In this document: piece by piece, positions 1 to 16,117 of the stretch
How the letters are laid out: the number at the start of each line of letters is the position of its first letter
Position numbering within the stretch: the first letter of the stretch is position 1
Assembly: GCF_006345805.1 (NCBI RefSeq)
Contig: NW_021825177.1
Location: 1 to 16,117 of the forward strand
Origin: Octopus sinensis
Taxonomy: Eukaryota
DNA: 16,117 nt
Reading direction: 5' to 3'
Notes under the pieces: model-generated
What the model saw: only the letters and a program-made list of their open reading frames with translations
Database searches by the model: none
Told to the model about the DNA's origin: nothing
Position numbers and translations under genes: made by a program

Positions 1-91
1 AGACATTTGCCCAAGATGCCACGCTGTGGGACTGAACCTGGACCTGTGTGTTGGTTAGCAAGCTACTTACCACACAGCCACTCCTGCGCCT
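1..91 (-). mobile_element. SINE family A, 5' head (truncated by the window edge)
   Basis: Reverse complement of the AGGCGCAGGAGTGGCTGTGTGGTAAGTAGCTTG...GGTTCAGTCCCACAGCGTGGCATCTTGGGCAA head also seen at 13971 and 14171. Confidence 0.85.
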
Positions 92-190
92 TACATTGTT
101 TAATTAAATGAAGTAGCATGAAATGAAACGATTGTACTACACTACCTTGGATATCCTTGTTGCTTATTTTGACTACATATATTTATATAT

Positions 191-603
191 ACTCTCTTAC
201 TTGTTTCAGTCATTTGACTGCGGCCATGCTGGAGCACCGCCTTTAGTCGAGCAACTCGACTTATTCTTTGTAAGCCCAGTACTTATTCTATCGGCCCATT
301 TTGCCGAACCGCTAAGTTACGGGGACATAAACACACCAGCATCGGTTGTCAAGCAATGCTAAGGGGACAAACACAGACACACAAACACACACACATACAC
401 ACACACACATATATATATATTTATATATATATATATATACGACGGGCTTCTTTCAGTTTCCGTCTACCAAATCCACTCACAAGGGTTTGGTCGGCCCGAG
501 GCTATAGTAGAAGACACTTGCCCAAGGTGCCACGCAGTGGGACTGAACCCGGAACCATGTGGTTGGTAAACAAGCTACTTACCACACAGCCATTCCTGCG
601 CCT
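191..603 (-). mobile_element. SINE family A, full-length tRNA-derived CORE-like SINE
   Basis: Reverse complement of the 11583-12010 and 12200-12632 copies: head, internal (TA)/(TG) microsatellite, body, and GACTGAAACAAGTAA(GAG) tail. Confidence 0.9.
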
Positions 604-622
604 ATATATACATATACATATA

Positions 623-784
623 TACGACGGGCTTCTTTCAGTTTCCGTTTACCAAATCCACTCACAAGGCTTTGGTCGGCCGAGGCTATAGTAGAAGACA
701 CTTTCCCAAGGTGCCACGCAGTGGGACTGAACCCCGAACCATGTGGTTGGTAAACAAGCTACTTACCACACAGCCACTCCTGCG

Positions 785-787
<3 letters not shown>
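623..787 (-). mobile_element. SINE family A, head-only copy in tandem with 191-603
   Basis: Near-identical to 437-603 and separated from it by a TA/TACA run. Confidence 0.9.
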
Positions 788-824
<37 letters not shown>

Positions 825-843
825 CAAATATATTTATCAAATC

Positions 844-907
844 CTACCAAATCCACTCACAAGGCTTACTGTGGCACCGAACCGGAAGCCATATGGCTGC
901 AAAGCGA
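844..907 (-). mobile_element. SINE family A, decayed and internally deleted head
   Basis: CTACCAAATCCACTCACAAGGCTT matches the head exactly. It is followed by a diverged GTGGCACCGAACCGGAAGCCATATGG segment (compare GTGGGACTGAACCCGGAACCATGTGG). Confidence 0.6.
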
Positions 908-1052
908 TATTTTAAAACCGAAACCTATGCTTTCGGCCTTCATTCAGAGATCCGTTGAGGTGTATGTGACCAAAGGACCAGCCTAGGGCGAAACAAAAAC
1001 GCCAGCGATATGGTAAATACCAGTACAAATGTTTTGATTGTATCAGATTAAT

Positions 1053-1300
1053 GGGTGGGGGGGTGTTGACGACGGTGGTGGCGGGTATTGGTGGTGGTGG
1101 TGGTGGTGGTTCATAATGAGGTAATGGTGGTGGAGGTGACAGTGACAGCAGTGGTGATGAAGGTAGTGGTGGTGGTGGTGGGTCGCGGACAATTGGGGGT
1201 TTTGTCAGTGGGGCAGGGGACGGGTTTTGGTGAAGATAGCCCTAATAATAAGTGTGTGTGTGGGGGTAGGTAATCGTCCATGGTGGTGGCGGTGGTGAGG
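1053..1300 (+). repeat. (GGT)n-rich low-complexity tract
   Basis: Imperfect GGT runs at 1090-1110, 1165-1180 and 1281-1300. Confidence 0.8.
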
Positions 1301-1422
1301 GTGATTATTGTGCTTATTGATTACAGGGGGGCGAGGAAGCAGTGTGGGGCCACGATGGAGTGGGGGTTGAAGCGAAACGTTTATCATCGATTTGATGCTA
1401 ATAACCGGCGCTATCTTGCCCA

Positions 1423-1995
1423 ACACACGCACCACACACTACTCACGCACATATACACGCATATATACACACACGCTCACACATACACACGCTTACACAG
1501 GTACGCACACATACAAACACCCGCGTATATACATACACACACGTATACATACATACATGCATACATATATATATACATACACACACACATACATACATAC
1601 ATGCATACATACATACACACACACACACATACATTCATACATACATTCATACATACACACATACATACACACATACATACATACACACATACATACAGAC
1701 ATATATTCATATACATACATATATACACAAACATATATATATTCATACATACAGATACATACATACGTACATAAAAACATACATACATACATACATTCAT
1801 ACATACATACTCATGCATACGCACACATACATACATACATATGCACACATACATACAAAAATACATACATACACACATACATACATTCATACATACATAC
1901 ATACATATATTCATACATACATACATACATACACACATACACATATACACACACACACATACACGCAAACTTACAAACACACACAGACACGCACA
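1423..1995. repeat. Compound (CATA)n/(CA)n microsatellite
   Basis: Directly visible CATA/CACA repeats. Confidence 0.95.
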
Positions 1996-2092
1996 AGAAA
2001 CACGCACGTCATTATCGAAAATAATGCCACACGTCAAAAACCCCAGTTTCACGCACAGGGCCCTACTCAACGAAACCCTCACGAACGCTGTC

Positions 2093-2378
2093 CACCCCCG
2101 ACCCCCACCCCATGCACTTCTCTCCGTGACCATCCTTACATCTAACACTCCCACCCACCCGCAATCACTAAAGAATCCACCACCACCGCCGCCACTATCA
2201 CTATCACCACCACCACCGCCGCCATCACCACCGTCACCTAGTCTCGGCCCAACCACCCGCTGCCAGGTCCACCAGCCCCCACCAACATTTACTCACCCAC
2301 CTACCTCGCCTCCCCCCCACCCCGCATTATTCGCCATGCCACGAACACCACCATTACAACCCCACCCGTCGCCCTCCA
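2093..2378 (+). repeat. (CCA)/(CCG)-rich, C-rich low-complexity tract
   Basis: CCACCACCACCGCCGCCA runs and C homopolymers. Confidence 0.75.
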
Positions 2379-2547
2379 CGTAGTGCGCCGCCAACCCCGA
2401 AGCGCCGCCGAGCTCGACTGATATTTATATGTCCCTAATGAAATGGCTGCTTATCACGCATTATACGCATGTCATAATGATGATGAGGAGTTAAGGAAAG
2501 GTCGCGGGGAGGAGCGGTGGGTGTGTGATTACGCTATATTAGCGATG

Positions 2548-2749
2548 GTGTGTGTGTATATATATATATATATTAACAATTTAACAAATAATACATATGC
2601 ATACATACATATATGTACATACCTACATCTATATGTATATATGTGTGTGTGTATATATATATATATATTAACAATTTAACAAATAATACATATGCATACA
2701 TACATATATGTACATACCTACATCTATATGTATATATGTGTGTGTGTAT
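2548..2749. repeat. 95-bp tandem duplication (2 copies) inside a TA/TG microsatellite
   Basis: TTAACAATTTAACAAATAATACATATGCATAC... begins at both 2573 and 2668. Confidence 0.9.
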
Positions 2750-2861
2750 GTATATATATATGTGTGTGTGTGTATATGTATATATGTGTGTGTATATATG
2801 TATAGATATATGCATACACACACACACACACACACATATATAAATATATATATATATATAT

Positions 2862-2915
2862 ATTAGTCAATTTAGGGTACCAAAAAAATTTTTTTGCTAC
2901 CCTAAATTGACTAAT
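2862..2915. repeat. 54-bp near-perfect palindrome with no spacer
   Basis: ATTAGTCAATTTAGGGTACC-A7|T7-GCTACCCTAAATTGACTAAT, centred at 2888/2889, with one mismatch (2880/2897). Confidence 0.95.
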
Positions 2916-3067
2916 TGATATAATTTTCTGAATAATTCTGAGATTGAATCGGCAGTTTATATTTACTGTTGATAAGTTTGGCGCGAATACGTCAGTCTTG
3001 AAAATTTTAAGTCAGATATCCCGTAGGCATCAATACAGACGCCTCGTGTATATTTGTCTCTCCCAGG

Positions 3068-3169
3068 TCTTTTACTGATGAAGTGTAACCTATGGTAGAT
3101 TGGCTTAATTTAATTTAATTAAGCTAATTTAATCATTAATGACACAGAAACGTTGCAACGTCTAAAAGG
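3068..3169 (+). ncRNA. Type-I hammerhead ribozyme (HHR-1) with long stem II
   Basis: Stem I TCTTTTA (3068-3074) / TAAAAGG (3163-3169). Core CTGATGA 3075-3081 and GAAA 3147-3150. Stem III ACGTTG/CAACGT. GUC triplet 3160-3162. Stem II GTGT/ACAC, ATGGT/ATCAT and a 14-bp AGATTGGCTTAATT/AATTAAGCTAATTT helix. Confidence 0.85.
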
Positions 3170-3424
3170 ATGAATTAGGGTAAATGTTTTTAAATTTTCA
3201 CCTAATTTCTGAATTAATAATACTTGGCGGTGTGAGTTATGGCTGCTCTTTCTGGTGGACGAGTGACCTGTTGGGGTCACTCCTAAATCGTTATATATAT
3301 ATATATATAATATATATATACAAAATTTAAAGGACTGACCACTAAAAGTGGATGGTGAATATGCTAGATACAGACGTCAAAATCGCTATTTTCCACGAAG
3401 AATGTGTTCTCAAGAAAAACTCAG

Positions 3425-3494
3425 CACAAAACCAAAGTGTAAAAAATAAACAATTTTCATTTGTCTTGCTTATTTTTTACACTTTGGTATTGTG
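3425..3494. repeat. Inverted repeat, 29-bp arms with a 12-nt loop
   Basis: CACAAAACCAAAGTGTAAAAAATAAACAA (3425-3453) versus TTGCTTATTTTTTACACTTTGGTATTGTG (3466-3494), 2 mismatches. Confidence 0.95.
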
Positions 3495-6400
3495 GGTGGG
3501 GCCCAGTTAGAATTTTCTTCTGGTTGGGTAGCCCATCCCACTCAAAAGGTCCCTGATTAAGGGTCGTTTAAGGATGTTGAAAGAACCACCCATGTTTCCA
3601 GAAGTGAATCATTCAAACCCCAAAGAATTCCTCTCAACACATGGCTATGATGCTCCCCCACTACTTCTGCTGGTGATCAAATATGCACATATCGTCAGCC
3701 ACTAAGGGACATGCTCAACTGGTTAAGGTCAAACAACTGACAAGCAAATATGTGGTATTGAGCAGAATATTTGCTGTAGCCCCTCTTTTATACCAAGACG
3801 AAACAATGTACATGATAACACTTCAAATCAGTTAAGATCAGAAGCCATGAGAGCCACTGCCTGGTACTGCATCCAGGCATAGCAAATCTGTGGTATTGAG
3901 CAGAATATTTGCTGTAGCCCATCTTTTATACCAAGACAAAACAATGTACATGATAACACTTCCAATCAGTTAAGATCAGAAGCCATGAGAGCCACTGCCT
4001 GGTACTGCATCAGGGCATTAGCAAATCTGTGGTATTGAGCAGAATATTTGCTGTAGCCCTCTTTTATACCAAGACGAAACAATGTACATGATAACACTTC
4101 AATCAGTTAAGATCAGAAGCCATGAGAGCCACTGCCTGGTACTGCTGATCAGGGCATTAGCAAATCTGTGGTATGAGCAGAATATTTGCTGTAGCCCCTC
4201 TTTATACCAAGACGAAACAATGTACATGATAACACTTCCAATCAGTTAGAGATCAGAAGCCATGAGAGCCACTGCCTGGTACTGCATCAGGGCATTAGCA
4301 AATCTGTGGTATTCAGCACAATATTTGCTGTAGGCCATCTTTTATACAAGACAAACTAATGTACATGATAACACTTCAATCAGTTAAGATCAGAAGCCAT
4401 GAGAGCCACTGCCTGGTACTGCATCAGGGCATTAGCAAATCTGTGGTATTGAGCAGAATATTTGCTGTAGCCCCTCTTTATACCAAGACGAAACAATGTA
4501 CATGATAACACTTCAATCAGTTAAGATCAGAAGCCATGAGAGCCACTGCCTGGTACTGCATCAGGGCATTAGCAATCTGTGGTATTGAGCAGAATATTTG
4601 CTGTAGCCCTCTTTTATACCAAGACAAAACATGTACATGATAACACTTCCAATCAGTTAAGATCAGAAGCCATGAGAGCCACTGCTGGTACTGCATCAGG
4701 GCATTAGCAAATCTGTGGTATTGAGCAGAATATTGCTGTAGGCCATCTTTTATACCAAGACGAAACAATGTACATGATAACACTTCAATCAGTTAAGATC
4801 AGAAGCCATGAGAGCCACTGCCTGTATACTGCATCAGGGCATTAGCAAATCTGTGGTATTGAGCAGAATATTTGCTGTAGCCCCTCTTTATACCAAGACG
4901 AAACAATGTACATGATAACACTTCCAATCAGTTAAGATCAGAAGCCATGAGAGCCACTGCCTGGTACTGCATCAGGGCATTAGCAAATCTGTGGTATTGA
5001 GCAGAATATTTGCTGTAGGCCATCTTTTATACCAAGACAAAACAATGTACATGATAACACTTCCAATCAGTTAGATCAGAAGCCATGAGAGCCACTGCCT
5101 GGTACTGCATCAGGGCATTAGCAAATCTGTGGTATTGAGCAGAATATTTGCTGTAGCCAGTCCCATCTTTTATACCAAGACAAAACAATGTACATGATAA
5201 CACTTCCAATCAGTTAAGATCAGAAGCCATGAGAGCCACTGCCTGGTACTGCATCAGGGCATTAGCAATCTGTGGTATTGAGCAGAATATTTGCTGTAGC
5301 CATCTTTTATACCAAGACAAAACAATGTACATGATAACACTTCCAATCAGTTAAGATCAGAAGCCATGAGAGCCACTGCCTGGTACTGCATCAGGGCATT
5401 AGCAAATCTGTGGTATTGAGCAGAATATTTGCTGTAGCCCATCTTTTATACCAAGACAAAACAATGTACATGATAACACTTCCAATCAGTTAAGATCAGA
5501 AGCCATGAGAGCCACTGCCTGGTACTGCATCAGGGCATTAGCAAATCTGTGGTATTGAGCAGAATATTTGCTGTAGCCCATCTTTTATACCAAGACAAAA
5601 CATGTACATGATAACACTTCCAATCAGTTAAGATCAGAAGCCATGAGAGCCACTGCCTGGTACTGCTCAGGGCATTAGCAAATCTGTGGTATTGAGCAGA
5701 ATATTTGCTGTAGCCCATCTTTTATACCAAGACAAAACAATGTACATGATAACATAACACTTCAATCAGTTAAGATCAGAAGCCATGAGACCACTGCCTG
5801 GTACTGCATCAGGGCATTAGCAAATCTGTGGTATTGAGCAGAATATTTGCTGTACCCATCTTTTATACCAAGACAAAACAATGTACATGATAACACTTCC
5901 AATCAGTTAAGATCAGAAGCATGAGAGCCACTGCCTGGTACTGCATCAGGGCATTAGCAAATCTGTGGTATTGAGCAGAATATTGCTGTAGCCCATCTTT
6001 TATACCAAGACAAAACAATGTACATGATAACACTTCCAATCAGTTAAGATCAGAGCCATGAGAGCCACTGCCTGGTACTGCATCAGGGCATTCAAATCTG
6101 TGGTATTGAGCAGAATATTGCTGTAGCCCATCTTTTATACCAAGACAAAACAATGTACATGATAACACTTCCAATCAGTTAAGATCAGAAGCCATGAGAG
6201 CCACTGCTGGTACTGGTACTGCATCAGGGCATTAGCAAATCTGTGGTATTGAGCAGAATATTTGCTGTAGCCCATCTTTTATACCAAGACAAAACAATGT
6301 ACATGATAACACTTCAAATCAGTTAAGATCAGAAGCCATGAGAGCCACTGCCTGGTACTGCATCAGGGCATTAGCAAATCTGTGGTATTGAGCAGAATAT

Positions 6401-9400
6401 TTGCTGTTGTCCATCTTTTATACCCAGACAAAACAATGTACATGATAACACTTCCAATCAGTTAAGATCAGAAGCCATGAGAGCCACTGCCTGGAACTGC
6501 ATCAGGGCATTAGCAAATCTGTGGTATTGAGCAGAATATTTGCTGTAGCCCATCTTTTATACCAGACAAAACAATGTACATGATAACACTTCCAATCAGT
6601 TAAGATCAGAAGCCATGAGAGCCACTGCCTGAACTGCATCAGGGCATTAGCAAATCTGTGGTATTGAGCAGAATATTTGCTGTAGGCCATCTTTTATACC
6701 AAGACAAAACAATGTACATGATAACACTTCCAATCAGTTAAGATCAGAAGCCATGAGAGCCACTGCCTGGAACTGCATCAGGGCATTAGCAAATCTGTGG
6801 TATTGAGCAGAATATTTGCTGTAGCCCATCTTTTATACCCAGACAACACAACATGTACATGATAACACTTCCAATCAGTTAAGATCAGAAGCCATGAGAG
6901 CCACTGCCTGCCTGGTACTGCATCAGGGCATTAGCAATCTGTGGTATTGAGCAGAATATTTGCTGTTGTCCATCTTTATACCAAGACAAAACAATGTACA
7001 TGATAACACTTCCAATCAGTTAAGATCAGAAGCCATGAGAGCCACTGCCTGGTACTGCATCAGGGTATTAGCAAATCTGTGGTATTGAGCAGAATATTTG
7101 CTGTAGCCCATCTTTTATACCAAGACAAAACAATGTACATGATAACACTTCCAGTCAGTTAAGATCAGAAGCCATGAGAGCCACTGCCTGGTACTGCATC
7201 AGGGTATTAGCAAATCTGTGGTATTGAGCAGAATATTTGCTGTAGCCCATCTTTTATACCAAGACAAAACAATGTACATGATAACACTTCCAATCAGTTA
7301 AGATCAGAAGCCATGAGAGCCACTGCCTGGTACTGCATCAGGGCATTAGCAAATCTGTGGTATTGAGCAGAATATTTGCTGTAGCCCATCTTTTATACCC
7401 AGACAAAACAATGTACATGATAACACTTCCAATCAGTTAAGATCAGAAGCCATGAGAGCCACTGCCTGGAACTGCATCAGGGCATTAGCAAATCTGTGGT
7501 ATTGAGCAGAATATTTGCTGTAGCCCATCTTTTATACCCAGACAAAACAATGTACATGATAACACTTCCAATCAGTTAAGATCAGAAGCCATGAGAGCCA
7601 CTGCCTGGAACTGCATCAGGGCATTAGCAAATCTGTGGTATTGAGCAGAATATTTGCTGTAGCCCATCTTTTATACCCAGACAAAACAATGTACATGATA
7701 ACACTTCCAATCAGTTAAGATCAGAAGCCATGAGAGCCACTGCCTGGTACTGCATCAGGGCATTAGCAAATCTGTGGTATTGAGCAGAATATTTGCTGTT
7801 GTCCATCTTTTATACCAAGACAAAACAATGTACATGATAACACTTCCAATCAGTTAAGATCAGAAGCCATGAGAGCCACTGCCTGGTACTGCATCAGGGT
7901 ATTAGCAAATCTGTGGTATTGAGCAGAATATTTGCTGTAGCCCATCTTTTATACCAAGACAAAACAATGTACATGATAACACTTCCAGTCAGTTAAGATC
8001 AGAAGCCATGAGAGCCACTGCCTGGTACTGCATCAGGGTATTAGCAAATCTGTGGTATTGAGCAGAATATTTGCTGTAGCCCATCTTTTATACCAAGACA
8101 AAACATGTACATGATAACACTTCCAATCAGTTAAGATCAGAAGCCATGAGAGCCCCTGCCTGTACTGCATCAGGGCATTAGCAAATCTGTGGTATTGAGC
8201 AGAATATTTGCTGTAGCCCATCTTTTATACCAAGACAAAACAATGTACATGATAACACTTCCAATCAGTTAAGATCAGAAGCCATGAGAGCCTGCCTGGT
8301 ACTGCATCAGGGCATTAGCAAATCTGTGGTATTGAGCAGAATATTTGCTGTTGTCCATCTTTTATACCAAGACAAAACAATGTACATGATAACACTTCCA
8401 ATCAGTTAAGATCAGAAGCCATGAGAGCCACTGCCTGGATACTGCATCAGGGCATTAGCAAATCTGTGGTATTGAGCAGAATATTGCTGTAGCCCATCTT
8501 TTATACCAGACAAAACAATGTACATGATAACACTTCCAATCAGTTAAGATCAGAAGCCATGAGAGCCACTGCCTGGTACTGCATCAGGGCATTAGCAAAT
8601 CTGTGGTATTGAGCAGAATATTGCTGTTGTCCATCTTTATACCAAGACAAAACATGTACATGATAACACTTCCAATCAGTTAAGATCAGAAGCCATGAGA
8701 GCCACTGCCTGGAACTGCATCAGGGCATTAGCAAATCTGTGGTATTGAGCAGAATATTTGCTGTAGCCCATCTTTTATACCAAGACAAAACAATGTACAT
8801 GATAACACTTCCAGTCAGTTAAGATCAGAAGCCATGAGAGCCACTGCCTGGTACTGCATCAGGTATTAGCAAATCTGTGGTATTGAGCAGAATATTTGCT
8901 GTAGCCCATCTTTTATACCAAGACAAAACAATGTACATGATAACACTTCCAGTCAGTTAAGATCAGAAGCCATGAGAGCCACTGCCTGGTACTGCATCAG
9001 GGCATTAGCAAATCTGTGGTATTCAGCACAATATTTGCTGTAGCCCATCTTTTATACCAAGACAAAACAATGTACATGATAACACTTCCAATCAGTTAAG
9101 ATCAGCAGCCATGAGAGCCACTGCCTGGTACTGCATCAGGGCATTAGCAAATCTGTGGTATTGAGCAGAATATTTGCTGTAGCCCATCTTTTATACCAAG
9201 ACAAAACAATGTACATGATAACACTTCCAGTCAGTTAAGATCAGAAGCCATGAGAGCCACTGCCTGGTACTGCATCAGGTATTAGCAATCTGTGGTATTG
9301 AGCAGAATATTTGCTGTAGCCCATCTTTTATACCAAGGCAAAACAATGTACATGATAACACTTCCAATCAGTTAAGATCAGAAGCCATGAGAGCCACTGC

Positions 9401-10001
9401 CTGGTACTGCATCAGGGCATTAGCAAATCTGTGGTATTGAGCAGAATATTTGCTGTAGCCCATCTTTATATACCAAGACAAAACAATGTACATGATAACA
9501 CTTCCAGTCAGTTAAGATCAGAAGCCATGAGAGCCACTGCCTGGTACTGCATCAGGCATTAGCAAATCTGTGTATTGAGCAGAATATTTGCTGTAGCCCA
9601 TCTTTTATACCAAGACAAAACAATGTACATGATAACACTTCCAATCAGTTAAGATCAGAAGCCATGAGAGCCACTGCCTGGTACTGCATCAGGGCATTAG
9701 CAAATCTGTGGTATTGAGCAGAATATTTGCTGTAGGACATCTTTTATACCAAGACAAAACAATGTACATGATAACACTTCCAATCAGTTAAGATCAGAAG
9801 CCATGAGAGCCACTGCCTGGTACTGCATCAGGGCATTAGCAAATCTGTGGTATTGAGCAGAATATTTGCTGTAGGCCATCTTTTATACCAAGACAAAACA
9901 ATGTACATGATAACACTTCCAATCAGTTAAGATCAGAAGCCATGAGAGCCACTGCCTGGTACTGCATCAGGGCATTTATTATTATTATTATTATTATTAT
10001 T
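3495..10001 (+). mobile_element. 5'-truncated non-LTR retroelement 3' region with tandemly amplified terminus and (TTA)n tail
   Basis: About 250 bp of unique sequence runs seamlessly into the first array unit, and the last unit ends directly in a (TTA)n tail (9975-10001). The terminal stem-loop TGCCTG...CAGGGCA precedes the tail. No ORF remains, so the clade cannot be assigned and the 5' boundary is approximate. Confidence 0.6.
3743..9976 (+). repeat. Tandem array, 45 copies of a ~139-bp unit
   Basis: Unit: AGCAAATCTGTGGTATTGAGCAGAATATTTGCTGTAGCCCATCTTTTATACCAAGACAAAACAATGTACATGATAACACTTCCAATCAGTTAAGATCAGAAGCCATGAGAGCCACTGCCTGGTACTGCATCAGGGCATT. Starts were counted by eye (3743, 3881, 4020 ... 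5401, 5540 ... 9699, 9838). Confidence 0.98.
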
Positions 10002-10023
10002 GTTGTTGTTGTTGTTATTGTTG
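9975..10023 (+). repeat. (TTA)n followed by (TTG)n microsatellite tail
   Basis: Directly visible. Confidence 0.95.
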
Positions 10024-10028
10024 CATAT

Positions 10029-10117
10029 TATTTCGTCTGTCTTTACGTTCTGAGTTCAAATTCCACAAGGTCAACTTTGCTTTTCATCTTTTCAGGGTCG
10101 ATAAACAAATTTCCAGT
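10029..10117 (+). mobile_element. SINE family B, internal fragment
   Basis: Aligns to 13514-13603, including GAGTTCAAATTCC and CTTTGC(C/T)TTTCATC...GGGTCGATAAA. Confidence 0.8.
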
Positions 10118-10139
10118 CAATTATGCCTATTATTATTCC

Positions 10140-10320
10140 CCTTTTTGGGAATTTTTCGTTGTTATAATTTTGATTGTTACACTGTTTTTACACGGGTTTT
10201 TACACACGGACAAAACCCTTTGTAACTTTTCGTCCTGTTTTGTCCCCTTTTTGTTATAATTAATTTTTGTCAGCCCTTGTGGCCAATAAAAGAATTAATT
10301 ATTATTATTATTATTATTAT
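10140..10320 (+). mobile_element. Retroposon 3'-end fragment with (ATT)n tail, sharing its tail with the SINE B copy at 13468
   Basis: GTCCTGTTTTGTCCCCTTTTTGTT...CAGCCCTTGTGGCCAATAAAAGAA resembles 13645-13693 and is followed by (ATT)n. The 5' boundary is uncertain. Confidence 0.5.
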
Positions 10321-10327
10321 CATGGGA

Positions 10328-10546
10328 GGCAGTGTGCTGGCAGAATCGATACCACGCCAGACAAAATGCTTAGCGGCATTTCGTCCGTCTTTATGTTTTG
10401 AGTTCAAATTCCATCAAGGTCGACTTTGCCCTTCATTCTTCCAAGGTCGATAAAAGAGGTACCAGTTGTAAACCGGGGGTCGACGTAATCGACTTACCGC
10501 CTCTGCCGGAATTGCTGGTTTTGTGCCAAGATTTTTAACCAATATT
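10328..10546 (+). mobile_element. SINE family B, diverged near-full copy (tail type 2)
   Basis: A-box-like TGGCAGAATCG and B-box GAGTTCAAATTCC. The body is homologous to 13468-13632, but the tail differs (AATTGCTGGTTTTGTGCCAAGATTT). Confidence 0.8.
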
Positions 10547-11102
10547 TGTGGAGTGTATCACTAGATACTGACATCCTTTTTCTGATTACATTCTTCAATC
10601 TTCGTTGCTGACGTTGAATATTTTCCGTATGTGAATCTCCCCTGATTCACTGCGAGGCTTGTTTCCTGTTTCTGACGGCGTCGTTGCATCATTTTTCCGC
10701 CGTTCTTTTTATTTCCCCCACTCCATCTCTTTTCCTTAATGTCTATTTTGCTGATGGTATTTATATGAATTCGGTGATAAAGATAATTACTGCTGTATAT
10801 TTATCCTCATGTAAAAAAAAAACCAACCCAAAAACGATGAAAAAATGTATCAAGATTAAATTAGACAACCTTAAGTGAATATAAATATACGTCTGTGTTT
10901 ATGTCTGCAAATGTGTTTACGTATGATTATACGCATGTGTATACTCACAAACACACACACGAATGCATGTATATATTTTATTTTAAACTTATTTTAGTAG
11001 ATGAGAGTTAAATTATGTTCTATAATTATCATCAAGGAATACCTAGAATTTCATTTCCGAACATCAAATACCTACATATATACACATGAACACGTGTATT
11101 CC

Positions 11103-11156
11103 GTCATTCCTTTACGCGTTTCAGCTCGGGGGTTGTGGCTATTCTGGGGCACCGCC
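11103..11156 (-). mobile_element. 3' tail fragment of a SINE related to family A
   Basis: Reverse complement reads GGCGGTGCCCCAGAATAGCCACAAC...GAGCTGAAACGCGTAAAG, similar to the family A tail GGCGGTGCTCCAGCATGGCCGCAGTCAAATGACTGAAACAAGTAAA. Confidence 0.6.
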
Positions 11157-11255
11157 AGTGATTATTTATATATATATATATACATATATTATATATATAT
11201 ATACAAATAATCACATATATATATATATACATGTGTGTGTGTGTGCATGTGTGTG

Positions 11256-11287
<32 letters not shown>

Positions 11288-11507
11288 TATAGATGTCTGA
11301 CTGGCAGGATGAAGCGGCTGACCTCCCTTTTCGAAGGTTTATAATGGACGCAGTTTGTGTCAAATAGCTAGCTTAAGGCGATGCCTCATGGAGCTAATCA
11401 GCGACAGCTTTAGTCTTATATTTAAAGGCTGCCATATCAGTATGGCGATAACTATTAATTTCCAGTAACGCTGTCGTATCTCTTTTAGAAAGACTTAGTA
11501 ATTTTAA

Positions 11508-11511
<4 letters not shown>

Positions 11512-11583
<72 letters not shown>
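11512..11583. repeat. Pure (TA)n run of about 70 bp
   Basis: Directly visible, abutting the SINE head. Confidence 0.95.
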
Positions 11584-11585
<2 letters not shown>

Positions 11586-11746
11586 CGCAGGAGTGGCTGT
11601 GTGGTAAGTAGCTTGTTTACCAACCACATGGTTCCGGGTTCAGTCCCACTGCGTGGCATGTTGGGCAAGTGTCTTCTGCTATAGCCTCGGGCCGACAAAT
11701 GCCTTGTGAGTGGATTTGGTAGACGGAACCTGAAAAGAAGCCCGTC

Positions 11747-11787
<41 letters not shown>

Positions 11788-12010
11788 CGTGTGTGTGTGT
11801 GTGTGTGTGTTTGTCCCCCTAGCATTGCTTGACAACTGATGCTGGTGTGTTTATGTCCCCGTTACTTAGCGGTTCGGCAAAAGGGACCGATAGAATAAGT
11901 ACTGGGCTTACAAAAGAATAAGTCCCGGGGTCGAGTTGCTCGATTAAAGGCGGTGCTCCAGTATGACCGCAGTCAAATGACTGAAACAAGTAAAAGAGTA
12001 AAAAGAGAGA
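11583..12010 (+). mobile_element. SINE family A, full-length
   Basis: Pol III A-box TGGCTGTGTGG 11594-11604 and B-box-like GGTTCAGTCCC 11637-11647. CORE-like TTGGGCAAGT segment, internal (TA)n(TG)n, and (TAAAAGAG)n tail. It resembles the octopus tRNA-derived SINEs (OK/OR1/OR2 group); the exact family is not assigned. Confidence 0.9.
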
Positions 12011-12054
12011 GTACTGGAACGTTTTGATACCACTTCGTATATATGCTGGTGTAT

Positions 12055-12168
12055 CTTTGTCCTCCGCCACCATCGACTCAACTTCGGTGTTGGTTTGTTT
12101 TCCTTCCCGTTACTTCGCGGTTCGGCAAAAATATATCGATGGAACGAGTACGAGACTTACAAAATAAA
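12055..12168 (+). mobile_element. Old, diverged SINE A-related body, left part of an interrupted copy
   Basis: TTTGTCCTCC...CCCGTTACTTCGCGGTTCGGCAAAA...CGATGGAACGAGTACGAGACTTACAAAATAA is collinear with 11810-11920. Confidence 0.75.
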
Positions 12169-12199
12169 TAAACAAATAATTAAAATAAAATAAATAAAT

Positions 12200-12632
12200 A
12201 GGCGCAGGGGTGGCTGTGTGGTAAGTAGCTTGCTAACCAACCACATGGTTCCGGGTTCAGTCCCACTGCGTGGCACCTTGGGCAAGTGTCTTCTGCTATA
12301 GCCCCGGGCTGATCAATGCCTTGTGAGTGGATTTGGTAGACGGAAACTGAAAGAAGCCTGTCGTATATATGTATATATGTCTATATATATATATATGTTT
12401 GTGTGTATATATGTTTGTGTGTCTGTGTTTGTCCCCCTAGCATTGCTTGACAACCGATGCTGGTGTGTTTACGTCCCCGTCACTTAGCGGTTCGGCAAAA
12501 GTGACCGATAGAATAAGTACTGGGCTTACAAAAGAATAAGTCCTGGGGGTCGATTTGCTCGACTAAAGGCGGTGCTCCAGCATGGCCGCAGTCAAATGAC
12601 TGAAACAAGTAAAAGAGTAAAAGAGTAAAGAG
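12200..12632 (+). mobile_element. SINE family A, full-length, nested in an older copy
   Basis: Complete head, body and tail. The CORE-like TGCGTGGCACCTTGGGCAAGTGTCTT lies at 12267-12292. Confidence 0.9.
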
Positions 12633-12638
12633 TAAATA

Positions 12639-12733
12639 TGCTCTGGTGTCGCTCTGCTCCACAAAACGTCTCAAAGCGGTGCACCAGCATGGCCGCAGTC
12701 CAATGACTGAATCAAATGAAGGATAAAAGATAA
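12639..12733 (+). mobile_element. Old, diverged SINE A-related tail, right part of the interrupted copy
   Basis: CTGGTGTCGCTCTGCTCCAC...GCGGTGCACCAGCATGGCCGCAGTCCAATGACTGAA...GATAAAAGATAA continues the consensus from where 12055-12168 stops. Confidence 0.75.
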
Positions 12734-13174
12734 TATCATAGTATAACGGAACACTAAGTAGGGCGGTGTGGAGTCATATGAGGAGCGACGAGAGGTTGGA
12801 TAGCGCCATGACTGCGGGTTTATCGGTATTCCAGATACGAAGATATTTTAACGGCTTTCTTCCTAATGTATCATTTTTTTTAAAACGATATTTGTTGACA
12901 TCCATCATCTTCGAGGCTGAGTGTGGATTACATTTGCATAAATTAAACATGTATGCAGGAAGTAGGGTTTGTGATGGTGGCAATGGGCGTCATACTGTTG
13001 ATGTTTGCGATGTGTGGGTGGAGGTGTACTGGTTCGGATGTTTGTGGTAGTGGTGGGTGCTGTTGGTGGTTGAGTTGTAAGTAATTGTATTGGTGGAGGC
13101 TGTGGTGAAAGGACCATAGTTATTTTTGCCGTAAGGTAATGTTGCGGGAATGCACACTTATATATTGTCAGATA

Positions 13175-13433
13175 ACACACACACACATACGCTCACACAC
13201 ATGTACACACACATTAAATATGTATATATATATATATATAAATATATGTATGTATATGCATATGTATGTATACATATATGTATGTATATGCATGTATATT
13301 CATATGTACGTATTTATATATACTAATAACTAATTCTGTTATATGTACATACATATATGCATACATGTGTGTATGTAAATGTATGCATGTATGTGTGTAT
13401 GTGTTTATATGTGAATGTATGTATGTGTGTGTG

Positions 13434-13466
<33 letters not shown>
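13175..13466. repeat. Compound (CA)/(TA)/(TATG) microsatellite
   Basis: Directly visible. Confidence 0.9.
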
Positions 13467-13467
<1 letters not shown>

Positions 13468-13469
<2 letters not shown>

Positions 13470-13690
13470 CAAGGTGGCAGAAACGCTAGCGCGCCGGTCG
13501 AAATGCTTAGCGGTATTTCGTCTGTCGTTACGTTCTGAGTTCAAATTCCGCCAAGGTCGACTTTGCCTTTCATCCTTTCGGGGTCGATAAATAAAGTACC
13601 AGTTTCGCACTAGGTTCGATGTAGTCGACTTAATCCCTTTGTCTGTCTTTGTTTGTCCCCTCTATGTTTAGCTCCTTGTTGGCAGTAAAG

Positions 13691-13695
<5 letters not shown>
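13468..13695 (+). mobile_element. SINE family B, full-length tRNA-derived SINE with a Meta-domain-like centre (tail type 1)
   Basis: A-box-like TGGCAGAAACG 13475-13485 and B-box GAGTTCAAATTCC 13537-13549. The central GACTTTGCCTTTCATCCTTTCGGGGTCGATAAATAAAGTACCAG resembles the MetaSINE domain as I recall it. Flanked by (TA)n on both sides. Confidence 0.85.
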
Positions 13696-13729
<34 letters not shown>

Positions 13730-13754
13730 ACTTCTTTGACTATCTTATAAAAAC

Positions 13755-13878
13755 TCTCTGATGAACCCTAGAGGCATACCCAAGTACCCTAATTTTATCT
13801 ACAGATTACTACAGTACACTGAAAAGATGGAAATAATATGTGGGGTACTGTGACCCCTTGACAGAAACAGCTGTAAGA
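13755..13878 (+). ncRNA. Type-I hammerhead ribozyme motif (HHR-2), probably degenerate
   Basis: CTGATGA 13758-13764 and GAAA 13864-13867. Palindromic stem III ACAGCTGT, GUA triplet 13873-13875. Stem I TCT/AGA is only 3 bp. The 99-nt stem II region has GTACCC/GGGTAC and TTTTATCT/AGATGGAA helices, but its base pairs poorly. Confidence 0.6.
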
Positions 13879-13970
13879 AACTGCTCTTCTTTCTCTATTC
13901 TAGAAATTACTGGTACTTTACATATGTATTTATATATTATCTGAACTGTTTAAAATAAATAAATAGACAT

Positions 13971-14136
13971 AGGCGCAGGAGTAGCTGTGTGGTAAGTAGC
14001 TTGCTAACCAACCACATGGTTCCGGGTTCAGTCCCACAGCGTAGCATCTTGGGCAAGTGTCTTCTGCTATAACCTCGGGCCGACCAATGCCTTGTGAGTG
14101 GATTTAGTAGACGGAAACCGAAAGAAGCCTGTCGTA

Positions 14137-14171
<35 letters not shown>

Positions 14172-14520
14172 GGCGCAGGAGTGGCTGTGTGGTAAGTAGC
14201 TTGCTAACCAACCACATGGTTCCGGGTTCAGTCCCACAGCGTGGCATCTTGGGCAAGTGTCTTCTGCTATAGCCCCGGGCCGACCAATGCCTTGTGAGTG
14301 GATTTAGTAGACGGAAACCGAAAGAGGCCTGTCGTATATTATATATATAATATATATATAAATAGGCGCAGGAGTGGCTGTGTGGTAAGTAGCTTGCTAA
14401 CCACCACATGGTTCCGGGTTCAGTCCACAGGTGGCATCTTGGGCAAGTGTCCTTTTGCTATAGCCCGCCGACCAATCCTTGTGAGTGGATTTAGTAGACG
14501 AACCGAAAGAAGCGGTCGTA

Positions 14521-14610
<90 letters not shown>

Positions 14611-15010
14611 AATAGGCGCAGGAGTGGCTGTGTGGTAAGTAGCTTGCTAACCAACCACATGGTTCCGGGTTCAGTCCCCAGCGTGGCATCTTGGGCAAGT
14701 GTCTTCTGCTATAGCCCCGGGCCGACCAATGCCTTGGTGAGTGGATTTGGTAGACGAAAACTGAAAAGAAGCCTGTCGTATATATATATATGTATGTGTT
14801 TGTGTGTCTGTGTTTGTCTCCCTAGCATTGCTTGACAAGCAATGCTAGTGTGTTTACGTCCCCGTCACTTAGCGGTTCGGCAAAAGAGACCGATAGAATA
14901 AGTACTGGGCTTACAAAGAATAAGTCCTGGGGGTCGATTTTCTCGACTAAAGGCGGTGCTCCAGCATGGCCGCAGTCAAATGACTGAAACAAGTAAAAGA
15001 GTAAAGAGTA
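13971..15010 (+). mobile_element. Composite SINE A: three head-only units (13971, 14171, 14364) plus one full copy (14614-15010), flanked by an AGACATA duplication
   Basis: Four heads separated by (TA)n, with a single body and tail. AGACATA occurs at 13965-13971 and 15011-15017. Confidence 0.9.
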
Positions 15011-15111
15011 AGACATAATATAATGTCTAACAGTTGAAGAATACTACCTCTGGATTCACTCCATTTTCTCCTTGCCATATAAATATTTATATTTATTACA
15101 TTCGGTAATGA

Positions 15112-15248
15112 TATAACAGGGGGTTGGGTTAAACATCATGAAATATATAATCTTTACACGTGTTTCGCCAACGTATACAAGTATATTGTACGGTCATTAT
15201 TACGTATGCGATTACATAGTCATCAGAAGTAGGGAGTAAATGAATCCA
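15112..15248 (-). repeat. Left arm of a long inverted repeat (137 bp)
   Basis: Reverse complement of 15673-15827 apart from 2 substitutions and an 18-nt indel. Confidence 0.95.
15152..15229 (-). ncRNA. Type-I minimal hammerhead ribozyme motif (HHR-3)
   Basis: The minus strand reads CTT-CTGATGA-(53 nt)-GAAA-CACGTG-TA-AAG. Palindromic stem III ACACGTGT, GUA triplet, 3-bp stem I. Confidence 0.65.
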
Positions 15249-15542
15249 CCCATTTATTATATTCGGTAGTGCAATTGGCATGCAATAAAAAAAATCCCAC
15301 TTGTGTATTAATAATTTGGTATTCTACCAGCGGTATTTTGGATAGATATTATTCCTTAGTTGGTTGGATTCACTACCTCAAACTCTCTTTGAATTAAATA
15401 TAAATCTTCGTATACAGGCAAATAGTTAAATAATTTAATATAAACTTTAAATCGTATATATACGACAATCTGTTGGTATCGAAACATTTGTAGCGATTAA
15501 AAAATTGCTGAACCGTACTTACTCTTCCTTTTGACTCTTTTA

Positions 15543-15576
<34 letters not shown>

Positions 15577-15583
15577 ACCTGGC

Positions 15584-15618
15584 TTGGCCGCAATCCAGTG
15601 ACTGAAACAGATAAAAGA
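15584..15618 (+). mobile_element. Short SINE A-related tail remnant
   Basis: TGGCCGCAATCCAGTGACTGAAACAGATAAAAGA resembles 12691-12730 and 12583-12615. Confidence 0.55.
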
Positions 15619-15672
15619 TCCACACACACACACACTGAGTTCTGCTTAGAAACGGAGGTCGGTACGTTACAA

Positions 15673-15827
15673 TGGATTCATTTACTCCTTACTTCTGATG
15701 ACTTGATACCTTAAGAGGATTATGTAATCGCATACGTAATGATGACCGTACAATATACTTGTATACGTTGGCGAAACACGTGTAAAGATTATATATTTCA
15801 TGATGTTTAACCCAACCCCCTGTTATA
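15673..15827 (+). repeat. Right arm of the long inverted repeat (155 bp)
   Basis: Matches the reverse complement of 15112-15248, with an extra TTGATACCTTAAGAGGAT at 15703-15720. Confidence 0.95.
15692..15787 (+). ncRNA. Type-I minimal hammerhead ribozyme motif (HHR-4)
   Basis: CTT 15692-15694, CTGATGA 15695-15701, 71-nt stem II region, GAAA 15773-15776, stem III ACACGTGT, GUA 15782-15784, AAG 15785-15787. Confidence 0.6.
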
Positions 15828-16117
15828 CGGTGCTCTCGGTTACACACCTACGTATCTCTATCTATGCATATGTCTGTGCATGTGTGGGTGTTCTTTGAAG
15901 GCCGGGGTGCATAGTGTTATTGATGATTTTCGTGGACGTGTTCGTTTCTTATACGATTCGAAATGGCCAAGACGTTTCCGTAACCTCTCCGCTCTAGTAC
16001 TGCTTTCCCTCCCCGTATCTCTGTCAGTGAAATTTCCTGCCTCGCACGTCTACAGGAATGTGGGGGGAGGAACCAGTTGTTTCCTTTCCCAAAGTTTGAA
16101 AACTTACAACATTCGGA

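What the first reader, a model, noticed from the sequence alone, without database searches (positions are those of the whole stretch)
3068..15787. Four hammerhead motifs from three unrelated families share one architecture within 13 kb
Seen: HHR-1, HHR-2 and HHR-3/4 show no primary-sequence similarity outside the core that I can see. All nevertheless have CUGAUGA...GAAAC, a self-complementary stem III (ACGTTGCAACGT, ACAGCTGT, ACACGTGT) ending in GUH, and a long insert at stem II (65, 99, 53 and 71 nt). HHR-1 and HHR-2 lie in short AT-rich segments next to (TA)n runs. Inference: the genome hosts a diverse, very abundant population of small ribozyme-bearing retroelements with expanded stem II, which standard short-stem searches would miss.
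Basis: partly seen in the sequence, partly recalled or inferred. Interest (0 to 1): 0.85.

Follow-up and report, generated by a model that had tools for sequence, protein, structure and literature searches.

The report
Long-armed hammerhead ribozymes in Penelope retroelements
This animal genome carries tens of thousands of jumping-gene copies with a predicted self-cutting RNA (a hammerhead ribozyme) whose second arm is several times longer than the usual search models allow, so a known kind of element has likely been undercounted here.

Summary
The four motifs are present exactly as described, far above chance (0.0095 per shuffled window). Genome-wide, one sub-pattern with a 45-105 nt helix II occurs 28,833 times (reversed control 236), against 6,753 with 8-44 nt. 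They are type I hammerheads of Penelope-like element (PLE) terminal repeats, a known class; the variant is a 50-100 nt hairpin as helix II. Intact Hydra-clade PLEs of this genome carry this form in both terminal repeats. HHR-2 belongs to a ~510-nt non-coding unit whose 3' end is homologous to theirs. HHR-1 belongs to a young ~475-nt tandem (retrozyme-type) family with compensatory changes in every helix. Corrections: HHR-3 is a local inverted, deleted copy of HHR-4, so there are three insertions, not four. Only HHR-1 looks intact; the window's HHR-2/3/4 have a broken helix II base. No partner protein was found for HHR-1 or HHR-3/4, and cleavage and expression are untested. A published descriptor (helix II at most 26 nt) cannot match these, but one ~53-nt plant PLE case is in print. 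New variant of a known kind.

The parts
2862..3294 (+). Family 1 insertion in (TA)n: short inverted arm 2862-2890 ending at 3' end B, plus forward arm 2887-3294 (0.88 of a 475-nt monomer) ending at 3' end A
   Evidence: (L001); 99-100% identical copies genome-wide
3068..3169 (+). HHR-1, intact-looking: helix I 3068-3074/3163-3169 (7 bp), core from 3075, helix II hairpin 3082-3146 (65 nt), palindromic helix III 3150-3161, predicted cut after 3162
13729..13971 (+). Family 2 unit, first piece (reference positions 19-272 of ~510), holding HHR-2
13755..13878 (+). HHR-2: core from 13758, 99-nt helix II whose basal pairs are lost in this copy, predicted cut after 13875
13972..15010 (+). Array of SINE-like repeats inserted into the family 2 unit, between 7-nt direct repeats at 13965 and 15011
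   Evidence: the SINE label is recalled, not from a call
15012..15084 (+). Family 2 unit, second piece (reference 267-339, up to the short 3' end)
15112..15248 (-). HHR-3 copy (core starts 15226, predicted cut after 15155): inverted local copy of HHR-4 with an 18-nt deletion removing the 5' basal strand of helix II; lies inside the family 2 unit
15254..15396 (+). Family 2 unit, third piece (reference 372-506), the part homologous to the 3' end of intact Hydra-clade PLEs
15673..15827 (+). HHR-4 copy (core 15695, 71-nt helix II, predicted cut after 15784): decayed member of an old family whose other copies are 69-88% alike

Best explanation
These are hammerhead ribozyme motifs in the terminal repeats of Penelope-like retrotransposons and their likely non-coding derivatives, in which helix II is predicted to be a 50-100 nt hairpin, and intact copies likely cut their own transcript while a PLE-encoded reverse transcriptase and GIY-YIG endonuclease likely paste the RNA into (TA)n runs. 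Shown: motif, abundance, covariation, and position in both terminal repeats of intact Hydra-clade ORFs. Also shown: homology of family 2 to those ends, the tandem 475-495 nt monomers of family 1, and two fixed 3' ends in inverted insertions. Inferred: (i) the hairpin extends helix II away from the core, so only its basal pairs matter for catalysis. (ii) 8-nt palindromes give only 2 bp of helix III in one molecule, so those motifs would cut as dimers; family 1 has 4 bp plus a tetraloop and may cut as a monomer. (iii) Family 1 tandem transcripts would be cut to unit length and perhaps circularised, as for non-LTR retrozymes. (iv) The two 3' ends are the two reverse-transcription start sites known for PLEs, here 96-175 nt apart. 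In the window only HHR-1 is likely still competent.
For: 28,833 vs 236 control; 7 vs 0.45 in a random sample. 12 of 16 regions around Hydra-type RT hits hold the motif, 9 with inserts of 53-86 nt, and L167/L168 have it on both sides of a 960-aa ORF with DKT, YRDD, CxCX5C and GIY-YIG-type motifs. Family 1 superfamily: 98.4% of 634 cells paired, 9 pairs with two-sided change across all helices, slid controls 22-45%. Helix III variant counts are 591 + 110 = 701 of 701, with no single-sided change. Family 2 vs Hydra 3' end: score 64, best of 300 shuffles 35; 3 two-sided changes in basal helix II. Hydra 55/53-nt families: 4 two-sided changes. 10 of 10 inverted family 1 insertions with both outer ends visible use end A on one arm and end B on the other; the same two-end pattern occurs in family 2 and Hydra. 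The hammerhead fold of HHR-1 lies 1.7 kcal/mol above the minimum.
Against: No cleavage or expression data. No partner ORF was found for family 1 or family 3/4 (no significant alignment to 11 hammerhead flanks). The helix II inserts of family 2 and Hydra do not align significantly on their own (score 15, shuffle mean 15.1). RNAalifold finds no consensus structure for 17 family 3/4 copies. 5' ends of family 1 arms are not concentrated at the cut site (1 of 24 within 4 nt). The covariation counts rest on few lineages and on structures drawn from these same sequences. In the one PLE reconstituted in vitro, cleavage needed the protein and was not needed for insertion (PMC11167929, passages); 8 of 9 frog retrozyme dimers did not cleave (10.64898/2026.07.22.740005).
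Confidence: 0.8

Rival explanations
1. The motifs are PLE-derived but catalytically dormant; core and hairpin are kept as a binding or recognition structure for the PLE protein, or for promoter/translation control, not for cutting.
For: 5' ends not enriched at the cut site. 26 of 30 family 2 copies start about 46 nt upstream of the core, so uncut RNA was copied. Uncut RNA was the main substrate for the lizard PLE (PMC11167929).
Against: The catalytic core and NUH triplet are kept across dozens of unrelated flanks, with compensatory changes in helices I and III that surround the cut site. Two family 2 secondary arms start within 4 nt of the cut site (L043, L059), a weak hint.
Confidence: 0.12
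2. Families 1 and 3/4 are not PLE-mobilised but are independent ribozyme-bearing satellites or SINEs spread by recombination or by a LINE.
For: No partner ORF or homology found. Family 1 is tandem like a satellite.
Against: Dispersed short arrays on all large contigs listed, always in (TA)n, with head-to-head inverted arms and two fixed 3' ends. This is the same layout as intact Hydra elements and the PLE layout described in PMC8557442 (passages).
Confidence: 0.06
3. Chance juxtaposition of short motifs in AT-rich repetitive DNA.
For: Rfam reports no hammerhead; three window copies fold no better than shuffles.
Against: 122-fold excess over the reversed pattern, 3,606 vs 0, covariation. Rfam also missed short-helix copies in the same call (97).
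Confidence: 0.01

Closest known systems
Minimal / palindromic-helix-III type I hammerheads of PLE terminal repeats (Cervera & De la Pena 2014, PMC4209133)
   Same: Core, NUH site, short helix I, palindromic helix III, extra nucleotide after A9, location in terminal repeats, inverted pairs 100-700 bp apart, thousands of dispersed copies
   Different: Helix II there is up to 7-8 bp with a short loop (descriptor: 3-7 bp, loop 3-10 nt); here 50-100 nt, and this is the majority form
Hydra-clade PLEs (Craig et al. 2021, PMC8557442)
   Same: DKT, RWK-like, CxCX5C motifs, C-terminal endonuclease, (TA)n targets, hammerhead near the 3' end, extra bases on both sides of the helix II base
   Different: All Hydra hammerheads in their File S2, including an octopus one, have short helix II. 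Here several Hydra families have 53-86 nt, and the two 3' ends lie 96-175 nt apart against a 30-40 bp tail. Their spike-moss PLE-X1 motif (about 53 nt helix II, marked as deviating) is a precedent for a long arm.
Metazoan non-LTR retrozymes (Cervera & de la Pena 2020, PMC7229834; Li et al. 2026, 10.64898/2026.07.22.740005)
   Same: Non-coding, AT-rich tandem monomers with one type I hammerhead each, proposed PLE derivatives (family 1)
   Different: Monomer 475-495 nt against 170-400 nt in the 2020 paper (within the 51-972 bp of the 2026 preprint). PLE-type rather than canonical loop-loop hammerhead, 65-69 nt helix II. Circular RNA not shown.

Membership tests
PLE-type type I hammerhead | CUGANGA and GAAA core with NUH cleavage triplet | tested here: met
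   all four motifs
PLE-type type I hammerhead | Helix I closing the motif | tested here: met
   7 bp in HHR-1, 3 bp in the others; 3 two-sided changes in family 1
PLE-type type I hammerhead | Short palindromic helix III | tested here: met
   701 of 701 paired; 66 of 80 legible rows palindromic by hand count, 25% expected
PLE-type type I hammerhead | Paired base of helix II next to the core | tested here: inconclusive
   met for HHR-1 and at family level; not met in the window's HHR-2, and weak in HHR-3 and HHR-4
PLE-type type I hammerhead | Helix II of 3-7 bp with a loop of 3-10 nt (published descriptor) | tested here: not met
PLE-type type I hammerhead | Located in terminal repeats of an RT + GIY-YIG element | tested here: inconclusive
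   met for the same form in L167/L168 and by homology for family 2; no partner found for families 1 and 3/4
PLE-type type I hammerhead | Self-cleavage at the predicted site | not testable with these tools
   needs in vitro transcription or end-mapping
Non-LTR retrozyme (family 1 only) | Head-to-tail tandem units, each with a type I hammerhead | tested here: met
   family 2 shows no full tandem in 30 loci
Non-LTR retrozyme (family 1 only) | Non-coding, low GC monomer of a few hundred nt | tested here: met
   475 and 495 nt; longest ATG ORF 43 and 26 aa
Non-LTR retrozyme (family 1 only) | Canonical loop 1-loop 2 tertiary contacts | not tested
   not examined; loop 2 lies about 25 bp from the core, so the canonical contact looks unlikely (inference)
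Non-LTR retrozyme (family 1 only) | Accumulates as unit-length linear and circular RNA | not testable with these tools
   only assembled contigs of runs not on record as RNA were available
Hydra-clade PLE (partner elements, e.g. L168) | Single ORF with RWK-like, DKT, YRDD, CxCX5C linker and C-terminal GIY-YIG | tested here: met
   read against the paper's alignment; look-alike clusters carry GIY-YIG/RVT_1 in part of their members; Pfam and PDB gave no hit; no tree was built
Hydra-clade PLE (partner elements, e.g. L168) | Insertion into (TA)n with partial tandem and inverted copies | tested here: met

The most novel reading that the evidence does not exclude
The long helix II hairpin is a selected functional module of PLE RNAs, such as a docking site for the PLE protein or a switch that times cleavage. 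Long-armed hammerheads would then be the dominant, uncounted ribozyme form in cephalopods and perhaps in other invertebrate genomes and PLE families now listed as lacking hammerheads, and family 1 an active, monomer-cleaving circular RNA replicon.
Probability: 0.25. Interest if true: 0.72.

Novelty: new variant of a known kind. Interest (0 to 1): 0.5.

Why it matters
Ribozyme censuses in animal genomes use descriptors with a short helix II. Here the long form outnumbers the short one about 4 to 1 for the same helix III pattern and reaches at least 33,000 perfect-core copies (28,833 plus about 4,200 of the family 1 superfamily). Counts and 'no hammerhead' calls in other invertebrates may therefore be too low. 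The role of PLE hammerheads is an open question. This genome offers near-identical young non-autonomous arrays, intact candidate driver elements, and natural long and short helix II variants within one clade, which makes a direct test easy to design.

Tried and rejected
Rfam: no hammerhead among 147 matches at E up to 5 in the window and none at gathering score in 7 loci; short-helix copies were missed as well, so the miss is not specific to the long arm. ARAGORN: nothing. RNA evidence: no RNA holder listed; the four runs laid were contigs only and say nothing on expression, ends or circles. Enrichment of 5' ends at the cut site: 1 of 24 family 1 arms, p about 0.36 (computed for n = 23); rejected. 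The RT fragment beside HHR-2 in L036/L091 and the endonuclease fragment beside family 1 in L093 are separate insertions into the same (TA)n, not the carriers; the first served as bait for intact Hydra elements. Same-strand family 2 pairs 5-6 kb apart held no PLE ORF between them. Profile search with family 3/4 returned only microsatellite-driven hits in the rows printed. The strong family 2 hit to an L053 flank is the adjacent family 2 copy, an artefact. Naiad link: the two octopus Naiad consensus sequences in PMC8557442's supplement show no long-arm motif by eye; the genome was not searched for Naiads, so that question is open. Earlier scan notes: three look-ups, nothing. Lunse et al. (PMC5785218) is not held and was not read; it may list longer variants.

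Full report
Observation. The window is contig C1648 of a 2.72-Gb animal genome. Its repeats and PLE proteins suggest an octopus; this is inferred from likeness to the octopus Hydra protein and from recalled SINE families.

Abundance. In 39 stretches of 10 kb taken at round coordinates on large contigs (389,900 bases) there are 7 motifs at 6 sites, against 0.45 (max 2) in 40 local shuffles; 6 of 7 have inserts of 53-97 nt. This extrapolates to about 46,000 (Poisson range 16,000-97,000). Whole-genome counts agree. CTGANGA N45-105 GAAACANNTGTH occurs 28,833 times (reversed control 236), and the same pattern with N8-44 occurs 6,753 times (control 183). By hand, 66 of the 80 legible rows among the first 100 have a palindromic loop, where 25% is expected. 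The loci held gave 67 distinct motif sequences in 19 clusters, one of them an artefact of a duplicated core. In most clusters with long inserts the best-folding member forms one interrupted hairpin closed next to the core; picking the best member favours this result.

Link to Penelope-like elements. An RT fragment lying by chance beside a family 2 copy retrieved 8,084 candidates, 150 scored. Of 16 larger regions fetched around such hits, 12 hold the motif: 9 with inserts of 53-86 nt and 3 with 16-19 nt; 4 hold none. L167 and L168 have an uninterrupted 960-codon frame with the same 85-nt motif on the same strand before and after it. [quoted passage not shown] Pfam and PDB gave no hit; the Atlas gave clusters at 0.95-0.98 with GIY-YIG or RVT_1 in part of their members. 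No tree was built.

Family 1 (HHR-1). 1,514 candidates, the best 40 at 99-100% identity. They form short head-to-tail arrays of a 475-nt monomer, usually as two head-to-head arms inside (TA)n. The 30 loci collapse to 13 sites. In 10 of 10 inverted insertions with both outer ends visible, one arm stops at monomer position about 134 and the other at about 230; the window copy does the same. The 24 5' ends are scattered, 1 within 4 nt of the cut site. Loose ends pointed to a helix III variant. Exact counts are 591 for the window form, 110 for the doubly changed form and 701 for all four combinations, so no single-sided form exists; this is one event in two lineages. A wider pattern found 3,606 further motifs (control 0), mostly a 495-nt subfamily 69% identical to the first with the same two ends. 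On 21 copies chosen by me for diversity, the drawn structure pairs 98.4% of 634 cells. Two-sided changes occur at 3 pairs of helix I, 3 of basal helix II, 2 of the distal hairpin and 1 of helix III; slid controls pair 22-45%. RNAalifold recovers the distal hairpin and helix III unaided, but not helix I or the base of helix II. The monomer codes for nothing over 43 aa. This is the layout of a non-LTR retrozyme; no autonomous partner was found.

Family 2 (HHR-2). 349 candidates at 80-95%; its 3' end gives 1,831. The unit is about 510 nt. Of 30 loci (one is the reference), 26 start within 8 nt of the same 5' end. 16 reach about 500-508, 7 stop near 339 and 7 elsewhere; five have a long arm plus an inverted arm ending at 325-339, and none is a full tandem. 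The last 90 nt align with the terminus of the intact Hydra element (score 64, best of 300 shuffles 35; a masked rerun gave 39 against 35). Hydra arms likewise end at two places, about +305 and +480 from the core (4 and 4 of 8 arms). The inserts alone do not align significantly, though the basal helix shows 3 two-sided changes between the families (86% of 176 cells paired). In the window the unit is split three ways (13729-13971, 15012-15084, 15254-15396) by a SINE-like array and by HHR-3, and its helix II base can no longer pair.

Family 3/4. Only 28 matches; outside the window they are 69-88% alike. HHR-3 is an inverted copy of HHR-4 with 2 substitutions and an 18-nt deletion, sitting inside the younger family 2 unit, so it is most simply a local duplication. 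The family's majority insert is 71 nt with a pairable base, but RNAalifold finds no common structure in 17 decayed copies. The hammerhead fold of the window copies lies 14-16 kcal/mol above the minimum, against 1.7 for HHR-1.

Mechanism. From PMC4209133 (parts 1-2 of 4, supplement passages) PLE terminal repeats carry type I hammerheads with palindromic helix III that cut weakly and as dimers. From PMC11167929 (passages) reverse transcription starts at two internal sites that give the genomic tail, cleavage is protein-assisted, and insertion does not need it. I infer that transcripts through these termini fold the hammerhead with helix II as a long projecting hairpin, are cut as dimers (8-nt palindromes, duplex -10 to -11 kcal/mol) or, for family 1, possibly as monomers, and are inserted into (TA)n by a PLE protein starting at either of two sites. 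That 26 of 30 family 2 copies include sequence upstream of the core shows that uncut RNA is also copied. Cleavage, circles and the purpose of the long arm are untested.

Comparison and novelty. The class is known. The published descriptor allows at most 26 nt between the core halves and no loop III, and PMC8557442 used 7-17 nt for core-only searches, so neither could match these motifs. All Hydra hammerheads in that paper's File S2 have short arms, but a spike-moss PLE motif with about 53 nt is listed as deviating. Ten full-text searches showed no report of 50-100 nt helix II as a dominant form, and a 2026 octopus repeat annotation does not use the words ribozyme or hammerhead (PMC13282606, term search). 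Also seen: PMC7229834 (part 1 of 6 and passages), 10.64898/2026.07.22.740005 (parts 1-3 of 5; supplements not seen), and passages of PMC7761336, PMC3088659, PMC13725137 and PMC6765202. Lunse et al. could not be read and subscription papers are not covered. Verdict: real, abundant, a new structural variant of a known PLE hammerhead and retrozyme system; interest 0.5.

Noticed in passing
window 3743-9976: 45-copy satellite of 139 bp (96% matches, many single-base indels) with no hammerhead core; unrelated to the finding
   Followed up: no
window 418-808, 11580-12630, 13969-15010: Several SINE-like repeats in tandem (periods about 184-200 bp), joined by (TA)n; label recalled, ARAGORN finds no tRNA
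   Followed up: no
L094 4900-6030: Another tandem hammerhead family with about 557-bp period and a 25-nt helix II, directly beside a family 1 array
   Followed up: no
family 1 monomer positions about 17 and 172 (L007, L203): A donor-like GGTAAAT and an acceptor-like pyrimidine tract plus YAG are kept between subfamilies 69% alike, a possible intron; the acceptor-like site just before HHR-1 (window 3053-3066) is not kept
   Followed up: partly
families 1 and 2, Hydra L167/L170/L176: Two fixed 3' ends 96-175 nt apart, much longer than the 30-40 bp PLE tail in print; in family 2 and three Hydra families the short end follows a CTCCATT motif
   Followed up: partly
L093 3948-4690: Fragment of a very abundant GIY-YIG family (12,439 candidates) with GAAAC-palindrome-C near its 3' end but no intact first core half in this copy
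   Followed up: no
L043 2441, L059 1749: Inverted family 2 arms begin within 4 nt of the predicted cut site; too few to judge
   Followed up: partly
PMC8557442 supplement, two octopus Naiad consensus 3' ends: GAAAC precedes CTGATGA there, a permuted order unlike the motif studied here
   Followed up: no
window 1040-1360 and 2090-2420: GGT-rich and CCA-rich low-complexity tracts facing each other around a (TACA)n block
   Followed up: no

Follow-up and report, generated by a model that had tools for sequence, protein, structure and literature searches.

A long-armed type-I hammerhead motif carried by a non-autonomous Penelope-type retrozyme of Octopus sinensis

Positions 3068-3169 (+ strand) of a 16,117-nt stretch of Octopus sinensis DNA (NW_021825177.1, positions 1 to 16,117; hereafter the window) hold a genuine type-I hammerhead motif whose structure is conserved. 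The element that carries it is a non-autonomous Penelope-type (non-LTR) retrozyme, a class of mobile sequence that is already known. We hold with good confidence that this is a young non-coding 475-bp repeat, found within (TA)n as tandem arrays that meet head to head, whose RNA likely cleaves itself as a dimer after C3162, yields circular monomers and is copied by a Penelope-like reverse transcriptase-endonuclease supplied in trans.

The motif was assigned from its sequence, from constrained folding and from covariation. All bases of the type-I core (C3 U4 G5 A6 N7 G8 A9, G12 A13 A14, the A15.1-U16.1 pair and H17) are present, and three stems, with stem I open, are backed by covariation. Stem I, whose support comes from the fold and from covariation over 20 relatives, consists of 7 bp with a terminal U·G pair formed between UCUUUUA (3068-3074, + strand) and UAAAAGG (3163-3169). 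The core strand CUGAUGA (C3-A9, 3075-3081, +) shows no substitution in 1130 aligned cells of the 475-bp family. It is followed by a stem II of 65 nt (3082-3146, +), delimited by folding and by comparison with sister families, and by a segment (3147-3162, +) that carries the GAAA half of the core (3147-3150), stem III (3150-3161) and C17 (3162), after which the cut is predicted. The stem III sequence, ACGUUGCAACGU, is a perfect 12-nt palindrome. In its core bases, topology, stem I, stem III and stem II length, the motif is as the original prediction described it. The further claim that stem II is one long rod holds in part: a rod of 19 bp, which includes three G·U pairs and a single bulge, occupies 3092-3136, but it is preceded by A10.1 (3082) opposite A11.1 (3146), by 4 bp (3083-3086/3142-3145) and by a 5 x 5 internal loop (3087-3091/3137-3141). 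The constrained fold of stem II has an energy of -22.2 kcal/mol, and the hammerhead region folds at lower energy than all 200 of 200 shuffled sequences (z = -3.06). For a lone monomer, the minimum-energy fold mispairs the core and the hammerhead fold makes up about 3% of the predicted ensemble.

Base pair 10.1/11.1 is the stem II pair conserved most among hammerheads (PMC3088659), and the paired N10.1-N11.1 of a type-I hammerhead is replaced here by A·A. Across 115 distinct copies in four groups the same slot holds G-C, A-U, A·C or A·A, and the full series is found inside one group whose following four pairs hardly vary. The original reading of this position as an A/A mismatch is right because the whole substitution series occupies the same slot in relatives; by this comparison, A·A replaces G10.1-C11.1 at the base of stem II. 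We also considered that the two adenosines are insertions flanking an intact G10.1-C11.1 pair. This reading is ruled out by the G-C, A-U and A·C found in the same slot of near-identical relatives, and is countered as well by one sister family with U-A as the next pair. In the survey of Perreault et al., matches mispaired at 10.1/11.1 were discarded and one U·U case was reported (PMC3088659). Among the 56 motifs given by Cervera and de la Pena (2014), GAAA stands directly 3′ of the stem in 55; the remaining motif has AGAAA, which may be an A·A of this kind (PMC4209133, supplement Fig. S3).

No Rfam hammerhead family was among the matches to E 5 or E 10, for either the whole window or positions 3000-3260; the Rfam matches inside the window are microsatellite hairpins scoring under their cut-offs. 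Genome-wide pattern searches, whose counts are sequence-pattern matches and hence putative ribozymes, returned 13,351 G-C motifs with a stem II of 37-67 nt (control, 102), 1,397 A·A motifs with a stem II of 39-69 nt (control, 2) and 1,011 A·A motifs with a stem II of 9-38 nt (control, 7). The matches listed include many unrelated families with a palindromic 8-nt stem III. Among the loci examined, 114 distinct A·A sequences fall into 19 rough clusters, whose representatives have a fully pairing stem III in 15 of 19 cases and a stem I of at least 4 bp in 11. The original prediction that stem II far exceeds that of typical hammerheads is borne out by the 65 nt at this locus, but the feature is not peculiar to it, being found in thousands of motifs across the genome. 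Judging from these matches, the long stem II is a lineage-wide form that extends over many families, not a one-locus oddity.

Published accounts describe shorter or differently defined forms: 'long helix II' denotes 6-8 bp in one source (PMC13725137), and Craig et al. give eight Naiad half-cores spaced 35-50 nt (PMC8557442). A squid genome paper lists 235 Rfam hammerheads (PMC6962438), and the word ribozyme does not occur in the available text of an octopus repeat annotation (PMC13282606). The papers searched contain neither a description of long-armed A·A hammerheads at such a scale nor an account of two-ended retrozyme insertions; earlier descriptions of both are possible.

Two further features of the window were noted during these searches. 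A second, unrelated hammerhead-like sequence forms an inverted pair (15112-15229, - strand, and 15710-15827, + strand) that reads CUGAUGA ... CGAAAC ACGU GUA, the two halves of the core being 52 and 70 nt apart; its stems I and II fit poorly, and the pair is possibly decayed. A 139-bp satellite of about 45 copies occupies 3740-9975, inside which the long-stem hammerhead pattern found no match.

The relatives of the 475-bp repeat provide most of the information on structural conservation. Three sister groups, traced from sequence in public contigs, gave 882, 228 and 694 pattern matches (controls, 0); they are 74-95% identical to the 475-bp unit and have the same two-ended architecture. Twenty relatives were selected, in which 92.4% of 620 cells are paired, compared with 26-46% in slid controls, and 9 of 31 pairs are altered on both sides (3 of 7 in stem I), with compensation in stems I, II and III; these rows are related sequences whose kinship inflates pairing measures, and the values serve as support and not as a formal test. 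The number of two-sided pairs showed no excess over shuffles (151 of 500). All 13 core positions are identical in three units that otherwise share 55-65% identity, and all four families retain the catalytic bases and a cleavable GUH triplet amid neighbouring bases that vary. Stem III is palindromic in four different sequences across the families, and predicted heteroduplexes between them are 8-12 kcal/mol weaker than the homoduplex of the 475-bp family. Sister families (L232-L250, L281) also extend the rod to 80 nt by symmetric 5-nt additions, and some of their subfamilies carry U4C, giving CCGAUGA.

Within the 475-bp family the picture is less marked, with 0.32 distinct variants per base in the hammerhead versus 0.34-0.39 in the flanks. 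The original prediction's reading of the G-U pairs as a sign of selection on the RNA is weak when taken from one copy or from the young family, whereas changes between sister families do carry evidence. Taken together, the alignments place the signal of RNA-level selection in the sister families and indicate that it is weak within the young family. Four rod variants that seemed to improve pairing were set aside because they match hairpin inversions at arm junctions (L100).

The repeat is abundant and young. A 16-mer covering stem III has 634 exact matches in the genome versus 3 for its reversed control, and 19 of 20 fetched matches are members of the 475-bp family, which gave at least 209 matches with 94-100% identity among the matches listed (39 of 813 candidates scored). 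Like non-LTR retrozymes, its units are tandem, non-coding and low in GC, with one type-I hammerhead each. With base 1 of the unit set at window position 3068, the forward arm of the insertion in the window (2887-3296, +) comprises unit bases 297-475 and then 1-229, stopping at a first fixed 3′ end. A short inverted arm (2862-2890, -) comprises unit bases 297-325 and stops at a second fixed 3′ end. The two arms meet head to head at AATT (2887-2890), and (TA)n target sequence lies on the left (2841-2861, from sequence) and on the right (3297-3320, from sequence and end mapping).

This arrangement recurs throughout the family. Forty-eight insertions were mapped, among which 32 have two fully visible arms, 15 have a single arm and 1 is cut by the locus edge. 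In each of these 32 two-armed insertions the arms face head to head, one arm stopping near unit 229-240 and its counterpart near 323-349. When ends were placed exactly, 35 of 48 rows stop at unit 229 and 26 of 36 rows at 323-325, mostly followed by (TA)n; some of the end rows away from these positions are internal deletions. The two fixed 3′ ends, one per arm, are thus 96 nt apart. A hairpin sits shortly 5′ of each, both hairpins covary between families, and the one just 5′ of the first end (3261-3282, +) is a candidate signal for a helper enzyme. Arm lengths extend from 29 bases, in the window copy, to about 10 units, and where other loci contain up to 16 or more hammerheads the window has one; the window copy is a shortened product with a single hammerhead and no partner in cis.

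Tandem and inverted 5′-truncated copies with a tail at one end, seen in 32 of 32 cases, and placement in (TA)n are the insertion structure and the microsatellite or AT-rich targeting of Penelope-like elements (PLEs). No reverse transcriptase (RT) or endonuclease ORF, as an autonomous PLE would have, was found inside the mapped insertions of this family or its sister families. The proposed membership of a non-autonomous Penelope/retrozyme-like family is supported by these two-ended, ORF-free insertions. A spliceosomal intron ending CCCAG/G before stem I, as in Drosophila Penelope, was considered and rejected: the AG is lost in two sister families, and no splice or skipping joint over this site was found in contigs of the four sequencing runs that carry the unit. 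Two other observations concern the surroundings of the repeat. A SINE-like sequence starting AGGCGCAGG, which we take to resemble octopus repeats, lies in many copies beside (TA)n at window positions 250-820, 11580-12620 and 13970-15010. At 2979-2989 (unit about 385-395), and also in L133, stands TTTGGCGCG, which presumably resembles an E2F site and could belong to an internal promoter; three sister units and an unrelated hammerhead family retain it.

The palindromic stem III was expected to favour dimers, and energy predictions agree, with -17.9 kcal/mol for the homoduplex versus -0.9 kcal/mol for the hairpin. When two copies are cofolded, the minimum-energy structure is a complete double hammerhead with a shared 12-bp stem III (-68.7 versus 2 x -27.0 kcal/mol); the best fold of a natural two-hammerhead transcript includes both stems II and the joint stem III but lacks stem I. 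On these models, self-cleavage after C3162 as a dimer is likely. On sequence grounds, AGGU (3065-3068, +) and ACCU, which occupies 3088-3091 within the stem II internal loop, are candidate partners of a pseudoknot that would provide a tertiary contact. A GGU/ACC or GGC/GCC match occurs in all 104 distinct copies that have both motifs (115 examined), which may reflect one evolutionary event, and over 12 unrelated clusters the pairing is not significant (p = 0.094). If the contact is real, the working stem II is ordinary in length and the rod is a cap.

The arrays also carry information about the template from which they were copied. Units diverge by a mean of 0.46% within insertions versus 1.8% between insertions. 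The 29 insertions with at least three segments hold 112 array-wide, 34 partial and 127 single-unit variants, and nine array-wide variants, in seven insertions, are private to one of 36 sampled loci and are present on both arms. Most arms cross the intact cut site; therefore the template was uncleaved or re-ligated. One haplotype per insertion on both arms fits a single-monomer template, which was probably circular, and repeated copying of a circle would be the simplest account of the long homogeneous arms. Homogeneous arrays can alternatively arise from uncleaved multimer templates or by gene conversion. Circular monomers have been proposed as the template of retrozymes (PMC7229834).

Contigs of four runs, each under another organism label and with an RNA status that is a guess, carry the unit. 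No run found to hold it is recorded as RNA, which speaks neither for nor against expression. A unit-length back-joint is present in contigs of three of the four and fits tandem DNA and circles alike. In run X1, aligned to L031:5926-6400, 56 of 76 changed sites are A>G or T>C and 7 are the reverse. Such a skew is as expected for A-to-I hyper-editing of transcripts made double-stranded by the inverted arms, for a run of guessed RNA status from another organism label; it is absent from runs X6 (20 versus 16) and X16 (9 versus 10).

Intact Penelope-like ORFs with RT and GIY-YIG domains, 775-781 aa in length, occur in the genome. We found no autonomous element with unit DNA in 50 GIY-YIG loci (from 150 scored of 5029 candidates, with most families outside this sample), and no autonomous partner sharing unit DNA in 70 sister-family loci. 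One intact young PLE (L131, 1174-4877) has a 479-aa ORF followed by a 781-aa RT and GIY-YIG ORF with a CxxxxCxxC linker, and is Neptune-like. A second young intact family (L137, 2742-5069; 775 aa) has a hammerhead-like motif with an apparent U·U at 10.1/11.1.

The mechanism that we propose would begin with what the genome displays, a dispersed young family lacking an ORF, with two 3′ ends 96 nt apart and (TA)n targets. Comparison suggests that its ribozyme is maintained, the core being fixed and the stems compensated, with 10.1/11.1 as G-C, A-U, A·C or A·A. Adjacent hammerheads in an array transcript are predicted to form the 12-bp stem III and to cut once per unit. Functionally, stem II would be a normal helix of 4-5 bp, its internal loop in contact with the nucleotides 5′ of stem I, and would be capped by the long rod as an appendage. 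By analogy with published retrozymes, monomers would then be ligated into circles. Finally, a helper enzyme would nick both (TA)n strands and start reverse transcription at the two fixed sites, travelling between 0.1 and about 10 rounds of the template before the two cDNAs meet head to head.

The most serious alternative, which we regard as unlikely, keeps the same mobile element but makes the hammerhead a fold bound by a helper protein, with slow or no cutting, and derives the arrays from uncleaved multimeric transcripts without a circle. There is precedent for this in the anole PLE, whose hammerhead is protein-dependent and dispensable for insertion in vitro, where mutants insert normally and unprocessed RNA is the main substrate (PMC11167929). 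PLE hammerheads are mostly slow (PMC4209133; review PMC6765202), and among nine Xenopus retrozyme dimers one cleaved in vitro and eight did not (bioRxiv 10.64898/2026.07.22.740005). Drift of 10.1/11.1 and U4 in sister families, and arm 5′ ends that do not cluster at the cut site, point the same way. However, catalytic bases and the GUH triplet have been kept in four families as their neighbours changed, and truncating copies of linear multimers could only shorten arrays, yet single-haplotype arms reach about 10 units.

It is far less probable that the copies are terminal repeats shed by an autonomous PLE and expanded in place by unequal crossover, never retrotransposing themselves. Such a route has been proposed for vertebrate retrozymes (bioRxiv 10.64898/2026.07.22.740005), and tandem arrays do occur here, but every array is bounded by two precise ends and has a junction and a fresh (TA)n target to itself, private variants are common to both inverted arms, and no ORF-bearing parent was found among the insertions, the 50 GIY-YIG loci or the 70 sister-family loci. 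That the repeat is a MITE-like non-autonomous DNA transposon or a fold-back repeat in which AT-rich palindromes mimic a hammerhead is hardly credible: the inverted arms at which insertions finish, the AT-rich near-palindromic rod and the lack of an Rfam hammerhead match would suit it, but G·U-tolerant compensatory changes surround an invariant single-stranded core, and the variable arm lengths and junctions and two unequal ends are unlike terminal inverted repeats.

Copying of a retrozyme RNA by a Penelope-type enzyme, the reading that we prefer, has its closest parallels in metazoan non-LTR retrozymes (Cervera and de la Pena, 2020, PMC7229834; Li et al., bioRxiv 10.64898/2026.07.22.740005). 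Their tandem units, too, are non-coding, a few hundred bases long and low in GC, each with a single type-I hammerhead, and Penelope-like elements have been proposed to mobilize them. Unlike these, the octopus element combines a 65-nt stem II, in which the rod follows an internal loop, with A·A at 10.1/11.1, a 12-nt palindrome, and head-to-head arrays with two fixed ends; its circles are putative. The words 'inverted' and 'head-to-head' are absent from the available text of PMC7229834. Hammerheads in the pseudo-LTRs of PLEs are also of type I, with a palindromic stem III, predicted dimer activity and a purine after A9, but in them helix II does not exceed about 8 bp, its loop is small, and G10.1-C11.1 is the closing pair (Cervera and de la Pena, 2014, PMC4209133).

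With respect to insertion structure, Craig et al. (2021, PMC8557442) report tandem or inverted pseudo-LTRs with a tail for PLEs; like the octopus repeat, Neptune and Naiad occur in AT-rich or (TA)n sequence as tandem plus inverted 5′-truncated copies. In the Poseidon element of Anolis (Frangieh et al., 2024, PMC11167929), two internal 3′ ends define a tail downstream of the hammerhead; this tail stretches from one internal RT start site to the other, and extension takes place on both strands of the target. The tail here is about 96 nt, compared with 30-40 nt in those elements, and the octopus repeat has no ORF and arms of up to about 10 units. MRC1 and other non-autonomous Chlamys elements are comparable as PLE passengers with multicopy head-to-tail insertions, but most lack hammerheads, and they differ in host kingdom and targets (PMC8557442).

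Several consequences follow for this family and for hammerheads in such genomes. The near-identical ribozymes supply a natural series of G-C, A-U, A·C and A·A at the most conserved stem II pair of the hammerhead, and our counts suggest that descriptor and Rfam surveys may undercount hammerheads in genomes of this kind. A bolder proposal, to which we give somewhat less than an even chance, is that these motifs constitute an undescribed class of active long-armed hammerheads with more than 15,000 copies spread over many families of this animal lineage, in which A10.1 would free 11.1 from pairing and the stem II internal loop would take over the tertiary contact, and that the head-to-head arrays record a Penelope enzyme rolling round one RNA circle from two starts. 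If this is true, the arrays would speak more directly than any earlier evidence for retrozyme circles as the template of transposition. Retrozyme circles are known, whereas a role for Penelope helpers in the movement of animal retrozymes has only been suspected; since this young family is a pure retrozyme with the two-end signature of Penelope elements and has one haplotype per insertion, the circle-template model becomes directly testable.
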